NCBI RefSeq assembly: GCF_057098645.1
Contig: NZ_CM169472.1
DNA: 64,000 bases
Strand: one strand, 5' to 3'
In this document: one piece after another, positions 1-64,000 of the stretch
How the letters are laid out: each line of letters opens with the position of its first letter
Position numbering within the stretch: position 1 is the stretch's first letter
Made by a program: the position numbers and the translations under genes
The notes under the pieces: model-generated
The model's database searches: none
What the model saw: only the letters and a program-made list of their open reading frames with translations
What the model was told of the DNA's origin: nothing

Positions 1-9663: not shown

Positions 9664-11214
9664 ATGCAACGTCGTGATTTCTTGAAATATTCCGTCGCAC
9701 TGGGTGTGGCTTCAGCCTTGCCACTGTGGAGCCGTGCAGTCTTTGCGGCGGAACGCCCAACGTTACCGATCCCTGATTTGCTCACGACCGATGCCCGTAA
9801 TCGCATTCAGTTAACTATTGGCGCAGGTCAGTCTACCTTTGGCGAGAAAACTGCAACTACCTGGGGCTATAACGGCAATCTGCTGGGGCCGGCGGTGAAA
9901 TTACAGCGCGGCAAAGCGGTAACGGTTGATATCTATAACCAACTGACGGAAGAGACGACGTTGCACTGGCACGGGCTGGAAGTACCGGGTGAAGTCGACG
10001 GCGGCCCACAGGGAATTATTCCGCCAGGTGGCAAGCGCTCGGTGACGTTGAACGTTGATCAACCTGCCGCTACCTGCTGGTTCCATCCACATCAACATGG
10101 CAAGACCGGGCGACAGGTGGCGATGGGGCTGGCTGGTCTGGTGGTGATTGAAGATGACGAGATCCTGAAATTAATGCTGCCAAAACAGTGGGGTATCGAT
10201 GATGTTCCGGTGATCGTTCAGGATAAGAAATTTAACGCCGACGGGCAGATTGATTATCAACTGGATGTGATGACCGCCGCCGTGGGCTGGTTTGGCGATA
10301 CGTTGCTGACCAACGGTGCAATCTACCCGCAACACGCTGCCCCGCGTGGTTGGCTGCGCCTGCGTTTGCTCAATGGCTGTAATGCCCGCTCGCTCAATTT
10401 CGCCACCAGCGACAATCGCCCGCTTTATGTGATTGCCAGCGACGGTGGTCTGCTACCTGAACCGGTGAAGGTGAACGAGCTGCCGGTGCTGATGGGCGAG
10501 CGTTTTGAAGTGCTGGTGGAGGTTAACGACAACAAACCCTTTGACCTGGTGACGCTGCCGGTCAGCCAGATGGGGATGGCGATTGCGCCGTTTGACAAGC
10601 CGCATCCGGTAATGCGGATTCAGCCGATTGCTATTAGTGCCTCCGGTGCTTTGCCAGACACATTAAGTAGCCTGCCTGCGTTACCTTCGCTGGAAGGGCT
10701 GACGGTACGCAAGCTGCAACTTTCTATGGACCCGATGCTCGATATGATGGGGATGCAGATGCTAATGGAGAAATATGGCGATCAGGCGATGGCCGGAATG
10801 GATCACAGCCAGATGATGGGCCATATGGGGCACGGCAATATGAATCATATGAACCACGGCGGGAAGTTCGATTTCCACCATGCCAATAAAATCAACGGTC
10901 AGGCGTTTGATATGAATAAGCCGATGTTTGCGGCGGCGAAAGGGCAGTACGAACGTTGGGTTATCTCTGGCGTGGGCGACATGATGCTGCATCCGTTCCA
11001 TATTCACGGCACGCAGTTCCGTATCTTGTCAGAAAATGGCAAACCGCCAGCGGCTCATCGCGCGGGCTGGAAAGATACCGTTAAGGTAGAGGGTAATGTC
11101 AGCGAAGTGCTGGTGAAGTTTAATCACGATGCACCGAAAGAACATGCTTATATGGCGCACTGCCATCTGCTGGAGCATGAAGATACGGGGATGATGTTAG
11201 GGTTTACGGTATAA
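9664..11214 (+). CDS. cueO: Multicopper oxidase CueO (periplasmic cuprous oxidase), Tat-exported
   Basis: ORF 9625..11214; start at the ATG at 9664 ([28 protein letters not shown], twin-arginine signal) gives 516 aa; HWHG and HCHLLEHED copper-site motifs and a Met-rich insert ([46 protein letters not shown]) are present. Confidence 0.96.
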
Positions 11215-11269
11215 AAAGACCGTATTCGGAAATATGCCCGGATCTCTCCGGGCATTAAACTGATGACAA

Positions 11270-11385
11270 ACGCAAATCTGCCTGATGCGCTACGCTTATC
11301 AGGCCTACGCTACCTGTGCAATCCATTGATTTTGCACAATTTTGTAGGCTGGATAAGGCGTTCGCGCCGCATCCGGCATGAACAA
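11270..11385. repeat. REP pair with central IHF site (BIME/RIP-type element)
   Basis: Two REP-like units in inverted orientation, gcctgatgcgctacgcttatcaggcctac and gtaggctggataaggcgttcgcgccgcatccggca, flank a sequence whose reverse complement (aatcaatggattg) fits the IHF consensus WATCAAnnnnTTR. Confidence 0.7.
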
Positions 11386-11415
11386 CGCGCACGTTGTCAG
11401 CAATCTGAGCAAGTC

Positions 11416-13806
11416 TTACTTCACATCATCCGGCAGCGCATAAGCCACAATATAGTCGCCCATCTTCGTACCAAATGAACCGTGACCGCCTGCGGAGATC
11501 ACCACATACTGCTTACCATTCACTTCATAGGTCATTGGCGTCGCCTGACCACCCGCTGGTAAACGACCCTGCCACAGTTTTTCACCGTTGCTCATGTTGT
11601 AAGCGCGCAGGTAGTTATCTGCCGTAGCGGCGATAAACAGCACGTTACCCGCCGTGGAGATTGGCCCGCCCAGCATCGGCATACCCATATTGAACGGCAC
11701 CGGTACAGGCATCGGGAACGGCATACTGTCCTGCGGCGTACCAATACGTTTCTTCCACACCACTTCATTAGTTTTCAGATCCAGCGCCGAGATATAACCC
11801 CATGCTGGCTGTTTACATGGCAGACCAAATGGTGAGAGGAACGGGTTGAGCGTGACACCATACGGTACACCGTACTGTGGCTGAATGCCGGATTCCGTAC
11901 CCGTGCCTTTGGCATCTTTCGGCTGCTCCATCGGGTTACCAGGACCGCGAGGGATCAGTTTCGAAACAAACGGCAGTGCCATTGGGTTGGCAATCGCCAC
12001 TTCACGATTTGGATCAACGGAAATCCCGCCCCATTCAAACATCCCCAGGTTACCCGGGAAGACCAGCGTGCCCTGTTCAGATGGCGGCGTGAAAATGCCT
12101 TCATAGCGCATCTGGTGGAACATCACGCGGCACACCAGTTGGTCAAACATGGTGGCTCCCCACATATCCGCACCGCTCAAATCTTTCGTCGGACGGAAGC
12201 TCAGTTCCGAGAATGGTTGAGTAGGGGTAACGTAATCGCCTTTGGCAGCACCTTGGGGAACCGGTTTTTCCGGTGCCGGAACCACCAGTTCGCCATTACG
12301 ACGATCGAGCACAAAAATGTTGCCGGTTTTCGCCGGAGCGTAAATAACTGGCACTTTCTGACCATTAACGGTGATGTCCGCCAGCGTCGGCTGTGCCGGA
12401 AGATCCATATCCCACAGGTCGTGGTGAACGGTCTGGTAGCTCCACGCCAATTTCCCGGTTGTGGCATTCAGCGCCAGAATCGAGCTGGCATAACGTTCCT
12501 GTTCCGGTGTGCGGTTACCGCCCCAGATATCCGGCGTGGTCACGCCTATCGGCAGATACACCAGATCCAGCTTCGCGTCATAGGCCGCTGGTGCCCACGA
12601 GTTTGGCGAGTTAAAGGTAAAGGTGTGTTCGTCAGACGGGATTGCGTTCGGATCTTTCGCGCCGGGATCAAAAGCCCACAGCAGCTCCCCGGTGTTGACA
12701 TCAAAACCACGGATCACGCCAGACGTTTCGCGGGTTGAGAAGTTATCGGTAACTGAACCGGCCATCACGATGGTTTTATCGGTGATAATCGGTGGCGAAG
12801 TCGGTTCATACAGACCCGGTTTGGTGTCTGGCATATTGCTTTGCAGATTGAGCACGCCTTTATTGGCGAAGGTTTCGCACAGTTTGCCGTTTTCAGCGTT
12901 AATCGCAATCAGTCGACCATCATTGACCGGAAGAATGATACGACGCGGGCAATCCGCCATCACTTCCGGCGAAGCCGTTTCTGCTTTGGCTTCATGATAA
13001 GAGACGCCACGGCAGGTTACGTGCTGGAAAGACTCGTTAGTTTTCAGCTCAGGATCGTAATGCCATTTCTCTTTGCCGCTGGCGGCATCGAGCGCAAACA
13101 GGCGCTGGTGAGCGGTACACAGGTAAAGGGTGTCGCCCACTTTAATCGGCGTCACTTCATTGGTGATTTCGCCCGGATCGTTCGGCTGCTTCACATCGCC
13201 AGTACGGAACACCCAGGCTTCTTTCAGATTATGGACGTTATCGGCGTTAATTTGTTTCAGAGGTGAAAAGCGTTGACCTTCCTGATTGCGACCATAGGCA
13301 GGCCAGTCCTGATCGGCAACGGGTGAGATAGCTTCCGCAGGTGTGGCATCGGCGCTTAAGGTACCGTTGATTTCCTGCGGATCGTTAAATCCGGCCCAGG
13401 TCAGGATACCACCGCTAATCAGCAGTGCGACCACCAGTGCGGCAACTGCGCCGCTGGCAGGAATGACCAGGCGACGCCAGACAAACGGCAGGATCAGCCA
13501 GATGCCGAAGAAGACCAGAATATCGCTGCGCGGAGTCAGCGCCCAGAAGTCGAAACCAACTTCCCAGACGCCCCAAATCATGGTGCCGAGCAGCAGGGCG
13601 GCGTATAGCCAAAGCGCGGCACGTTTACTGCGCCACAGCATCCAGGCGACGCCGAGCATCACAAGGCCAGCGATAGGGTAGTACCAGGAGCCGCCAATCG
13701 CGACTAGCCAGCCTCCGCCAATGAGTAGATACAGCCCGCAAAGCGCTGCAAAAAGGGCTGTTAGCGTGACGAGTAATCGTCGCGAGCCTGTATTGTTAAT
13801 TGCCAT
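11416..13806 (-). CDS. gcd: Quinoprotein (PQQ-dependent) glucose dehydrogenase, membrane-bound
   Basis: ORF 11416..13824; start refined to the ATG at 13806 (MAINNTGSRRLLVTLTALFAALCGLYLL...), giving 796 aa with N-terminal transmembrane helices and a PQQ beta-propeller domain. Confidence 0.95.
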   Translation of the reverse strand: MAINNTGSRRLLVTLTALFAALCGLYLLIGGGWLVAIGGSWYYPIAGLVMLGVAWMLWRSKRAALWLYAALLLGTMIWGVWEVGFDFWALTPRSDILVFFGIWLILPFVWRRLVIPASGAVAALVVALLISGGILTWAGFNDPQEINGTLSADATPAEAISPVADQDWPAYGRNQEGQRFSPLKQINADNVHNLKEAWVFRTGDVKQPNDPGEITNEVTPIKVGDTLYLCTAHQRLFALDAASGKEKWHYDPELKTNESFQHVTCRGVSYHEAKAETASPEVMADCPRRIILPVNDGRLIAINAENGKLCETFANKGVLNLQSNMPDTKPGLYEPTSPPIITDKTIVMAGSVTDNFSTRETSGVIRGFDVNTGELLWAFDPGAKDPNAIPSDEHTFTFNSPNSWAPAAYDAKLDLVYLPIGVTTPDIWGGNRTPEQERYASSILALNATTGKLAWSYQTVHHDLWDMDLPAQPTLADITVNGQKVPVIYAPAKTGNIFVLDRRNGELVVPAPEKPVPQGAAKGDYVTPTQPFSELSFRPTKDLSGADMWGATMFDQLVCRVMFHQMRYEGIFTPPSEQGTLVFPGNLGMFEWGGISVDPNREVAIANPMALPFVSKLIPRGPGNPMEQPKDAKGTGTESGIQPQYGVPYGVTLNPFLSPFGLPCKQPAWGYISALDLKTNEVVWKKRIGTPQDSMPFPMPVPVPFNMGMPMLGGPISTAGNVLFIAATADNYLRAYNMSNGEKLWQGRLPAGGQATPMTYEVNGKQYVVISAGGHGSFGTKMGDYIVAYALPDDVK

Positions 13807-14011
13807 AAAGAGACACCATTTCAATTCATTAATATTTTAGTAGCAATTAATTATAGGTTTTAACATGTGTGACCGTCATCACAATTCGAGCTTTATTAAC
13901 AGATTCCGCGAATGAATAGTTTTACTGGTATACTGCATGTCTTGCGCTTTGTTGCGGTGCCAAAACCTGCCCGTGCGAAGTGATTTGTTTTTAAATCATA
14001 TGGTTAGAGAT

Positions 14012-14548
14012 ATGAAACATACTGTAGAAGTAATGATCCCCGAAGCGGAGATTAAAGCGCGTATCGCCGAACTGGGTCGTCAGATTACTGAGCGTTACAA
14101 AGACAGCGGCAGCGATATGGTGCTGGTGGGTCTGCTGCGTGGCTCATTTATGTTTATGGCGGACCTGTGCCGTGAAGTTCAGGTATCTCATGAAGTCGAC
14201 TTTATGACCGCCTCCAGCTACGGTAGCGGCATGTCCACCACCCGTGATGTGAAAATCCTCAAAGATCTGGATGAAGATATCCGTGGCAAGGACGTGCTGA
14301 TTGTTGAAGATATCATCGACTCGGGGAATACACTGTCGAAAGTGCGTGAGATCTTAAGCCTGCGCGAACCGAAGTCGTTGGCGATTTGTACGCTGCTGGA
14401 TAAACCGTCCCGTCGTGAAGTGAACGTCCCGGTAGAATTTATCGGTTTCTCGATCCCGGATGAGTTTGTGGTGGGTTACGGTATTGATTACGCACAGCGT
14501 TATCGTCATCTGCCGTATATCGGCAAAGTGATTCTGCTGGACGAGTAA
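14012..14548 (+). CDS. hpt: Hypoxanthine phosphoribosyltransferase
   Basis: ORF 13937..14548; [29 protein letters not shown]... from the ATG at 14012 gives 178 aa; an alternative in-frame ATG at 14000 (MVRDMKHT, 182 aa) cannot be excluded; PRPP-binding motif [13 protein letters not shown] is present. Confidence 0.92.
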
Positions 14549-14556
14549 GTGTGAAG

Positions 14557-14588
14557 TTGCCGGATGTGTTGCATCCGGCATGGCATTT
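14557..14588. terminator. Bidirectional rho-independent terminator between hpt and can
   Basis: Hairpin TTGCCGGATGtgttgCATCCGGCA followed by tggcatttttatttg between convergent genes. Confidence 0.7.
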
Positions 14589-15251
14589 TTATTTGTGGTT
14601 GGCGTGTTTCAGCTTGAGGTTGGAAATCCCATGACGGTAACGTTGCTCAAGGGTTTCGCGGTTGGTGGCAGTAACATCCAGATCACGCAGCAAGCCGTCG
14701 TGAATGCCATAGGCCCAGCCGTGAATGGTAACTTTCTGCCCGCGTTTCCACGCTGATTGCATAATGGTGGAGTGGCCCAGGTTATACACCTGTTCCATGA
14801 CGTTCAGTTCACACAAGGTATCCAGACGGCGCTCTTGCGGCATTTCGCCGAGCAATGAGCTATGTTTGAACCAGATATCGCGGATATGCAGCAGCCAGTT
14901 GTTGATAAGCCCCAGTTCCGGGTTTTCAACTGCGGCTTGTACGCCGCCGCAACCGTAGTGGCCACAGATAATAATGTGTTCAACTTCGAGTACATCCACT
15001 GCATACTGAACCACGGAAAGGCAGTTCAGGTCGGTGTGAATGACCAGGTTAGCAACATTACGGTGAACAAAGAGTTCGCCCGGCTCAAGACCGGTTAAAC
15101 GTTCTGCAGGAACGCGACTGTCGGAACATCCAATCCATAGAAAGCGCGGTTTTTGCGCTTGTGCCAGTTTCTCAAAAAACCCGGGATCCTCTTCCACCAG
15201 CATTTTTGACCATAGTGCATTGTTGCTGATGAGTGTATCTATGTCTTTCAT
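14589..15251 (-). CDS. can: Beta-class carbonic anhydrase 2
   Basis: 220-aa [50 protein letters not shown]...; beta-CA zinc ligands (CSDSR, HxxCG) are present. Confidence 0.95.
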
Positions 15252-15359
15252 GGAGGTTAACGACCTGTAACCAAATAATTACGTTTGGCTAATATAGGGC
15301 AACTCCGGGACGATTTAAACCACAGATAAAGTGTAAGAACGTAAGGTAAGTAAAAATTT

Positions 15360-16286
15360 ATGACCATTGCACTGGAACTTCAACAGCTTAAAAAAAACTA
15401 TCCAGGCGGCGTTCAGGCGCTTCGTGGAATAGATTTGCAGGTCGAAGCGGGTGATTTTTATGCGCTTCTCGGGCCGAACGGGGCCGGGAAATCGACCACT
15501 ATCGGTATTATCAGCTCTCTGGTAAATAAAACCTCCGGGCGGGTCAGCGTATTTGGTTACGATCTCGAGAAAGATGTCGTGAACGCTAAACGTCAGTTGG
15601 GACTGGTGCCACAGGAATTTAACTTCAACCCGTTTGAAACCGTGCAGCAAATTGTGGTGAATCAGGCAGGGTACTACGGTGTGGAGCGCAAAGAAGCGTA
15701 CATCCGCAGCGAAAAATATCTTAAGCAGCTCGATTTATGGGGAAAACGCAACGAACGTGCGCGCATGTTATCTGGCGGGATGAAGCGCCGTTTAATGATT
15801 GCCCGTGCGTTAATGCATGAACCTAAACTACTGATTCTCGACGAGCCGACTGCAGGCGTGGATATTGAACTTCGCCGCTCAATGTGGGGCTTTTTGAAGG
15901 ATTTAAACGACAAAGGCACCACCATCATTCTCACCACACACTACCTGGAAGAAGCAGAAATGCTGTGTCGCAATATCGGCATTATTCAGCACGGTGAGCT
16001 GGTGGAAAATACCTCGATGAAGGCGCTGCTGGCGAAGCTGAAATCGGAAACCTTTATTCTCGATCTCGCACCGAAAAGTCCGTTACCGAAGCTCGATGGC
16101 TATCAGTACCGGCTGGTGGATACCGCGACGCTGGAAGTTGAAGTGCTGCGTGAGCAGGGGATCAACAGCGTATTTACGCAGTTAAGTGAGCAGGGCATTC
16201 AGGTATTAAGTATGCGTAACAAAGCTAACCGTCTGGAAGAGCTGTTTGTTTCACTGGTTAATGAAAAACAAGGAGATCGCGCATGA
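15360..16286 (+). CDS. yadG: ABC transporter ATP-binding protein YadG
   Basis: 308-aa ORF with Walker A GPNGAGKST, ABC signature LSGGMKRR and Walker B LLILDEPT. Confidence 0.93.
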   Translation: MTIALELQQLKKNYPGGVQALRGIDLQVEAGDFYALLGPNGAGKSTTIGIISSLVNKTSGRVSVFGYDLEKDVVNAKRQLGLVPQEFNFNPFETVQQIVVNQAGYYGVERKEAYIRSEKYLKQLDLWGKRNERARMLSGGMKRRLMIARALMHEPKLLILDEPTAGVDIELRRSMWGFLKDLNDKGTTIILTTHYLEEAEMLCRNIGIIQHGELVENTSMKALLAKLKSETFILDLAPKSPLPKLDGYQYRLVDTATLEVEVLREQGINSVFTQLSEQGIQVLSMRNKANRLEELFVSLVNEKQGDRA

Positions 16287-17053
16287 TGCATCTTTACTGG
16301 GTGGCGCTAAAAAGCATCTGGGCGAAAGAGATCCATCGCTTTATGCGTATCTGGGTGCAGACGCTGGTGCCGCCAGTTATCACCATGACCCTTTACTTTA
16401 TTATTTTCGGTAACCTGATTGGTTCGCGTATTGGCGATATGCATGGCTTCAGCTACATGCAGTTCATCGTACCGGGGCTGATCATGATGTCGGTGATCAC
16501 CAACGCCTACGCCAACGTCGCGTCATCATTTTTTGGTGCCAAATTCCAGCGTAATATTGAAGAGCTGCTGGTAGCGCCGGTTCCGACTCACGTCATTATT
16601 GCCGGATATGTCGGCGGTGGCGTGGCGCGTGGTCTGTTTGTTGGCATTCTGGTGACGGCAATTTCACTGTTTTTTGTGCCGTTTCAGGTGCATTCGTGGG
16701 TATTCGTTGCCTTAACCCTGGTGCTCACGGCGGTGTTGTTCTCCCTTGCGGGTTTGCTGAACGGCGTGTTTGCCAAAACGTTCGATGACATCAGCCTGGT
16801 GCCAACCTTTGTGTTAACGCCACTCACGTATTTGGGTGGGGTCTTTTACTCACTGACTTTGTTGCCGCCGTTCTGGCAAGGGCTGTCGCACCTGAACCCA
16901 ATCGTTTATATGATCAGTGGTTTCCGCTACGGCTTCCTCGGTATCAATGATGTTCCGCTGGTCACTACCTTTGGCGTACTGGTGGTCTTTATTGTGGCGT
17001 TTTATTTGATCTGTTGGTCGCTGATCCAACGTGGACGTGGTTTGCGTAGCTAA
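16283..17053 (+). CDS. yadH: ABC-2 type transporter permease YadH
   Basis: 256-aa hydrophobic ORF MMHLYWVALKSIWAKEIHRF...; its start overlaps the yadG stop by 4 nt (ATGA). Confidence 0.93.
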   Translation: MMHLYWVALKSIWAKEIHRFMRIWVQTLVPPVITMTLYFIIFGNLIGSRIGDMHGFSYMQFIVPGLIMMSVITNAYANVASSFFGAKFQRNIEELLVAPVPTHVIIAGYVGGGVARGLFVGILVTAISLFFVPFQVHSWVFVALTLVLTAVLFSLAGLLNGVFAKTFDDISLVPTFVLTPLTYLGGVFYSLTLLPPFWQGLSHLNPIVYMISGFRYGFLGINDVPLVTTFGVLVVFIVAFYLICWSLIQRGRGLRS

Positions 17054-17059
17054 GGCTAT

Positions 17060-17094
17060 TTCCTCTCCTCTGGATTTGGGGGAGAGGAGTTTTG
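17060..17094 (+). terminator. Rho-independent terminator after yadH
   Basis: Hairpin CCTCTCCTCtggatttggGGGAGAGGAG followed by tttt. Confidence 0.65.
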
Positions 17095-17157
17095 ACGGCT
17101 ATCACCCTTTATCAACAATGGTCAGGGTAGACTGATTTTCGGCTAAGGAGGAAGGCG

Positions 17158-17598
17158 ATGTTAGGTTGGGTAATTACCTGTCACGATGACCGGGCGCAAG
17201 AGATACTGGATGCGCTGGAGAAAAAACATGGGGCGCTTCTTCAGTGCCGGGCCGTGAATTTCTGGCGCGGATTAAGTTCTAATATGCTCAGCCGCATGAT
17301 GTGCGATGCTCTGCATGAAGCGGACTCTGGTGAGGGTGTCATCTTCTTAACCGATATAGCCGGAGCGCCACCGTATCGCGTGGCTTCATTATTAAGCCAC
17401 AAACACTCCCGTTGCGAAGTGATTTCTGGTGTCACGTTACCGTTAATTGAACAGATGATGGCTTGCCGTGAAACCATGACCAGTTCAGAGTTTCGCGAGC
17501 GTATTGTCGAACTGGGTGGGCCGGAGGTGAGTAGTCTTTGGCACCAGCAACAAAAAAATCCGCCTTTCGTCCTCAAACATAATTTGTATGAGTATTAA
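17158..17598 (+). CDS. yadI: PTS EIIA-like protein (mannose-family EIIA domain) YadI
   Basis: 146-aa ORF MLGWVITCHDDRAQEILDALEKKHG...; AGGAGGAAGG Shine-Dalgarno upstream. Confidence 0.88.
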   Translation: MLGWVITCHDDRAQEILDALEKKHGALLQCRAVNFWRGLSSNMLSRMMCDALHEADSGEGVIFLTDIAGAPPYRVASLLSHKHSRCEVISGVTLPLIEQMMACRETMTSSEFRERIVELGGPEVSSLWHQQQKNPPFVLKHNLYEY

Positions 17599-17661
17599 CC
17601 CGCGATTCTGATGGCGCTTTTGCTACAATAAAAGCGTTGTTTCACCCTCGGTTATTTTTTC

Positions 17662-18891
17662 ATGTACAAACAAGCTGTTATTCTCCTGCTGATGCTGTTT
17701 ACCGCAAGTGTCAGTGCCGCGTTACCTGCCCGTTATATGCAAACCATCGAAAATGCTGCGGTCTGGGCGCAAATTGGCGACAAGATGGTGACCGTGGGGA
17801 ATATTCGGGCCGGACAAATCATTGCCGTGGAGCCCACTGCCGCAAGTTATTACGCATTTAATTTTGGCTTTGGTAAAGGGTTTATCGATAAAGGGCATCT
17901 CGAGCCGGTTCAGGGGCGACAAAAAGTTGAAGACGGTTTGGGTGACCTCAACAAGCCGCTGAGTAATCAGAACTTAGTTACCTGGAAAGATACGCCGGTC
18001 TATAACGCGCCGAGTGCGGGCAGTGCGCCATTTGGGGTACTGGCGGACAATTTGCGCTACCCGATTTTGCATAAACTGAAAGACAGGTTAAATCAAACCT
18101 GGTATCAGGTCCGTATTGGCGATCGACTGGCCTATATCAGCGCGCTGGATGCCCAACCCGATAATGGCCTTCCGGTGCTAACTTATCACCATATTCTGCG
18201 CGACGAAGAAAACACCCGTTTTCGCCATACTTCGACGACCACCTCGGTACGCGCTTTCAATAACCAGATGGCCTGGCTGCGCGACAGGGGATACGCGACA
18301 CTGAGCATGGTGCAGCTGGAAGGTTACGTGAAGAATAAGATCAATCTCCCTGCGCGAGCGGTGGTGATTACCTTTGATGATGGCCTCAAGTCGGTGAGCC
18401 GCTATGCGTATCCTGTGTTGAAACAATATGGCATGAAGGCGACGGCGTTTATTGTTACCTCGCGCATCAAACGTCACCCGCAGAAGTGGAACCCAAAATC
18501 GCTGCAATTTATGAGCGTTTCTGAGCTTAACGAAATTCGCGATGTCTTTGATTTTCAGTCACATACCCATTTTTTGCATCGGGTGGATGGCTATCGCCGC
18601 CCCATATTACTGAGTCGTAGTGAGCACAATATTCTGTTTGATTTTGCACGTTCACGCCGCGCTCTGGCGCAATTTAATCCGCATGTCTGGTATCTTTCGT
18701 ATCCGTTTGGCGGATTTAATGACAAAGCCGTGAAGGCAGCAAACGATGCCGGATTTCACCTGGCGGTGACAACCATGAAAGGCAAAGTAAAACCGGGGGA
18801 TAATCCGTTGTTACTAAAACGACTTTATATCTTAAGAACGGATTCGCTGGAGACGATGTCGCGGCTGGTGAGTAACCAGCCGCAGGGATAA
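17662..18891 (+). CDS. yadE: Putative polysaccharide deacetylase family lipoprotein YadE
   Basis: 409-aa ORF with signal peptide [23 protein letters not shown] and a NodB-like deacetylase-type region (VITFDDG, THF motifs). Confidence 0.88.
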
Positions 18892-18894
18892 CAA

Positions 18895-19275
18895 TCAAGC
18901 AACCTGTACCGGAATCGCTTTCGCGGTACGTTTCATTTCATTGTCGCCTTCAAAATAGGCGACGTTGGGTCGCCAGGTGCGAGCTTCTTCATCTGGCATG
19001 GTAACGAAGCTGGCGATGATGACAATATCGCCGACACTGGCGCAGTGGGCCGCCGCACCGTTAACAGAAATAATTCTCGAACCGCGTTCTGCCGCGATGG
19101 CATAAGTGGAGAAACGCTTGCCGTTGGTGACATTCCAGATATCAATGGCTTCGTTTTCGAGAATACCGGCTGCGTCAAGAAAATCCTGGTCAATGGCGCA
19201 AGAACCTTCATAGTGCAGGTCCGCATGAGTCACTTTCACGCGGTGGAGTTTGCCCTGCAGCATCGTGCGAATCAT
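18895..19275 (-). CDS. panD: Aspartate 1-decarboxylase proenzyme
   Basis: 126-aa [36 protein letters not shown]..., including the G-S self-cleavage site (EGSCA). Confidence 0.96.
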
Positions 19276-19548
19276 AACTTCTACCTTTCTACCCTGTCGT
19301 TAACGAAGCAGGCGGTGCCTGCTTTGAGGAAATTCTCACGCAGTATTGCCCGATTTTTGTTTAGTGTCTACTCATCTGACGGCATTTGCATCAGCAGTTT
19401 GCGTACCGCGCCGAAGCGTGCCATGTATCGCCTGTAACGAATTGATATTTCTCTGAACGCTGCTCGGTAAACAATAAAGAGGTGGCTGACGATAGCACGC
19501 CTTGACTGGATACTGCCTTCACGCAAGACAACACGGAAGACAGGGAAG

Positions 19549-20421
19549 ATGGATGCACCGAGTACCACACCGCATGACGCGGTATTTAAACAATTTTTAA
19601 TGCATGCGGAGACGGCTCGCGACTTTCTGGAGATACATTTGCCAGTGGAATTACGCGAACTTTGTGACCTCAATACGCTTCATTTAGAGTCGGGGAGTTT
19701 CATTGAAGAGAGCCTGAAAGGACACAGCACGGACGTGCTCTATTCCGTACAAATGCAGGGCAATCCCGGTTATCTGCATGTAGTGATTGAACATCAAAGC
19801 AAGCCAGATAAGAAAATGGCTTTTCGCATGATGCGTTATTCTATTGCCGCCATGCACCGGCATCTGGAGGCTGACCACGATAAGCTGCCGCTGGTGGTGC
19901 CGATACTGTTTTATCAGGGCGAGGCCACACCTTATCCGCTCTCAATGTGCTGGTTTGATATGTTTTACTCGCCTGAGCTGGCGCGACGCGTCTATAACAG
20001 TCCTTTCCCGCTGGTGGATATCACTATCACACCGGATGACGAAATCATGCAACATCGGCGGATTGCGATTCTCGAACTACTGCAAAAACATATTCGCCAG
20101 CGCGACTTAATGTTATTGCTGGAGCAACTGGTCACGCTGATTGACGAAGGGTACACTAGCGGAAGTCAGTTAGTTGCCATGCAAAACTATATGCTGCAAC
20201 GCGGTCATACTGAACAAGCGGATTTGTTTTACGGTGTGTTGAGAGACAGGGAAACGGGAGGGGAGTCTATGATGACGCTGGCGCAGTGGTTTGAAGAGAG
20301 GGGAAGACAGGAGGAAAGGCAAGAATTCGTCCTGCGTCTTCTGAATAAAGGAATGTCTCGGGAAGACGTTGCAGAGATGGCAAATTTACCCCTTGCCGAG
20401 ATTGATAAGCTGATTAACTAA
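19549..20421 (+). CDS. rpnC: Rpn-family (YhgA-like, PD-(D/E)xK) recombination-promoting nuclease
   Basis: 290-aa ORF MDAPSTTPHDAVFKQFLMHAETARDFLEIHLPVELRE... recognised as the E. coli YadD/RpnC family; it sits between panD and panC as in E. coli; the exact 5' start is uncertain. Confidence 0.85.
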   Translation: MDAPSTTPHDAVFKQFLMHAETARDFLEIHLPVELRELCDLNTLHLESGSFIEESLKGHSTDVLYSVQMQGNPGYLHVVIEHQSKPDKKMAFRMMRYSIAAMHRHLEADHDKLPLVVPILFYQGEATPYPLSMCWFDMFYSPELARRVYNSPFPLVDITITPDDEIMQHRRIAILELLQKHIRQRDLMLLLEQLVTLIDEGYTSGSQLVAMQNYMLQRGHTEQADLFYGVLRDRETGGESMMTLAQWFEERGRQEERQEFVLRLLNKGMSREDVAEMANLPLAEIDKLIN

Positions 20422-20489
20422 GTTGTCTGCATCATCAGTTATAGCCAGATAATTGTTATTGTTAACTGACCAGATAATTAAGGGAACCT

Positions 20490-30383: not shown

Positions 30384-31777
30384 GCGGTACCCTCACGACG
30401 TGGTGCGCGTTTGCGTGGACGACGAGTACGACGACGCGGTGACGGTTCTTCATCCAGCTCGTTGAGCATCCCTTTTTGGTCTGGTGGCGCGGAAACCTGG
30501 AACTCACCCCACCATTTCACCAGACGCTGCAGTTCAGCGTTACGCTCAACTTCAGCTCGCAAGGCCAACAGGTCATAAGCCGCACGGAACTTAGGATGCT
30601 CCAGCAGTTTCCATGCGCGTTTACCCTGACGTCGGGACATACGCAACTGCAACTGCCAGATATCGCGGGTTAACGTCGTCAGACGTTTCGGGATTGCCAG
30701 TGAACGGCAGGCTTCGTCCAGCACGTCGTTCATCGCCAGCGCGAAAGCGTCGTGATAGGTCAGGCCGCTTTCTTGGGCGATCTTCTGTGCCGTCTCCAGC
30801 AGTGGGTACCAGAACATGGCGGCAAACAGGAACGCCGGGTTCACGCGCATATCGTTATGGATACGCGTATCGGTATTCTTCAGCACCTGTTCAATGATCC
30901 GCTCCATCGGGCTGTCGCCATTTTCCGTGAAGTAACGGGTAATGGTCGGGAACAGTGGCTGGAACAGATGATATTCACACAGCAGTTTATAGGTTTCGTA
31001 ACCGTAGCCCGCTTGTAGCAGTTTAAGCGATTCTTCAAACAGGCGTGCCGGTGGGATATCGTTCAGCAGGGTAGCGAGGCGAGGGATCGGTTCTGCGGTT
31101 TCCGGGCTGATGCGCATACCCAATTTGGCGGCAAAACGTACTGCGCGCAGCATACGTACCGGATCTTCACGGTAGCGCGTTTCCGGGTTACCAATCAGAC
31201 GGATAACACCGTCCTTCAGATCCTTCATACCGCCAACGTAATCACGGACGGTAAAATCCGCTACGCTGTAATACAGGCTGTTGATAGTGAAATCGCGGCG
31301 CTGGGCGTCTTCTTCGATGGAGCCGAAAATGTTGTCGCGCAGCAACATGCCGTTTTGCCCGCGTTGGGAGGTCGTGCGGTCGCTGACGTTACCTTCGTGG
31401 TGTCCACGGAAGGTCGCAACTTCGATAATCTCCGGGCCAAACATCACATGAGCCAGACGGAAACGGCGACCCACCAGGCGGCAGTTACGGAACAGTTTGC
31501 GCACCTGCTCAGGCGTGGCGTTAGTGGTTACGTCAAAATCTTTCGGCTTTTTGCCGAGTAACAGGTCGCGCACGCCGCCGCCAACCAGCCAGGCTTCGTA
31601 TCCCGCTTTATTGAGCCTGTACATTACCTTCAGGGCATTTTCACTGATATCTTTGCGAGAAATAGCATGCTGCTCACGCGGGATCACCGTCACCTGTGGA
31701 CGGGCGACTGCCTGTTCAGCCTCGCTTTCCTCGCGGCTTAGCACCTTGCGGCAAAAATTAGCGACTCGGGTAAAAAT
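30380..31777 (-). CDS. pcnB: Poly(A) polymerase I
   Basis: ORF 30380..31798 (first codon TTG). The characterised 465-aa PcnB begins at the Ile codon ATT (reverse complement of 31775-31777), which I recall as a documented non-canonical start; nucleotidyltransferase motif [18 protein letters not shown] is present. Confidence 0.9.
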
Positions 31778-31836
31778 AGTACACCTCGGTAGTGTCAAAC
31801 ATCATTCAGGACAAAAAAATAGCGGCTAATCATAGC

Positions 31837-32763
31837 TCAGCATGACGCATTTGAGAATGTTGAATTTACAATTGCCGACTCAGGCACTGCGGTAAGCCGC
31901 CAGTTTTTGACGGCTGACTGAAGGATTTGCTCGACGCTGAAATCCTGCCAGTGTGCTTCTGCCTGCTGCCCCAGAAATTGAAGTGCCGCGATTAGTACCG
32001 GGCGTGGATCACCTTTCGGCAACGCAGGCGCATGATTCTGCTTGGAAAGTTTAGCGCCTTGTGGATTAAGCGCCAGCGGCAGATGAATGTAATCTGGCAC
32101 TTTCCAGCCAAAAAGCTGGTACAGCGAGATTTGCCGCACTGTCGGTTCGATCAAATCTGCCCCGCGGACAATTTCACTCACGCCCTGGAAGTGATCATCC
32201 ACCACCACCGCCAGGTTATAGGCAAACAAACCATCACGGCGATGAATAATAAAATCTTCCCGTGCCAGTTTTTCGTCGGCGTGAATAATGCCGCGCAGCT
32301 GGTCAGTAAACTGGGTGACCGGATGCTGCTGGCGGATACGCACTGCGGCGTTGTCTGGTCCATGATACAACACCCGGCAATGACCGTCGTAAATACCGCC
32401 AATGCTTTGAATACGCGCACGCGTGCAGGTGCAGTAATAACTTAGTCCTTGTTCATGTAACCAGGCGAGTGCTTCACGATAGGCATCGTGACGTTGCGAT
32501 TGCCAGAGAACATCGCCGTCCCAGTGCAGACCGTAATGTTCCAGCTGGCGCAGGATAGTTTCTGCGGCACCGGGAACTTCACGAGGCGGGTCGATATCTT
32601 CAATGCGTACCAGCCAGCGACCTTGCCGGGCGCGAGCCTGCAAATAGCTGCCAAGCGCAGCAATCAGAGAACCAAAATGAAGCTCGCCGGAAGGAGAGGG
32701 GGCGAAGCGGCCAATATACTGTGTGTCTGTCATCTCTTTGAACAAAAAATAAGGCGGGAGCAT
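31837..32763 (-). CDS. gluQ: Glutamyl-Q tRNA(Asp) synthetase
   Basis: 308-aa [35 protein letters not shown]... with a class-I aaRS HIGH-like motif (SGELHFGS); a downstream in-frame Met (M11) is an alternative start. Confidence 0.9.
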
Positions 32764-32799
32764 TTCCCGCCTGTGGTAAACGTGATGGAACGGCTGTAA

Positions 32800-33255
32800 T
32801 TAGCCAGCCATCTGTTTTTCGCGAATTTCAGCCAGCGTTTTGCAGTCGATGCACAGATCGGCTGTCGGGCGCGCTTCCAGACGGCGAATACCAATTTCAA
32901 CACCGCAGGATTCGCAGTAGCCGAAATCTTCGTCTTCCACTTTTTTCAGCGTCTTCTCGATCTTTTTGATCAGCTTACGCTCGCGATCGCGGTTACGCAG
33001 TTCGAGGCTGAACTCTTCTTCCTGGGCTGCACGGTCTACCGGGTCCGGGAAGTTGGCTGCTTCATCCTGCATATGTGTAACGGTGCGATCGACTTCATCC
33101 CTGAGTTGATTACGCCATGCTTCCAGAATACGACGGAAGTGCGCCAGCTGGGCTTCATTCATATACTCTTCGCCCGGCTTCTCCTGATATGGTTCCACCC
33201 CAGCGATGGCGAGAATACTCAGGGACGATGTTTTACGGTTTTGCCCTTCTTGCAT
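32800..33255 (-). CDS. dksA: RNA polymerase-binding transcription factor DksA
   Basis: ORF 32800..33273; start refined to the ATG at 33255 ([36 protein letters not shown]...), 151 aa, with AAGGAG Shine-Dalgarno; C4 zinc finger ([25 protein letters not shown]). Confidence 0.95.
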
Positions 33256-33432
33256 GTTGCTTCTCCTTAACACGCACTATCGATCCCCATGTTCGGGGGA
33301 AAAATGAGGCCGCTATAAATAGCAGATGCTTTTCCGGATAGCAATTATCTAAACGTAACACTTGACAACTGTGTGAGGAAAAGCGTATTTGCGCACGCGA
33401 CCAGAATGTAAATTAACCAGTTACTTACTTTA

Positions 33433-34682
<1,250 letters not shown>

Positions 34683-34755
34683 GTGAGGCACTCGGTTATG
34701 AATTACCGCAATGCTACAATGTGGCGCGAAGAATGTTAACCCTCTGGAGCGTTTT

Positions 34756-37185
34756 GTGTCGTCGTTGCCCGTTGCTGCCGTCTTACCTGAATTACTTACC
34801 GCTCTCGATTGTGCGCCGCAGGTATTATTAAGTGCGCCGACCGGGGCCGGGAAATCAACCTGGCTGCCGCTGCAACTGCTGGCGCATCCCGGCATTAACG
34901 GGAAAATTATCCTGCTGGAGCCGCGTCGTCTGGCGGCGCGTAACGTCGCGCAACGGCTGGCGGAGCTGCTTAACGAAAAGCCAGGCGATACCGTTGGCTA
35001 CCGGATGCGTGCGCAAAACTGCGTCGGGCCGAATACCCGCCTGGAAGTAGTTACCGAAGGCGTGCTGACGCGGATGATCCAGCGTGACCCGGAACTGAGC
35101 GGTGTTGGATTGGTGATCCTTGATGAATTTCATGAGCGTAGCTTGCAGGCGGATTTGGCGTTTGCGCTGTTACTCGATGTGCAACAAGGTCTGCGTGATG
35201 ACCTTAAACTGCTGATTATGTCGGCTACGCTGGACAACGACCGCTTGCAGCAAATGCTGCCAGAAGCGCCCGTCGTCATCTCAGAAGGGCGCTCGTTTCC
35301 GGTTGAACGCCGTTATTTACCGCTGCCCACGCATCAGCGTTTTGACGATGCCGTTGCGGTAGCCACCGCTGAAATGCTGCGTCAGGAAAGCGGATCATTA
35401 CTGTTATTTTTACCTGGCGTCGGAGAAATTCAGCGTGTGCAGGAACAACTGGCTTCGCGCATCGGCAGTGATGTATTGCTCTGCCCGCTGTATGGCGCGT
35501 TGTCGCTGAACGATCAGCGAAAAGCGATCCTCCCGGCACCGCAAGGGATGCGCAAAGTGGTGCTGGCGACCAATATTGCTGAAACCAGTTTAACCATCGA
35601 AGGTATTCGTCTGGTGGTGGATTGTGCCCAGGAGCGTGTGGCGCGTTTTGATCCGCGCACGGGGCTTACGCGACTGATTACTCAACGCGTTAGCCAGGCA
35701 TCCATGACGCAGCGTGCCGGGCGCGCCGGGCGTCTGGAGCCGGGTATCTGCCTGCATTTAATCGCCAAAGAACAAGCAGAACGCGCTGCCGCGCAAAGTG
35801 AACCGGAGATCTTACAAAATGATCTTTCCGGTTTGCTGATGGAATTACTGCAATGGGGATGCAGCGATCTGGCGCAGATGAGCTGGCTGGATCAACCGCC
35901 AGCAGTGAATTTACTGGCCGCGAAACGCCTGTTAAAGATGCTGGGGGCGCTGGACGGTGAACGGCTTAGTGCGCAGGGGCAAAAAATGGCAGCGCTGGGT
36001 AACGATCCGCGTTTAGCGGCAATGCTGGTTAGCGCAAAGAGCGACGACGAAGCTGCTACCGCGGCAAAAATTGCCGCCATTCTCGAAGAGCCCCCACGGA
36101 TGGGCAATAGTGACCTGGGCGTGGTGTTTTCGCGCAATCAACCAGCCTGGCAGCAACGTAGTCAGCAACTGTTAAAAAGCTTAAACGTACGCGGCGGTGA
36201 GGCAGACAGTTCGCTTATCGTGCCGCTACTTGCCGGGGCTTTTGCCGATCGCATTGCTCGCCGCCGTGGGCAAGATGGTCGCTATCAACTGGCGAACGGC
36301 ATGGGAGCGATGCTCGATGCCGATGACGCGCTAAGCCGCCACGAATGGTTGATCGCACCGTTATTATTGCAGGGCAGCGCCTCGCCGGATGCGCGGATTT
36401 TACTGGCGCTACCGGTCGATATTGATGAATTAGTGCGACGCTGTCCGCAGCTGGTGCAGCAATCTGACACCGTGGAATGGGATGACGCGCAAGGTACACT
36501 GAAAGCCTGGCGTCGGCTGCAAATCGGTCAGTTGGCGGTGAAAGTGCAGCCACTGGCGAAACCGTCAGAAGACGAGTTGCATCAGGCGATGCTTAACGGC
36601 ATCCGTGATAAAGGTTTAAGCGTGCTCAACTGGACGGCGGAAGCGGAACAGCTACGCTTGCGTTTGTTATGCGCCGGAAAGTGGTTGCCAGAATATGACT
36701 GGCCAGCGGTTGATGATGAAAGTTTGTTGGCGACGCTGGAAACGTGGCTGCTGCCACATATGGCCGGTGTACATTCACTACGCGGCCTGAAATCACTCGA
36801 CATTTATCAGGCACTACGCGGATTACTTGATTGGGGAATGCAGCAACGTCTGGATAGTGAATTGCCTGCGCATTACACTGTGCCGACGGGAAGCCGGATC
36901 GCCATTCGTTATCATGAAGATAACCCGCCCGCGCTGGCGGTGAGAATGCAGGAGATGTTTGGTGAGGCCACTAATCCGACGATCGCCCAGGGGCGCGTGC
37001 CGCTGGTGCTGGAATTGCTTTCACCTGCCCAAAGGCCGCTGCAAATCACGCGTGATTTGGGGGCCTTCTGGAAAGGGGCGTATCGTGAGGTGCAAAAAGA
37101 GATGAAAGGGCGTTATCCCAAACACGTCTGGCCGGACGACCCGGCAAACACGGCACCGACGCGACGGACGAAAAAGTATTCGTAA
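34756..37185 (+). CDS. hrpB: ATP-dependent RNA helicase HrpB (DEAH-box)
   Basis: ORF 34711..37185; start refined to the GTG at 34756 (MSSLPVAAVLPELLTALDCAPQVLLSAPTGAGKST...), 809 aa; Walker A GAGKST and DEFH box are present; GGAG Shine-Dalgarno upstream. Confidence 0.9.
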   Translation: MSSLPVAAVLPELLTALDCAPQVLLSAPTGAGKSTWLPLQLLAHPGINGKIILLEPRRLAARNVAQRLAELLNEKPGDTVGYRMRAQNCVGPNTRLEVVTEGVLTRMIQRDPELSGVGLVILDEFHERSLQADLAFALLLDVQQGLRDDLKLLIMSATLDNDRLQQMLPEAPVVISEGRSFPVERRYLPLPTHQRFDDAVAVATAEMLRQESGSLLLFLPGVGEIQRVQEQLASRIGSDVLLCPLYGALSLNDQRKAILPAPQGMRKVVLATNIAETSLTIEGIRLVVDCAQERVARFDPRTGLTRLITQRVSQASMTQRAGRAGRLEPGICLHLIAKEQAERAAAQSEPEILQNDLSGLLMELLQWGCSDLAQMSWLDQPPAVNLLAAKRLLKMLGALDGERLSAQGQKMAALGNDPRLAAMLVSAKSDDEAATAAKIAAILEEPPRMGNSDLGVVFSRNQPAWQQRSQQLLKSLNVRGGEADSSLIVPLLAGAFADRIARRRGQDGRYQLANGMGAMLDADDALSRHEWLIAPLLLQGSASPDARILLALPVDIDELVRRCPQLVQQSDTVEWDDAQGTLKAWRRLQIGQLAVKVQPLAKPSEDELHQAMLNGIRDKGLSVLNWTAEAEQLRLRLLCAGKWLPEYDWPAVDDESLLATLETWLLPHMAGVHSLRGLKSLDIYQALRGLLDWGMQQRLDSELPAHYTVPTGSRIAIRYHEDNPPALAVRMQEMFGEATNPTIAQGRVPLVLELLSPAQRPLQITRDLGAFWKGAYREVQKEMKGRYPKHVWPDDPANTAPTRRTKKYS

Positions 37186-37192
37186 GGTTGGT

Positions 37193-37283
37193 TTTCTCCC
37201 TCTCCCTGTGGGAGAGGGCCGGGGGGAGGGCATCAGCGCGCACGTTCACCCTCACCCTCAAGGGAGAGGGGACCGATCGAGCA
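37193..37283. repeat. GC-rich palindromic intergenic repeat built of CCCTC/GAGGG units (possibly boxC-like)
   Basis: Sequence ttctccctctccctgtgggagagggccggggggagggcatcagcgcgcacgttcaccctcaccctcaagggagaggggaccgatcg contains nested inverted repeats (tctccctctccc / gggagaggg and ccctcaccctc / gggagagggg). Confidence 0.5.
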
Positions 37284-37368
37284 CAAATTTTGAGAGATAT
37301 CTTCTTCTGTCTTGTAACAGAAGAACAGAAAATCGGGCTTTTGCGCCTGAATATTGCGGAGAAAAAGC

Positions 37369-39903
37369 ATGGCCGGGAATGACCGCGAGCCAATTGGACG
37401 CAAAGGGAAACCGACGCGTCCGGTCAAACAAAAGGTAAGCCGTCGTCGTTACGAAGATGACGATGATTACGACGATTATGATGACTATGAGGATGAAGAA
37501 CCGATGCCGCGCAAAGGTAAGGGCAAAGGCAAAGGGCGTAAGCCTCGTGGCAAACGCGGCTGGCTATGGCTGCTGTTAAAACTGGCTATCGTTTTTGCCG
37601 TGCTGATCGCCATTTACGGCGTTTATCTCGATCAAAAAATTCGTAGCCGTATTGATGGCAAGGTCTGGCAACTGCCTGCGGCAGTTTATGGTCGAATGGT
37701 CAACCTTGAGCCAGACATGACCATCAGCAAGAACGAGATGGTGAAGCTGCTGGAGGCAACACAGTATCGTCAGGTGTCGAAAATGACCCGTCCTGGCGAA
37801 TTTACTGTGCAGGCTAACAGCATTGAGATGATCCGCCGTCCGTTTGATTTTCCGGACAGCAAAGAAGGGCAGGTGCGTGCGCGTCTGACCTTTGATGGCG
37901 ATCATCTGGCGACCATCGTCAATATGGAGAACAACCGTCAGTTCGGTTTCTTCCGTCTTGATCCGCGCCTGATCACCATGATCTCCTCACCAAACGGTGA
38001 GCAGCGTTTGTTTGTGCCGCGCAGTGGTTTCCCGGATTTGCTGGTGGATACTTTGCTGGCGACAGAAGACCGCCATTTCTACGAGCATGATGGAATCAGT
38101 CTCTACTCCATCGGACGTGCGGTGCTGGCAAACCTGACAGCCGGACGCACGGTGCAGGGGGCGAGTACGCTGACGCAACAGCTGGTGAAAAACCTGTTCC
38201 TCTCCAGCGAGCGTTCTTACTGGCGTAAAGCGAATGAAGCCTACATGGCGCTGATCATGGACGCGCGTTACAGCAAAGACCGTATTCTTGAGCTGTATAT
38301 GAACGAGGTGTATCTCGGTCAGAGCGGCGACAACGAAATCCGCGGCTTCCCGCTGGCGAGCTTGTATTACTTTGGTCGCCCGGTAGAAGAATTGAGCCTC
38401 GATCAGCAGGCGCTGTTAGTCGGTATGGTGAAAGGAGCGTCCATCTACAACCCGTGGCGTAACCCGAAACTGGCGCTGGAGCGACGTAATCTGGTACTGC
38501 GTCTGCTGCAACAGCAACAGATTATTGATCAAGAACTCTATGACATGTTGAGTGCGCGTCCGCTGGGTGTTCAGCCGCGCGGTGGGGTGATCTCTCCTCA
38601 GCCAGCCTTTATGCAACTGGTGCGTCAGGAGCTTCAGGCTAAATTAGGCGATAAGGTAAAAGATCTCTCCGGCGTGAAGATCTTCACTACCTTTGACTCG
38701 GTGGCCCAGGACGCGGCAGAAAAAGCCGCCGTGGAAGGCATTCCGGCACTTAAGAAACAGCGTAAGCTGAGCGATCTTGAAACTGCGATTGTGGTCGTCG
38801 ACCGCTTTAGTGGTGAAGTTCGTGCGATGGTCGGAGGTTCTGAGCCGCAGTTTGCGGGCTACAACCGTGCGATGCAGGCGCGGCGTTCGATTGGTTCCCT
38901 TGCAAAACCAGCGACTTATCTGACGGCTTTAAGCCAGCCGAAAATCTATCGTCTGAATACGTGGATTGCGGATGCGCCAATCGCGTTACGTCAGCCGAAT
39001 GGCCAGGTCTGGTCACCGCAGAACGATGACCGTCGTTATAGCGAAAGCGGCAGAGTGATGCTGGTGGATGCGTTGACCCGTTCGATGAACGTGCCGACGG
39101 TAAATCTGGGGATGGCGCTGGGGCTGCCTGCGGTTACGGATACCTGGATCAAACTGGGCGTACCGAAAGATCAGTTGCATCCGGTTCCGGCAATGCTGCT
39201 GGGGGCGTTGAACTTAACGCCAATCGAAGTGGCGCAGGCATTCCAGACCATCTCCAGCGGTGGTAACCGTGCACCGCTTTCTGCGCTGCGTTCGGTAATC
39301 GCGGAAGATGGCAAGGTGCTGTATCAGAGCTTCCCGCAGGCAGAACGCGCTGTTCCGGCACAGGCGGCGTATCTGACACTATGGACCATGCAGCAGGTGG
39401 TACAACGTGGTACGGGTCGTCAGCTTGGGGCGAAATACCCGAACCTGCATCTGGCAGGGAAAACAGGGACTACCAACAATAACGTAGATACCTGGTTTGC
39501 GGGCATTGACGGCAGCACGGTGACCATCACCTGGGTCGGCCGTGATAACAACCAGCCGACCAAACTGTATGGTGCCAGCGGGGCAATGTCGATTTATCAG
39601 CGTTATCTGGCTAACCAGACGCCAACGCCGCTGAATCTTGTTCCGCCAGAAGATATTGCAGATATGGGCGTGGACTACGACGGCAACTTTGTTTGCAGCG
39701 GTGGCATGCGTGTCTTGCCGGTCTGGACCAGCGATCCGCAATCGCTGTGCCAGCAGAGTGAGATGCAGCAGCAGCCGTCAGGCAATCCGTTTGATCAGTC
39801 TTCACAGCCGCAGCAACAGCCGCAACAGCAACCTGCTCAGCAAGAGCAGAAAGACAGCGACGGTGTAGCCGGTTGGATCAAGGATATGTTTGGTAGTAAT
39901 TAA
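37369..39903 (+). CDS. mrcB: Penicillin-binding protein 1B (bifunctional glycosyltransferase/transpeptidase)
   Basis: ORF 37354..39903 (first codon TTG); start refined to the ATG at 37369 ([22 protein letters not shown]...), 844 aa; acidic/basic N-terminal tail, transmembrane helix, and the transpeptidase SxxK-type motifs. Confidence 0.95.
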
Positions 39904-40065
39904 CGTCTAAACGTGACATACCGGATGGCGAGTTGCCATCCGGTAAAATAACATCCCATCTAAAATATTAACCCTTTCTTTTCATCTGGTTGTTTATTAA
40001 CCCTTCAGGAACGCTCAGATTGCGTACCGCTTGCGAACCCGCCAGCGTTTCGAATATTATCTTAT

Positions 40066-40086
40066 ATTTATAATAATCATTCTCGT
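40066..40086 (+). promoter_or_regulatory. Fur box overlapping the fhuA promoter -10
   Basis: tttataataatcattctcg resembles the Fur consensus GATAATGATAATCATTATC; it includes TATAAT at 40069-40074, about 50 bp upstream of the fhuA start. Confidence 0.55.
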
Positions 40087-40122
40087 TTACGTTATCATTC
40101 ACTTTACATCAGAGATATACCA

Positions 40123-42372
40123 ATGGCGCGTTCCAAAACTGCTCAGCCAAAACACTCACTGCGTAAAATCGCAGTTGTAGTAGCCACAGCGGTTAGCGGC
40201 ATGTCTGTTTATGCACAGGCAGCGGTTGAACCGAAAGAAGACACTATCACCGTTACCGCTGCACCTGCGCCGCAAGAAAGCGCATGGGGGCCTGCTGCAA
40301 CTATTGCGGCGCGACAGTCAGCTACCGGCACTAAAACCGATACGCCGATTCAAAAAGTGCCACAGTCTATTTCTGTTGTGACCGCCGAAGAGATGGCGCT
40401 GCATCAGCCGAAGTCGGTAAAAGAAGCGCTTAGCTACACTCCTGGCGTTGCCGTGGGAACTCGTGGCGCATCCAACACTTACGATTACCTGATCATCCGC
40501 GGATTCGCCGCTGACGGCCAAAGCCAGAACAACTATCTGAATGGCCTGAAGATGCAGGGCAACTTCTATAACGATGCGGTTATTGACCCATATATGCTGG
40601 AGCGCGCTGAAATCATGCGTGGCCCGGTTTCCGTGCTGTACGGGAAAAGCAGCCCAGGTGGCCTGTTGAACATGGTCAGCAAGCGCCCGACCACTGAACC
40701 GTTGAAAGAAGTTCAGTTTAAGGCCGGGACTGACAGCCTGTTCCAGACCGGTTTTGACTTCAGCGATGCGCTGGATGATGACGGCGTTTACTCTTATCGT
40801 CTGACCGGTCTTGCGCGCTCTGCCAATGCCCAGCAAAAGGGCGCGGAAGAGCAGCGTTATGCCATTGCGCCAGCGTTTACCTGGCGTCCGGACGATAAAA
40901 CCAATTTCACCTTCCTTTCTTACTTCCAGAACGAGCCGGAAACCGGTTATTACGGCTGGTTGCCGAAAGAGGGAACCGTTGAGCCGCTGCCGAATGGTAA
41001 GCGTCTGCCGACAGACTTTAACGAAGGGGCGAAGAACAACACCTATTCTCGTAATGAGAAGATGATTGGCTATAGCTTCGACCACGAATTTAACGACACC
41101 TTTACCGTACGTCAGAACCTTCGCTTTGCGCAAAATAAAGTTTCGCAAAAGAGCGTATATGGCTACGGCATGTGTTCAGATCCTCTCTATTCCTCAAACC
41201 CCTCTTCGAGTCCATGTGCCAACGTGCCGCAGTCTCAATGGGGCCATACACTGACTCGTCAGTACGTTATCGATAATGAGAAGTTAGAAAACTTCTCTGT
41301 TGATACTCAGTTGCAAAGCAAATTCGCAACCGGTTCAGTGGATCACACTCTGCTGACTGGCGTTGACTTTATGCGTATGCGTAATGACATCGACTCCTGG
41401 TTCGGATATGCCGGTTCAGTTGCACCATCTGATATCTATAATTTAGACCGTAGTGACTTTGATTTTGGCGCTCACCCAAATCCGTCTGGTCCATACCGCG
41501 TTCTGCTGAAACAGAAACAAACCGGTCTGTATGTTCAGGATCAGGCGCAGTGGGATAAAGTGCTGGTTACGCTTGGCGGTCGCTATGACTGGGCCGATCA
41601 GTCATCTTTCAACCGTGATTACGGTAATAAATCCGATCGCGATGATAAACAGTTCACCTGGCGTGGCGGTGTTAACTATCTGTTCGACAACGGCGTAACG
41701 CCTTATTTCAGCTACAGTGAATCGTTTGAACCCGCTTCGCAGACCGATGCAAACGGCGATCTGTTTGCACCTTCGAAAGGCAAACAGTATGAAGTCGGCG
41801 TGAAATATGTGCCAGAAGATCGCCCAATTGTGGTGACTGGCGCACTGTATCAGCTTACCAAAACTAATAACCTGATGGCGGATCCGAACGGTTCACTGTT
41901 CTCGGTTGAAGGCGGTGAGATTCGTGCGCGTGGCGTAGAGCTGGAAGCGAAAGCGGCACTATCGGCGAGTGTTAACGTAGTCGGTTCTTACACCTACACC
42001 GACGCGGAATATACCACTGACACCAACTACAAAGGCAATACGCCTGCACAGGTGCCAAAACACATGGCTTCGCTGTGGGCTGACTATACCTTCTTTGACG
42101 GTCCGCTTTCAGGTCTGACGCTGGGCACCGGTGGTCGTTATACTGGCTCCAGCTATGGTGATCCGGCTAACTCCTTTAAAGTGGGAAGTTATACGGTCGT
42201 GGATGCGTTAGTGCGTTATGATCTGGCGCGAGTCGGCATGGCTGGCTCCAACGTGGCGCTGCATGTTAACAACCTGTTCGATCGTGAATACGTCGCCAGC
42301 TGCTTTAACACTTATGGCTGCTTCTGGGGCGCAGAACGTCAGGTCGTTGCAACCGCAACCTTCCGTTTCTAA
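40123..42372 (+). CDS. fhuA: Ferrichrome outer-membrane transporter (TonB-dependent receptor; phage/colicin receptor)
   Basis: 749-aa ORF MARSKTAQPKHSLRKIAVVVATAVSGMSVYAQAAVEPKEDTITVTAAP... with the TonB box DTITV and C-terminal ATFRF; the barrel matches E. coli FhuA but several surface-loop segments differ from the K-12 sequence as I recall it. Confidence 0.95.
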   Translation: MARSKTAQPKHSLRKIAVVVATAVSGMSVYAQAAVEPKEDTITVTAAPAPQESAWGPAATIAARQSATGTKTDTPIQKVPQSISVVTAEEMALHQPKSVKEALSYTPGVAVGTRGASNTYDYLIIRGFAADGQSQNNYLNGLKMQGNFYNDAVIDPYMLERAEIMRGPVSVLYGKSSPGGLLNMVSKRPTTEPLKEVQFKAGTDSLFQTGFDFSDALDDDGVYSYRLTGLARSANAQQKGAEEQRYAIAPAFTWRPDDKTNFTFLSYFQNEPETGYYGWLPKEGTVEPLPNGKRLPTDFNEGAKNNTYSRNEKMIGYSFDHEFNDTFTVRQNLRFAQNKVSQKSVYGYGMCSDPLYSSNPSSSPCANVPQSQWGHTLTRQYVIDNEKLENFSVDTQLQSKFATGSVDHTLLTGVDFMRMRNDIDSWFGYAGSVAPSDIYNLDRSDFDFGAHPNPSGPYRVLLKQKQTGLYVQDQAQWDKVLVTLGGRYDWADQSSFNRDYGNKSDRDDKQFTWRGGVNYLFDNGVTPYFSYSESFEPASQTDANGDLFAPSKGKQYEVGVKYVPEDRPIVVTGALYQLTKTNNLMADPNGSLFSVEGGEIRARGVELEAKAALSASVNVVGSYTYTDAEYTTDTNYKGNTPAQVPKHMASLWADYTFFDGPLSGLTLGTGGRYTGSSYGDPANSFKVGSYTVVDALVRYDLARVGMAGSNVALHVNNLFDREYVASCFNTYGCFWGAERQVVATATFRF

Positions 42373-42422
42373 TTTCTCTTTTGGGGCACGGATTTCCGTG
42401 CCCATTTCACAAGTTGGCTGTT

Positions 42423-43220
42423 ATGCAGGAATACACGAATCATTCCGATACCACTTTTGCACTGCGTAATATCTCCTTTCGTGTGCCCGGGCGCACGCTT
42501 TTGCATCCGCTGTCGTTAACCTTTCCTGCCGGGAAAGTGACCGGTCTGATTGGTCACAACGGTTCTGGTAAATCCACTCTGCTCAAAATGCTTGGCCGTC
42601 ATCAGCCTCCGTCAGAAGGGGAGATTCTTCTTGATGCCCAGCCGCTGGAAAGCTGGAGCAGCAAAGCGTTCGCCCGCAAAGTGGCTTATTTGTCGCAGCA
42701 GCTTCCTCCGGCAGAAGGGATGACCGTGCGTGAACTGGTGGCGATTGGTCGTTACCCGTGGCATGGCGCACTAGGGCGCTTTGGTGCGGCAGATCGCGAA
42801 AAAGTTGAGGAAGCTATCTCGCTGGTTGGCTTAAAACCGCTGGCGCATCGGCTGGTCGATAGTCTCTCTGGCGGTGAGCGTCAGCGGGCGTGGATCGCCA
42901 TGCTGGTGGCGCAGGATAGCCGTTGTCTGTTGCTCGACGAACCGACCTCGGCGTTGGATATCGCCCACCAGGTTGATGTGCTGGCGCTGGTGCACCGTTT
43001 AAGTCAGGAACGTGGCCTGACGGTCATTGCCGTGCTGCACGATATCAATATGGCGGCACGCTACTGTGATTATCTGGTCGCCTTGCGCGGCGGTGAAATG
43101 ATTGCTCAGGGAACGCCTGCGGAAATTATGCGCGGCGATACCCTCGAAATGATTTATGGCATCCCGATGGGTATTTTGCCGCATCCGGCGGGTGCTGCAC
43201 CTGTGAGTTTTGTTTATTGA
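42423..43220 (+). CDS. fhuC: Iron(III)-hydroxamate ABC transporter ATP-binding protein
   Basis: ORF 42381..43220; start refined to the ATG at 42423 (MQEYTNHSDTTFALRNISFRVPGRTLL...), 265 aa; Walker A GHNGSGKST and signature LSGGERQR. Confidence 0.95.
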   Translation: MQEYTNHSDTTFALRNISFRVPGRTLLHPLSLTFPAGKVTGLIGHNGSGKSTLLKMLGRHQPPSEGEILLDAQPLESWSSKAFARKVAYLSQQLPPAEGMTVRELVAIGRYPWHGALGRFGAADREKVEEAISLVGLKPLAHRLVDSLSGGERQRAWIAMLVAQDSRCLLLDEPTSALDIAHQVDVLALVHRLSQERGLTVIAVLHDINMAARYCDYLVALRGGEMIAQGTPAEIMRGDTLEMIYGIPMGILPHPAGAAPVSFVY

Positions 43221-44110
43221 TGAGCGGCTTACCTCTTATTTCGCGCCGTCGACTGTTAACGGCGATGGCGCTTTCTCCGTTGTTATGGCAGATGAATACC
43301 GCCCACGCGGCGGCTATTGATCCCAATCGTATTGTGGCGCTGGAGTGGTTGCCGGTGGAATTACTGCTGGCGCTCGGCATCGTGCCTTATGGCGTGGCGG
43401 ACACCATCAACTATCGCCTGTGGGTTAGCGAACCACCGTTACCTGAATCGGTGATTGACGTCGGTTTGCGCACAGAACCTAACCTTGAACTGCTGACCGA
43501 AATGAAACCGTCGTTTATGGTCTGGTCGGCAGGATATGGCCCTTCACCAGAAATGCTGGCACGCATTGCGCCGGGGCGCGGATTTAACTTCAGCGATGGC
43601 AAACAGCCGCTGGCGATGGCGCGTAAATCGCTGACGGAAATGGCAGATTTACTTAATCTGCAAAGCGCAGCCGAAACGTATTTAGCGCAATACGAAGACT
43701 TTATCCGCAGCATGAAACCCCGCTTTGTGAAGCGTGGTGCACGCCCGTTACTGCTGACGACGCTTATCGATCCGCGCCATATGTTGGTCTTCGGGCCAAA
43801 CAGCTTGTTCCAGGAAATTCTCGATGAGTACGGCATCCCAAATGCCTGGCAAGGGGAAACCAACTTCTGGGGCAGCACCGCCGTCAGTATCGATCGTCTG
43901 GCGGCGTATAAAGACGTTGATGTGCTGTGTTTTGATCATGACAACAGCAAGGAGATGGACGCGCTATTGGCAACCCCGCTGTGGCAGGCCATGCCGTTTG
44001 TCCGTGCAGGACGTTTTCAGCGCGTTCCGGCGGTCTGGTTCTATGGCGCGACGCTTTCGGCAATGCACTTTGTGCGTATTCTGGATAACGCCATCGGAGG
44101 TAAAGCGTGA
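43220..44110 (+). CDS. fhuD: Iron(III)-hydroxamate periplasmic binding protein
   Basis: ORF 43217..44110; the ATG at 43220 gives MSGLPLISRRRLLTAMALSPLLWQMNTAHA (Tat-like signal), 296 aa; its start overlaps the fhuC stop by 1 nt. Confidence 0.93.
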   Translation: MSGLPLISRRRLLTAMALSPLLWQMNTAHAAAIDPNRIVALEWLPVELLLALGIVPYGVADTINYRLWVSEPPLPESVIDVGLRTEPNLELLTEMKPSFMVWSAGYGPSPEMLARIAPGRGFNFSDGKQPLAMARKSLTEMADLLNLQSAAETYLAQYEDFIRSMKPRFVKRGARPLLLTTLIDPRHMLVFGPNSLFQEILDEYGIPNAWQGETNFWGSTAVSIDRLAAYKDVDVLCFDHDNSKEMDALLATPLWQAMPFVRAGRFQRVPAVWFYGATLSAMHFVRILDNAIGGKA

Positions 44111-46089
44111 GTAAACGAATTGCGCTTTTCCCGGCGTTATTGCTGGCGCTGCTGGTGATTGTCGCTACGGCGCTGACCTGGATGAACTTTTCGCAGGCGC
44201 TGCCGCGTAGCCAGTGGGCGCAGGCCGCCTGGTCGCCGGATATTAACGTCATCGAGCAGATGATTTTTCACTACAGCTTGTTACCGCGTCTGGCGATTTC
44301 GCTGCTGGTGGGCGCGGGCCTGGGGCTGGTGGGCGTGCTGTTTCAGCAAGTGCTGCGTAACCCGCTGGCGGAACCGACGACGTTGGGCGTTGCTACAGGC
44401 GCGCAACTGGGGATTACCGTCACGACGCTCTGGGCGATCCCTGGTGCGATGGCGAGCCAGTTTGCTGCGCTGGCAGGGGCTTGTGTTGTTGGCTTAATTG
44501 TCTTTGGCGTCGCGTGGGGGAAACGGCTGTCGCCGGTAACGCTGATTCTCGCGGGGTTGGTAGTGAGCCTTTATTGCGGGGCAATTAATCAGCTACTGGT
44601 TATCTTCCATCATGACCAACTGCAAAGCATGTTTCTGTGGAGCACTGGAACGCTGACGCAAACCGACTGGGGCGGCGTTGAGCGTTTATGGCCGCAGCTG
44701 CTGGGCGGCGTGATGCTGACGTTATTGCTACTTCGCCCGTTAACCCTGATGGGGCTTGATGATGGCGTGGCGCGCAATCTCGGGCTGGCCTTGTCGCTCG
44801 CGCGTCTGGCGGCGCTGTCGCTGGCGATAGTCATCAGTGCGCTGCTGGTGAATGCGGTGGGGATTATCGGCTTTATCGGGTTGTTCGCGCCGTTGCTGGC
44901 AAAAATGCTGGGGGCGCGGCGTCTGCTGCCACGGCTGATGCTGGCGTCGCTGATTGGGGCGCTGATCCTCTGGCTTTCCGATCAAATCATTCTCTGGCTA
45001 ACCCGCGTGTGGATGGAAGTTTCTACCGGTTCGGTCACTGCGTTGATCGGTGCGCCGCTGCTACTGTGGCTGCTGCCGCGTTTACGCAGCATTAGCGCGC
45101 CGGATATGAAGGTCAACGATCGTGTCGCGACTGAACGCCAACATGTGCTGGCGTTTGCCCTCGCGGGCGGCGTGCTGCTGTTGATGGCTGTGGTGGTGGC
45201 GCTGTCGTTTGGTCGTGATGCGCACGGCTGGACGTGGGCGAGCGGGGCGTTGCTCGATGATTTAATGCCCTGGCGCTGGCCGCGAATTATGGCGGCGCTA
45301 TTTGCGGGCGTCATGCTGGCGGTGGCGGGCTGTATTATTCAGCGACTGACCGGCAACCCGATGGCAAGCCCGGAAGTGCTGGGGATTAGCTCCGGCGCAG
45401 CGTTTGGCGTGGTACTGATGCTGTTTCTGGTACCGGGTAATGCTTTTGGCTGGCTGTTACCCGCGGGAAGTATCGGTGCCGCGGTGACGCTGTTGATTAT
45501 TATGATCGCCGCCGGGCGCGGTGGATTTTCCCCACACCGCATGTTACTGGCGGGGATGGCGTTAAGTACCGCATTCACCATGCTTTTAATGATGTTGCAG
45601 GCGAGTGGTGACCCGCGAATGGCGCAGGTGCTCACCTGGATCTCTGGTTCGACCTACAACGCCACCGATGCGCAGGTCTGGCGCACCGGAATTGTGATGG
45701 TGATTTTGCTGGCGATTACCCCGCTGTGCCGCCGCTGGCTGACCATTTTACCGCTGGGTGGTGATACCGCACGGGCCGTGGGGTTGGCGTTAACGCCGAC
45801 GCGAATTGCGCTGCTGCTGTTAGCGGCCTGTCTGACGGCGACCGCGACGATGACCATTGGACCGTTGAGTTTTGTTGGTTTAATGGCACCGCATATCGCG
45901 CGGATGATGGGCTTTCGACGGACGATGCCGCACATCGTGATTTCGGCGCTGGTGGGTGGTTTACTGCTGGTGTTCGCTGACTGGTGTGGGCGGATGGTGC
46001 TGTTTCCGTTCCAGATCCCGGCGGGGCTGCTGTCGACCTTTATCGGCGCGCCATATTTTATCTATTTGTTGAGAAAGCAGAGCCGTTAA
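44107..46089 (+). CDS. fhuB: Iron(III)-hydroxamate ABC transporter permease (fused double permease)
   Basis: 660-aa hydrophobic ORF MSKRIALFPALLLALLVIVATALTW... starting at GTG and overlapping the fhuD stop by 4 nt (GTGA); two homologous halves typical of FhuB. Confidence 0.95.
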   Translation: MSKRIALFPALLLALLVIVATALTWMNFSQALPRSQWAQAAWSPDINVIEQMIFHYSLLPRLAISLLVGAGLGLVGVLFQQVLRNPLAEPTTLGVATGAQLGITVTTLWAIPGAMASQFAALAGACVVGLIVFGVAWGKRLSPVTLILAGLVVSLYCGAINQLLVIFHHDQLQSMFLWSTGTLTQTDWGGVERLWPQLLGGVMLTLLLLRPLTLMGLDDGVARNLGLALSLARLAALSLAIVISALLVNAVGIIGFIGLFAPLLAKMLGARRLLPRLMLASLIGALILWLSDQIILWLTRVWMEVSTGSVTALIGAPLLLWLLPRLRSISAPDMKVNDRVATERQHVLAFALAGGVLLLMAVVVALSFGRDAHGWTWASGALLDDLMPWRWPRIMAALFAGVMLAVAGCIIQRLTGNPMASPEVLGISSGAAFGVVLMLFLVPGNAFGWLLPAGSIGAAVTLLIIMIAAGRGGFSPHRMLLAGMALSTAFTMLLMMLQASGDPRMAQVLTWISGSTYNATDAQVWRTGIVMVILLAITPLCRRWLTILPLGGDTARAVGLALTPTRIALLLLAACLTATATMTIGPLSFVGLMAPHIARMMGFRRTMPHIVISALVGGLLLVFADWCGRMVLFPFQIPAGLLSTFIGAPYFIYLLRKQSR

Positions 46090-46095
46090 TAAAAT

Positions 46096-46120
46096 GCCTC
46101 GCCCGGTGGGCGAGGCAAAA
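46096..46120. terminator. Bidirectional terminator hairpin between fhuB and hemL
   Basis: Hairpin GCCTCGCCCggtGGGCGAGGC flanked by aaaat on both sides, between convergent genes. Confidence 0.6.
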
Positions 46121-46123
46121 TCA

Positions 46124-47404
46124 TCACAACTTCGCAAACACCCGACGTGCAGCATCGATGGTGTTATTGATATCTTCCATGCTGTGCGCCACAGACATAA
46201 AGCCCGCTTCAAACGCTGACGGTGCCAGGTAAACACCTTCGTCCAGCATCATATGGAAGAAACGCTTGAAACGCTCGACGTCACAGGCCATCACATCCTG
46301 ATAGCACGTCACGGACCCGGCGTCGGTAAAGAAGATACCGAACATACCACCGACGTGGTTAACGACCAGCGGAATTCCCGCTTCTTCTGCCGCTTCCAGC
46401 AGACCTTCTGCCAGACGTGTTGTCAGCTCATCCAGCGTTTCGTGAACGCCCGGCTGCGCGACTTCATTCAGACAGGCGAAACCGGCTGCCATCGCAATCG
46501 GGTTACCGGAAAGCGTACCCGCCTGATAGACCGGACCCGTCGGGGCCAGCGCATCCATTACATCACGACGACCACCGAATGCGCCTACCGGCATTCCACC
46601 GCCGATGATTTTTCCGAGGCAGGTTAAATCTGGCACTACGCCGTAATAATCCTGTGCGCCAGCTAGCGCTACGCGGAAACCGGTCATCACTTCATCGATG
46701 ATCAGCAACGCGCCAAATTCGTCACACAGCGCACGCAGACCTGGCAGGAACTCTGGCAGCGGCGGAACACAGTTCATATTGCCTGCCACCGGCTCGACGA
46801 TAATACAGGCAATCTCTTGCGGGTATTGCTCAAACGCGGCGCGTACAGAAGCCAGATCGTTATAAGTACAGGTTAAGGTATGTTTGGCGAAATCTGCCGG
46901 AACGCCCGGCGAGTTTGGCTGGCCTAACGTGAGTGCGCCAGAACCGGCTTTTACCAGCAGGCAGTCAGCGTGACCGTGGTAACAACCTTCAAATTTAATA
47001 ATTTTGTCGCGACCGGTAAAACCACGGGCCAGGCGGATGGCGCTCATGGTCGCCTCGGTGCCGGAGTTCACCATGCGCACCATATCCATGGTCGGGACCA
47101 GTTCGGTCACCAGTTGCGCCATTTTCACTTCCATTTCGGTTGGTGCACCAAAGCTTAAACCACGCTCGGCGGCTTCAATCACGGCATTGCGGATCGCCGG
47201 ATGGTTATGGCCCAGCACCATCGGCCCCCAGGAACCGACATAATCGATATAGGCTTTGCCATCAACATCGTACAGATAAGCGCCGTCCGCTTTTTCGATA
47301 AACAGTGGAGTGCCGCCCACGCCAGTAAAGGCGCGAACAGGGGAGTTCACACCGCCAGGGATCAGCTCGCGCGCTGCGCTGTAAAGATTTTCAGACTTAC
47401 TCAT
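46124..47404 (-). CDS. hemL: Glutamate-1-semialdehyde 2,1-aminomutase
   Basis: 426-aa [64 protein letters not shown]... matches HemL. Confidence 0.96.
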
Positions 47405-47610
47405 GGAGGGTTCCTGATTCGTAGAAAAAGTGAATGGCTGCTATTCTATGTTATTCATAACAAGTTAAATACTCGTCAAACATCAGGCTGCTTGTACTGG
47501 TGCAATCCTGATTTCTTAGAGTATAAAAGTTTTGTGCATTTGAAACATTACGCTTTGCAAAGGATTTTCATGGAACGTGCGAGTAAAATGCCGTCATCTT
47601 ATTTGTATGA

Positions 47611-49050
<1,440 letters not shown>

Positions 49051-49131
49051 ACGAAATACCAGGGTATTAGATAATGGCGATTATTATTGGGTTAGAATTT
49101 GCCCAATTGCCGATGTCGTTTGGAGCAAAAT

Positions 49132-49476
49132 ATGAGTGATGACGTAGCACTGCCGCTGGAGTTTACCGACGCAGCAGCCAACAAAGTTAAAAGCCTGATC
49201 GCTGACGAAGATAACCCGAATCTGAAATTACGCGTGTATATCACCGGTGGCGGTTGCAGCGGCTTCCAGTATGGTTTCACCTTTGATGATCAGGTGAACG
49301 AAGGCGATATGACCATCGAAAAACAGGGCGTTGGCCTGGTGGTTGATCCGATGAGCTTGCAATATCTGGTCGGCGGTTCCGTTGACTATACCGAAGGACT
49401 GGAAGGTTCTCGTTTCATCGTGACCAACCCGAACGCGAAAAGCACCTGCGGTTGCGGTTCTTCCTTTAGCATCTAA
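49132..49476 (+). CDS. erpA: Iron-sulfur cluster insertion protein ErpA (A-type carrier)
   Basis: ORF 49099..49476; start refined to the ATG at 49132 ([23 protein letters not shown]...), 114 aa; conserved Cys residues (GGGCSGF, CGCGSSF); GGAG Shine-Dalgarno. Confidence 0.95.
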
Positions 49477-49487
49477 TCTGTTGTTCA

Positions 49488-49515
49488 TGTGCCGGATAAA
49501 CTATCCGGCACATCT
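49488..49515. terminator. Bidirectional terminator hairpin between erpA and yadS
   Basis: Hairpin GTGCCGGATAaactaTCCGGCAC between convergent genes, followed by a T-rich stretch. Confidence 0.6.
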
Positions 49516-49522
49516 TCTCTCT

Positions 49523-50146
49523 TCAACGCCCATTCTCATCCAGCGCAAACGTCGGTAGCTTAAGATGCCAACGAATAGCCGCCAGCCGAATCAATAGCGT
49601 CACGACCATGCCCATCATACTGGCTGTTTCCAGTGGTACGGAAAATGTGTAATAAGCCGTAGCGTGGACAATACCGCCGATAATACAGGCAGTTGCGTAG
49701 ATTTCTGTACGTAAAATCATGGGGATTTCGCGGGCCAGAACATCACGAATGATCCCGCCGCCAACGCCAGTAATGACGCCCATACAAACCGCGATTAACG
49801 GACCGGCTTCCGCATTAAAGGCTTTATTCACGCCAATGCCGACAAACACCGCCAGACCAACGGCGTCCAGCACCGGCAACATCCATTTTGGTAAGCGTCT
49901 TGGCTGGCGCACCAGCACGATGGTCAGCATGCTGGTTACCATTGCAACGACCAGATCGGTGGGATCTTTCACCCAAAATACCGGGCCGTGATCCAGCGCC
50001 ATGTCGCGAATTGTCCCGCCGCCTACAGCGGTAACCACGCCCAGTACCAGAACACCAAAAGGGTCCATACGCAATTTTCCGGCTAACAAAACGCCGGAGA
50101 TGGCAAATACCGCTGTGCCGACTATATCCAGCCAATAGACGAGCAT
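49523..50146 (-). CDS. yadS: UPF0126 family inner-membrane protein YadS
   Basis: 207-aa hydrophobic ORF MLVYWLDIVGTAVFAISGVLLAGKLRMDPFGVLVLGVVTAVGGGTIRD... with an internal duplication (GGGTIRD / GGGIIRD). Confidence 0.9.
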   Translation of the reverse strand: MLVYWLDIVGTAVFAISGVLLAGKLRMDPFGVLVLGVVTAVGGGTIRDMALDHGPVFWVKDPTDLVVAMVTSMLTIVLVRQPRRLPKWMLPVLDAVGLAVFVGIGVNKAFNAEAGPLIAVCMGVITGVGGGIIRDVLAREIPMILRTEIYATACIIGGIVHATAYYTFSVPLETASMMGMVVTLLIRLAAIRWHLKLPTFALDENGR

Positions 50147-50183
50147 TGTTCAATCCCCACTGAGCACCTGAAAAGGTCAGGCA

Positions 50184-50984
50184 CTAATCTACCTGTGAAA
50201 GCGCATTACAGAGCTGTTGTGCAGCGAGGATAATACGTGGGCTTGCACGTTCAAACCAGTCACTCGTGAGAGGAATAACGGGAATTTTGAGCTGTTCACC
50301 CCAGTATTGTTTGATTTTAGGAATTTGGTCCGGTCCGCCTGTAATGACAATCGCCTGTGGCGAGCGTGCTAACACCTGTTCGCGGCTAACTTGCGGCCAG
50401 GGAACCCGGCTGTCTTTAAAGATGTTTTCTCCGCCACAAACTTCGAGTACCTGGTTCTGAATCGACTCTTTTCCACTGGTAAATGGCGGATTAATGCCGA
50501 ATTGCAGAAAAACACGTTTTTTAGGTTTATCAGCATATTGCGCTTTCAATTGCGCGTACTGATCCAGCAGGGATTGCGCGGCTTGTTCGGCCTTATCCGG
50601 TTGCGGACTCCAAGGGGCCAGTTGACGTAACGCATTGGCAATTTGTTCAATGCTTGTCGCATCGACCCACATCACTTTTATTCCCAGCGAAGCCAGCTGG
50701 TCAACCTGCCGCTCGGCATTACCTCCACGCCAGGCAATCACCAGATCGGGTTTCAGCGCGACAATGCGTTCCAGATTCATCCCCTGCCAGGTGGAAACTT
50801 GTTCAATCTTTTGCGCTTGTGGAGGATAGTCGGAATAGCTGCTGACCCCAACCGGCGTGATCCCGGCGGCAAAGGCAAGTTCAGTGTTGGCGGGAGAAAG
50901 CGTGATGACGCGCGGCGCGGCGTTGAGCCACAGTGGCGCAAGAAAAGACAGGGCGACCAGCGCCCTGAACAGTGACTTAGCCAT
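50184..50984 (-). CDS. btuF: Vitamin B12 periplasmic binding protein
   Basis: ORF 50184..51011; start refined to the ATG at 50984 ([29 protein letters not shown]...), 266 aa; overlaps the mtn 3' end by 8 nt. Confidence 0.93.
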
Positions 50985-51675
50985 GTGCCAGTTTCTGCAC
51001 CAGTGACTCAACCATCAGGCTGGACTGTTTAGCGGCAACAGCCAGGAACTCATCGAAGCTAAGATGAGACTGTTGATCGGCCACGTCGGAGATGGCGCGT
51101 ACTACGACAAACGGGACGTTGAAATTGTGGCAGACATGGGCGATTGCCGTCGCTTCCATCTCTACAGCAATGGCCTGTGGGAAATTGTGGCGGATTTTCG
51201 CCAGACCAACAGAACCGTTGATGAAAGCGTCGCCGCTAACAATCAGGCCACGTACAGCGTTAAGATTCAGTTCGGCAATGCAGGCCTCAGCGGCAGCGAT
51301 CAGTTTATCGTCAGCTTTAAAGCCTGCCGGACAGCCTGGTAACTGACCGTATTCATAACCAAATGCCGTGACATCCGCGTCGTGATAACGTGCTTCGTCC
51401 GAGACAACGATATCGCCCACTTTCAGCGTTGGTGCCAGGCCACCGGCAGAACCGGTGTTAATAATCACATCTGGCTTGCAGTGTTCCAACAGCAAAGTGG
51501 CACCCAGCGCCGCAGCGACTTTACCGATGCCCGATTTCAGAAGCGCAACCTCGGTTCCATTCAGTTGGCCGGTATAGATTTCGCAACCGCCGAGACTGAT
51601 AGTTTGACGGTTTTCGATTTTGTCACGCAGCAGCGTAACTTCTTCTTCCATTGCACCAATGATGCCGATTTTCAT
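50977..51675 (-). CDS. mtnN: 5'-methylthioadenosine/S-adenosylhomocysteine nucleosidase
   Basis: 232-aa [59 protein letters not shown]... matches Mtn/Pfs. Confidence 0.96.
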
Positions 51676-51758
51676 AGATTTACTCGCGATAAGCCCGATT
51701 TGAAGGCATAGTTTACCATGCGCTTACGGGGAAGCGTATTTCTCACGCGGGAGAGGAC

Positions 51759-53276
51759 ATGGCACAGATTGATTTCCGAAAAAAAATAAACTGGCATCGT
51801 CGTTACCGTTCACCGCAGGGCGTTAAAACCGAACATGAGATCCTGCGGATCTTTGAGAGCGATCGCGGGCGTATCATCAACTCTCCGGCAATTCGTCGTC
51901 TGCAACAAAAGACCCAGGTTTTTCCACTGGAGCGCAATGCCGCCGTGCGCACGCGTCTTACCCACTCGATGGAAGTCCAGCAGGTGGGGCGCTACATCGC
52001 CAAAGAAATTTTAAGCCGTCTGAAAGAGCTTAAATTGCTGGAAGCATACGGCCTGGATGAACTGACCGGACCTTTTGAAAGCATTGTTGAGATGTCATGC
52101 CTGATGCACGATATCGGCAATCCGCCGTTTGGTCATTTTGGCGAAGCAGCGATAAATGACTGGTTTCGCCAGCGTTTATACCCGGAAGATGCCGAAAGCC
52201 AGCCTCTGACTGACGATCGCTGCAGCGTGGCGGCACTACGTTTACGGGACGGGGAAGAACCGCTTAACGAGCTGCGGCGCAAGATTCGTCAGGACTTATG
52301 TCATTTTGAGGGGAATGCACAAGGCATTCGTCTGGTGCATACATTGATGAGGATGAATCTCACTTGGGCACAGGTTGGCGGTATTTTAAAATATACCCGT
52401 CCGGCGTGGTGGCGTGGCGAAACGCCTGAGACACATCACTATTTAATGAAAAAGCCGGGTTATTATCTTTCTGAAGAAGCCTATATTGCCCGGTTGCGTA
52501 AAGAACTTAATTTGGCGCTTTACAGTCGTTTTCCATTAACGTGGATTATGGAAGCTGCCGACGACATCTCCTATTGTGTGGCAGACCTTGAAGATGCGGT
52601 AGAGAAAAGAATATTTACCGTTGAGCAGCTTTATCATCATTTGCACGAAGCGTGGGGCCAGCATGAGAAAGGTTCGCTCTTTTCGCTAGTGGTTGAAAAT
52701 GCCTGGGAAAAATCACGCTCAAATAGTTTAAGCCGCAGTACGGAAGATCAGTTTTTTATGTATTTACGGGTAAACACCCTAAATAAACTGGTACCCTACG
52801 CAGCACAACGATTTATTGATAATCTGCCTGCGATTTTCGCCGGAACGTTTAATCATGCATTATTGGAAGATGCCAGCGAATGCAGCGATCTTCTTAAGCT
52901 ATATAAAAATGTCGCTGTAAAACATGTGTTTAGCCATCCAGATGTCGAGCAGCTTGAATTGCAGGGCTATCGGGTCATTAGCGGATTATTAGAGATTTAT
53001 CGTCCTTTATTAAGCCTGTCGTTATCAGACTTTACTGAACTGGTAGAAAAAGAACGGGTGAAACGTTTCCCTATTGAAACGCGCTTATTCCACAAACTCT
53101 CGACGCGCCATCGGCTGGCCTATGTCGAGGCTGTCAGTAAATTACCGTCAGATTCTCCTGAGTTTCCGCTATGGGAATATTATTACCGTTGCCGCCTGCT
53201 GCAGGATTATATCAGCGGTATGACCGACCTCTATGCGTGGGATGAATACCGACGTCTGATGGCCGTAGAACAATAA
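51759..53276 (+). CDS. dgt: Deoxyguanosinetriphosphate triphosphohydrolase
   Basis: 505-aa [60 protein letters not shown]... with an HD-domain motif ([10 protein letters not shown]). Confidence 0.95.
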
Positions 53277-53332
53277 CCAGGCTTTTGTAAAGACGAACAA
53301 TAAATTTTTACCTTTTGCAGAAACTTTAGTTC

Positions 53333-53360
53333 GGAACTTCGCGCTATAAAACGAATCTGA
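53333..53360 (+). promoter_or_regulatory. Sigma-E (RpoE)-type promoter for degP
   Basis: -35 GGAACTT (53333-53339), 16-nt spacer, -10 TCTGA (53356-53360); fits the sigma-E consensus GGAACTT-N16-TCNAA and sits about 45 bp upstream of the degP start. Confidence 0.6.
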
Positions 53361-53405
53361 AGAACACAGCAATTTTGCGTTATCTGTTAATCGAGACTGA
53401 AATAC

Positions 53406-54830
53406 ATGAAAAAAACCACATTAGCACTGAGTGCACTGGCTCTGAGTTTAGGTTTGGCGTTATCTCCGCTCTCTGCAACGGCGGCTGAGACTTCTTCAGC
53501 AACGACAGCCCAGCAGATGCCAAGCCTTGCACCGATGCTCGAAAAGGTGATGCCTTCAGTGGTCAGCATTAACGTAGAAGGTAGCACAACCGTTAATACG
53601 CCGCGTATGCCGCGTAATTTCCAGCAGTTCTTCGGTGATGATTCTCCGTTCTGCCAGGAAGGTTCTCCGTTCCAGAGCTCTCCGTTCTGCCAGGGCGGCC
53701 AGGGCGGTAATGGTGGCGGCCAGCAACAGAAATTCATGGCGCTGGGTTCCGGCGTCATCATTGATGCCGATAAAGGCTATGTCGTCACCAACAACCACGT
53801 TGTTGATAACGCGACGGTCATTAAAGTTCAACTGAGCGATGGCCGTAAGTTCGACGCGAAGATGGTTGGCAAAGATCCGCGCTCTGATATCGCGTTGATC
53901 CAAATCCAGAACCCGAAAAACCTGACCGCAATTAAGATGGCGGATTCTGATGCACTGCGCGTGGGTGATTACACCGTAGCGATTGGTAACCCGTTTGGTT
54001 TGGGCGAGACGGTAACTTCCGGGATTGTCTCTGCGCTGGGGCGTAGCGGCCTGAATGCCGAAAACTACGAAAACTTCATCCAGACCGATGCAGCGATCAA
54101 CCGTGGTAACTCCGGTGGTGCGCTGGTTAACCTGAACGGTGAACTGATCGGTATCAACACCGCGATCCTCGCACCGGACGGCGGCAACATCGGTATCGGT
54201 TTTGCTATCCCGAGCAACATGGTGAAAAACCTGACCTCGCAGATGGTGGAATACGGCCAGGTGAAACGCGGTGAGCTGGGTATTATGGGGACTGAGCTGA
54301 ACTCCGAACTGGCGAAAGCGATGAAAGTTGACGCCCAGCGCGGTGCTTTCGTAAGCCAGGTTCTGCCTAACTCCTCCGCTGCAAAAGCGGGCATTAAAGC
54401 GGGGGATGTGATCACCTCACTGAACGGTAAGCCGATCAGCAGCTTTGCCGCACTGCGTGCTCAGGTGGGTACTATGCCGGTGGGCAGCAAACTGACCCTG
54501 GGCTTACTGCGCGACGGTAAGCAGGTTAACGTGAACCTGGAACTGCAGCAGAGCAGCCAGAATCAGGTTGATTCCAGCTCCATCTTCAACGGCATTGAAG
54601 GCGCTGAGATGAGCAACAAAGGCAAAGATCAGGGCGTGGTAGTGAACAACGTGAAAACGGGCACTCCGGCTGCGCAGATCGGCCTGAAGAAAGGTGATGT
54701 GATTATTGGCGCGAACCAGCAGGCAGTGAAAAACATCGCTGAACTGCGTAAAGTTCTCGACAGCAAACCGTCTGTGCTGGCACTGAACATTCAGCGCGGC
54801 GACAGCACCATCTACCTGTTAATGCAGTAA
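53406..54830 (+). CDS. degP: Periplasmic serine endoprotease/chaperone DegP (HtrA)
   Basis: 474-aa ORF with signal peptide MKKTTLALSALALSLGLALSPLSATA, catalytic GNSGGAL motif and two C-terminal PDZ domains. Confidence 0.96.
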   Translation: MKKTTLALSALALSLGLALSPLSATAAETSSATTAQQMPSLAPMLEKVMPSVVSINVEGSTTVNTPRMPRNFQQFFGDDSPFCQEGSPFQSSPFCQGGQGGNGGGQQQKFMALGSGVIIDADKGYVVTNNHVVDNATVIKVQLSDGRKFDAKMVGKDPRSDIALIQIQNPKNLTAIKMADSDALRVGDYTVAIGNPFGLGETVTSGIVSALGRSGLNAENYENFIQTDAAINRGNSGGALVNLNGELIGINTAILAPDGGNIGIGFAIPSNMVKNLTSQMVEYGQVKRGELGIMGTELNSELAKAMKVDAQRGAFVSQVLPNSSAAKAGIKAGDVITSLNGKPISSFAALRAQVGTMPVGSKLTLGLLRDGKQVNVNLELQQSSQNQVDSSSIFNGIEGAEMSNKGKDQGVVVNNVKTGTPAAQIGLKKGDVIIGANQQAVKNIAELRKVLDSKPSVLALNIQRGDSTIYLLMQ

Positions 54831-54984
54831 TCTCCCTCAACCCCTTCCTGAAAACGGGAAGGGGTTCTCCTTACAATCTGTGAACTTCACCACAACTCCA
54901 TACATCTTCATCATCCTTTAGGCATTTGCACAATGCCGTACGTTACGTACTTCCTTATGCTAAGCCGTGCATAACGGAGGACTT

Positions 54985-64000: not shown

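Follow-up and report, generated by a model that had tools for sequence, protein, structure and literature searches.

A BIME-1 repeat copy in the spacer between cueO and gcd of Escherichia coli: composition, strain variation and candidate roles

On the sequence comparisons given below, the repeat element in the spacer between the convergent genes cueO and gcd is a BIME-1 (the same as RIP and RIB, and a REP doublet of the REPIN type) that is already known and catalogued. Taking the evidence together, we consider it very probable that this BIME-1 copy, with a linker that would be bent by IHF, lies inside the gcd 3' UTR and is a dispensable passenger there. Judged by its identity to database sequences, the window (the whole 64-kb stretch of DNA that was analysed) is E. 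coli DNA, as positions 11015-11615 match strains such as RM9872 with 100% identity and the cueO-gcd spacer of 201 bp matches that of CP53 with 100% and that of K-12 with 99% identity. The gene names and the convergent arrangement, cueO (+) and gcd (-), that an earlier note on this DNA had proposed are those of the annotation both in CP53, the DNA of which is identical, and in K-12.

Composition of the spacer and fold of the element

Read from cueO, the spacer contains in order a hairpin, a 22-nt flank, a y-type REP, a linker, a z1-type REP, a 31-nt flank and a further 6 nt before the gcd stop codon (Table 1). The two REPs do stand in inverted orientation, as had been noticed from the letters alone, the y REP reading as such on the plus strand and the z1 REP in reverse complement, with 35 nt between them. 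The y REP contains exact GCCTGATGCG and CTTATCAGGCCTAC cores and by itself forms a hairpin of -13.2 kcal/mol. The interval first assigned to the element, 11270-11385, was right in that it covers the REP pair and too narrow for the conserved repeat unit, which spans 11257-11409 (about 153 bp) and which, by alignment of the sibling copies, runs from (G/T)A(A/G)ACTGATGACAAACGC to CAGCAATCTGAG. In the window the element is present as a single y-L-z1 unit, extragenic and at the 3' ends of genes.

The predicted fold of the element is one long imperfect hairpin, in which the left flank pairs with the right flank (the two forming an inverted repeat), the y REP pairs with the z1 REP and the linker places the IHF word at the tip; the apex of the entire palindrome is formed by the linker's own small inverted repeat, TGTGCAA...TTGCACA. 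The right flank contains in addition a small hairpin of its own (ACAACG-cgca-CGTTGT, 11382-11397). As RNA, the whole spacer is predicted to fold with -77.6 kcal/mol on the plus strand (z = -5.5 vs shuffles) and -81.2 kcal/mol on the minus strand (z = -4.7 vs shuffles), and the element alone with -57.6 and -61.4 kcal/mol for the two strands, or -31.3 kcal/mol when folded as DNA. The GC-rich hairpin near the cueO end is outside the repeat, the left end of which adjoins the 3' foot of this hairpin.

Two open reading frames run across the repeat (11255-11392 on the minus strand, 45 codons, and 11263-11478 on the plus strand, 71 codons), both presumably spurious; elsewhere, a sibling repeat underlies an annotated 'YahH' protein in some records.

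Table 1. Features of the cueO-gcd region in window coordinates
Feature	Position	Strand	Basis or remark
cueO CDS, multicopper oxidase	9664..11214	+	annotation on 100% identical CP53 DNA, mapped by offset
Centre of Rho-dependent region, approximate	11023	- (gcd-sense)	mapped from K-12 138442 by offset
cueO stop codon TAA	11212-11214	+	C-terminal translation read
cueO-gcd spacer	11215-11415 (K-12 138634-138834)		201 bp between convergent stops
GC-rich hairpin ATGCCCGGA-tctc-TCCGGGCAT, 9-bp stem	11234..11255		inverted repeat; folds in both strands
Left conserved flank AAACTGATGACAAACGCAAATC	11257..11278	+	20/22 vs six-sibling consensus
y-type REP (palindromic unit) TGCCTGATGCGCTACGCTTATCAGGCCTAC	11279..11308	+	30/30 vs six-sibling consensus; exact cores
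L linker, 35 nt	11309..11343		24/35 identical to sibling consensus
IHF core consensus AATCAATGGATTG	11319..11331	-	13/13 match to WATCAANNNNTTR
z1-type REP, inverted; + strand = GTAGGCTGGATAAGGCGTTCGCGCCGCATCCGGCA	11344..11378	-	33/35 vs sibling consensus; minus-strand core matches
Right conserved flank TGAACAACGCGCACGTTGTCAGCAATCTGAG	11379..11409	+	30/32 vs sibling consensus
gcd stop codon	11416-11418	-	C-terminal translation ...YALPDDVK*
gcd CDS, quinoprotein glucose dehydrogenase	11416..13806	-	annotation mapped from CP53

Membership of the BIME-1 family and the IHF motif

Using six sibling copies from other loci (mog-satP, fdhE-yiiF, rhlE-ybiA, aspC-gloC, entD-fepA and pfkA-sbp), with the window itself left out, we built a profile HMM that matches 11258-11409 with E=6.1e-48, and comparison with the consensus, segment by segment, gave the identities listed in Table 1, from 24/35 in the linker to 30/30 in the y REP. 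The only other match of this profile in the window with E<1 is the element again, read on the opposite strand. Four of the six sibling loci are likewise between convergent genes. By megablast, related places were found in 5425 of 5426 complete E. coli genomes, with a median of 18 per genome, and the copies at other loci align to positions ~35-195 of the query, which correspond to window positions 11249-11409.

Searches with short REP words agree with this picture. The 14-mer REP foot CTTATCMGGCCTAC, with up to 2 mismatches allowed, occurs in the 64 kb at these two REPs only, both of which also contain the 10-mer GCCKGATGCG exactly, and no further REP or BIME was detectable in the window. Further REP-like matches to the 10-mer at 36384 and 43180 are in seemingly uninterrupted coding-like sequence and look like chance, and a match at 14559-14579 was rejected as a REP, being instead an ordinary hairpin with a T-run. 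This last structure, at 14559-14590 on the plus strand, consists of the hairpin GCCGGATG-tgtt-GCATCCGGC followed by ATGGCATTTTTATTT, comes after an ORF ending at 14548 and is terminator-like, with a stem that resembles the top of a REP. A long 37-nt REP consensus with Stern/z2-like spacing gave 0 matches in the window even with 3 mismatches, because its spacing is wrong for y and z1 units.

BIME-1 elements are defined as a y and a z1 REP in inverted orientation, present as a single unit and separated by a long conserved L linker that frequently contains an IHF site (Ton-Hoang et al. 2012; Nunvar et al. 2010), and BIME-2 elements as y and z2 REPs with short linkers, arranged in tandem arrays and forming a strong gyrase target (Ton-Hoang et al. 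2012; Nunvar et al. 2010; Sutormin et al. 2019). The BIME-1/RIP architecture put forward in the earlier note was found in all of its sequence-level features, and the K-12 ortholog is tabulated as a BIME-1: table DS3 of Sutormin et al. 2019 lists 'BIMEs1 138700-138797' in K-12, an interval equivalent to window positions 11281-11378. The second REP is labelled z1 and not z2 on the strength of two comparisons, with the siblings and with table DS3. With respect to BIME-1 (in the Bachellier/Gilson nomenclature), RIP (repetitive IHF-binding palindromic element; Oppenheim et al. 1993) and RIB (reiterative IHF BIME; Boccard and Prentki 1993), the cueO-gcd copy differs in nothing categorical. It resembles BIME-2 elements such as REP325/naRNA4 in the alternation of a y REP with a z-type REP and in a partial match to naRNA4, and differs from them by its long L linker with an IHF motif, its presence as a single unit and the lack of gyrase cleavage, which place it outside that class.

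The copy of NC_000913.3 that we examined carries CDS features only, in three regions holding or possibly holding REP elements. As it is without any repeat features, the missing annotation of a repeat between cueO and gcd is uninformative. The K-12 GenBank record presumably annotates such elements as 'RIP ... 2 REP sequences and 1 IHF site', and we take one such RIP annotation to be present in K-12 at 5.5 kb.

The IHF-consensus match that had been seen between the REPs is real and perfect (Table 1), and is the only exact match to this consensus in an intergenic position nearby. By itself, the IHF consensus is not significant in the window, where it has 4 matches vs 2.27 expected and where 18 of 100 shuffles reach 4. 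The motif carries weight because of its fixed place in the family, since it is found at an identical position and on the same strand in 8/8 aligned copies, within a linker core (TGCAAT..ATTGA.TTTGCAC..TTTT) that is conserved with the siblings. Compared with the BIME-1 consensus, the cueO-gcd linker departs at 11 of 35 positions, and these changes give a perfect IHF core in place of the 12/13 core (ATTCAAT...) of the siblings; its affinity may therefore differ from that of the members that have been tested. Other BIME-1 elements are known to bind IHF (Boccard and Prentki 1993; Oppenheim et al. 1993; both as cited by Ton-Hoang et al. 2012 and Nunvar et al. 2010), and by analogy binding to the cueO-gcd copy is plausible. 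As in other family members, the linker, placed at the palindrome's apex, would then bind IHF and the DNA would be bent, a bending that would require no effect on cueO or gcd.

Possible roles at the gcd and cueO 3' ends and alternative readings

Among 5426 complete E. coli genomes, 2376 (44%) have, with an exact junction, a short 46-bp spacer that consists of the hairpin and TATGG, and since the repeat is absent from these genomes neither cueO nor gcd needs it. A 601-bp query spanning the spacer was covered over at least 80% of its length in 2838 of the 5426 genomes, and most of the remaining genomes gave two pieces with 155 bp missing between them. The resident GC hairpin, by contrast with the repeat, is invariant in 7/7 aligned spacer alleles, including those without a repeat, and also in the species-level Escherichia genomes compared, including MOD1-EC7003. 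Being kept in all alleles, the hairpin is the part of the spacer that is conserved, with the BIME-1 as an optional passenger beside it. This hairpin is a candidate for 3' protection or for weak termination in both directions. A scan for promoter and terminator consensus over 11000-11650 found no promoter-like site and no intrinsic-terminator-like site in the spacer, the hairpin not being scored as terminator-like because its stem is not followed by a T-run on either strand.

On the minus strand, a region of Rho-dependent termination antisense to cueO has been reported in K-12, centred at 138442, with a Rho score of 3.44, a significance of 5.4e-6 and upstream/downstream reads of 57/18 in untreated cells vs 220/239 with bicyclomycin (Adams et al. 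2021, supplementary file 2). The resolution of this assignment is low (800-nt windows), and because the region is mapped to hundreds of nucleotides only, Rho could act at the element itself. In the Term-seq data of the same study no 3' end was called in K-12 1384xx-1389xx, under conditions in which the expression of cueO and gcd is weak (Adams et al. 2021). In the general model, Rho terminates transcription downstream of REPs and exonucleases then shorten the RNA as far as a stable stem (Dar and Sorek 2018). Applied to this locus, gcd transcription would pass through the element and the hairpin and would be stopped by Rho at a later point, antisense to cueO, and the hairpin and the long REP stem would then be barriers to 3'-to-5' exonucleases. 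Transcripts of cueO would reach the resident hairpin first and, since the hairpin precedes the element in this direction, would include the element only upon read-through.

A role of the element in RNA, if there is any, thus most plausibly concerns gcd, the element being within the gcd 3' UTR; it may have a mild influence on the gcd 3' end that depends on the allele. The stable stem in the 3' UTR and the Rho region downstream of it make the gcd strand similar to the REP stabilisers and Rho-dependent 3' ends described elsewhere (Newbury et al. 1987; Peters et al. 2012; Dar and Sorek 2018); unlike these systems, the cueO-gcd spacer offers a separate and more conserved hairpin for the same job. 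Control of translation by a REP goes with a distance of at most 15 nt between stop codon and REP, and this is not the arrangement here, where 64 nt lie between the cueO stop and the y REP, and 37 nt between the gcd stop and the z1 REP.

The suggestion that both genes use the element as the 3' end of their transcripts or as a stabiliser did not hold up well. A module selected as bidirectional terminator or mRNA stabiliser for cueO and gcd would fit its location between convergent stop codons, the strong folding of both strands and the documented action of REPs as mRNA stabilisers associated with transcript 3' ends (Ton-Hoang et al. 2012; Dar and Sorek 2018), but 44% of the complete E. coli genomes have the hairpin only, and in the cueO direction this conserved hairpin is met before the element. 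No T-run follows any stem and nothing in the spacer resembles an intrinsic terminator, the Rho-dependent region lies downstream on the gcd strand (Adams et al. 2021) and Term-seq placed no 3' end within the spacer. The RNA evidence together with the polymorphism between strains therefore makes a selected role for both genes unlikely. The possibility that the element is a gyrase site, or a topological insulator absorbing positive supercoils between the convergent genes, draws on reports that REPs bind gyrase and on the proposal that BIMEs are topological insulators (Sutormin et al. 2019; Ton-Hoang et al. 2012). Cleavage is, however, enriched in BIME-2 and not in BIME-1, and the orthologous interval 138700-138797 has 0 gyrase cleavage sites in K-12/W3110 in all four Topo-seq conditions, namely ciprofloxacin, rifampicin with ciprofloxacin, microcin B17 and oxolinic acid (Sutormin et al. 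2019). The gyrase binding that the earlier note had allowed for is thus a property of BIME-2 elements; the cueO-gcd copy is not a gyrase site, and the insulator reading is very improbable.

A small RNA encoded by the linker on the gcd-sense strand, independent of gcd and of the ES036/CssrF type, is an equally remote prospect. It would account for the Rfam match to ES036 (RF02751) at 11301-11343 (-), which extends over all 43 positions of the model with E ~1e-5, and it recalls CssrF, seen on a northern blot in Shigella, where it lies between dacB and yhbZ; the score of 34.6 bits is nevertheless below the gathering score of 37.6 and hence short of membership, 11000-11650 contains no promoter-like site, and degradation of the gcd 3' UTR would more simply account for such an RNA, as an intermediate of decay. 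As the ES036 match coincides with the repeated linker and the REP foot, it reflects membership of a DNA repeat, which suggests that RNA of a sibling BIME-1 (dacB-yhbZ), and not a distinct sRNA gene, underlies the ES036 family. A partial match to naRNA4, 32.1 vs a gathering score of 59.5, covers the z REP only, and these sub-threshold Rfam matches mirror the repeat. A chance palindrome enclosing a chance IHF-like word, with no repeat family behind it, would be in keeping with an IHF consensus that is not enriched in the window over shuffles, and can practically be dismissed in view of the match to the sibling profile (E=6e-48), the related sites in E. coli genomes, which run into thousands, and the existing catalogue entry (Sutormin et al. 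2019).

Alleles of the spacer and possible insertion beside hairpins

The preferred reading, a BIME-1 passenger in the gcd 3' UTR, agrees with the diversity of the spacer. In alignments to window positions 11175-11455 we found, besides the filled K-12-like allele, a filled allele with a canonical linker and 7 nt fewer before the core (strain N64), the short 46-bp allele with the hairpin and TATGG (JJ1886, APEC), an allele in which the hairpin is joined to the right flank, this flank alone being retained (strain NE88), and an allele with a tandem duplication of z1 and its flank (strain Z1323HEC0300). The sequence of the NE88 allele suggests a deletion by microhomology, with CCGGGCAT and CCGGCAT as its two ends, and not a transposase event. 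The 5 nt beside the gcd stop are TATGG in the empty allele and AAGTC in the filled one, so that neither allele can be derived cleanly from the other.

Using a degenerate pattern of the gcd C-terminus, 4 species-level genomes were retrieved. Among species-level Escherichia genomes, there is one diverged filled site, one short site and the amplified site of Escherichia sp. MOD1-EC7003, which has 8 tandem y-L-z1 units of 107 bp each, 96% matching (locus extract 2667-3524); filled and empty alleles are thus both present in divergent Escherichia lineages. Every unit of the MOD1-EC7003 array has an IHF-type linker, so that BIME-1-like units stand there in tandem although BIME-1 is defined as single-copy. 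In Pseudocitrobacter faecalis a different repeat is found downstream of gcd (locus extract 7720-7941), made of two CTCTCCCTGTGGGAGAGGG-type palindromes with G-rich tails, which is not a y/z REP.

We would see the element as a dispensable, occasionally mobile or deletable passenger and not as a regulator selected at cueO-gcd. Presence/absence polymorphism of whole BIME-1 elements was reportedly described by Bachellier et al. in 1997. Spread would probably have involved the REP-associated Y1 transposase (RAYT/TnpA-REP) and recombination. The REP types of this family are among the in vitro substrates of the E. coli TnpA-REP, which acts on y, z1 and z2 REPs by cleavage and recombination (Ton-Hoang et al. 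2012). Like REPINs, the element consists of two inverted REPs and a spacer that fold into one long hairpin and varies in presence and copy number between strains; a difference from the REPIN/RAYT system is that the 64-kb window contains no RAYT gene.

At 4/7 loci, including cueO-gcd, the left end of the element adjoins the 3' foot of a resident GC hairpin. For two of the loci, pairs of empty and filled sites were found (locus-extract spans 370-640 vs 4655-4780 for mog-satP, and 340-620 vs 121-231 for aspC-gloC). The empty mog-satP site of K-12 has one hairpin, ATCCCCCCGAGCGGGGGGAT, and the filled site of MS10711 has the hairpin, the BIME-1 and then a second, degenerate copy of the hairpin. At aspC-gloC, the empty site (ST131, O157) is a canonical terminator, GCCCGC-tgaaaa-GCGGGC with a T-run, and in filled strains the element lies between stem and T-run, the stem being duplicated. 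The duplicated hairpin, about 18-20 bp, is present whole on both sides of the element at these two loci, a feature by which they differ from the cueO-gcd copy, which is without a duplicated hairpin on its right side. A general rule by which BIME-1/RIP elements integrate at the 3' foot of terminator-type hairpins and duplicate them, perhaps not described before, is suggested by these cases and seems to us rather doubtful.

For the window itself the element has little significance, being a textbook repeat that was already listed at the K-12 position; what has become clearer is that the repeat is dispensable for cueO and gcd, that it is no gyrase site and that the small hairpin is the conserved feature of the spacer. 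The adjacency to hairpins and their duplication, together with the many alleles, may be of modest interest for the choice of insertion sites by REP doublets, unless this is found in older literature. If the rule were true, it would mean structure-targeted integration of REPIN-type elements, and cueO-gcd, where five or more alleles and an array of 8 units occur, would be a hotspot that could retune the processing of the gcd 3' UTR between lineages.

Follow-up and report, generated by a model that had tools for sequence, protein, structure and literature searches.

In Escherichia coli the mRNA of panD ends inside the convergent gene yadE, a few nucleotides beyond a perfect hairpin (hairpin A) that lies within the final yadE codons. 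The best explanation overall, to which we give a probability of about 60%, is that these convergent genes are packed tightly with no dedicated intergenic terminator, and that the panD end is defined by hairpin A in combination with Rho and trimming of the transcript.

The yadE-panD junction

The window, as the whole stretch of 64,000 nucleotides analysed here is called, is 100% identical to E. coli O145 RM9872 (E. coli O145:H28 genomes match at 100%), and the stretch is found in 5421 of 5426 complete E. coli genomes. The same gene pair with the same 3-bp gap is present in the RefSeq annotations of E. coli O145 RM9872 and K-12 MG1655 (MG1655 yadE 145081-146310, panD 146314-146694), and the junction is standard annotation and already known. 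Positions 18780-19000 are base-identical to MG1655, so that the published K-12 transcript maps transfer directly; adding 127419 to a window coordinate gives the MG1655 coordinate. Pfam assigns YadE to Polysacc_deac_1 (PF01522, E 1.5e-21) and PanD to Asp_decarbox (PF02261, E 7.5e-47), and RefSeq names the panD product aspartate 1-decarboxylase proenzyme. Features of the junction are listed in Table 1.

Table 1. Coordinates of features at the yadE-panD junction (window numbering)
Feature	Position	Strand	Description and source
yadE	17662..18891	+	409-aa ORF; ORF list, RefSeq annotation, Pfam PF01522
Antisense-yadE stretch beyond hairpin A to the Rho region	18379..18856	-	Adams et al. 2021, Supplementary file 2
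Steady-state panD mRNA 3' end	18853..18856	-	MG1655 146272-146275; Term-seq and TRS, transferred by identity
Hairpin A	18861..18883	-	perfect 9-bp stem GCGGCUGGU / ACCAGCCGC, 5-nt loop; inverted repeat I3
yadE stop codon	18889-18891	+	TAA
Spacer between the two stop codons	18892..18894	.	CAA, 3 bp; direct sequence read
panD	18895..19275	-	126-aa ORF; ORF list, RefSeq annotation, Pfam PF02261
panD stop codon	18895-18897	-	plus-strand TCA, TGA on the minus strand
Hairpin B and U-rich tail	18905..18943	+	GUACCGGAA..UUC.CGGUAC then GUUUCAUUUCAUU; within the last panD codons

Direct reading of positions 18880-18898 gives ccgcagggaTAAcaaTCAa, and the sequence, the ORF list and RefSeq all bear out the earlier note that the two stop codons lie on opposite strands 3 bp apart. 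Nine convergent pairs are present in the window, with gaps of 70, 37, 201, 40, 3, 95, 34, 46 and 88 bp; the yadE/panD gap is the outlier among them, and this pair is the only one without space for an intergenic hairpin. The same note held that the gap leaves no room for a terminator. This is literally true of the gap, but a hairpin that forms a 3' end is embedded in the last codons of yadE.

Upstream of yadE, the published primary yadH 3' end is at window 17095 (MG1655 144514, +), 42 nt after yadH, with a strong hairpin followed by UUUU, which indicates that the yadGH unit is distinct from yadI and yadE. A promoter of its own has been assigned to yadE by Reg-Seq (PMC12133099), and by the same source yadE is inducible by salt, phenazine methosulfate or stationary phase. 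YadE is an exported lipoprotein of the polysaccharide deacetylase family with links to the envelope and lipid A.

The panD 3' end and its antisense overlap with yadE

Two independent published datasets place the panD 3' end 36-39 nt inside the yadE ORF and 5-8 nt beyond hairpin A. Term-seq (Adams et al. 2021, PMC7815308, Supplementary file 1) reports it at 146275 (-), classed as 'primary' and as 'antisense' to yadE. This position occurs three times in the file, which is arranged as one tab per growth condition, and two of the entries carry 125366 and 41034 reads; the 61-nt context given in that file puts the terminal U of the transcript at window 18856. TRS (PMC10687069, Supplementary Data 2-4) reports a primary panD terminus at 146272/146273 (-) with a signal of 0.85-0.996. 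It gives the 3'UTR as 43 nt long and predicts a hairpin of -18.5 kcal/mol, with no run of U longer than 2. By our coordinates the panD 3'UTR is about 39-42 nt long and nearly all of it is antisense to the end of the yadE ORF, from which it follows that mature panD mRNA is complementary to that end over some 36-39 nt.

Mapping of 3' ends had been proposed in the earlier note as the check on its claim that each transcript must extend into the partner gene. In the published K-12 data the panD end is found beyond the junction, inside yadE, and not before it. For panD running into yadE the claim is upheld by both Term-seq and TRS; for the yadE side it draws on RNA-seq coverage and on logic. A plus-strand yadE 3' end is absent from both curated 3'-end lists (Term-seq, PMC7815308; TRS, PMC10687069), in which yadE appears only as the antisense label of the panD end. 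Any mRNA with the yadE stop codon reaches to within 3 nt of panD, and by the coordinates a full-length yadE mRNA must overlap the mature panD mRNA. ExcludonFinder (NAR 2025, PMC12288877) names yadE-panD among 165 convergent excludons of MG1655, using as its criterion transcript overlap in at least 50% of 58 MG1655 RNA-seq samples. Overlapping transcripts, the mark of a convergent excludon, are thus found both in the mapped panD end and in the published excludon listing, and the antisense 3' overlap of yadE and panD is supported as real and already published.

Transcription also continues beyond the mapped panD end. In Supplementary file 2 of PMC7815308, Rho termination antisense to yadE is assigned to a region at 145798 (-), with a Rho score of 7.2 (p 8e-27) and upstream/downstream reads of 214/27 in untreated cells and 412/373 with bicyclomycin. 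The region was called from 800-nt windows, and its approximate position is about 480 nt downstream of the mapped panD end, further into antisense yadE. Read-through 3' of the panD end is therefore bicyclomycin-sensitive in these data, at the resolution of an 800-nt window. The RNA past hairpin A is mildly C-rich, with a C/G ratio of 1.1-1.45 in the first 200 nt. In a test for rut-type composition, the ratio over positions 18379-18856 was 1.07, at the 65th percentile of the window background, and C-richness this mild does not settle the Rho loading site.

The rpnC-panC pair, next to yadE-panD, is also among the 165 convergent excludons (PMC12288877). A Rho region antisense to rpnC is listed at MG1655 147624(-) with a score of 16.9, and the primary panC 3' end is at 147903(-) (PMC7815308, PMC10687069). 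In the window, the region 19549-20795 carries rpnC (19549-20421) and then a 5'-truncated rpn-like pseudogene fragment (annotated at 20520-20699) that repeats the RpnC C-terminus. K-12 rpnC is longer (903 bp), and no rpn-like fragment is annotated there.

Structure and conservation of hairpin A

The stem of hairpin A, which can also be written GCGGCTGGT / ACCAGCCGC, overlies the yadE codons Ser-Arg-Leu-Val-Ser-Asn-Gln-Pro-Gln, within the last ten codons of the gene. The hairpin ends 5 nt before the yadE stop codon, and on the panD transcript it begins 11 nt after the panD stop codon. It is the sole perfect inverted repeat of at least 9 bp within 400 nt. The plus strand folds at -20.5 kcal/mol (z -4.97; none of 200 shuffles was equally stable), and folds of the minus strand form the same 9-bp stem, with -18.7 kcal/mol (z -3.62) for a 51-nt context. 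The sequence that comes after hairpin A is GACAUCGUCUCC on the minus strand and AGGGAUAACAAUC on the plus strand. Neither is a U-tract, and hairpin A is for this reason not a canonical intrinsic terminator, which consists of a GC-rich hairpin and a U-tract of 7-8 nt; nor was it picked up by a terminator consensus scan. It does have the form of a stable stem-loop just upstream of a steady-state 3' end without a U-rich tract. An Rfam search of positions 18300-19600 returned nothing above the gathering score, the two chance matches scoring 18 bits, for families whose gathering scores are 100 and 50.

Within the last panD codons there is another structure, hairpin B (18905-18930), with GUUUCAUUUCAUU, an interrupted U tail, after it. 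Its predicted fold (-11.4 kcal/mol, z -2.2) resembles a weak intrinsic terminator and makes it a candidate for yadE. The consensus scan caught a sub-hairpin of hairpin B, among 7 terminator-like sites where 3.5 +/- 1.9 were expected, which is about background. No 3' end is mapped at hairpin B in the Term-seq and TRS curated lists. As a conserved yadE terminator it was rejected, its arms drifting freely at synonymous sites among 45 distinct panD tails. The panD ORF also contains the perfect inverted repeats GTCGCCT/AGGCGAC (18943-18963) and GGCGAC/GTCGCC (18958-18974). One panD-internal repeat in this stretch (18943-18974) was flagged as terminator-like on the minus strand, with the tail TATTTTGAAG; no 3' end is reported there, and the resemblance is probably due to chance.

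Loci of yadE were collected from one genome per species, and 67 distinct enterobacterial yadE sequences were analysed. Gaps of 1-6 bp separate yadE from panD in 40 of 46 intact panD-adjacent loci of other enterobacterial species: 3 bp in Escherichia, 3-6 bp in Citrobacter, 5 bp in Salmonella, and 1-6 bp in Enterobacter, Lelliottia, Leclercia and Klebsiella indica. Wider spacers are found in Kluyvera (32-35 bp), Franconibacter (46 bp) and Siccibacter (64 bp). Judged from these sequences, the tight yadE-panD gap is old and no accident of one strain. Two loci were left out, L052 (Citrobacter amalonaticus AUH_CA_2023_1) and L065 (Leclercia adecarboxylata NCTC13032). In both, yadE is seemingly truncated or frameshifted near its 3' end, the alignment stopping at residue 375-379 and the apparent panD gap being 93-104 bp; this disruption may reflect pseudogenisation or assembly error.

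The codons of the hairpin A stem show the lowest synonymous variation in yadE across the 67 distinct sequences. The Arg codon CGG and the Pro codon CCG are invariant in all 67, against median entropies of 1.37 and 1.34 bits for other conserved Arg and Pro codons, and the entropies of the stem codons Ser TCG (0.21) and Leu CTG (0.57) are likewise below the medians, which are 0.93 and 1.64. The eight lowest-entropy 6-codon windows, out of 263, all fall at the yadE 3' end, within the final 19 columns of the alignment (372-389 of 391). Part of this nucleotide conservation comes from the protein, as the C-terminal peptide SRL[IV]SNQPQG is itself conserved.

Where the stem does vary, pairing tends to be kept. 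Within Kluyvera, pair 19-33 passes from C-G through U-G to U-A. Pair 20-32 changes from U-A to G-C in Superficieibacter electus, in which the protein is also altered (Leu to Arg and Gln to Pro). YadE of this species (L018:3647-3694) ends in MARRVSNPPR*, one codon shorter, and retains a perfect 9-bp stem, GCGGCGGGT/ACCCGCCGC, residue changes having been accepted here and the pairing preserved. Pair 22-30 alternates between A-U and G-C, with minus-strand counts of 35 AU, 15 GU, 11 GC and 1 other. Three pairs of hairpin A thus carry double changes, and none of 500 shuffles reached the observed value on any measure, in a control that ignores phylogeny and for which there are few independent events.

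The variation is also biased between the strands. Paired cells make up 98.2% on the minus strand and 94.4% on the plus strand, and 20 distinct hairpin sequences contain 14 G.U pairs when read on the minus strand and 2 on the plus strand. The plus-strand mismatches are mostly A.C, which are G.U in minus-strand RNA. This bias indicates that the transcript converging on yadE is what is under selection, and not the yadE mRNA or the DNA, and together the comparisons point to hairpin A being kept by selection as a minus-strand RNA structure.

In 20 species yadE has as its convergent neighbour, at a distance of 0-6 bp, a fimbrial adhesin-like gene in place of panD (loci L006, L009, L010, L016, L018, L029, L031, L033, L035, L036, L040, L044, L053, L057, L058, L060, L066, L067, L068 and L072). 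Measured from stop to stop, the ORF has about 360-420 codons, and the three that were scanned have a C-terminal Fimbrial domain (PF00419). These species indicate that the pan genes and a fimbrial operon are interchangeable at this position across genera, and hairpin A is retained in all 20 of them. It has been lost in Siccibacter and Franconibacter, where the 64-bp and 46-bp spacers, respectively, contain a canonical panD terminator composed of a hairpin and a T-run; the two are sister-like genera, and this association between loss of hairpin A and an intergenic terminator is effectively one event. In Kluyvera hairpin A is still present, in addition to a GC hairpin in the intergenic spacer. 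The pattern fits a role for hairpin A as a 3'-end element for any transcript that converges on yadE.

Formation of the panD end, alternatives and significance

The following course of events is proposed. RNA polymerase transcribing panD runs on into antisense yadE, as the published maps demonstrate, and the nascent panD RNA can fold into the stable, GC-rich hairpin A, which has no U-tract. Hairpin A would be inefficient as an intrinsic terminator, and transcription would continue for up to about 0.5 kb until stopped by Rho, in a region that is placed at low resolution. According to the model of Dar & Sorek, 3'-to-5' exonucleases (PNPase, RNase II) would then trim the tail back to hairpin A, and this trimming would leave the sharp steady-state panD end that is observed 5-8 nt past the stem. 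The hairpin would also be expected to raise the stability of panD mRNA. It may serve whichever gene converges on yadE, panD in Escherichia and the fimbrial adhesin gene in other genera. The model derives from Rho-dependent transcripts that end just past stable stem-loops without U-tracts after trimming by PNPase or RNase II (Dar & Sorek 2018, PMC6061677).

Alternatively, hairpin A may itself bring polymerase to a pause or a stop, or it may work by way of collisions between polymerases. In a collision-type overlapping bidirectional terminator, the yadE and panD polymerases would pause at hairpin A and collide, and trailing polymerases would release them. That model needs a stem-loop in the convergent overlap and yields uniform 3' ends a few nucleotides past it (bioRxiv 10.1101/2022.10.23.513370), and the palindromic stem of hairpin A is perfect, folds on either strand and lies next to a sharp panD end. 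The efficiency of such a terminator grows with traffic on both genes, however, and neither curated list contains a yadE 3' end. A plus-strand end 5-8 nt past the stem would moreover fall on or before the yadE stop codon (18889-18891) and create a non-stop mRNA. With bicyclomycin-sensitive read-through present downstream and a G.U asymmetry that favours the minus strand only, we consider collision unlikely. The overlap might alternatively have been selected as a regulatory excludon, in which overlapping transcription, or an RNA duplex cleaved by RNase III, makes yadE and panD expression antagonistic. The mature RNAs share at least 36 nt of complementarity, antisense transcription reaches about 0.5 kb into yadE, and the authors of the excludon list that includes the pair propose a functional relationship (PMC12288877). 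Inclusion in that list depends on coverage thresholds only, and antisense transcription is limited by Rho. YadE is exported and linked to the envelope and lipid A, PanD makes beta-alanine, and no shared pathway is supported; the 'same metabolic pathway' rationale given for the pair (PMC12288877) is unsupported by what is known of YadE and was rejected. In 20 species yadE is equally tight against an unrelated fimbrial gene, contrary to a regulatory partnership specific to panD. Selection of the packing for antagonistic expression is therefore very unlikely in our judgement, and regulatory interference between the two genes is possible but probably minor.

Hairpin A might also be a by-product of the conserved YadE peptide and codon preference, with a stable structure that blocks exonucleases and no selection at the RNA level. 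The peptide SRL[IV]SNQPQG is indeed highly conserved, most stem positions are invariant and so uninformative on structure, and by the account of Dar & Sorek (PMC6061677) any stable stem-loop can set a steady-state end. Against this, the synonymous sites of the stem are the least variable in yadE. The invariant CGG is among the rarer Arg codons of E. coli. Superficieibacter electus keeps its perfect 9-bp stem with two amino-acid changes, the Kluyvera pair follows the path from C-G through U-G to U-A, mismatches are strand-biased towards G.U in minus-strand RNA, and Siccibacter and Franconibacter, which have an intergenic terminator, have lost the stem although their peptide frame is similar. 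A by-product seems doubtful on these grounds. We lean slightly towards hairpin A being a selected dual-use element in the last ten yadE codons, which would stabilise or terminate the transcript of any converging gene. That gene is panD in the genera Escherichia, Citrobacter and Salmonella; many species of Enterobacter, Citrobacter and Kluyvera have a fimbrial adhesin gene there.

The junction shares features with several known systems. As in other excludons (PMC12288877), the gap is short and a 3'-end element lies inside the transcription unit of the neighbour, although the mean intergenic distance of those listed is 95 nt, compared with 3 nt at yadE-panD. Like the protective 3' stem-loops (PMC6061677; a hypothesis of Peters et al.), hairpin A has a stem of terminator strength without a U-tract, a precise end and a bicyclomycin-sensitive region beyond; unlike them, it is situated not in an intergenic 3'UTR but among the codons of the opposing gene, and is consequently under a dual constraint, from protein and RNA. 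Overlapping bidirectional terminators (Ju et al. 2019; Wang et al., bioRxiv 10.1101/2022.10.23.513370) likewise have a palindromic hairpin at the boundary of a convergent pair and no canonical U-tract or A-tract. They differ in that yadE/panD has a mapped end on the minus strand only in the Term-seq and TRS lists, Rho sensitivity downstream and G.U asymmetry on one strand. The hpt/can pair in the same window (14548-14589, 40-bp gap) contrasts with yadE/panD in being a textbook overlapping bidirectional intrinsic terminator. The hpt transcript ends at MG1655 142003(+) and the can transcript at 141973(-); the two share about 30 nt on a single intergenic hairpin that has A and U runs on either side (PMC7815308, PMC10687069). 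The termination by Rho of untranslated panD read-through in yadE resembles the suppression of antisense transcription by Rho (Peters et al. 2012, as cited in PMC7815308); in that dataset Rho regions fall into the antisense class more often than into any other, and the yadE region is one of 1078 (PMC7815308).

The convergence of yadE and panD is in itself ordinary. There are about 704 convergent pairs in E. coli according to one preprint, and tight convergent packing with 3' overlap is common in this species. Hairpin A is a further example of an element already known in kind, either as a stem-loop at the 3' end of Rho-dependent transcripts or as a terminator inside the transcription unit of a neighbour. 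What appears to be new is a modest detail, the evidence from sequence evolution for selection at the level of minus-strand RNA on a hairpin embedded in coding sequence, whichever gene converges.

If hairpin A does have such a dual use, the YadE C-terminus would be constrained at synonymous as well as non-synonymous sites, and the hairpin would be dispensable where an intergenic intrinsic terminator is available. It would then be a clear natural case of the mRNA 3'-end signal of one gene lying inside an opposing ORF and tracked by covariation over the Enterobacteriaceae. As a compact example of selection for RNA structure acting on an opposite-strand coding sequence, it can mislead analyses of the dN/dS type. 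With the end of panD mRNA set inside yadE, deletion or recoding of the yadE 3' end, as in Keio-type knockouts or codon-optimised constructs, could alter panD mRNA stability and with it the supply of beta-alanine and of CoA precursors.

What the first reader, a model, noticed from the sequence alone, without database searches (positions are those of the whole stretch)
37193..37283. GC-rich nested palindrome between hrpB and mrcB
The 90-bp element between the hrpB stop and the mrcB start is built from CCCTC and GAGGG units forming at least two hairpins (tctccctctccc/gggagaggg and ccctcaccctc/gggagagggg). It has no T-run, so it is not a canonical intrinsic terminator, and it lies in the mrcB 5' region where it could affect transcription or mRNA stability. 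Shorter palindromes with the same CCTCTCC/GGAGAGG core occur after yadH (17060-17094) and after cdaR (56174-56206), which suggests one dispersed repeat family, possibly the boxC class of enterobacterial repeats.
Basis: seen in the sequence. Interest (0 to 1): 0.35.

Follow-up and report, generated by a model that had tools for sequence, protein, structure and literature searches.

The report
Known BoxC repeat pair, partly decayed
The GC-rich palindrome between hrpB and mrcB is a slightly decayed copy of a well-known E. coli intergenic repeat (BoxC, also published as PIT, TMECO and HPGQ), already catalogued at this exact locus, so it is real but ordinary.

Summary
The window is E. coli and matches O145:H28 strains at 100%. 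Bases 37198-37231 fit the published BoxC/PIT/TMECO consensus CCCTCNCCC-N3-6-GGGNGAGGG-N3-GGGNGAGGG (type B, + strand). Bases 37249-37284 are the inverted type A partner, which has lost 12 bp (two CCCTNN units) relative to K-12.

The K-12 orthologue is listed as TMECO no. 1 and 2 (Holder 2015) and as HPGQ no. 5 and 6 (Kaplan 2016). The same paper's Fig. S6 already shows deletions at this site.

Across 5,426 complete E. coli genomes, about 65% carry the element and about 35% have an empty site. Intermediate alleles of 103, 97 and 91 nt, and one collapsed to a single hairpin, show stepwise slippage or deletion.

The element ends 7 nt upstream of the predicted mrcB -35 box, so it lies upstream of the promoter and not in the 5' UTR. 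It has no terminator-type T-run.

The two "shorter palindromes" after yadH and cdaR are not family members. They lack the GGGNGAGGG block, score at chance level against a family profile, and are single-copy.

Verdict: already known, low interest. The most likely reading is a structure-prone dispersed repeat with no locus-specific function.

The parts
37183..37185 (+). hrpB stop codon (TAA); the repeat motif starts 12 nt downstream
   Evidence: ORF 34711..37185; RefSeq annotation of identical or orthologous records
37192..37243 (+). Left BoxC unit, type B, about 52 nt: TTTTCT-CCCTCTCCC-TGT-GGGAGAGGG-CCG-GGGGGAGGG-CATCAGCGCGCAC. The triplex/G4-motif core is 37198-37231. The third block carries G instead of the usual T (GGGGGAGGG versus GGGTGAGGG), a variant seen in the ~25 genomes that carry the exact window allele, all listed ones being O145:H28 or unserotyped.
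   Evidence: Pattern matches; nhmmer against the 23 K-12 TMECOs gives E = 2.6e-4. Equals TMECO no. 1 in Holder 2015 Table 1. The flanks TTTTCT and CATCAGCGCGCAC are shared with the ilvC-ppiC, argF and E. cloacae copies. Allele distribution.
37198..37206 (+). Block 1 (CCCTCTCCC), the C-rich arm of the Watson-Crick hairpin
37210..37218 (+). Block 2 (GGGAGAGGG), the purine arm of the hairpin. It is also one of the direct repeats between which the O111-type collapse deletion occurred.
37222..37230 (+). Block 3 (GGGGGAGGG), the proposed third strand of the published intrastrand triplex and the fourth G-tract region of the published G-quadruplex reading
37249..37284 (-). Right BoxC unit, type A, inverted and truncated. 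On the + strand it reads CCCTCACCC-[12 nt missing]-TCAA-GGGAGAGGG-GACCGATCGAGCAC. K-12 has CCCTCACCC-TAA-CCCTCTCCC-TCAA-GGGAGAGGG. Only two blocks remain, so it no longer fits the three-block consensus.
   Evidence: Alignments with K-12; nhmmer partial hit at 37269-37248, minus strand, E = 0.039, covering model positions 3-24 only. Equals TMECO no. 2 in K-12. The tail GGGGACNG...GCAC is shared by other type A copies.
37290..37318 (+). Predicted sigma-70 mrcB promoter TTGAGA (37290-37295) - 17 nt - TGTAAC (37313-37318), immediately downstream of the repeat. Not part of the repeat; given for orientation.
   Evidence: Shimada 2014 genomic SELEX table, hrpB>mrcB spacer, mapped onto. The consensus scan did not call it, because the match is weak.
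37302..37325 (+). Conserved dyad or hairpin TTCTTCTGT-N6-ACAGAAGAA within the mrcB promoter/leader. Not part of the repeat; present in filled and empty alleles and in other genera.
   Evidence: 3 pairs with compensatory changes among 5 sequences
37369..37371 (+). mrcB start codon

Best explanation
The element is a composite of two BoxC repeats (synonyms: PIT element, TMECO triplex motif, HPGQ G-quadruplex/hairpin motif) in inverted orientation. An intact type B unit lies on the + strand (37192-37243). A type A unit lies on the - strand (37249-37284) and has lost 12 bp in this O145-type lineage.

BoxC is a dispersed, G/C-rich, strictly intergenic repeat found in E. coli and many other bacteria. 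At this locus it fills the variable spacer between the hrpB stop codon and the mrcB core promoter.

The most likely account is that it has no locus-specific function. It persists as a neutral or nearly neutral repeat. Its blocks are short direct repeats with CCCTNN periodicity and also inverted repeats, so it is prone to replication slippage and deletion. That produces the observed series: full pair, minus 6 nt, minus 12 nt, single hairpin, empty site.

Shown here: its identity, its copy number, the allele series and its position relative to the predicted promoter. Inferred: slippage as the deletion mechanism, and the absence of function.
For: **Identity**
- The left unit fits the published consensus, and the family profile scores it E = 2.6e-4.
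- K-12 coordinates 164547-164580 (+, type B) and 164631-164597 (-, type A), flanked by hrpB and mrcB, are TMECO no. 1 and 2. They are also HPGQ no. 5 and 6.
- Holder et al. state that this motif was earlier described as BoxC and then as PIT.
- They also report that inverted pairs always combine a type A with a type B unit. That is the arrangement seen here.

**Dispersed family**
- K-12 has 23 copies.
- O145 RM9872 has 12 matching places, and the median across E. coli genomes is 22.
- The same roughly 52-nt unit occurs at ilvC-ppiC, near argF, and in the E. cloacae hrpB-mrcB spacer.

**Dispensability and instability**
- 3,534 of 5,426 genomes carry the element and 1,885 carry the empty allele. 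The downstream promoter/leader is identical in both.
- Alleles of 103, 97 and 91 nt, a collapsed hairpin and an empty site all exist. The deletions are bounded by direct repeats.
- Holder et al. Fig. S6B describes deletion to a stem-loop at TMECO 1/2, which is this locus.
- Loss of 12 bp weakens the DNA palindrome from -33.7 kcal/mol (z = -6.1) in K-12 to -22.3 kcal/mol (z = -2.4) here.

**No function found by others**
- PIT elements showed no promoter or terminator activity, and in vivo DMS footprinting did not support a stable triplex.
Against: - Absence of function is an inference from dispensability and from published reporter assays done on other copies. Nothing was measured at this locus.
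- Other lineages carry a different structured element in the same slot. Citrobacter amalonaticus has a REP, Enterobacter has one inverted BoxC, and an Escherichia-like contig has a small GC hairpin. This could mean that some hairpin downstream of hrpB is favoured.
- The copy count in the source genome comes from BLAST places, not from a full pattern scan.
- Whether the empty allele is ancestral or derived is unresolved.
Confidence: 0.88

Rival explanations
1. The pair serves as the 3' end of the hrpB transcript. It would act as a long RNA hairpin that protects the mRNA from 3' exonucleases, or as a road-block that limits read-through into mrcB, much as REP elements do elsewhere.
For: - The element starts 7-12 nt after the hrpB stop codon.
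- The + strand RNA folds at -52.4 kcal/mol, matched by 0 of 200 shuffles.
- The same slot holds a REP in C. amalonaticus, a single BoxC in Enterobacter, a BoxC array in Pseudocitrobacter, and a small GC hairpin in an Escherichia-like contig.
Against: - There is no U-run.
- 35% of E. coli genomes have an empty spacer with no hairpin at all.
- PIT/BoxC elements showed no terminator activity and no effect on RNA polymerase in the tests cited by Holder et al..
- In this strain the structure is being eroded rather than maintained.
Confidence: 0.1
2. The element modulates the mrcB promoter from just upstream. It would do so through a non-B DNA structure (cruciform, intrastrand triplex or G-quadruplex) or by binding a protein.
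For: - It ends 7 nt upstream of the predicted -35 hexamer.
- Oligonucleotides of the motif form triplex or G4 structures in vitro.
- RpoD holoenzyme binds this spacer in genomic SELEX.
Against: - The promoter and leader are conserved, and presumably work, in the 35% of genomes that lack the element.
- In vivo footprinting did not detect a triplex, and no promoter activity was found for PIT elements.
- Published analyses found no consistent distance or orientation of family copies relative to genes.
- The right unit here can no longer form a triplex or a G4, because only two G-blocks remain.
Confidence: 0.04
3. A single dispersed 'CCTCTCC/GGAGAGG' palindrome family includes this element together with the hairpins after yadH and cdaR.
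For: - The yadH hairpin contains CCTCTCC...GGAGAGG.
- The two hairpins are the next-best hits of the family profile in the window after the element itself.
Against: - Those profile hits have E = 2.2 and E = 18, which is chance level for 64 kb.
- Neither hairpin has a GGGNGAGGG block or a third block.
- The cdaR hairpin lacks the heptamer altogether.
- The yadH hairpin is fixed and single-copy in 5,424 genomes. It is followed by TTTT, like a weak terminator.
- The cdaR-yaeH spacer is a single-copy region with two unrelated alleles.
Confidence: 0.03

Closest known systems
BoxC / PIT element / TMECO (Bachellier et al.; Hoyne & Maher 2000; Holder et al. 2015, PMC4666352)
   Same: - The left unit has the same consensus, CCCTCNCCC-N3-6-GGGNGAGGG-N3-GGGNGAGGG.
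- It is intergenic and multi-copy.
- It forms an inverted pair of a type B (CCG loop) and a type A (TTA loop in K-12) unit.
- The K-12 orthologue is TMECO no. 1 and 2, and deletion polymorphism at this very site is already published.
   Different: In this O145-type allele the type A unit has lost its middle block (12 bp). The type B third block reads GGGGGAGGG instead of GGGTGAGGG, which would give a mismatched triplet in the proposed triplex. These are allelic variants, not a new kind of element.
HPGQ motifs HPG1/HPG2 (Kaplan et al. 2016, PMC5100583)
   Same: The same sequences are read as a G-quadruplex/hairpin/duplex switch. HPGQ no. 5 (+) and no. 6 (-) are listed between hrpB and mrcB.
   Different: The truncated right unit here keeps only two G-tracts on its G-rich strand, so it cannot meet a four-tract G4 definition. 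This is read directly from the sequence.
REP/BIME (PU) elements
   Same: These are also small, GC-rich, palindromic extragenic repeats in enterobacteria. A REP occupies the equivalent hrpB-mrcB slot in Citrobacter amalonaticus.
   Different: The sequence is unrelated. REP reads GCCGGATAAGGCG...CGCATCCGGC, whereas this element is built from CCCTCNCCC/GGGNGAGGG blocks. No associated transposase comparable to the REP-associated RAYT is known for BoxC (own knowledge). NC_000913.3 carries no repeat feature at this locus.
Rho-independent terminator
   Same: A GC-rich hairpin placed just after a stop codon.
   Different: No U-run follows the stem, and published assays on family members found no terminator activity.

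Membership tests
BoxC / PIT / TMECO | Three-block consensus CCCTCNCCC-N3-6-GGGNGAGGG-N3-GGGNGAGGG (Holder 2015) | tested here: met
   Left unit, 37198-37230: CCCTCTCCC-TGT-GGGAGAGGG-CCG-GGGGGAGGG. nhmmer profile of the 23 K-12 copies gives E = 2.6e-4.
BoxC / PIT / TMECO | The same three-block consensus, applied to the right (minus-strand) unit | tested here: not met
   Only two blocks remain at 37249-37270 in this strain, and the profile hit covers model positions 3-24 only. The K-12, PapRG-type and Pseudocitrobacter orthologues do meet the consensus or are closer to it. It is therefore a degenerate copy rather than a non-member.
BoxC / PIT / TMECO | Strictly intergenic location | tested here: met
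   It lies between the hrpB stop (37185) and the mrcB ATG (37369).
BoxC / PIT / TMECO | Multiple dispersed copies in the same genome | tested here: met
   12 matching places in O145 RM9872 and a median of 22 per E. coli genome. K-12 has 23 copies per Holder 2015. There are no further copies inside this 64 kb window.
BoxC / PIT / TMECO | Paired copies are inverted and combine type A with type B | tested here: met
   Type B (CCG loop) lies on the + strand. The partner on the - strand is type A in K-12 (TTA loop).
BoxC / PIT / TMECO | The orthologous locus is catalogued as a family member | tested here: met
   Holder Table 1 no. 1 and 2 and Suppl. Table S2, hrpB/mrcB; Kaplan HPGQ 5 and 6. The window aligns to K-12 across the element.
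BoxC / PIT / TMECO | Match to the original 56-bp BoxC consensus of Bachellier et al. | not tested
   The original consensus was not available in the library. Equivalence of BoxC with PIT/TMECO rests on the statement in Holder 2015 and on the 50-56 bp unit size in Petrillo 2008. That size is consistent with the roughly 52-nt shared unit seen.
BoxC / PIT / TMECO | Ability to form an intrastrand triplex or G-quadruplex | not testable with these tools
   Only Watson-Crick folding could be computed. The published CD and NMR data concern the consensus oligonucleotides.
BoxC (applied to the yadH 17060-17094 and cdaR 56174-56206 palindromes) | Three-block consensus and multi-copy distribution | tested here: not met
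   They contain no GGGNGAGGG block. Profile scores are E = 2.2 and E = 18. Each occurs at one place per genome, and the cdaR palindrome lacks CCTCTCC/GGAGAGG.
Intrinsic terminator | GC-rich stem-loop followed directly by a T/U run | tested here: not met
   No + strand terminator-like site at 36900-37500. The nearest TTTT (37288-37291) lies about 9 nt beyond the outermost stem.
REP/BIME | REP (PU) consensus palindrome, GCCGGATG...CATCCGGC-like | tested here: not met
   The sequence read directly has no such motif. Compare the true REP in the C. amalonaticus spacer.
Any Rfam RNA family | Covariance-model match at or near the gathering score | tested here: not met
   Only sub-threshold chance hits were found (mir-326 at 18.8 bits against a gathering score of 66; whalefall-1 at 16.2 against 37). 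Nothing at this locus passed gathering thresholds.

The most novel reading that the evidence does not exclude
The spacer between the hrpB stop and the mrcB -35 box may be a slot where some structured element is repeatedly favoured. It holds a BoxC pair in most E. coli, a BoxC array in Pseudocitrobacter, one inverted BoxC in Enterobacter, a REP in C. amalonaticus and a small GC hairpin in an Escherichia-like contig. On this reading the element would act as a transcript-end or insulator hairpin that sets hrpB mRNA stability and read-through into mrcB. Phylogroups with full, eroded or empty alleles would then differ in PBP1B expression.
Probability: 0.07. Interest if true: 0.4.

Novelty: already known. 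Interest (0 to 1): 0.08.

Why it matters
This changes little. The element, its family, its pairing rule, its presence at this exact locus and its tendency to suffer deletions have all been published (Holder 2015; Kaplan 2016; earlier BoxC and PIT work).

The useful outcomes are practical:
- The spacer should be annotated as a BoxC pair rather than treated as a candidate regulator.
- The yadH and cdaR hairpins should not be lumped with it.
- The allele series (103, 97, 91 nt, collapsed hairpin, empty) across 5,426 genomes illustrates how such repeats decay.

The open questions are how BoxC spreads and whether it does anything. Those are questions about the family, and this locus does not make them more tractable.

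Tried and rejected
1. **Rfam.** A permissive scan of 36500-38000 and a gathering-threshold scan of the whole window found no RNA family at the locus.
2. **Terminator and promoter scans.** The consensus scan called neither inside or next to the element. The promoter quoted here comes from the literature.
3. **Experimental mrcB start site.** Supplements of two start-site papers (PMC4782308, PMC4681348) had no entry for mrcB, hrpB or coordinates 16465x-16469x. The mrcB start site therefore remains a prediction.
4. **Scan of genome contigs with the three-block pattern.** It gave no copy count for Escherichia, and that count came instead.
5. **Ancestral state of the locus.** Outgroup spacers disagree, so gain versus loss could not be settled. 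Three of the outgroup loci are unnamed metagenome contigs, and two of those are low-coverage assemblies.
6. **Target-site duplication.** Filled versus empty comparisons at hrpB-mrcB and ilvC-ppiC show replacement-type junctions and no duplication. A MITE-like transposition model was therefore not supported, though two loci are too few to exclude it.
7. **First BLAST of the 91-nt element alone.** It found only one place in O145 genomes, because the other copies there are of a different subtype. Appending a type A consensus to the query fixed this.
8. **Small ORFs over the element** (for example 37188..37382, 64 aa, TTG start). These were treated as mechanical artefacts, because the region is absent from a third of genomes.

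Full report
**1. Where the window comes from and what lies around the element**

Bases 37150-37400 match E. coli O145 strain RM9872 at 100% and K-12 at 94.7%. The annotated features under the match are hrpB and mrcB. The hrpB ORF ends at 37185. The mrcB ATG is at 37369, read, and the translation from that base was accepted without stop codons. The intergenic spacer is 183 bp, and the reported element (37193-37283) fills its first half.

**2.

- The repeat finder reports CCCTCTCCC/GGGAGAGGG (37198-37206 / 37210-37218) and CCCTCTCCCT/AGGGAGAGGG (37198-37207 / 37261-37270), both 100% complementary.
- It also reports three direct GGGAGAGGG-like copies.
- The two-block pattern CCCTCNCCC-N3-6-GGGNGAGGG occurs twice in 64 kb, both times inside the element, against 0.00 expected.
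- Five of the seven GGGNGAGGG blocks in the window lie in the element, against 1.33 expected.
- As RNA the + strand folds into one long interrupted hairpin of -52.4 kcal/mol (z = -3.3). As DNA it folds at -22.3 kcal/mol (z = -2.4).
- No T-run terminator is called, and nothing in Rfam matches.

**3. What it is**

A literature search for boxC led to Holder et al. 2015 (PMC4666352). [quoted passage not shown] They give its E. coli consensus as CCCTCNCCC-N3-6-GGGNGAGGG-N3-GGGNGAGGG, named TMECO.

Window 37198-37230 reads CCCTCTCCC-TGT-GGGAGAGGG-CCG-GGGGGAGGG. That is a type B unit (CCG second loop) on the + strand.

Their Table 1 lists the following for K-12:
- no. 1: CCCTCTCCCTGTGGGAGAGGGCCGGGGTGAGGGC at 164547-164580, + strand, type B;
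- no. 2: CCCTCTCCCTTGAGGGAGAGGGTTAGGGTGAGGGT at 164631-164597, - strand, type A.

Supplementary Table S2 names the flanking genes as hrpB and mrcB. Kaplan et al. 2016 (PMC5100583) list the same two sequences as G-quadruplex/hairpin motifs HPGQ no. 5 and 6 between hrpB and mrcB.

The window aligns with K-12 across the whole spacer. The element is therefore the orthologue of a published, named repeat pair. NC_000913.3 carries no repeat feature at this locus.

**4. How this copy differs from K-12**

There are two changes.

First, the third block of the left unit is GGGGGAGGG rather than GGGTGAGGG.

Second, the right unit lacks 12 bp:
- K-12 reads CCCTCA-CCCTAA-CCCTCT-CCCTCA-AGGG.
- The window reads CCCTCA-CCCTCA-AGGG, so two 6-nt CCCTNN units are missing.

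The truncated right unit keeps only two blocks. It can still form an imperfect hairpin but no longer fits the three-block consensus. A profile built from the 23 K-12 copies scores the left unit at E = 2.6e-4. It scores the right unit at E = 0.039, over model positions 3-24 only. The intact K-12 pair is a much better palindrome (-33.7 kcal/mol, z = -6.1) than the window allele.

**5. Unit boundaries**

I compared the K-12 copies at fepB-entC, ygfF-gcvP, alx-sstT, lldD-trmL, ilvC-ppiC and near argF, along with copies in other genera. The conserved unit is longer than the motif core.
- Type B units of this subtype share TTTTCT on the 5' side and CATCAGCGCGCAC on the 3' side, about 52 nt in total.
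- Type A units share a GGGGACNG...GCAC tail.

This agrees with the 50-56 bp quoted for BoxC.

**6. Population picture**

| Measure | Count |
|---|---|
| Complete E. coli genomes searched | 5,426 |
| Genomes matching at least 80% of a 251-nt query that includes the element | 3,534 |
| Genomes matching at least 80% of the empty-site allele of strain MS7163 | 1,885 |
| Genomes with the exact window allele, all listed ones being O145:H28 or unserotyped strains | about 25 |

Intermediate alleles exist:
- 103 nt in K-12;
- 97 nt in PapRG-06-5, with one CCCTNN unit lost;
- 91 nt in PE164 and in O145;
- a collapse to the single hairpin CCCTCTCCC-TGT-GGGAGAGGG in O111:H8 2009C-3675. This is a deletion between the direct GGGAGAGGG repeats at 37210 and 37262.

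Holder et al. already describe this "palindrome effect" for TMECO 1/2 in their Fig. S6B. They also report raised variability around TMECO sites in general.

**7. Further copies**

- The window itself has no other copy.
- A query joining the locus to a type A consensus finds 12 places in RM9872 and a median of 22 per E. coli genome.
The family assignment stands.

**8. The two "shorter palindromes" are not members**

Neither contains a GGGNGAGGG block. Their profile scores are E = 2.2 and E = 18.

*yadH hairpin (about 17061-17089).*
- It is identical or nearly identical, and single-copy, in 5,424 genomes.
- It folds at -20.5 kcal/mol and is followed by GTTTTG.
- A promoter-like site for the next gene starts at 17092.
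- This looks like an ordinary weak terminator.

*cdaR hairpin.*
- It lacks the CCTCTCC/GGAGAGG heptamers altogether.
- It lies in a convergent cdaR-yaeH spacer that exists in two unrelated single-copy versions.

**9. Position relative to mrcB expression signals**

Shimada et al. 2014 report RpoD holoenzyme binding in the hrpB>mrcB spacer, with the predicted promoter TTGAGA-17-TGTAAC. In the window this is 37290-37295 and 37313-37318. The repeat therefore ends 7 nt upstream of the -35 box and lies outside the mrcB 5' UTR.

The 85 nt from the -35 box to the ATG are nearly invariant in filled and empty alleles, and they are well conserved in Enterobacter, Citrobacter and Pseudocitrobacter. I could not find an experimentally mapped start site.

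**10. The same spacer in other genera**

| Source | Content of the hrpB-mrcB spacer |
|---|---|
| Enterobacter cloacae | One type B unit in the opposite orientation |
| Pseudocitrobacter cyperus | A near-identical B + A pair, followed by further units |
| Citrobacter amalonaticus | A REP sequence |
| Escherichia-like metagenome contig (93% mrcB DNA identity) | Only a small GC hairpin |

The slot is hypervariable, and structured repeats have occupied it repeatedly. Whether the E. coli empty allele is ancestral or derived cannot be decided from these data.

**11. Mechanism**

The best-supported reading is that the element is a member of a dispersed, structure-prone repeat family with no function specific to this locus. 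The reasons are as follows.
- A third of E. coli genomes lack it while keeping an unchanged mrcB promoter.
- It is visibly eroding in several lineages.
- Published tests on family members found no promoter or terminator activity, no effect on RNA polymerase, and no stable triplex in vivo.

The deletions are bounded by short direct repeats and occur in multiples of the 6-nt block period. That fits replication slippage, possibly helped by hairpin formation. This step is inferred, not shown.

Two functional rivals remain possible at low probability: a transcript-end or insulator hairpin for hrpB, and structural modulation of the mrcB promoter. The experiments that would decide between them are listed under next steps.

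**12. Novelty and score**

This is already known. The family has been described under four names. This exact locus appears in two published tables, and its deletion polymorphism appears in a published supplementary figure. The O145-specific allele is a minor variant. Interest is low.

Noticed in passing
window 56143-56230 (cdaR-yaeH spacer); L131: The convergent cdaR-yaeH spacer exists in two unrelated versions. The window type is 88 nt with two adjacent hairpins and covers at least 80% of the query in 3,565 genomes. The version in strain EC958 (O25b:H4-ST131) is a different stretch of about 50 nt with its own GCCGGGT...ACCCGGC hairpin. The genome split is numerically similar to the BoxC presence/absence split at hrpB-mrcB (3,565 versus 3,534).
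   Followed up: partly
window 37302-37325 and 37333-37350: Two small hairpins or dyads lie in the mrcB promoter/leader and are conserved across Escherichia, Enterobacter, Citrobacter and Pseudocitrobacter. The first (TTCTTCTGT-N6-ACAGAAGAA) overlaps the predicted -10 box and shows 3 compensatory pairs among 5 sequences. It could be an operator or an RNA structure. Five sequences are too few to judge.
   Followed up: partly
L005-L124 (genome-contig scan): The exact three-block E. coli motif is abundant in distant bacteria, often as inverted pairs: tens of copies in Mitsuaria chitosanitabida, and also a Methylomirabilota MAG and a Candidatus Contendobacter MAG. Each lineage has its own conserved flanks, for example TCTTCGGG after the motif in Mitsuaria. 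Wide distribution was already reported by Holder 2015. How one motif is kept across phyla remains unexplained.
   Followed up: partly
L129 1077-1108; L126 1075-1112; L130 850-1105: The hrpB-mrcB spacer holds different repeat families in different genera: a REP/PU sequence in Citrobacter amalonaticus, one inverted BoxC in Enterobacter cloacae, and an array of three to four BoxC units in Pseudocitrobacter cyperus.
   Followed up: partly
L136 87-140 versus L137/L138 (ilvC-ppiC spacer): A filled versus empty comparison at another BoxC locus shows 50 nt of repeat replacing 9 unrelated nt (ATTCAGAGT). There is no target-site duplication. The repeat's terminal GTGCG is already present at the junction of the empty allele. 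This argues against a simple cut-and-paste insertion, but it is a single locus.
   Followed up: partly
window 17061-17119: The hairpin after yadH (stem CCUCUCCUCUG..., -20.5 kcal/mol) is followed by GTTTTG and then by a promoter-like TTGACG-16-AACAAT at 17092-17119, upstream of yadI. This is probably an ordinary weak terminator next to a promoter, and it is invariant across E. coli.
   Followed up: yes
window 53366-53411 and 62282-62368: Rfam gathering-level hits to the HtrA 5' UTR thermometer (77 bits) and the t44 sRNA (82.9 bits). Both are expected features of this chromosomal region.
   Followed up: no
L128, L142, L143: Three metagenome contigs were retrieved through MrcB homologues at 90-92% protein identity. 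Two come from low-coverage assemblies (L128 at 2.7x, L143 at 1.5x). L128 carries the K-12 spacer exactly. L142 combines 91% mrcB DNA identity to E. coli with an Enterobacter-like spacer. They may be error-rich or chimeric assemblies and were given little weight.
   Followed up: no

Follow-up and report, generated by a model that had tools for sequence, protein, structure and literature searches.

Gene Content and Organization of the fhu Locus

The window, i.e., the whole stretch of 64,000 nucleotides that was analyzed, carries the gene cluster mrcB-fhuACDB-hemL. Since positions 34000–48000 differed from E. coli O145 strain RM9872 by only four bases in 14 kb (35870, 36221, 40066 and 42693), the window was assigned to an O145:H28-like E. 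coli chromosome. The open reading frames around the Fur box are hrpB, mrcB, fhuA, fhuC, fhuD, fhuB and, on the minus strand, hemL. FhuA, FhuC, FhuD and FhuB as well as MrcB were all identified as NCBIfam equivalogs with scores far above the curated cut-offs (Table 1). The four fhu genes follow each other in the order fhuA, fhuC, fhuD, fhuB on one strand, as they do in K-12 and O145. The K-12 fhu locus shares the flanking mrcB and fhuACDB with the window, and FhuA comprises 749 aa in the window as compared to 747 aa in K-12. The intergenic region upstream of fhuA spans 219 bp.

Table 1. Features of the fhuACDB locus, with positions given in window coordinates.
Feature	Position	Strand	Remarks
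distal HypT site AACCCTTTCTTTTCA	39970..39984	.	Salmonella footprint reads AACCCTTCCTTTTCA (PMC6397515); moderately conserved
−35 hexamer TTGCGA	40031..40036	+	fhuA sigma70 promoter; promoter scan
−10 hexamer TATTAT	40055..40060	+	probable functional −10; promoter scan; ends 7 nt before the Cappable-seq start
19-bp Fur box ATTTATAATAATCATTCTC	40066..40084	.	14/19 to consensus; −2..+18 from start site
transcription start site	40067 (40066 in second dataset)	+	from K-12 167428 / 167427, gap-free alignment
TATAAT hexamer in Fur box	40069..40074	+	+3..+8; probably not −10; candidate sigma70 pause element
strongest Fur dimer site, 7-1-7 core TAATAAT-C-ATTCTCG	40071..40085	.	centre 40078; motif matches
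proximal HypT site TTACGTTATCATTCA	40087..40101	.	Salmonella fhuA footprint (PMC6397515); identical in 43/63 species
fhuA	40123..42372	+	749 aa, ferrichrome outer-membrane transporter; NCBIfam equivalog NF007465, 1452.6 bits vs cut-off 803
hairpin GGGCACGG-AUUU-CCGUGCCC	42384..42403	+	fhuA-fhuC spacer; −19.9 kcal/mol, z = −4.2
fhuC	42423..43220	+	265 aa, ABC transporter ATPase; NF007863, 575 bits vs cut-off 433
fhuD	43220..44110	+	296 aa, periplasmic binding protein; NF007864, 546.6 bits
fhuB	44107..46089	+	660 aa, permease; NF007865, 1417.8 bits

An inverted repeat, ACCGGATGGC-GAGTT-GCCATCCGGT (39920–39944), starts 17 nt past the mrcB stop codon; the sequence behind it is rich in A, not in T. 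The repeat, which was not called by the terminator scan, might represent a REP-like element or the 3' hairpin of mrcB.

The first-pass annotation had described the reading frames of fhuACDB as overlapping at each junction. This applies to two of the three junctions: fhuC and fhuD overlap by 1 nt (TGATG, 43218–43222) and fhuD and fhuB by 4 nt (GTGA, 44107–44110), whereas a gap of 50 nt (42373–42422) separates the fhuA stop codon (42370–42372) from the fhuC start codon. The junction layout is the same in K-12.

The spacer between fhuA and fhuC contains a terminator-like hairpin, which is a candidate for a partial terminator or transcript 3'-end (Table 1). A 3' end determined by SMRT-Cappable-seq at K-12 position 169763 corresponds to window position 42408 (PMC6131387 supplement). 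The reads that began at the fhuA start numbered 506; 86 of them ended at K-12 169763, 225 ended within 50 bp downstream of it and 15 read through (PMC6131387 supplement). These K-12 read ends suggest that fhuA is expressed well above fhuCDB. Transcripts would mostly end at the hairpin after fhuA, and fhuCDB would be expressed from the read-through transcripts, with the fhuC/fhuD and fhuD/fhuB junctions being translationally coupled.

Sequence Features of the Fur Box Upstream of fhuA

Positions 40066–40086 read ATTTATAATAATCATTCTCGT. Of the 19 bases of the 19-mer at 40066–40084, 14 agreed with the Fur consensus GATAATGATWATCATTATC. Within the window, nine positions scored at least 14/19, and a match of this quality was reached in 48 of 2000 dinucleotide shuffles (2.4%) of the 219-bp intergenic region. 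When the 19-bp consensus was searched with three mismatches allowed, the fhuA box was not among the results, and the sole match in the window was located inside yacH. Thus, raw consensus counting is not discriminating in this window. The similarity of the fhuA box to the Fur consensus is moderate, not strong. The 19-bp Fur-like sequence noted in the first-pass annotation is present, but calling its similarity strong overstated a match that 2.4% of the shuffles equal and that fails the three-mismatch search. The TATAAT hexamer overlapping the box, which had been placed about 50 bp before fhuA, was found there, 49–54 nt upstream of the start codon at 40123.

The 7-1-7 core, TAATAATCATTCTCG, agreed with the 7-1-7 motif TGATAATnATTATCA at 11 of 14 positions and with the ChIP-exo-derived motif TGAnAATnATTcTCA (PMC10164565) at 11 of 13 positions. 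The former match was reached in 5.2% of the shuffles of the intergenic region, the latter in 15 of 2000 (0.75%). Consensus scores of 12, 14, 13 and 11 were obtained at positions 40060, 40066, 40072 and 40078, respectively, i.e., phased by 6 bp, and such phasing of overlapping matches is the usual signature of a Fur array. With respect to the three-site array score, fhuA was the second-best locus in the window, behind the yacH coding tract.

Fur Binding and Fur-Dependent Expression of fhuA

K-12 and O157 align to the window without gaps, position 40066 being the sole difference in the promoter, and K-12 is identical to the window over 40067–40122. Upstream of the start codon, K-12 coordinates were therefore transferred by subtracting 127361 (K-12 fhuA at 167484). 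PMC2189734 reports a cluster of three overlapping Fur sites within 31 bp at K-12 fhuA, the strongest of them having 19.5 bits and being located at K-12 167439, −45 from the start codon. This position corresponds to 40078 of the window, on which the 7-1-7 core is centred, and the whole 19-bp box falls inside the 31-bp cluster. An oligonucleotide carrying the strongest K-12 site was gel-shifted by 150 nM purified Fur (PMC2189734), and not a single base of this site differs in the window. The gel-shift statement is repeated in PMC1807945.

Regulation data point in the same direction. A fhuA promoter-lacZ fusion was repressed by Fur, and more so without oxygen (PMC4676285), and both fhuA mRNA and fhuA::lacZ were derepressed in the absence of fur (PMC7315122). 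In eight E. coli strains, deletion of fur changed fhuA expression by log2 values of +1.09 to +5.0, e.g., +1.09 in MG1655, +5.0 in W3110, +1.40 in O157:H7 Sakai and +3.93 in CFT073 (PMC10164565 supplement). Fur ChIP-exo peaks were found at K-12 167456–167466/8 in iron-replete cells only (PMC10164565 supplement). Thus, equivalents of the Fur-binding and Fur/iron-dependent expression assays named as checks in the first-pass annotation have been published for close relatives (gel shift, lacZ fusions, ChIP-exo). The literature consulted yielded no DNase I footprinting of E. coli fhuA with Fur.

Taken together, the K-12 gel shift, the derepression upon deletion of fur and the ChIP-exo peaks confined to iron-replete cells support the earlier reading of iron- and Fur-dependent repression of fhuACDB, and 40066–40084, with its core at 40071–40085, is very probably the Fur operator of this operon. 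The fhuA Fur operator is already documented and belongs to textbook Fur control of siderophore uptake. Fur binding, Fur dependence, the start site and the transcript 3' end are taken from K-12 data on a core-identical sequence, and on the strength of this identity the window strain would be expected to behave like K-12.

Classical, footprinted Fur operators of iron-uptake promoters (fepA-fes, cirA, fecA, tonB, fhuF, iucA) resemble that of fhuA in consisting of overlapping GATAAT-like hexamers or 7-1-7 repeats and in being located where RNA polymerase covers a sigma70 promoter that is repressed by Fe2+-Fur (PMC2189734). The fhuA operator differs in its position: it is found just downstream of the −10, over the start site and the early transcribed region, whereas the classical operators lie over the −35 or the −10.

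Conservation of the Operator and of the Adjacent Leader Block

FhuA orthologue loci were collected with one genome per species, and the 220 nt upstream were aligned for 63 species from about 15 genera. Mean majority conservation among the 63 species amounted to 0.55 in the distal intergenic region, 0.83 in 40029–40060, 0.92 in the 19-bp box, 0.97 in the 7-1-7 core and 0.96 in 40086–40102. The core TAATAAT[A/C]ATT[C/A]TCG was kept in 62 of the 63 species, and also in Hafnia and Ewingella, whose FhuA proteins are 58–67% identical. Variation was confined to two positions, the unconstrained base at the centre and 40082, where A or C separates the classical from the ChIP-exo motif. As judged from the alignment, this is the pattern of variation expected for selection on Fur binding.

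In E. coli strains AR_451, M22546 and WL297, a fimbrial operon (usher and fimbrial protein genes) is located between mrcB and fhuA. The upstream flank of these strains is unrelated down to about 40029–40044, and 40044–40122 is essentially invariant.

The block 40086–40102 contains the proximal of two sites known from HypT footprints in Salmonella, together with a Fur-like half-site, and lies under the ChIP-exo peak centre. The HypT sites are numbered +7 to +21 and −111 to −97 in PMC6397515, corresponding to 40087–40101 and 39970–39984, respectively. In window coordinates, the Fur ChIP-exo peak covers 40095–40105 and is offset by about 20 bp in the downstream direction from the centre of the motif (40078). 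Fur occupancy in vivo may therefore extend into, or centre on, the conserved block, and the block itself may be an extension of the Fur array. The leader RNA was without a stable fold (−2.8 kcal/mol, z = +1.2) and had no Rfam match; thus, the constraint more likely acts at the DNA level.

These data also bear on whether Fur is the regulator to which the conserved sequence responds. A mere chance resemblance without function could be argued from the moderate consensus score and from the fact that yacH, where the resemblance is probably an artefact of coding, gives the best match of the window. It is contradicted by the published gel shift, Δfur and ChIP-exo data and by the near-invariance across about 15 genera, and is regarded as having practically no likelihood. 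It is also very unlikely, if somewhat less so, that the conserved block is chiefly an operator of another regulator, e.g., HypT, or a leader-RNA element, the Fur match being incidental to AT-rich DNA. Such a view would draw on the HypT footprint directly downstream of the box in Salmonella, on a conservation of the block that equals that of the Fur core, on the location of the ChIP-exo peak centre within the block and on the frequency with which chance yields a 14/19 match. However, purified Fur shifted an oligonucleotide carrying the predicted fhuA site (PMC2189734), fhuA is derepressed in Δfur, and the cross-species substitutions are exactly those that the Fur motif tolerates. Moreover, the HypT site does not overlap 40071–40085, and the unstructured leader lacking an Rfam match argues against an RNA element.

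Promoter and Transcription Start Site of fhuA

In the promoter scan, TTGCGA-18 bp-TATTAT (40031–40060) was the only promoter-like match on the plus strand in the region. In the Cappable-seq list, the plus-strand start at K-12 167428, with a score of 31.4, is followed next by that at 167477, with a score of 2.0, so that there is none at 167442 (PMC4782308 supplement). By SMRT-Cappable-seq, the start was placed at K-12 167427 on the basis of 506 reads (PMC6131387 supplement). Both start-site datasets, obtained by two methods in one laboratory, refer to K-12 in M9 medium, i.e., not to full derepression. From the published start at 40067 or 40066, it follows that the fhuA promoter is likely TTGCGA-18-TATTAT and that the Fur box extends from −2 to +18 and does not lie over the −10.

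The first-pass annotation had implied that the TATAAT hexamer of the Fur box is the −10. In this case, transcription would start near 40081 and Fur would cover the −10 itself. The hexamer is a perfect consensus −10, and the HypT sites in PMC6397515 are numbered from a start that maps to window position 40081; that start, however, was predicted computationally (Huerta and Collado-Vides 2003). Cappable-seq recorded no start 7 nt past TATAAT, and the promoter scan found no acceptable −35 at 16–18 bp upstream of it. In addition, the first base of this hexamer is C in 46 of the 63 species, which thus read CATAAT, whereas the arrangement TTGCNA-18-TATTAT is conserved, its spacer being invariant: the −35 TTGCNA was kept in 59, the −10 TATTAT in 55 and the 18-bp spacer in all of the 63 species. 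It is therefore improbable that TATAAT serves as the functional −10, and the mapped starts fit TATTAT instead. Annotations with TATAAT as the fhuA −10, which are commonly copied, rest on computational prediction and conflict with the published start maps. With TATTAT as the −10, repression of fhuA acts at the start site and the early transcribed region, not at the −10.

Two further promoter assignments were rejected. The promoter predicted in PMC1807945, with the −10 TATCAT (40093–40098) 29 nt upstream of the start codon, is supported by no mapped start. The antisense promoter-like match ATGATA-17-TATTAT (40098–40070) was considered a by-product of the AT-rich palindromic box.

Relative to the start at 40067, the Fur core covers +5 to +19. 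The RNA polymerase footprint extends from about −55 to +20. Because the Fur box lies inside this footprint, exclusion of RNA polymerase or blocked promoter escape may be assumed, and we infer a steric mode of repression at fhuA. Under iron sufficiency, Fe2+-Fur dimers would fill the overlapping sites of the operator, which adjoins the −10 on its downstream side and is covered by the RNA polymerase footprint, so that either open-complex formation or the escape of the polymerase from the promoter would be blocked. Under iron limitation, Fur would leave and fhuA would be transcribed.

TATAAT as a Candidate Sigma70 Pause Element

Sigma70-affinity RNET-seq revealed pauses at K-12 167447–167450, corresponding to 40086–40089 of the window (PMC7876045). 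The pause at 167449 (plus strand, score 591) apparently belongs to the sheet for sigma70 in ΔgreAB cells, an assignment deduced from the descending score order, and the pauses at 167447 and 167450 are contained in the source data (PMC7876045). The authors assigned the fhuA pause to a start 1475 nt away and left it unclassified, since fhuA is missing from their start-site list (PMC7876045).

With reference to the start at K-12 167428, the pause is located at a distance of 19–22 nt, and it lies 12–15 nt downstream of TATAAT. In the G1d class of PMC7876045, sigma70-dependent pausing at +16 to +20 is due to a −10-like region past the −10 itself. In its geometry, fhuA would be similar to the pause elements of lambda PR', lac and the G1d class: a consensus −10-like hexamer is located in the initially transcribed region, and its distance of 12–15 nt to the sigma70-associated pause fits. 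The fhuA hexamer and the upstream TATTAT, however, are 14 bp apart, as compared to about 11 bp in the G1d class. TATAAT is tentatively proposed as a sigma70-dependent promoter-proximal pause element, in which case the same DNA would be both Fur operator and pause signal; this is possible, though the odds are somewhat against it.

Since GATAAT-type hexamers resemble −10 elements, Fur boxes just past start sites might commonly double as sigma70 pause sites. If so, a Gre-sensitive checkpoint would be added to derepressed iron-uptake promoters. For fhuA itself, the coincidence of Fur box and pause element would be a small addition to the regulation of the promoter.

Base Exchange at Position 40066

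Position 40066 is A in the window and C in K-12, O157 and the closest O145:H28 genomes. Among 5418 complete E. coli genomes, 36 from diverse strains carried the A allele, which was absent from the closest O145:H28 relatives. Within the Fur 19-mer, position 40066 is the first base, at which C and A both deviate from the consensus; with respect to the start site, it represents −1 or +1. With A instead of C, a start-site motif T-A-T (Y-R-Y) arises one base upstream. On sequence grounds, this exchange could shift or strengthen initiation in the window strain.

Other Fur-Like Sequences and the Vibrio cholerae fhuA Promoter

The best Fur-consensus matches in the window (16/19 and 15/19), along with the top array score, were located at 2876–2924 in yacH (minus-strand open reading frame 1989–3842). 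They are probably a coding artefact, as the encoded tract is rich in His and Asp (DDDDHDHHHHDDDDYHHHDGDH) and its GAT/CAT codons mimic GATAAT repeats.

The promoter of the orthologous gene in Vibrio cholerae, PfhuA, has a non-consensus Fur box and is used as an iron-regulated expression promoter (PMC3621691). Its repression is leaky and became tight once the box was replaced by the consensus (PMC3621691). The V. cholerae box is drawn across the predicted −10, and its sequence is unrelated to that of E. coli fhuA. Since the promoter is that of Vibrio cholerae, PMC3621691 was rejected as direct evidence on E. coli PfhuA and serves as an analogy only.

Two palindromes in the window are close to the ChIP-exo Fur motif. 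The palindrome TGAAAATCTTTTTCA (21186–21200) has two mismatches. The palindrome TGAGAATCATTCTGA (62105–62119) is found in the map-rpsB intergenic region, 77–91 nt upstream of the map start codon at 62028. It differs from the motif by one mismatch and is thus closer to it than the fhuA site. A Fur ChIP-exo peak that has been attributed to map (189588–189600; PMC10164565 supplement) coincides with this palindrome and lies within about 4 bp of it, as compared to the offset of about 20 bp that these data show at fhuA.

Follow-up and report, generated by a model that had tools for sequence, protein, structure and literature searches.

Apparent E2-type fhuA allele carried as a recombination patch in an O157:H7-like chromosomal background

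Introduction

FhuA is the terminal receptor for T1-, T5-, phi80- and SO1-like siphophages as well as that of colicin M, of microcin J25 and of albomycin. To our knowledge, nearly all structural and functional work on this protein has been done on the K-12 type. The window analyzed here, a stretch of 64,000 nucleotides of contig NZ_CM169472.1 (assembly GCF_057098645.1), contains an fhuA gene which a preliminary description, made from the letters alone, regarded as a conserved barrel with several replaced surface loops, of the kind that diversifying selection for phage and colicin resistance would produce. This raises the question of where these loops come from and which process keeps them in the population.

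Results and Discussion

Gene Identity and Predicted Transport Function

The gene under study is the following:
40123-42372, + strand: fhuA coding sequence (open reading frame); the precursor has 749 aa and comprises a 33-aa signal peptide, a plug domain and a 22-strand barrel

It is located in the order mrcB-fhuA-fhuC-fhuD-fhuB and its nucleotide sequence shows 100% identity with the fhuA gene of E. coli O145 RM9872 (protein WP_000124397.1). The protein matched the NCBIfam FhuA equivalog NF007465 over its full length with 1452.6 bits (cut-off 803), and Pfam assigned a Plug domain to aa 76-180 and a TonB_dep_Rec_b-barrel domain to aa 254-718. The TonB box DTITV (mature residues 7-11) and the residues F115, Y116, Y244 and W246, whose roles have been described (PMC9586334, PMC10373560), are the same as in K-12. 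All four cysteines, and with them both disulphides, are kept. R81, G99, Q100, Y313, Y315 and F391, which we take to be ferrichrome-contact residues, are also shared with K-12. K344 of K-12 is replaced by Q; a role of this residue at the ferrichrome site is assumed here with some uncertainty. F702, initially considered as a further ferrichrome-site residue, was dropped, since K-12 FhuA has A702 at this position. A consensus scan upstream of fhuA allowing up to three mismatches yielded no Fur box. As the plug and the TonB box are conserved, along with the residues contacting ferrichrome and the part of the barrel embedded in the membrane, the protein is predicted to be a functional ferrichrome transporter.

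Loop Differences From the K-12 Protein

Aligned with K-12 FhuA, the protein differs by 74 replaced or deleted positions and a three-residue insertion, L4 being three residues longer and L5 one residue shorter. Sequence identity is 90%, and the plug-and-barrel fold is common to both (1BY3, 2FCP, 8A8C, 8A60, 8B14; Foldseek TM 0.67-0.75 for the AlphaFold2 model), with the solved FhuA chains being 88-90% identical in the alignment. The differing loop segments are:
41173-41247, + strand: extracellular loop L4 (aa 351-375, CSDPLYSSNPSSSPCANVPQSQWGH; alignment and AF2), disulphide loop three residues longer than in K-12
41407-41484, + strand: extracellular loop L5 (aa 429-454), 16 of 26 K-12 positions differ, including a one-residue deletion
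41602-41637, + strand: tip of the beta11-L6-beta12 hairpin (aa 494-505, SSFNRDYGNKSD), 8 replacements relative to K-12
41731-41772, + strand: extracellular loop L7 (aa 537-550), 7 replacements relative to K-12
41881-41901, + strand: L8 tip, DPNGSLF instead of DPEGSFF in K-12 (E554N, F557L)

The three peptides quoted in the preliminary description, namely MCSDPLYSSNPSSSPCANVPQSQWGHTLTRQY (aa 350-381, nt 41170-41265), GYAGSVAPSDIYNLDRSDFDFGAHPNPSGPYRVLL (aa 428-462, nt 41404-41508) and DQSSFNRDYGNKSDRDD (aa 492-508, nt 41596-41646), are all present and each differs from K-12 as claimed. The K-12 counterparts given there proved exact when aligned with the solved K-12 chains and a K-12-type genome, and the Cys-Cys loop is indeed three residues longer, with 13 residues between the cysteines compared to 10 in K-12. 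The interval given for the divergence, 41160-41770, spans L4 to L7 (codons 347-549) and is one base out of frame. The preliminary description missed the changes in L7 and L8 as well as the full reach of the divergent DNA, which covers approximately 40440-42030. In the literature, K-12 L4 has been delimited to residues 318-339 by a loop-deletion design and K-12 EL7 to Glu501-Ser516 (PMC9586334), 7 of these 16 residues differing in the protein studied here, while an indel at the beta11-L6-beta12 position was assigned to L6 by Wang et al. (2018).

The quoted segments are thus not identical to K-12, and the pairwise alignment places the changes predominantly in surface loops rather than in barrel strands, as had been proposed: replacements affect 45 of the 132 residues in loops compared to 28 of 582 residues outside them (Fisher p = 2e-18, odds ratio 10.2). 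Of the 70 changes within residues 300-640, the well-modelled part of the barrel, 63 are extracellular, i.e., in loops L4-L9 and in extracellular strand extensions according to AlphaFold2 secondary structure; six of the remaining changes are conservative and fall into membrane-embedded strand halves, taken by a heuristic of our own as the stretch within 10 residues of a periplasmic turn, and one falls into a periplasmic turn. The AlphaFold2 model has a mean pLDDT of 52.9, is weak beyond residues ~300-660 with an unmodelled plug (values below 50), reaches 65-87 only at residues ~300-580, and was used solely for strand and loop calls in the central barrel. Of the 73 replacements, 49 are found in blocks with hypervariability throughout the family.

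Phage and Colicin Contacts of the Divergent Loops

Published work places contacts of T5 pb5, T1, phi80 and colicin M on loops L4, L5, L7 and L8 (PMC9586334, PMC10373560, PMC8469651), which supports the link to phage and colicin ligands drawn in the preliminary description. L8 is reported to be essential for T5, phi80 and SO1-like phages, with F557 proposed as a key residue (PMC10373560). Other residues occupy the positions of F557 and Y325 of K-12 FhuA here, both of which have been suggested to be important when phages dock. Single-loop deletions other than that of L8 had modest effects on T5, and the T5 pb5-FhuA interface is described as resilient, as FhuA of Salmonella bongori still supports T5 infection despite changed contact residues (PMC9586334). 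Since this interface tolerates changes, the allele may not confer resistance to T5. The literature searched contained no phage tests on natural FhuA alleles, and such alleles were not mentioned in the BASEL phage paper.

A Bounded Patch With Mosaic Structure

Comparison with other E. coli genomes revealed the following segments:
40345-41976, + strand: recombination patch with the E2-type core, edges between the informative sites 40344/40440 (left) and 41961/41977 (right)
41977-42030, + strand: short stretch unlike O157:H7, IAI39 and 042, from the listed difference positions
41165-41235, + strand: L4-tip cassette, a unit which E2-type alleles exchange separately, from the comparison with strain U013

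At sites informative between O157:H7 and IAI39, the window agrees with O157:H7 in the flanks, upstream of the patch included, and with IAI39 at 273 of 275 consecutive sites (40440-41961). Inside the patch it differs from IAI39 at only five positions, compared to several hundred from O157:H7 (319 over 39800-42700), and it is 99.7% identical to IAI39 and 042. Embedded in chromosomal surroundings that resemble O157:H7, the gene therefore carries a patch of ~1.5-1.6 kb (roughly 40345-41976) with almost the same sequence as in IAI39 and 042, and divergence is limited to fhuA. The short stretch at 41977-42030 suggests an additional piece of the mosaic that came from a third source. On a smaller scale, the L4-tip cassette differs from that of U013 by 28 nucleotides and a 9-nt indel, whereas the next 350 nt contain only about two differences. 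The alternative L4 tip (TKD..ALKASPC) is also found in Escherichia sp. E1V33, and related variants occur in Kosakonia S29 and UBA3516. Strain SX48 represents a natural intragenic fhuA recombinant.

Distribution and Age of the Allele Type

The divergent region is present with at least 90% identity in ~1,067 of 5,426 complete E. coli genomes (about 20%). The L4 tip was detected by blastn in 619 of these 5,426 genomes, ST131 among them; the 55 genomes returned by megablast for the 81-nt L4-tip query are an undercount caused by its 28-nt word requirement, and the blastn count was used. The E2 loop set is also carried by ST131, O145:H28, IAI39 and 042. In a scan with one representative genome per species, E2-type loops were found in Citrobacter, Enterobacter, Lelliottia, Leclercia, Kosakonia, Atlantibacter and others, and in Citrobacter, Enterobacter and Lelliottia both E1 and E2 occur side by side. 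The protein encoded by the variable segment is 86-89% identical to Citrobacter, Enterobacter and Lelliottia compared to 73% to K-12. At the nucleotide level, the best match outside Escherichia reaches only 80% identity.

Synonymous sites are saturated relative to K-12 over the central ~1.6 kb, barrel strands included, and nearly unchanged at the gene ends and in fhuC: for aa 340-560, pS was 0.70 and pN 0.17, whereas pS reached only 0.04 at the ends of the gene and 0.07 in fhuC. Between genera but within the E2 type, pS amounted to 0.62-0.72 (0.51-0.64 in fhuC), and against Escherichia sp. E1V33 to 0.30 (0.22 in fhuC). A dN/dS above 1, the sign of positive selection, was not observed in the comparison by region that the preliminary description had suggested, the ratio being below 1 in every analysis window and at most <0.2 relative to K-12 in these pairwise Nei-Gojobori counts, which do not represent a site model. 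Loop pN/pS was 0.35 when the types were compared with each other, with dS at saturation, and 0.02-0.03 inside a type, so that among alleles of one class loops and strands are constrained to the same degree and the loops are under purifying selection.

In a tree of loop codons, the E1/E2 split was recovered in 99 of 100 bootstraps and Escherichia was monophyletic in none of 100, whereas it was monophyletic in 100 of 100 bootstraps of the gene-end tree; the non-loop codons of the central segment gave an ambiguous tree. As described for trans-species polymorphisms, alleles group by type, and within-type pS between species is not below species divergence. The synonymous-site comparison indicates an E1/E2 split no younger than the genus splits, an age estimate which derives from a pS no lower than between genera together with pN, and not from a calibrated date. 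As the central non-loop tree is ambiguous, an old lateral transfer of loop cassettes is hard to separate cleanly from an ancient polymorphism.

Origin and Maintenance of the Loop Set

We consider it likely that the gene carries an old E2-type loop set, which was recombined into an O157:H7-like background and is maintained by phage and colicin selection while transport is kept. On this explanation, the E2 type was not made in this lineage but is part of an allele class no younger than the enterobacterial genus split; in E. coli as well as in other genera it coexists with E1, the type of K-12, and with E3 and E4, which have short loops. Homologous recombination spreads it in the form of kilobase patches and loop-tip cassettes. 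The classes might persist because T1-, T5-, phi80- and SO1-like phages, colicin M and microcins recognize the loops, so that rare receptor types would be favored (negative frequency-dependent selection), while purifying selection would preserve each type together with its transport function. Selection by phages or colicins on the loops of this allele is plausible. Taken together, the saturated pS, the low dN/dS, the recurrence in other genera and the bounded patch suggest that any selection on the receptor surface maintains and shuffles old discrete alleles rather than generating fresh substitutions.

Among the alternatives, it might be assumed that no receptor-directed selection is involved and that the loops are weakly constrained, the classes being shaped by drift and recombination or by hitch-hiking. 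A dN/dS that never exceeds 1 and the tolerance of T5 binding toward many changes would be compatible with this explanation. However, loops that are conserved as strongly as strands within type (pN/pS 0.02-0.03) are not weakly constrained, and neutral alleles would be expected neither to persist at a pS of 0.7 where flanking genes differ by 0.04-0.07 nor to recur as the same discrete types across several genera. We therefore regard this explanation as improbable.

It is very unlikely that the E2 core was imported into E. coli recently from another genus such as Citrobacter. Post-speciation exchange was favored by Wang et al. (2018), and the variable segment of the protein is, as stated above, closer to Citrobacter, Enterobacter and Lelliottia than to K-12. 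A recent Citrobacter origin was nevertheless rejected on synonymous divergence: the best non-Escherichia match in the scan of one representative genome per species, at 80% nucleotide identity, corresponds to a pS of 0.62-0.72, which is at least as large as the fhuC divergence in the same genome pairs, and E2 divergence within Escherichia tracks that of the flanks, as seen for E1V33. In addition, the class is already established in about a fifth of E. coli genomes.

The least tenable explanation, to which we assign next to no probability, is that recent positive selection replaced the loops of a K-12-like gene in this lineage by point mutations and small indels: the replacements do cluster in loops binding phages and colicin M, and fhuA is listed as positively selected in E. 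coli by Chen (2006) and Petersen (2007), as cited in Wang et al. and Chen et al., but pS is saturated in strands and loops alike over ~1.6 kb and close to zero at the gene ends, the same loop sequences are present in other genera, the patch matches IAI39 and 042 within a different genomic background, and the pN/pS values, below 1 throughout and very low in loops within type, led to the rejection of positive selection in situ. The loop-replacement reading of the preliminary description thus holds with respect to divergent segments located on the surface loops of a conserved barrel, whereas its recent diversifying selection on a K-12-like gene is at odds with the saturated pS, the low dN/dS, the other genera and the bounded patch.

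For the preferred explanation of an old, recombined and maintained E2 loop set, ferrichrome transport would be expected to be normal, while phages requiring L4, L5, L7 or L8 would be expected to meet an altered sensitivity, with the L4-dependent T1 being the phage most likely affected. A further-reaching reading, which we put forward tentatively and hold to be possible rather than probable, is that E1 and E2 form a trans-generic balanced polymorphism that predates the splits of Escherichia, Citrobacter and Enterobacter and is kept by phage- and colicin-driven negative frequency-dependent selection, and not by post-speciation exchange. If this were true, the E2 set would confer a predictable, type-specific host range of FhuA-dependent phages, e.g., resistance to L4-dependent T1-like phages. 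The loop type of a strain should affect phage host range as well as the design of phage cocktails, Innolysins and siderophore-conjugated drugs, and the allele type described here is that of major pathogen lineages (ST131, O145:H28, 042).

Comparison With Published FhuA Classes

The FhuA clusters E1-E4, their loop mapping and mosaic recombination have been reported by Wang et al. (2018; Infect Immun 86:e00573-18; bioRxiv 10.1101/320069) and likewise by Chen et al. (2022, 2025; PMC12175518). The allele, the location of its loops and its mosaic origin are therefore already published and do not constitute a new discovery. Matched by described features and not by a strain table, the allele appears to belong to cluster E2 of Wang et al. 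(2018). Like E2, it has an L4 insertion relative to E1, with a long L4 and L5 present, and plug, TonB box and strands are conserved in both; an alignment with representatives of all four classes showed neither the L6/L7 insertions of E3 nor the L3/L10 insertions of E4. O145:H28 is among the serotypes with a conserved fhuA allele (Wang et al., 2018). Two differences to that study concern the origin of the classes. While Wang et al. (2018) proposed post-speciation exchange between genera, the pS values obtained here point to an old E1/E2 split and against a recent inter-genus transfer, and while no E2 partner in another genus was reported there, E2-type loops were found here in several genera.

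The allele also fits the scheme of Chen et al. (2022, 2025), in which discrete and limited loop types (HVRs) are recombined on a conserved scaffold and for which FhuA is the founding example (PMC12175518). In their 39-strain catalogue, L4 (HVR3) is given with three types, namely PANAYSKQCAALAPADK, PLYTKDQEALKASPCLSIPQSQW and a deletion (PMC12175518). The L4 tip of the window, PLYSSNPSSSPCANVPQSQW, is absent from this HVR3 list as given for the 39 strains, yet it occurs in the 619 complete genomes mentioned above. Probably it corresponds to one of the "new HVR3 types" that Chen et al. mention for a larger genome set.

The fhuA gene and its product

The locus under study encodes the ferrichrome transporter FhuA, which also serves as receptor for phages T1, T5 and phi80 and for colicin M.

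40123-42372, plus strand: fhuA, 749 amino acids

It is flanked by mrcB on the upstream side and by fhuC, fhuD and fhuB on the downstream side, and shows 100% nucleotide identity with the gene of E. coli O145 str. RM9872 whose product, WP_000124397.1, is annotated "ferrichrome porin FhuA". With 1452.6 bits the protein exceeds the cut-off (803) of the NCBIfam FhuA equivalog; Pfam assigns it a Plug and a TonB-dependent-receptor barrel domain, and it could be aligned end to end with the solved K-12 FhuA chains. It agrees with K-12 in the TonB box, in F115, Y116, Y244 and W246, and in all four cysteines. fhuA is an iron-regulated gene. The AT-rich mrcB-fhuA intergenic region (39904-40122, GC about 0.42) contains a sigma-70-like site at 40031-40060; a search with the 19-nt Fur box consensus, allowing up to three mismatches, yielded no match in this region, the sole match in the window being located at 2882-2900. 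In the window and in K-12, mrcB occupies the place which in the B2-type strains U12A (locus L004, 1-2781) and E2348/69 (locus L008, 1-4780) is taken by a fimbrial chaperone/usher/subunit operon directly 5′ of fhuA. Two Rfam matches above the gathering score were also observed in the window:

53366-53411, plus strand: HtrA 5′-UTR thermometer, 77 bits
62282-62368, plus strand: t44 sRNA, 82.9 bits

Differences from K-12 FhuA are concentrated in the extracellular loops

The preliminary description had reported extracellular loops divergent from K-12 at 41160-41770 and proposed diversifying selection. All three peptides quoted there were found (aa 350-381, 428-462, and 492-508), and the K-12 sequences it gave for comparison turned out to be exact when aligned to the solved K-12 chains and a K-12-type genome. 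The Cys-Cys loop is indeed three residues longer (13 residues between the cysteines, 10 in K-12), and the reported interval, its frame off by one base, spans codons 347-549. Over the whole protein, 74 K-12 positions carry a replacement or a deletion, and there are three inserted residues; among the changes are previously overlooked ones in L7 (S503A, V506T, G507D, K508A, D509N, N511D, I512L) and L8 (E554N, F557L).

The boundaries of L3, L4, and L5 were taken from the Endriss deletion design (via Lewis et al., 2023, verified against the Lewis primers) and those of EL7 (501-516) and EL8 (546-564) from van den Berg et al. (2022; PMC9586334), while L6 (455-472) is our own estimate; with these, 45 of 132 loop residues differ versus 28 of 582 residues outside (odds ratio 10.2, Fisher p = 2e-18). 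The 70 changes within residues 300-640 were additionally sorted by the secondary structure of an AlphaFold2 model built from 32 enterobacterial FhuA sequences (TM 0.67-0.75 to solved FhuA; pLDDT 65-87 at residues ~300-580; plug poorly modelled).

Changes relative to K-12 within residues 300-640, by structural element of the AlphaFold2 model
Extracellular loops: 43 changes, 86 residues
Extracellular strand extensions: 20 changes, 113 residues
Membrane-embedded strand halves: 6 changes, 120 residues, all conservative (V/I/L, N/Q)
Periplasmic turn: 1 change, 22 residues

Across 75 enterobacterial FhuA sequences, hypervariable or indel blocks lie at 204-209, 259-262, 317-338, 395-427, 457-472, 503-513, 553-560, and 642-650 (K-12 mature numbering), and 49 of the 73 differences between window and K-12 fall inside them. 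Since the segments are neither identical to K-12 nor are the changes placed in strands instead of loops, the two outcomes named beforehand as refuting it, the original observation stands.

The window allele belongs to a common class in E. coli

Identities to the window fhuA form discrete classes across complete E. coli genomes, and alignment of representatives recovered the clusters E1-E4 of Wang et al. (2018). By its described features the window allele was assigned to E2, its L4 being longer than in E1 (the K-12 type) and the indels of E3/E4 (the short-loop types) being absent. For the 611-nt region of the reported loop divergence, identity reached at least 90% in approximately 1,067 of 5,426 genomes.

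Complete E. coli genomes by nucleotide identity to the window
Whole gene, ≥99%: 53
Whole gene, 95-99%: 630
Whole gene, 90-95%: 483
Whole gene, 80-90% (K-12 type): 3,695
Whole gene, 60-80% (short-loop types): 563
611-nt region, ≥99%: 55
611-nt region, 95-99%: 830
611-nt region, 90-95%: 182
611-nt region, ~76% (K-12 type): 3,667

The identical 611-nt segment occurs in O145:H28 strains, IAI39 and CE10, and the copy of strain 042 is 99.8% identical. An L4 tip at least 90% identical to that of the window is present in 619 of the 5,426 genomes, O25b:H4-ST131 among them, and an alternative, longer tip in 267. In NEB 5-alpha the laboratory allele fhuA2 showed up as a gene interrupted by an IS4-like insertion. 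Plasmid-labelled records accounted for three of the fhuA matches; one of these records, 655 kb long, is probably a chromosomal fragment.

The central part of fhuA is a recombination patch

In a codon-wise comparison with K-12, synonymous divergence is about zero at the gene ends (40123-40390 and 42050-42372), 0.3-0.7 at about 40390-40880 and 41900-42040, low once more near 40885-41000, and saturated (>1 or not computable) at ~41050-41900, in strands and loops alike. The divergence is limited to fhuA, mrcB and fhuCDB being 93-100% identical. The window fhuA is an old allele rather than a gene edited locally. Two fhuD/fhuB stretches (43423-44172 and 44923-45072) show 89-95% identity to K-12 and other strains, moderately below that of the surrounding genes.

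The 26 kb around fhuA were compared with O157:H7 FRIK944, IAI39, and 042, with sites taken as informative where O157:H7 and IAI39 differ. At 36036-40344 (hrpB, mrcB and the 5′ end of fhuA) the window sides with O157:H7, and at 40440-41961 it equals IAI39 at 273 of 275 consecutive informative sites. This switch indicates that the E2 core, the central segment carrying the alternative loops, is a homologous-recombination patch of ~1.5-1.6 kb (precursor codons ~106-613) in an O157:H7-like chromosome. Within the patch there are five differences to IAI39 and several hundred to O157:H7 (319 over 39800-42700), and the core shares very recent common ancestry with the IAI39 and 042 copies. Near the 3′ edge, positions 41977-42030 are unlike O157:H7, IAI39 and 042, which suggests a third donor; further downstream the informative sites are mixed between O157:H7 and IAI39, suggesting additional recombination within the operon. 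Compared to strain U013, the window has 28 differences and a 9-nt indel in 41165-41235 (L4 tip), followed by 350 nt with about two differences, and strain SX48 carries a 5′ part nearer to the window joined to a K-12-type core.

FhuA types are shared between genera

Amino acids 330-560 were used to scan a single genome of each bacterial species. The best matches were exactly as long as the window segment, whereas K-12-length relatives (for example E. whittamii and Salmonella arizonae) were just 72-74% identical.

Protein identity to the window, aa 330-560
Escherichia sp. E1V33: 93%
Citrobacter sp. Awk4: 89%
Enterobacter vonholyi: 87%
C. amalonaticus, C. sedlakii: 87%
Intestinirhabdus, Lelliottia: 87%
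Leclercia sp. UBA7405: 86%

When the 75 FhuA sequences were typed by variable segment, E1, E2, and E3 were each present in several genera, with E1 and E2 both occurring within Citrobacter, Enterobacter, and Lelliottia; FhuC, unlike the FhuA type, tracks species.

Synonymous/non-synonymous divergence (pS/pN) of the variable segment, and pS of fhuC
Window vs K-12 (same species, other type): 0.70/0.172; fhuC 0.07
Window vs Citrobacter Awk4 (same type): 0.66/0.080; fhuC 0.57
Window vs C. amalonaticus (same type): 0.68/0.087; fhuC 0.54
K-12 vs Citrobacter NCU1 (same type): 0.61/0.068; fhuC 0.57
K-12 vs S. arizonae (same type): 0.62/0.074; fhuC 0.56
Citrobacter Awk4 vs NCU1 (same genus, other type): 0.53/0.127; fhuC 0.17

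In neighbour-joining bootstraps, Escherichia was monophyletic in 100/100 for the gene ends; for the loop codons of the central segment E1 was separated from E2 (with C. freundii) in 99/100 and Escherichia monophyly was recovered in 0/100, while the non-loop codons gave an ambiguous tree. Neither the pS comparison nor the bootstraps, at one genome scanned per species, gave a sign of recent inter-genus import, and together they argue that E1 and E2 separated no later than the genera did, a bound and not a date, because saturation of the synonymous sites prevents real dating. A very old transfer of loop cassettes may have taken place.

In four species representatives (loci L014, L042, L057, and L087) fhuA looks disrupted, namely in Intestinirhabdus alba (frameshift near aa 117), C. 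amalonaticus AUH_CA_2023_1 (frameshift near aa 240), Enterobacter sp. EA-1 (many frame changes), and Escherichia sp. MOD1-EC7003 (early stop), which could reflect receptor loss or assembly errors.

Selection on the loops and their ligands

Between types, pN is 0.296 for the loops and 0.068 for the other codons of the central segment, its ratio to pS staying below 1. Within a type, loops are as constrained as strands (loop pN/pS 0.02 for window vs U12A, 0.03 for K-12 vs E. whittamii), with which relaxed loop constraint does not fit; the same applies to ongoing diversification by point mutation. With dN/dS against K-12 below 0.2 in all 30-codon windows of fhuA as well, the proposed diversifying replacement of loops by new substitutions is contradicted, although the loop divergence itself was described correctly and the original interpretation finds partial support. 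The pattern fits a few stable functional surface types, long kept and reshuffled by recombination.

Published contact and dependence sites suggest the ligands of the loops as a plausible selective agent. T5 pb5 touches every loop but EL1-3, with hydrogen bonds mostly to EL4, EL5, and EL8 (PMC9586334), and in a second T5 pb5-FhuA structure the interface takes in 64 residues, located in loops 4-11 and in strands 7-12. T1 depends on L4, and T5, phi80 and SO1-like phages on L8 (PMC10373560); colicin M requires L3, L7, and L8 (PMC8469651). Y325 and F557, proposed as docking residues, are S and L in the window protein. Since the T5 interface has been called resilient, and since T5 sensitivity across a small panel of strains did not follow from the FhuA sequence alone, a resistance phenotype of this allele is only a prediction.

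Relation to known FhuA types

This form of a well-studied receptor is a natural allele that is common and has been described before. The clusters E1-E4 and S1/S2 were established by Wang et al. (2018), who placed indels at the apexes of L3, L4, L5, L6, L7, and L10, reported that E2 has an insertion in L4, and put forward local recombination together with escape from phages. Chen et al. (2022, 2025) extended this to outer-membrane proteins in general under the name "mosaic evolution" and drew up a catalogue of hypervariable-region types for FhuA. The window L4 type, PLYSSNPSSSPCANVPQSQW, is absent from the 39-strain catalogue of HVR3, the L4 hypervariable region (PMC12175518, Data set S1). Since ST131 and O145:H28 carry this allele, its phenotype is a reasonable subject for experiment. 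To the known picture this study adds the precise limits of the patch in this genome, the finding that many other genera have E2-type loops, the synonymous-site case against recent inter-genus exchange, and a common L4 type missing from that catalogue.

Follow-up and report, generated by a model that had tools for sequence, protein, structure and literature searches.

A sigma-E promoter with an upstream CpxR-like block and a fourU leader at the degP (htrA) locus of Escherichia coli

The site at 53333-53360 on the + strand of the analyzed DNA is almost certainly the sigma-E (RpoE, sigma-24)-dependent promoter of E. coli degP/htrA. It is an already known, well-characterized promoter, with known CpxR and RNA thermometer companions. 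Its -35 element and spacer agree fully with the sigma-E consensus. Its position and orientation towards degP are those expected, and its two boxes are preserved across Enterobacteriaceae. The regulation of the gene by sigma-E is documented in the literature.

Results

Locus and Identity of the DNA

The window, which is the whole 64-kb stretch of DNA analyzed here, is E. coli chromosome, and the locus is dgt-degP. The dgt-degP intergenic region differs from that of K-12 MG1655 (NC_000913.3, 180600-181000) only at two adjacent bases of the promoter spacer, and the promoter is thus the published degP (htrA) promoter. Window coordinates are converted to K-12 coordinates by adding 127478.

In the RefSeq annotation of identical DNA, dgt ends here and degP, named "serine endoprotease DegP", begins. 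Against NCBIfam NF008189, "serine endoprotease DegP", whose cut-off is 720, the DegP protein reaches 935 bits. The neighboring proteins are also above their NCBIfam equivalog cut-offs (dGTPase, 895 bits; CdaR, 835 bits). The 401 nt around the promoter show at least 99% identity in 5424 of 5426 complete E. coli genomes. Three of the 5424 dgt-degP matches lie on plasmid-labelled records, and two of the 5426 genomes have no match; these cases may be assembly or labelling oddities.

Two other features of the window were noted. A 67-aa ORF on the minus strand (53169-53372) overlaps the 3' end of dgt and the promoter, and was treated as spurious. A match to t44 RNA (Rfam RF00127, 82.9 bits) is located at 62282-62368 on the + strand; t44 is the known leader element upstream of rpsB.

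Promoter Motif

The promoter context, as read from the sequence, is ...ttcGGAACTTcgcgctataaaacgaaTCTGAagaacacagcaa... and contains the following features.

53333-53339, + strand: -35 element GGAACTT, 7/7 to the sigma-E consensus (PMC1312014)
53340-53355, + strand: 16-nt spacer CGCGCTATAAAACGAA, of optimal length, with a central A/T-rich TATAAAA
53356-53360, + strand: -10 element TCTGA, read from the sequence; T, C and the final A are consensus
53366, + strand: putative transcription start A (alternative C53367), from geometry, the Salmonella UTR and the Rfam boundary
53406-54830, + strand: degP (htrA) coding sequence, 474 aa, from the ORF, NF008189 (935 bits) and the RefSeq annotation

Between TCTGA and the degP ATG at 53406 there are 45 nt (53361-53405). 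The positions of both elements and the distance of about 45 bp are as the original prediction had given them.

The promoters rpoH P3 and degP were the source of the older sigma-E consensus, GAACTT-N16-TCTGA. Since the TCTGA of that consensus derives partly from degP itself, the close match to consensus claimed in the original prediction is partly circular. The comparison was also made with the modern consensus. In Rhodius et al. 2006 (PMC1312014), 28 sigma-E-dependent starts mapped by 5' RACE give GGAACTT at -35 and TCAAA at -10, with a spacer of 15-19 nt in which 16 is strongly preferred. Against this standard the claim stands for GGAACTT (7/7) and for the 16-nt spacer. For the -10 element it needs a small qualification, as TCTGA agrees with TCAAA at only three of five positions (T, C and the final A). 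As judged from the sequence, the degP site also fits the modern sigma-E model.

Generic E. coli sigma-E promoters, such as rpoH P3, rpoE P2 and others, have GGAACTT, the 16-nt spacer and a TC-initiated -10 element in common with degP. They also resemble it in the A/T-rich upstream DNA and, for the predicted start, in the 5/6-nt discriminator. PMC1312014 describes A/T-rich upstream DNA as typical of sigma-E promoters with an UP-like A/T peak at -57/-58. An A/T-rich central spacer is a further noted sigma-E feature (PMC3326320). Unlike the generic promoters, degP has TCTGA instead of TCAAA and an added, putatively CpxR-responsive upstream block. The model of sigma-E promoter strength in vivo also has degP as an outlier (PMC3326320), which is consistent with an extra activator.

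The exact pattern GGAACTT-N16-TCTGA occurs once in the 64-kb window when both strands are counted, against 0.02 expected from dinucleotide shuffles; it turned up in two of 100 such shuffles. A relaxed sigma-E pattern was defined by at most one mismatch in the -35 element, a spacer of 15-17 nt and TCNNA. This pattern is not enriched in the window (5 observed, 6.4 +/- 2.2 expected), and as it occurs at chance frequency, the loose motif alone is weak and non-diagnostic evidence. Among the relaxed matches, the degP site alone combines an exact sequence with an intergenic position and the correct orientation towards a gene, and the relaxed scan found no other credible sigma-E site in the whole window. 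What lifts the degP site beyond chance is the exact match together with its position and its conservation. A second -35-like sequence, GAAACTT, is present at 53320-53326, 13 nt upstream of the real -35 element. This sequence was rejected, since no -10 partner follows it at 15-17 nt.

Conservation of the Promoter across Enterobacteriaceae

A scan with the DegP protein, limited to one genome per species, yielded 80 loci from about 25 genera of Enterobacteriaceae with 83-100% protein identity. For the footprint, 78 distinct upstream sequences including the window were aligned over the 140 nt before the start codon. Conservation was expressed as the mean identity to the window base for each segment, as follows (78 sequences).

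dgt end and first intergenic bases: 0.48-0.51
Block 53285-53315: 0.91
53316-53332: 0.61
-35 element: 0.97, with GAACT invariant in 78/78
Spacer: 0.81
-10 element: 0.95, with TC and the final A at 0.97-1.0
Discriminator: 0.51

The -35 element is GGAACTT in 60 of the 78 sequences, GGAACTA in 12 and TGAACTT in 6. At -10, TCTGA predominates (66 sequences), followed by TCTTA (7), TCTCA (3) and TCTAT (2). The spacer is 16 nt long in 73 sequences and 17 nt long in five. The general form (G/T)GAACT(T/A)-16/17-TC..A thus precedes degP in all 78 regions, two of which carry TCTAT. A footprint of this form is what a functional promoter with two boxes at a fixed distance should leave in the alignment.

Within E. 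coli, positions 53341-53342 are dimorphic, with GC in the window and AG in K-12. This is the only difference between the window and K-12 degPp; the -35 and -10 elements, the spacer length, the CpxR-like block and the 5' UTR are all identical. Of 5424 complete E. coli genomes, 4024 share the 45-mer at 53326-53370 without change and the other 1400 show one or two differences; the window allele is thus the majority form. Two sampled minority genomes have the K-12-type AG spacer with unchanged -35 and -10 elements. Because GC is the common state in other genera, the AG spacer of K-12 looks derived.

In many genera, about seven extra bases (e.g., TAGTCAC) are found between TCTGA and the conserved ACACAGCAA. 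The carriers include Klebsiella, Kluyvera, Kosakonia, Atlantibacter, Franconibacter and others (L012, L021, L023, L027, L044, L070, L077 and others). The distance from the -10 element to the ATG is 50-53 nt in these genera instead of 45. Given the extra bases, the leader there would either be longer or start inside the insert.

Transcription Start

The degP transcript probably starts at about A53366. According to PMC1312014, sigma-E promoters have a discriminator of 5 or 6 nt, a distance of 25-28 nt (mostly 26 or 27) from the -35 element to +1, and a purine start. A53366 is a purine with a 5-nt discriminator, 26 nt from the -35 element; for C53367 the values are 6 and 27. The standard Salmonella htrA mRNA has a 40-nt 5' UTR (PMC5602114). 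The distance from the motif to the ATG is equal in Salmonella (L013) and in the window, and a 40-nt UTR leads to 53366. The alignment with the Rfam model RF02700, whose first position is the Salmonella start site, also begins exactly at 53366.

A tagRNA-seq study bears on the same ends. In it (PMC7075262), an earlier reported degP 5' end is classed as a processing site, in a stretch with 28 consecutive tagged nucleotides, and degP starts at K-12 180840/42 are proposed. These correspond to window positions 53362/53364, which lie 2-4 nt upstream of 53366 and would leave a discriminator of 1-3 nt. The same study describes the degP 5' end as responding to sigma-E induction like bona fide sigma-E starts.

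The original prediction had placed the start near 53367, within about 10 nt downstream of 53360. The geometry gives A53366 or C53367, the Salmonella UTR and the Rfam boundary both fall at 53366, and all candidate starts, published or inferred (53362-53367), are inside that limit.

Upstream Block and CpxR-like Box

The region upstream of the -35 element contains a second conserved element.

53285-53315, + strand: nearly invariant block TTGTAAAGACGAACAATAAATTTTTACCTTT, -81 to -51 relative to A53366; identity 0.91 (n = 78)
53287-53304, + strand: CpxR-like box GTAAA-N8-ATAAA, -79 to -62; 9/10 to the CpxR~P consensus
53311-53307, inverted: GTAAA inside the block 53285-53315

The block is the best conserved non-coding stretch of the region and exceeds the adjoining coding end of dgt. 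TGTAAAG, CAATA and TTTAC inside it have an identity of 1.0 among the 78 sequences. A T5 tract at -61 to -57 adjoins the -57/-58 UP-element peak of sigma-E promoters, and from its sequence it could serve as an UP element.

The published CpxR~P consensus is GTAAA(N)4-8GTAAA, and this pattern within about 100 bp of the start site was taken to define a CpxR box. Loose forms of the pattern are common in the window (40 matches, versus 17 expected in random sequence). For this reason, the assignment to CpxR rests on the conservation and on the Cpx literature, not on the motif. The bases that CpxR would contact in this putative box are inferred from the sequence.

RNA Thermometer in the degP Leader

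53366-53411, + strand: predicted HtrA fourU RNA thermometer (Rfam RF02700), comprising the 5' UTR (53366-53405) and two codons

The degP leader scores 77 bits against RF02700, whose gathering score is 52, and covers the full model (1-46 of 46). The model length of 46 nt equals the 40-nt UTR plus the start codon and one further codon, which is the span of Figure 1 in PMC5602114. The E. coli leader departs from the model consensus at a few positions only. The same hairpin is seen in the minimum-free-energy fold, with an energy of -3 kcal/mol; its z-score is not significant, as is expected for a thermometer stem that is deliberately weak. The folded hairpin has a short upper stem, a bulged C and pairing between UUUUG and CGAGA, and as modelled it sequesters the Shine-Dalgarno GAGA.

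Salmonella enterica htrAp3 is closely similar. It has GGAACTT-16-TCTGA, the same distance to the ATG, the 40-nt UTR and the same thermometer hairpin as E. coli. Its score against RF02700 (L013) is 78 bits, versus 77 bits for the E. coli window. Substitutions separate Salmonella from the window at a small number of positions, located in the spacer, the discriminator and the loop of the hairpin. Experimental tests of the thermometer, with SHAPE data, were made in Salmonella (PMC5602114), and the literature consulted contained no such test in E. coli.

Among 20 diverse relatives, five (Salmonella, Citrobacter, Enterobacter, Intestinirhabdus and Kluyvera) pass the RF02700 threshold. As the promoter is found in 78/78 sequences and the thermometer threshold is passed by only 5/20, the promoter is older and more widely conserved than the thermometer.

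Discussion

Published Control of degP by Sigma-E and Cpx

The sigma-E and CpxR dependence described here is taken from literature on the K-12 allele, whose core elements are identical to those of the window. The htrA/degP gene was the second for which transcription by sigma-E/RpoE was demonstrated (review, PMC8103513), and DegP is a member of the core sigma-E regulon (PMC1312014). Upon rpoE overexpression, degP was the most strongly induced gene (56-fold; PMC2731931). Its promoter belongs to a strength library of 60 sigma-E promoters and counts there as one of the active basal promoters (PMC3326320). The view of degP as an envelope-stress gene under sigma-E, from which the original prediction started, is borne out by these reports.

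Cpx is the second input. A degP-lacZ fusion serves as a reporter of sigma-E plus Cpx (PMC2215328). The gene is up 26.6-fold in cpxA24, and NlpE overproduction raises it 32-fold, but only 6.4-fold in a cpxR mutant (PMC9600279). Overexpression of CpxR alone did not induce degP, for which the authors gave limiting sigma-E as the reason (PMC2731931). The original prediction was silent on this second regulator, and also on the RNA thermometer, whose 5' end coincides with the putative start.

In the proposed mechanism, the anti-sigma factor RseA is proteolysed when the envelope is stressed, for example by heat or by unfolded outer-membrane proteins, and sigma-E is released. RNA polymerase with sigma-E would recognize GGAACTT and TCTGA, 16 nt apart, and produce degP mRNA from about A53366. 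Phosphorylated CpxR, bound at the conserved block 53285-53315, would boost the same sigma-E promoter. The 40-nt leader, as a fourU RNA thermometer, would add temperature control of translation.

Alternative Explanations

It is very improbable that most degP transcription comes from upstream, as dgt read-through or from dgt-internal promoters comparable to Salmonella htrAp1/p2, with the 5' ends near 53366 being processing products. Several observations are in line with such a source. The stretch 53277-53332, which separates the stop codon of dgt (53274-53276) from the degP promoter, has no intrinsic-terminator-like hairpin, and the scan of 52800-53900 for sigma-70 promoters and terminators returned no terminator. 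In the absence of a terminator-like site, dgt transcripts may read into degP, and promoters far upstream may also contribute. In Salmonella, further far-upstream htrA promoters produce a 215-nt UTR (PMC5602114), and the tagRNA-seq study regards the degP 5' end reported earlier as a product of processing in a strongly transcribed stretch (PMC7075262). However, the sigma-E response of the degP 5' end in that same study and the 56-fold increase upon rpoE overexpression (PMC2731931) argue against read-through as the main source, and upstream promoters alone leave unexplained why the -35 and -10 elements are conserved far above the surrounding intergenic DNA. There is next to no probability that the motif is a chance resemblance whose conservation is due to another DNA-binding protein or to a constraint on RNA structure. 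The relaxed motif does occur at chance frequency in the window, but for the exact 12 bases at optimal spacing the expectation is only 0.02 per window. The site has the right distance and orientation to a gene experimentally known to be sigma-E-dependent, the spacer is 16-17 nt in 78/78 relatives, and the published sigma-E dependence of the K-12 promoter contradicts a chance origin. RNA structure cannot explain the conservation, because the site is upstream of the transcript.

The remaining alternative concerns an addition to the sigma-E promoter. The spacer sequence TATAAA (53345-53350) would be the -10 element of an overlapping sigma-70 promoter in which CpxR~P replaces the -35 element, adding sigma-E-independent, Cpx-driven transcription. 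TATAAA agrees with TATAAT at 5/6 positions and is conserved at 0.81-1.0 across Enterobacteriaceae, above the level stated for generic sigma-E spacers (PMC3326320). The two inputs are separable, as shown by the 6.4-fold induction by NlpE in the cpxR mutant and the strong induction in cpxA24 (PMC9600279), and the outlier status of degP in the strength model (PMC3326320) also fits this reading. These observations are countered by the sigma-70 scan, which called no + strand promoter, and by the 0/6 matches at the -35 position. Further, an A/T-rich central spacer is itself a sigma-E feature (PMC3326320), CpxR overexpression alone did not induce degP (PMC2731931), and the expected start at about 53357-53359 is none of the reported 5' ends. 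An overlapping promoter of this kind is improbable as an account of the site. The claim on its own, that TATAAA is a functional sigma-70 -10 element, with CpxR~P at -81 to -51 driving initiation without sigma-E from a point a few bases upstream of the one used by sigma-E, is improbable too. If it were true, the two envelope-stress pathways would act on two interleaved promoters, not on one shared promoter.

Implications

The assignment to the sigma-E promoter of degP serves as a positive control: reading of the raw sequence recovered a stress promoter already established by experiment, and its predicted start lies no more than one or two bases from the probable one. All three layers of control at this locus have been described before, and no open question is advanced. 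Together, they make the degP locus a case of compact layered control, in which an alternative sigma factor, a two-component activator and an RNA thermometer are combined.
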